A DNA stretch of 5,141 nucleotides from a virus: positions 1 to 5,141 of the IMG/VR virus record IMGVR_UViG_3300029698_000123. One strand, 5' to 3'. A program made the translations under genes and the position numbers. Below the pieces are notes generated by a model. It did no database searches, was not told the DNA's origin, and was given only the letters and a program-made list of their open reading frames with translations. Shown here in pieces: positions 1 to 5,141 of this stretch. Each line of letters opens with the position of its first letter. Positions within the stretch are counted from its first letter, which is position 1.

Positions 1-1
1 A

Positions 2-385
2 GAAACAATTGAAAATAAGAAAAATTTAGCAGAATCAACGCAAAATCGTTCAATTCGGTGGATATCGCATCCCCTTAGTGATGACCTTGCTCAAAAGTTC
101 TCCGTTTCTATCCATACCGAAGAACAAAAAATGTCTTATGTTACTAATGTCTTCGGTCACCGGATTATTGATATTCTGCTTTATCGTCCTGAGTTGCTTT
201 TCCTTGCTTGTTGCAAGTGGGAGCTGTTCTATAATGAACGTCTTCCGTTCTCCCCTCTGGCTCTGACACAGGAAGTCGCGCAGTTCTCGGAATCTTCCCG
301 CATTGCCTTTGAGGAATTTAAAGAAGTCGCTGATGACCCCTCTCCCTTTAGTGAAGTCGGGTTTGATGATATATTTTTATTCTGA
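2..385 (+). CDS. 5'-truncated ORF, probably the C-terminal part of the replication protein (or a gene-X-like product from the internal ATG at 131)
   Basis: Frame 2 is open from the window edge to TGA 383-385. Third codon positions are T/C-biased like the other phage genes. It lies directly upstream of the ssDNA-binding gene, where gII/gX sit in Ff phages. It shares an in-frame 12-nt repeat (His-Pro-Leu-Ser) with the Rep ORF at 5084-5095. Confidence 0.55.
   Translation, partial: ETIENKKNLAESTQNRSIRWISHPLSDDLAQKFSVSIHTEEQKMSYVTNVFGHRIIDILLYRPELLFLACCKWELFYNERLPFSPLALTQEVAQFSESSRIAFEEFKEVADDPSPFSEVGFDDIFLF
67..78 (+). repeat. Left copy of the 12-nt direct repeat gcatccccttag (candidate att core / recombination junction)
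   Basis: Identical 12-mer at 5084-5095. Both copies are in the same reading phase (cat ccc ctt ag) of the ORFs that contain them. Confidence 0.5.
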
Positions 386-403
386 TTAAAGGATGGTTGT
401 TTT

Positions 404-646
404 ATGAAAGCTACTGTAGTTGGTAAGTCCCGCCGCGCTGGCACATCTAAGCAGGGCAAAGACTATGATTTTACTACTCTAATGGTCGAGTATTTCATGC
501 GTGCAAACGATGACAATGAGGGTGTGCAGGTTGATAGAATCAATGTTGACGCTCGTATGATGACGTATGCGCTTATTGTCGTCGGCGCTACGTATGACTT
601 CGACTTTGACCGCAACGGATATCTTCTCGGAATTGAGGAAGTTTAA
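404..646 (+). CDS. Gene-V-like single-stranded DNA-binding protein (80 aa)
   Basis: AAAGGA Shine-Dalgarno (SD) at 388-393, about 10 nt before the ATG. Its size matches Ff gVp (87 aa). The segment RAGTSKQGKDY resembles RSGVSRQGKPY of the M13 gVp DNA-binding hairpin. Its position immediately after the rep/gX-like ORF is syntenic with Ff phages. Confidence 0.7.
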   Translation: MKATVVGKSRRAGTSKQGKDYDFTTLMVEYFMRANDDNEGVQVDRINVDARMMTYALIVVGATYDFDFDRNGYLLGIEEV

Positions 647-682
647 CTTTCTTTTTTCAAACTCAATTTCATTTCCTATGGT

Positions 683-700
683 AGAGCGGTTCGCCGCTCT
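683..700 (+). promoter_or_regulatory. Perfect 7-bp hairpin with a UUCG tetraloop, 5 nt upstream of the tRNA
   Basis: agagcgg-ttcg-ccgctct. No T-tract follows, so it is not a classical terminator. It may be an RNA processing or stability element, or an ssDNA structure. Confidence 0.45.
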
Positions 701-705
701 CACAT

Positions 706-779
706 GGCGGGGTGGTGCAATGGTAGCATGTCACTCTCTGAAGGTGAAGCTGCTGGTTCGAATCCAGACCCCGCAACCA
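706..779 (+). tRNA. tRNA-Gln, anticodon CUG, with encoded CCA
   Basis: A 74-nt cloverleaf drawn by hand. Acceptor 706-712/769-775 has 6 bp plus a G1.A72 mismatch. U8 is at 713. D arm is gtgc-aatggta-gcat, with A14, G18, G19 and A21. Anticodon arm is tcact-ctctgaa-ggtga, with U33, CUG and A37. The variable loop is agct. T arm is gctgg-ttcgaat-ccaga, with the TTC motif, G53-C61 and a G49.A65 mismatch. The discriminator is A776 and CCA is 777-779. Confidence 0.8.
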
Positions 780-826
780 TTTCGGATTGACCTCCGTTAT
801 TTGATGTCGCGAAAGGTGGTGGCGAA

Positions 827-1996
827 GTGAAGAAAAAGCCGCGGTGCTTATTGAAGCGCTTCGCCGCCCTTGTCGCGGCTCTGGTCATTTGTGCGGCTCT
901 GTGTGTTCCTTGTTTTGCTTCTAATAATTGGCCGTTTTCACCTGTTGCTAATGATTTTCTTTCTCATCCTAATTGTTGGTATGTTTGGCAACCTAAATCA
1001 ATTTCTGGTTTTTCTGGTTTTGAGTTGATTTGTCAGCCTATGTTTGAGGAAGGTTCTTCTAATACCCCTGATAATTCTTTTCCTTCTTATTCTACTAATT
1101 CGAATACTTATAGTTATACTAATGTGTCGGGTGTAACTCGTACTTTGATGTATTCTTTCCCTTATATTCCATGTTCTCCTCAGGCTGGTTATTGGTCTGA
1201 TTTGCCCTCTTTTCCTGTTGGTCAACCATCTGCTTATTGTTCTTGTGTCCGCATTTATCCTTGTACTTCTTATGGGTCTTTAAGCGGTATTTCTGACGTT
1301 TTTTCCGATCGTTCTATTTATGGGTTTTTAACTTCTTGGCGTTCTTCCGATTCATCTTCTATTTCTGATTATTATGACAATGAAATCTTAGATTATCTTC
1401 CGCTTTATGTTCCCTCTAATGCTTTCTTTTTTGGCGAGCGTACTTCTTCTTCTTCGTCTTCTTCTGGCTTTGTTATTTGTAATGGTGATAATAATTTTTG
1501 GGCTACTCCGTCTAACGAGAAATTTTTAGGTATTCGGCTTTCTCATTTTGGTTTTTTCAAATCTTTTCCCACTTCCTTTTCTATTCCATCTTCTGAGCTT
1601 GGTTTTGTTTTTTGTAAGCAGCCTTCTGGTACTCCTGAGTATTATAATTCTGTCTTTGATGCTTCTTTGAAATTCGCTGCTTCTCTTTGGGTTCCTGAAT
1701 CTCTGCTTCCTTCCGACGTTCGTGTTGGTGATTGGATTTCTAAATCTGATGTTGAATCGCTTCAAGATCAGCTCGTCAAAGATTTTGGTGTCACTTCCGA
1801 TACTTTGAAAAAATCCGAAGATAACTTGAATTCATGGGGTTCTACTTCTTCTGTTGATTCTGATGTTGCATCGACTTCTATTTCGGCACTCAACGCCTTG
1901 TTTCAGAACCTTGGCGGGTTTCTTTTCGTCGTTTCCCTTATGGTTTTCGGTGCCGTTGTGCTCCGTATGTTTATACGAAAGGCGGTTGACGGATGA
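827..1996 (+). CDS. pIII-like minor coat / host-adsorption protein (389 aa), secreted and C-terminally anchored
   Basis: GTG start, 10 nt after the AAAGG of SD GAAAGGTGG (811-819). N-terminal signal peptide MKKKPRCLLKRFAALVAALVICAALCVPCFA/SNN. The body is Ser-, Pro- and Cys-rich, with a poly-Ser linker. The C-terminal hydrophobic anchor GGFLFVVSLMVFGAVVLRMFIRKAVDG is followed by basic residues, as in Ff pIII. The product call rests on architecture only. Confidence 0.6.
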   Translation: MKKKPRCLLKRFAALVAALVICAALCVPCFASNNWPFSPVANDFLSHPNCWYVWQPKSISGFSGFELICQPMFEEGSSNTPDNSFPSYSTNSNTYSYTNVSGVTRTLMYSFPYIPCSPQAGYWSDLPSFPVGQPSAYCSCVRIYPCTSYGSLSGISDVFSDRSIYGFLTSWRSSDSSSISDYYDNEILDYLPLYVPSNAFFFGERTSSSSSSSGFVICNGDNNFWATPSNEKFLGIRLSHFGFFKSFPTSFSIPSSELGFVFCKQPSGTPEYYNSVFDASLKFAASLWVPESLLPSDVRVGDWISKSDVESLQDQLVKDFGVTSDTLKKSEDNLNSWGSTSSVDSDVASTSISALNALFQNLGGFLFVVSLMVFGAVVLRMFIRKAVDG

Positions 1997-2124
1997 CTTT
2001 TATTAACTTCTTCAAACAGGTCTTCGGTCTTTTTGGCTCCGGTGGCGCTCTCGTCATTGCCGTTGTCGTTTTTCTTGTCGGTCTTGGTATTTATAAGTTC
2101 GTAAAGGATTGGTTGCCATGGTAG
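1993..2124 (+). CDS. Small single-pass membrane protein (43 aa), virion or minor coat candidate
   Basis: Not in the ORF track because it is too short. The ATG overlaps the upstream TGA (ATGA). SD GAAAGG lies at 1977-1982, 10 nt upstream. Sequence is MTFINFFKQVFGLFGSGGALVIAVVVFLVGLGIYKFVKDWLPW. Third codon positions are T/C-rich. Confidence 0.55.
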   Translation: MTFINFFKQVFGLFGSGGALVIAVVVFLVGLGIYKFVKDWLPW

Positions 2125-2285
2125 ACTTTGTTTCCGCTCTTGGCGTTTTTACCTCGTTTATCGCCAATGTGCTTTCTATTTCCTTTTTTGGCTTCGGTAC
2201 TTTTGGCAATTTTATTTTGGTTTGTCTTCTGCTTTCGCTTGTTGGTTTTGTTCTTCGTGGCCTTTGGGATGGAGGTGATAAATAA
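2118..2285 (+). CDS. Small hydrophobic membrane protein (55 aa, probably two TM segments)
   Basis: The ATG lies inside the upstream stop context (ATGGTAG). AAAGG lies at 2103-2107, 10 nt upstream. Sequence is MVDFVSALGVFTSFIANVLSISFFGFGTFGNFILVCLLLSLVGFVLRGLWDGGDK. The TAATG overlap couples it to the next gene. Confidence 0.55.
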   Translation: MVDFVSALGVFTSFIANVLSISFFGFGTFGNFILVCLLLSLVGFVLRGLWDGGDK

Positions 2286-2896
2286 TGGAAGTCCCTACTA
2301 TCATTAAAACTTGGATTGATTCTGATGGCGTGACTGTCTATACGGTTCAGTATGAAGACGGTCGTACCTGTGATATGACTGTTCAGCAGTATGATTATCT
2401 CAAAGCATCTGCTCAGGCTGTTGCCGATTTAGATGCTAAAGGTTCTGCTGAATCTCAGCCGGAAGAAACTCCTGCTCCCTCTGAGCCTGCGCAGAACATT
2501 ACCGAAAGTCCTGACCTCCGCGAAGACTATGTGCCGCAGGAAGATGAGTTGCCGTTTGAAGGGAGTTTAACCGCTTATGATGACCGCGCCGCAGATACTC
2601 CAGCTTTGTATGCTAATCTCCCTGCTGTCTCTAATAGTTTCACTGCTATTATGGATTGGTTTGGTGATACGTTTTTCATCGAACGCTCTGAGACGGTGCA
2701 CAAGTCCGGCTATACGTCTGAAAGGTACTCCTATAATAGTTCGACTCAACTTATTCAGCTTCCTTTTGAGGAGGATACCACTACTACAACTCAGGTTCTC
2801 AACCCGCAAGCTTGCGTTTCTGCTTTGCTTGTTGTCCTTGTCTTCGTTACTACTGTTACTTGGATTAAAAACGCGATTTGGGGGCGCATGAGTTAA
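2285..2896 (+). CDS. Acidic protein with a C-terminal transmembrane anchor (203 aa), function unknown
   Basis: Strong SD GGAGGTGA at 2271-2278. TAATG overlaps occur at both ends. Amino-acid composition is diverse and non-repetitive. It has a Pro/Glu-rich linker and the C-terminal TM ACVSALLVVLVFVTTVTWI followed by KNAIWGR. No signal peptide is apparent. Confidence 0.7.
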   Translation: MEVPTIIKTWIDSDGVTVYTVQYEDGRTCDMTVQQYDYLKASAQAVADLDAKGSAESQPEETPAPSEPAQNITESPDLREDYVPQEDELPFEGSLTAYDDRAADTPALYANLPAVSNSFTAIMDWFGDTFFIERSETVHKSGYTSERYSYNSSTQLIQLPFEEDTTTTTQVLNPQACVSALLVVLVFVTTVTWIKNAIWGRMS

Positions 2897-3009
2897 TGGA
2901 AATTCTTCCTTTTCAGTATTGTTTCGGAATCTTCTCTGTTCCCGAAATTGGTTATTTCATTATTTTCGCTGCTGTTTTTTCTATGTTGGTCCTCCTGTTC
3001 CGTTCGTGA
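2896..3009 (+). CDS. Small membrane protein (37 aa)
   Basis: Start is coupled by TAATG to the upstream gene. Sequence is MEILPFQYCFGIFSVPEIGYFIIFAAVFSMLVLLFRS. Third positions are T/C-rich. It is similar in size to Ff pVII/pIX. Confidence 0.5.
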   Translation: MEILPFQYCFGIFSVPEIGYFIIFAAVFSMLVLLFRS

Positions 3010-3107
3010 CAGGTGACATAAATATCTTTATGAAAGGATGATGACTTCAGGCCGCTACATCTATTCTCGCAACGCTGCTTTCCTTGGTCGGTGAGTTCTT
3101 TACATCG

Positions 3108-3236
3108 ATGGTTACTTGGATGGGTCAGCTCATTGATTTTTATGAGTCCGAGCCTATTCTTCTCGTCTTTGTTATTCTCACTATCGCGGGCATCGTTCTC
3201 CGTATTCTTCGCCGCTGGATTCCCGGTCGTAGTTAA
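3108..3236 (+). CDS. Major coat protein candidate, Pf3-like and leaderless (42 aa)
   Basis: Sequence MVTWMGQLIDFYESEPILLVFVILTIAGIVLRILRRWIPGRS has an acidic N-terminus, one TM helix and a basic C-terminus, which is the classic inovirus coat layout. A strong terminator follows directly, as after gene VIII in Ff. The start is uncertain because the SD is weak; see the finding on 3010-3107. Confidence 0.5.
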   Translation: MVTWMGQLIDFYESEPILLVFVILTIAGIVLRILRRWIPGRS

Positions 3237-3243
3237 ATGCTGA

Positions 3244-3292
3244 GAGAAAACGCCGCCGACCATTTTGATGGTCGGCGACGTTTTCTCGTTTT
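3244..3292 (+). terminator. Long hairpin, Rho-independent terminator-like element between the coat and assembly genes
   Basis: Arms 3244-3263 and 3268-3287 pair at 19 of 20 positions (one C.A mismatch), with loop tttg. The core is GC-rich. The T-rich run ttttctcgtttt covers the 3' end of the stem and the bases after it. An A-run in the 5' arm makes the element look bidirectional. Confidence 0.65.
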
Positions 3293-3934
3293 ATGAAAGG
3301 ATTATATGCTATGCTTTATGGTATTCTTGTCTTTTGTATTTGCTGGCTTTTTGTATATATCGATAATTATTGCAAAAACCCCTATAAATTGGAAGCTGTT
3401 GTTGGTTCAAAAGGCTCTGGCAAATCTCTGTATATGTCTCGCGTTGCTGATAAGTGGCTTCGTTCTAACAAGGGGCTTATCTATTCTAATATGGGTATTG
3501 GTTATGAATTAGAGCCTGAATACTGGAAACAGACCTTTCTTCCTGATTCTCTTATTCTTATCGATGAAATTGGCGTGCTTCATTCCAACCGCGACTTCAA
3601 AACTATGCCCCGTGAAGCAGTTGAGTTTTTCAAGATGCAGCGCAAATATCACCTGACTATTATTGTATCGTCTCAGACCATGGACTTTGACAAAAAGATT
3701 CGTGACCTTTGCGACCGCATCTACCTTTGTAACCGTATTGGCTGGTTCTGTCGTCTCACTCCCTATCGCTCCTGCATTGCTATGGAACATCGCCCCGAGG
3801 GAGGTCAAGAACTGGTTAACACTGTGCGGAAGGCAGGTAGGGCTAAGTGGTATACCATCCCTAAGTCCGTGAAGCAGGTAAGTGCCTTAGAATACGATAC
3901 AGAGCAGGTTATTAGCAAGACCCCCTCTAAATAA
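3293..3934 (+). CDS. pI / Zot-like phage assembly ATPase (213 aa, or 207 aa from ATG 3311)
   Basis: Walker A GSKGSGKS at 3404-3427. Walker B LILIDE at 3551-3568. LILIDEIGVLHSNRDF and FFKMQRKYHLTIIVSSQ parallel M13 pI LLVLDECGTWFNTRSW and FLHARKLGWDIIFLVQD. An N-terminal hydrophobic helix is present. ATG 3311 has the genome-typical AAAGG SD exactly 10 nt upstream, so it may be the true start. Confidence 0.85.
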   Translation: MKGLYAMLYGILVFCICWLFVYIDNYCKNPYKLEAVVGSKGSGKSLYMSRVADKWLRSNKGLIYSNMGIGYELEPEYWKQTFLPDSLILIDEIGVLHSNRDFKTMPREAVEFFKMQRKYHLTIIVSSQTMDFDKKIRDLCDRIYLCNRIGWFCRLTPYRSCIAMEHRPEGGQELVNTVRKAGRAKWYTIPKSVKQVSALEYDTEQVISKTPSK

Positions 3935-3940
3935 AAACTT

Positions 3941-3980
3941 CCCCCCGTGCCCTTTAGGGTCAGGGGGGTTGTTTTTATTT
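3941..3980 (+). terminator. Rho-independent terminator after the assembly gene
   Basis: cccccc...gggggg stem (3941-3968) with an internal loop and an inner ccct/aggg stem, followed by ttgtttttattt. Confidence 0.6.
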
Positions 3981-4164
3981 ACTATTAGTTTTTTTAATAC
4001 ACTTTTTCCTGCATTTGCCGGCATTTTTGCAGGCAGTAGCTTCGTTTAGTCACGCGATAGCGTCTCCACCGCGTCCCCCGTCCCCGCAAGGGCAAAGCCC
4101 TTGCCCTTCCTAAACAGGCTTTTATGGGGTTTCGATACGTAGTGACTGCCGTGACGGCGGGGGC
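3981..4164 (+). other. Structured non-coding intergenic region, candidate replication origin, packaging signal or attP
   Basis: No credible ORF. Direct repeat gcattt at 4011-4016 and 4021-4026, flanking the palindrome tgccggca (4016-4023). Perfect hairpin gcaagggc-aaa-gcccttgc at 4086-4104. Long-range inverted repeat 4066-4082 / 4153-4169 (14 Watson-Crick pairs plus 1 GU out of 17). It is much more GC-rich than the rest of the phage. Its position between the assembly gene and rep matches the Ff intergenic region. Confidence 0.5.
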
Positions 4165-4206
4165 GGTGGGCGTTCGTGTAATACGCCCACCTTTTTTTGA
4201 TTTTTT
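4165..4206 (+). terminator. Rho-independent terminator immediately upstream of the rep promoter
   Basis: Stem ggtgggcgt (4165-4173) pairs with acgcccacc (4183-4191) around a 9-nt loop, followed by tttttttgatttttt. Confidence 0.65.
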
Positions 4207-4207
4207 C

Positions 4208-4236
4208 TTGACAGCTCCTTCATATTGTGGTAACAT
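4208..4236 (+). promoter_or_regulatory. Sigma70-type promoter for rep
   Basis: TTGACA at 4208-4213, a 17-nt spacer, an extended -10 TGG at 4228-4230, and TAACAT at 4231-4236. The predicted transcription start is near 4243, 26 nt before the rep ATG. Confidence 0.6.
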
Positions 4237-4268
4237 TTAACCATGGAAATGAAAGGTGGTTTTCTCAC

Positions 4269-5141
4269 ATGAAAACGGTTGTTAAGCTTGATTATGCTAC
4301 GTTTGTTTTTGAGCAAGGTTCGATTTCTATTTCCATGATCGAAGATGCGCTTGCTCAGTGCGATTTACATTTTTCGCAGATTTCTAACGCAAGTGAGAAT
4401 TCTCCCTACAATTCCCCTGCGGGTCTTTTCTATAAGCCGAACAACGGCGCGAAACAGTCTCCGCACTCTCTCCAAGTTTCTGGTCATGGTTGTGAGCTTT
4501 TCCGTTCCACCTTGCCGCGTCTTGCGTCACTGATGGAAGGTCACGAATTCGGTCACTTTTCCCGTCTTGATTTTTGTTTCGATGTTGTTATGACTAAAGA
4601 ACGTTGGCGCGAGTTCTATTTGGGTGTTATTTCTGCTTCTGTCGATGAAATGAATTACCCTGAAAAAGCCCGTAAGGTTCGTAAAGTCATGTATCAGGGC
4701 TATGGCGATTCTACTACAGTCTATATCGGTCGTAGAGCGTCTTCTGCGGTCTTCTGCCGTATCTATAATAAGTCCCTGCAAGACCCTGAAGAAAAGCTTT
4801 GTGTGGCTTCTGGTGAGTTTCTGGACTGCCCTGATGATTCCTATATCATTCGTTATGAGATGGAATTGAAATTTACTTCTCGAGTTCGTTCTGGTTCTCG
4901 TACTGTCTATGACCCGTCTCCGCTTTTCTGGTTTTACTACGAAGACCCTGAGAAGCTTTTCACCTATCTTCGTAAAGTTTGGAATCGTTACGGAAATGAA
5001 ACTCTTCTTCCCGATGGCTGGGACGATATGCAGTTCGTGACCGATATGGTAGCCCGTGGCATTCATTACACTGATGACTTTTGGCATCCCCTTAGCGGCG
5101 CGGAAAAAGCCCGCCGCGCAAGGGCTTGCGGACGCGGCGGG
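4269..5141 (+). CDS. Rolling-circle replication initiator, Rep_trans family (pT181 RepC / CTXphi RstA-like); 3' end not in the window, or disrupted after 5095
   Basis: I translated this by hand and found no stop from ATG 4269 to the window end (291 codons). SD AAAGGTGG lies at 4252-4259. Motifs typical of the family are LDYATFVF, LQVSGHGCELF, SRLDFCFD, TVYIGRRASSAVFCRIYNK and IIRYEMELKF. It is absent from the ORF track only because it lacks a stop codon. The track ORF 4527-5087(-) is its antisense shadow. Confidence 0.85.
   Translation, partial: MKTVVKLDYATFVFEQGSISISMIEDALAQCDLHFSQISNASENSPYNSPAGLFYKPNNGAKQSPHSLQVSGHGCELFRSTLPRLASLMEGHEFGHFSRLDFCFDVVMTKERWREFYLGVISASVDEMNYPEKARKVRKVMYQGYGDSTTVYIGRRASSAVFCRIYNKSLQDPEEKLCVASGEFLDCPDDSYIIRYEMELKFTSRVRSGSRTVYDPSPLFWFYYEDPEKLFTYLRKVWNRYGNETLLPDGWDDMQFVTDMVARGIHYTDDFWHPLSGAEKARRARACGRGG
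5084..5095 (+). repeat. Right copy of the 12-nt direct repeat gcatccccttag
   Basis: Identical to 67-78 and in the same codon phase within the Rep ORF. Composition switches to GC-rich immediately afterwards. Confidence 0.5.
5096..5141 (+). repeat. GC-rich palindromic element with two mutually exclusive hairpins, related to the intergenic GC island
   Basis: A 9-bp stem joins cccgccgcg (5110-5118) and cgcggcggg (5133-5141). An alternative stem joins 5095-5103 and 5110-5117. It shares cgcaagggc (5117-5125 vs 4085-4093) and gacg(c)ggcggg (5131-5141 vs 4153-4161) with the intergenic region. It is cut by the window edge. Confidence 0.5.

Follow-up and report, generated by a model that had tools for sequence, protein, structure and literature searches.

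An inovirus-like prophage of a human-gut Oscillospiraceae-like bacterium with recurrent site-specific integration through an attP inside its replication-initiator gene

The Xer-exploiting filamentous phages (IMEX; XacF1, Cf, CTXphi, and VGJphi) are, like the element analyzed here, integrase-less inoviruses with a short attP that resembles a site of the host, and they integrate by means of a host enzyme, which agency is also the one that we favor in the present instance. In XacF1 of Xanthomonas the attP lies inside ORF12, which frame is split on integration, the integrated and free forms coexisting (PMC5666396). Prophages having neither an integrase nor a tRNA target, and delimited by direct repeats of at least 10 bp, were reported in 2019 as 994 cases in metagenomes (PMC6813254); whereas that class was defined by the repeats alone, the attB, the attP, the recurrence, and the position of the attP within rep have been worked out here. 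In the SSV1-type ("suicidal") integrases of the archaeal fuselloviruses, the attP is located in an essential gene, which integration breaks up and excision makes whole again (PMC8371274); there, however, it is the gene of the catalyzing integrase itself that is split, and a tRNA gene serves as the target, whereas here a rolling-circle initiator is split. The present locus also departs from the IMEX phages in that its attB is not dif and has a second, inverted copy of its motif 1.3 kb away; in that the split gene, unlike that of XacF1, is the replication initiator itself; and in that the host is a Gram-positive-type gut bacterium, Oscillospiraceae-like.

The window—the whole stretch of 5,141 nucleotides that was analyzed—holds a complete filamentous (inovirus-like) prophage of 5,017 bp in the chromosome of a human-gut Oscillospiraceae-like bacterium. 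As a whole, the best explanation, to which we assign a probability of about 0.85, is that of an inovirus-like prophage with recurrent site-specific integration through an attP inside rep, the enzyme involved being graded separately. The window coincides at 100% identity with positions 9175-14315 of contig L003 and 711-5851 of contig L004 (75 and 50 kb, respectively; human gut), in which the prophage has an SLH surface-protein gene on one side and hsp20 on the other. Its features are the following:

1..66, + strand: host DNA, left arm of attB; intergenic, upstream of a minus-strand SLH-domain gene; 100% identical to L003 9175-9240 and to L004
67..78, + strand: attL core, GCATCCCCTTAG; homology to the episomal relatives begins exactly here (window 67 corresponds to L008 2257)
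79..385, + strand: 3' part of rep, codons 277-377, predicted C-terminal helical domain; colinear with the C-termini of 377-378-aa Reps
131-385, + strand: in-frame ORF with an internal start in the rep 3' part, 84 aa (MSYV...); called as an 84-aa gene in L003
404..646, + strand: 80-aa putative ssDNA-binding protein in the gene-V position; weak match to phrog_929 (RstB, E 0.002)
706..779, + strand: phage-borne tRNA-Gln (CTG); ARAGORN and Rfam RF00005, 49.5 bits
827..1996, + strand: 389-aa protein with N-terminal signal-like and C-terminal hydrophobic segments; phrog_24417, E 2e-74
1993..2285, + strand: two small hydrophobic proteins, candidate coat/assembly proteins; phrog_22214 and phrog_24276, gene calls in L003
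2285..3009, + strand: 203-aa protein with a C-terminal membrane segment, then a 37-43-aa hydrophobic protein; phrog_27347 and phrog_27039
3084..3236, + strand: 50-aa hydrophobic protein, from the ORF list
3254-3277: terminator-like hairpin after the 50-aa gene; terminator scan and inverted repeat I3
3293..3934, + strand: Zot/pI-like assembly ATPase, 213 aa (207 aa if called from 3311); phrog_25712 and phrog_197
3949..4268, + strand: intergenic region upstream of rep, with G+C-rich hairpins
3949-3969: terminator-like hairpin in that intergenic region
4042-4117: conserved intergenic block, 94.7% identical to porcine inovirus L001
4208-4236: promoter-like site upstream of rep
4269..5083, + strand: 5' part of rep, codons 1 to about 272, predicted Rep_trans catalytic domain; PF02486 and the fold match of a relative
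5084..5095, + strand: attR core, GCATCCCCTTAG; homology to the episomal relatives stops at window 5097, and host homology runs from 5084
5096..5141, + strand: host-derived right attB arm; a hairpin region rich in G+C, with hsp20 about 350 nt downstream

The Zot domain (PF05707) at 3293-3934 scored 25.1 bits against a cutoff of 20.3 and, together with the match to phrog_197, provides the Zot/pI-type assembly ATPase by which inovirus-like phages (Tubulavirales) are recognized. Further inovirus-like traits, as judged from the genes alone, are a circular genome of small size, a rolling-circle Rep, the single-strand arrangement of the genes, and the presence of several coat-like proteins that are small and hydrophobic. 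In the ORF map, all the phage ORFs of the window are intact and lie on a single strand. The small hydrophobic pair comprises one protein of 43 aa (1993-2124) and another of 55-58 aa (2109/2118-2285). The 389-aa protein is, from its sequence features and gene order, a candidate adsorption (pIII-like) protein; a pseudogenization of that gene was considered and rejected, since the phage DNA is identical in L044 and L046 and the 318-aa call made there reflects another start only. The tRNA-Gln (CTG) was found in 15 of the 15 relatives scanned. The first-pass annotation had placed an ssDNA-binding gene directly downstream of rep; by its position and by the weak match to an RstB-family PHROG, the 80-aa product is a putative ssDNA-binding protein, and it has no Pfam match. 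The closest GenBank records are circular genomes of 4.9-5.5 kb designated 'Inovirus sp.', and circularly permuted contigs of about 5 kb occur among the relatives. A scan of the GTDB species-representative genomes with the Rep alignment returned a single locus—a 5.4-kb contig in a Roseburia MAG, with an intact Rep 48% identical—and neither the host genome nor additional prophages.

A 12-nt in-frame direct repeat had been pointed out at the two ends, and GCATCCCCTTAG is indeed present, exact, at 67-78 and 5084-5095, 5,017 bp apart, both copies being read as cAT CCC CTT AG (H P L S); within the window no further copy exists on either strand with up to two mismatches. Joining 4269..5095 to 79..385 does yield 1,134 nt and a 377-aa ORF running to the TGA at 385, and the composition breaks that had been described are equally real (47% A in 1-66 and 79% G+C in 5096-5141, with 36% T in the phage body). 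The accompanying caveat also proved to be sound: an order-2 Markov model gives an expectation of about 2.8 repeated 12-mers, and 87% of the simulations contained at least one, so that a lone repeat is unremarkable; the window itself has five independent exact direct repeats of 12 nt or longer. A 12-mer common to the first and last 150 nt appeared in 0 of 500 simulations. The decisive support lies beyond the window, in the attB, the attP, and independent sets of attL and attR.

Of the two repeat copies, the one at 67-78 is the attL core of the prophage and that at 5084-5095 its attR core. In a seven-sequence alignment, and according to the BLAST boundaries, attL and attR each combine, reciprocally, one side of attP with one side of attB about a common core, which core is invariant across the aligned attL, attR, attB, and attP. 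The flanks, extended in L003 and L004, are host DNA, and the Rep ORF stops 3 nt beyond the window, the TAG at L003 14316-14318 following 15 host-encoded residues; the right arm at 5096..5141 supplies those final codons (GAEKARRARACGRGG) and the stop of a truncated 291-aa Rep, whose exact form was found on 4 contigs, each of a different sample. On the left, the ORF is already open at window position 2; the in-frame reading of 1-66 is therefore host sequence in which, by chance, no stop occurs. Because the flanks are bacterial chromosome and not cargo, an insertion with a target duplication inside rep, which had been proposed as an alternative, is rejected as a separate reading. Empty sites (66->core->5096), with one core copy and contiguous flanks, were seen in the related strains L010-L013, L015, and L016, with the left arm 1..66 joining the right flank contiguously in L010, L012, and L015. 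The near-palindromic motif GGTGGATATCGCATCCCCTTAG constitutes the attB; it precedes the SLH surface-protein gene by about 175 nt and hsp20 by about 350 nt, and the window's own variant matches it in the right half only. The attB region gave no Rfam matches. The circular junction (5083->core->79) was recovered in the approximately 5-kb relatives L008, L047, and L017-L039, and a single-core attP within an intact rep is present in L008, L047, 27 contigs of IMG/VR, and dozens from metagenomes, each of about 5 kb.

That a circular phage had been wrongly joined during assembly to unrelated bacterial sequence at the shared 12-mer we consider next to impossible: the short contigs L006 and L007 do end at window 78, which break means that the assembly graph branches near the core, but the same junctions recur in independent assemblies from at least four samples, produced by different assemblers with k of 119-141—far in excess of 12—and the attB, attL, and attR are mutually consistent across strains.

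The rebuilt Rep, when aligned, is colinear end to end with its full-length relatives. It matches positions 1-377 of the 378 in phrog_27843 (E 1.9e-255) and aligns, at 84-94% identity, over 100% of the length in more than 120 clusters whose proteins measure 377-378 aa, the contigs being of at most 5.7 kb; relative to those close relatives (84-94% identical) the joint is free of indels, whereas porcine Reps (41-42% identical) show a 4-residue gap just after the joint, and the colinearity extends end to end with a 39%-identical porcine inovirus Rep. What had originally been proposed—integration of a circular element by way of a short core, and restoration of rep on circularization—is thus upheld by the extended flanks, the attB, the attP, and the Rep alignment. 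For PF02486, of which profile only the first half aligns, the rebuilt Rep scored 27.0, the 93%-identical P0002 30.0, and lineage B 26.2, with a cutoff of 29.6. A search of the PDB by sequence with the Rep profile gave nothing meaningful, and only the fold search was successful: the top four Foldseek PDB matches for the model of the relative P0001, a model of modest quality (pLDDT 56), were to 4cij, 4cwc, and 4cwe (E 4e-6 to 3e-5, probability 1.0), with TM values of 0.26-0.47 and with the matched Rep_trans structures measuring 268-270 aa. The N-terminal 270 or so residues of Rep would accordingly be predicted to adopt the Rep_trans fold, shared with the pT181-family initiators (RepC, RepD, RepDE, and RepSTK1), to which the sequence match is marginal; unlike those initiators, the present Rep has an extra C-terminal domain and an internal start reminiscent of the Ff gene X. 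An invariant IRYE.E.K motif contains Y196, which its position in the Pfam alignment makes a candidate catalytic tyrosine. The model has low pLDDT at 269-289, and as modeled the core—and therewith the attP—falls in a low-confidence linker, with the Rep_trans nuclease domain (about residues 1-270) before it and the C-terminal helical domain after it, so that integration would physically separate those two domains.

The circular phage genome thus recombined with the chromosome at the short shared sequence, the attP lying inside rep; integration yields attL and attR and splits rep, and circularization restores the 377-aa gene. The split products are a 291-aa N-terminal Rep with a host-encoded tail and a C-terminal fragment keeping the internal start, whose Met is nearly invariant. 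At least four phage variants occupy the same attB, with prophages 75-80% identical, among them those of L052, L054, L055, and L105, with the same core. Between L003 and L052 the left 170 nt and the right 340 nt are 100% identical and hsp20 is 99.8% identical, with the prophages at only 80.3%; because two variants thus reside in hosts with 100% identical adjacent flanks, integration is recurrent and site-specific. An isolated accident of microhomology that left a dead, vertically inherited remnant would fit the window's variant in itself, which was found solely as a prophage (in four samples, the junctions being the same and the phage DNA 100% identical), no episomal copy of that exact variant having been found and the rebuilt 377-aa Rep having no exact match in the protein collection. 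Such an accident is nevertheless very improbable, and is already largely refuted by that recurrence and by contig L053, of the L052 variant, where an attP junction stands together with an attR; the intact phage ORFs of the window and the conservation of the motif in free-living relatives argue against it as well.

The identity between attP and attB ranges from 12 to 18 nt depending on the variant, always around GCATCCCCTT, and core variants such as GCATCCTCTTAG occur. Recombination through such a short homology, RecA-dependent or independent, over a chance or selected identity and without a dedicated enzyme, would be in keeping with that range, in which the longer matches seem to have been selected, and with the lack of a recombinase in the phage ORFs; we hold it to be improbable, however, since four or more divergent variants, and with them a second lineage, are inserted at exactly the same position with precise junctions, 12 nt is well under the usual length for efficient homologous recombination, and the other exact repeats of 12-13 nt in the window are unused. 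Pattern scans of IMG/VR for the attL type (H + core + phage right arm) and for the attR type returned attP variants or nothing, and no clean junction at the motif was found at the left end of the remnant in L114 or in the rearrangement of L015.

As to the enzyme, no integrase, recombinase, or transposase domain was detected in any phage ORF by Pfam or PHROGs, the proteins of 2285..3009 included, nor do the gene calls of the host contigs include a recombinase over a distance of about 10 kb. Because the phage encodes no recombinase, a site-specific recombinase of the host is, by analogy with the Xer-exploiting phages and at a site other than dif, the likeliest agent of the exchange, a choice that we hold tentatively and at somewhat less than even odds; the phage would then mimic the natural site of that enzyme. 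A second, inverted copy of the motif, TATCGCATCCCCTTA, lies at the same distance upstream of a paralogous SLH gene amid diverged sequence, the two copies being within about 1.3-1.5 kb of each other, and from that second copy the host motif looks functional. The half-sites of the motif, at 6-7 bp, are short for a classical tyrosine-recombinase core. A dif-like attB was rejected, since five dif sequences gave no better a match than did shuffles, and so was a folded single-stranded attP in the style of CTXphi, in view of the absence from the phage of an inverted core copy with up to two mismatches.

The origins of the pT181-family plasmids lie inside rep, the phiX174 gene A being comparable, and TrwC, among other relaxases, inserts DNA at short targets resembling nic. 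Rep itself might therefore catalyze the exchange: the motif would be the Rep nick site—the plus-strand origin or an origin-like hairpin—and Rep_trans would join the attP to a chromosomal look-alike, after which rolling-circle replication, begun at the attL core and terminated at that of attR, could release the whole circle and rebuild rep without excision. This mode of integration we regard as unlikely, although it would account for precise and recurrent integration without an integrase, for the retention of the whole Rep_trans-like domain in the truncated Rep, for the location of all the genes on the strand displaced from attL towards attR, and for the placement of the attP inside rep in three Rep lineages. 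In lineage B (Rep about 58-60% identical), where Rep is truncated at residue 275 in L113 and L114, the motif GGGGATATCGCATCCCCTTG is read CGC ATC CCC TTG as opposed to the CAT CCC CTT of the window, one nucleotide out of frame; in lineage C (38%) a near-identical palindrome, GGGGATATCGTATCCCCTTA, is found at the same position in rep. Since the same motif is thus frame-shifted between lineages, it appears to be under selection at the DNA level, the synonymous-site conservation at the core in lineage A showing a mild dip only (0.10 versus a mean of 0.24; rank 37 of 373 windows). A location in a sequence-tolerant linker would allow the DNA motif to be kept in either frame with both Rep modules intact in the lysogen.

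Lineages B and C have a hairpin, AGGGGAT-N3-5-ATCCCCT, with a stem of 7-8 bp (-6.1 to -6.8 kcal/mol, z -2.3 to -3.5), whose palindromic stem persists when the loop has changed, as in L001; this retention despite the change in the loop speaks for a catalysis by Rep and hints at a phage-intrinsic role beyond the need of host mimicry. Against that catalysis, however, the left hairpin arm is lost in lineage A, the most abundant, and the motif has no evident similarity to the pT181 nick sequence; an alternative window stem, ACTTTTG/CAAAAGT, was rejected as a conserved attP hairpin of lineage A because it is not kept in relatives. The intergenic block, 95% identical in phages whose Reps are 39% identical, is for that reason unlikely to be a Rep-specific origin, which favors the same catalysis. 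In the opposite sense, the attB identity extends in different directions in each variant, over 12-18 nt, and thus fits a matching to the host site better than a fixed nick, while the maintenance of the host motif in two paralogous places, each close to a promoter, speaks for a function in the host.

Many inovirus prophages, especially in Gram-positive and gut bacteria, are integrase-less and bounded by short repeats only, and for their route of entry and exit the present phage family constitutes a clean and abundant test case: a motif of 10-18 nt, with the attB, attP, attL, and attR in hand and several independent integrations. Two hypotheses become testable—that the phage has captured a host recombinase whose site, other than dif, precedes surface-protein genes, or that a rolling-circle initiator carries out the recombination—and, were a Rep_trans initiator truly the integrase, the N-terminal nuclease domain could roll a complete genome out of a single prophage. 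For the gut Oscillospiraceae-like bacteria, the finding means a recurrent filamentous-phage lysogeny beside a variable SLH surface-protein locus.

The integration of this inovirus is site-specific and recurrent, and takes place through a 12-nt core inside its own rep gene. The first-pass annotation had proposed an in-frame direct repeat that would rebuild the Rep ORF on circularisation, and that reading stands: the 12-mer GCATCCCCTTAG lies at 67-78 (attL) and at 5084-5095 (attR), both copies being read in the same phase (cAT CCC CTT AG), and the joining of 4269..5095 to 79..385 yields an ORF of 1,134 nt encoding 377 aa. A scan of the window on both strands with up to 2 mismatches found no further copy. 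The breaks in composition described at the two ends were likewise present, with 47% A in 1-66 and 79% G+C in 5096-5141, the body having 36% T. The accompanying caveat, that a repeated 12-mer is not rare in 5 kb, was borne out by the repeat count and by order-2 Markov simulations: the window holds 5 independent exact direct repeats of at least 12 nt, and the simulations averaged 2.8 repeated 12-mers; a 12-mer common to the first and last 150 nt arose in 0 of 500 simulations. The proof of integration through the core is the evidence from outside the window, and not the statistics of the repeat.

The window is present at 100% identity in two host contigs, L003 (9175-14315) and L004 (711-5851), where a minus-strand SLH-domain gene lies on one side of the prophage and hsp20 on the other, the latter being preceded by a CIRCE-like inverted repeat and encoding a protein with 81% identity to entries named Oscillospiraceae bacterium; these human-gut contigs, of 75 kb and 50 kb, both carry the 389-aa phage protein with identical sequence. 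The truncated Rep, whose C-terminus consists of HPLS, GAEKARRARACGRGG and a stop, ends 3 nt past the window rather than running on beyond 5141 with homology to other Reps, and the exact 291-aa protein occurs in 4 contigs from 4 samples, the phage parts of which are identical. The empty site (attB) and the circular junction (attP) that the repeat had led the annotation to look for both exist: in host contigs L010-L013, L015 and L016 the two flanks overlap by exactly the 12-nt core, and in the episomal relative L008 window segments 4025-5097 and 67-928 map to adjacent segments overlapping at the core. When attL, attR, 3 attB and 2 attP sites were aligned, the result was a textbook reciprocal pattern with an invariant core.

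Two contigs from different assemblies (L006 and L007) both begin at window position 78, where the attL core has its final base, and downstream of it match the window at 100% identity, which implies a graph branch at 77/78. In the rebuilt attP, moreover, the core lies between the direct-repeat units TGATGACTT (window 5072-5080) and TGATGACCTT (79-88), which encode T-DD-F and S-DD-L and may be a coincidence.

Other truncated Reps were sought with the N-terminal 276 residues as the query. Two proteins, P0243 (87% identical) and P0244, carried the same host-encoded tail as that of the window, and in a 49-kb contig (L052) the flanks seen in L003 enclose another phage variant. L003 and L052 agree at every position over 170 nt on the left of the prophage and over 340 nt on its right (100% identity) and are 99.8% identical in hsp20, whereas the prophages themselves share only 80.3% identity. 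Further variants at the same core were found in L054 (a Hadza sample), L055 and L105. A further contig, L053, opens with 108 nt from the N-terminal end of rep, passes through the core to the right arm of the phage, and continues through the whole phage to attR and the host; because the first k-mer of this k127 contig spans the attP junction, its variant exists in circular or tandem form alongside the integrated one. The occurrence of variants at the same attB, together with the structure of L053, therefore rules out both an integration that happened once by accident and a fault of assembly.

The rebuilt Rep aligns to positions 1-377 of the 378 of phrog_27843 (E 1.9e-255) and, at 84-94% identity, spans the full length (100%) of over 120 clusters of proteins of 377-378 aa, all on contigs of at most 5.7 kb, and the proposed alignment to full-length Reps showed the close relatives to have no indel at the joint. 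A porcine Rep (39% identical) is also colinear, once a gap of 4 residues is opened immediately beyond the joint. A structure model of P0001, a Rep 94% identical, is of modest quality (pLDDT 56) and has as its best structural matches the Rep_trans initiators 4cij, 4cwc and 4cwe, of 268-270 aa. Because the core falls in a low-confidence stretch (residues 269-289) after the Rep_trans match, because a helical domain comes next, and because ORF 131-385 starts at a nearly invariant Met, integration cuts between two Rep modules and leaves each intact; both may then function in the lysogen. The most variable residues of the Rep alignment are those just upstream of the core.

Comparison of Rep lineages indicates that the att motif is selected as DNA. 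In the lineage of the window its identity to attB extends over 12 nt in the window and over 15-16 nt in variants, such as TATCGCATCCCCTTAG or GCATCCCCTTAGCGA. A metagenome scan recovered a second lineage, about 58-60% identical in Rep, of which L106-L108 carry the whole protein and L113 and L114 a protein cut short at residue 275; its attP, GGGGATATCGCATCCCCTTG, is identical to the attB GGTGGATATCGCATCCCCTTAG over 17-18 nt, and the shared string is read CGC ATC CCC TTG, 1 nt out of register with the CAT CCC CTT of the window. The host of the L114 prophage is more distant, with the insertion again upstream of hsp20; that of L113 has different genes as neighbours (DUF4367, DUF6551 and HipBA). 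In a third lineage, 38% identical, GGGGATATCGTATCCCCTTA occupies the homologous place, with GGGGATATCGTATCCCC as the motif. The motif is a palindrome or hairpin of 7-8 bp in the second and third lineages, and its left arm is degenerate in that of the window.

The second-lineage prophage at L114 3009-5511 is partial: only its right part, which corresponds to L106 from near coordinate 2893 up to the rep core, is present, and on the left it abuts host DNA that is unrelated. This is a remnant left by decay or else a misassembly at low coverage.

On the host side, where the att motif reads GGATATCGCATCCCCTT, the elements are as follows.

Features of the host locus
L003 5910-9065 (-) and 15748-18759 (+): SLH locus genes
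L010 2799-4811: SLH locus gene
L015 5112-7604: SLH locus gene
L003 15563-15575, L010 6445-6457 and L052 12166-12178 (-): second motif copy, TATCGCATCCCCTTA, 1.3-1.5 kb from attB
L003 14304-14330 and 14400-14425; L054 5302-5317; L113 4318 and 4387; L114 5557 and 5626: GGTAGC boxes

The left SLH gene has the attB about 175 nt upstream of it, and on the far side of hsp20 the paralogous SLH gene has the second, inverted copy of the motif at a similar distance (173-185 nt upstream); because this copy holds the same upstream position in otherwise unalignable sequence, a host function of the motif is suggested. The copy might act as a secondary attachment site or else bound an invertible segment as the partner site, in which event inversion would join the core to the reverse complement of the second copy, giving GGATATCGCATCCCCTTAAAGATGGTTCG. 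Every attB variant has, some 45 nt rightward of its core, a direct-repeat box of the form GGTAGC-N6-GGTAGC. The box comes again after roughly another 70-90 nt, and the spacer from core to box is constant in length and variable in sequence. The attB showed no likeness to dif beyond chance in a comparison with five dif sequences, and the attB region no Rfam match.

Two inverted paralogous SLH-domain genes flank hsp20, with a 65-nt leader 100% identical between them. The left copy is 5'-truncated in L010 (670 aa, without the SLH domain), while L015 has a truncated right copy and an hsp20 segment in the opposite orientation with respect to the DUF4097 side. The pattern looks like cassette rearrangement at a locus for surface proteins.

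The gene content of the window, as annotated, is that of a small filamentous phage; every ORF has a PHROG match, and the closest GenBank records are circular 'Inovirus sp.' genomes of 4.9-5.5 kb from pig.

Predicted phage products
Zot/pI-like ATPase: PF05707, above cutoff
Rep: marginal Rep_trans match
Several small hydrophobic proteins
389-aa protein: signal-like and anchor-like segments
80-aa protein: gene-V position

Between the gene-V-like ORF and that of the 389-aa protein there is a tRNA-Gln gene (706-779; anticodon CTG, TTG in L009), which was found in 15 of 15 relatives scanned (L001, L002, L008, L009, L017, L019, L023, L028, L033, L036, L039, L043, L047, L052 and L054), including lineages whose Rep identity is as low as 38-48%; the gene shares about 94% identity with its counterpart in the porcine inovirus, versus about 71% for the flanking DNA, and none of the papers searched joined 'inovirus' with 'tRNA-Gln'. 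An intergenic block (4042-4117) is 94.7% identical to the porcine Inovirus MT135293 (L001 3404-3479), the two Reps being 39% identical; the block is a module whose conservation does not follow that of Rep, and it may be a packaging signal or a minus-strand origin. A very basic 80-aa ORF (3994-4236, minus strand), is intergenic and divergent from rep. Gene calls in L008 (78 aa) and L054 (53 aa) include it too; it could be a regulator or spurious.

No phage integrase was found among the ORFs of the window, and integrase-less inoviruses bounded by short repeats constitute a recognised, unexplained class (Roux et al. 2019, PMC6813254). As to what performs the exchange, we favour, tentatively and with a probability of about 0.45, a host-encoded recombinase whose site is mimicked by the phage. 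A nick-joining catalysed by Rep itself we consider rather unlikely, and recombination by short homology more improbable still. XacF1, which uses XerCD at dif (PMC5666396), likewise has its attP within an ORF that integration splits; the target here is not dif. Elements of the SSV1 type split their own integrase gene (PMC8371274), whereas here the gene that is split is that of the rolling-circle initiator, at a domain linker. A further difference is that the motif is here kept across Rep lineages in different frames.
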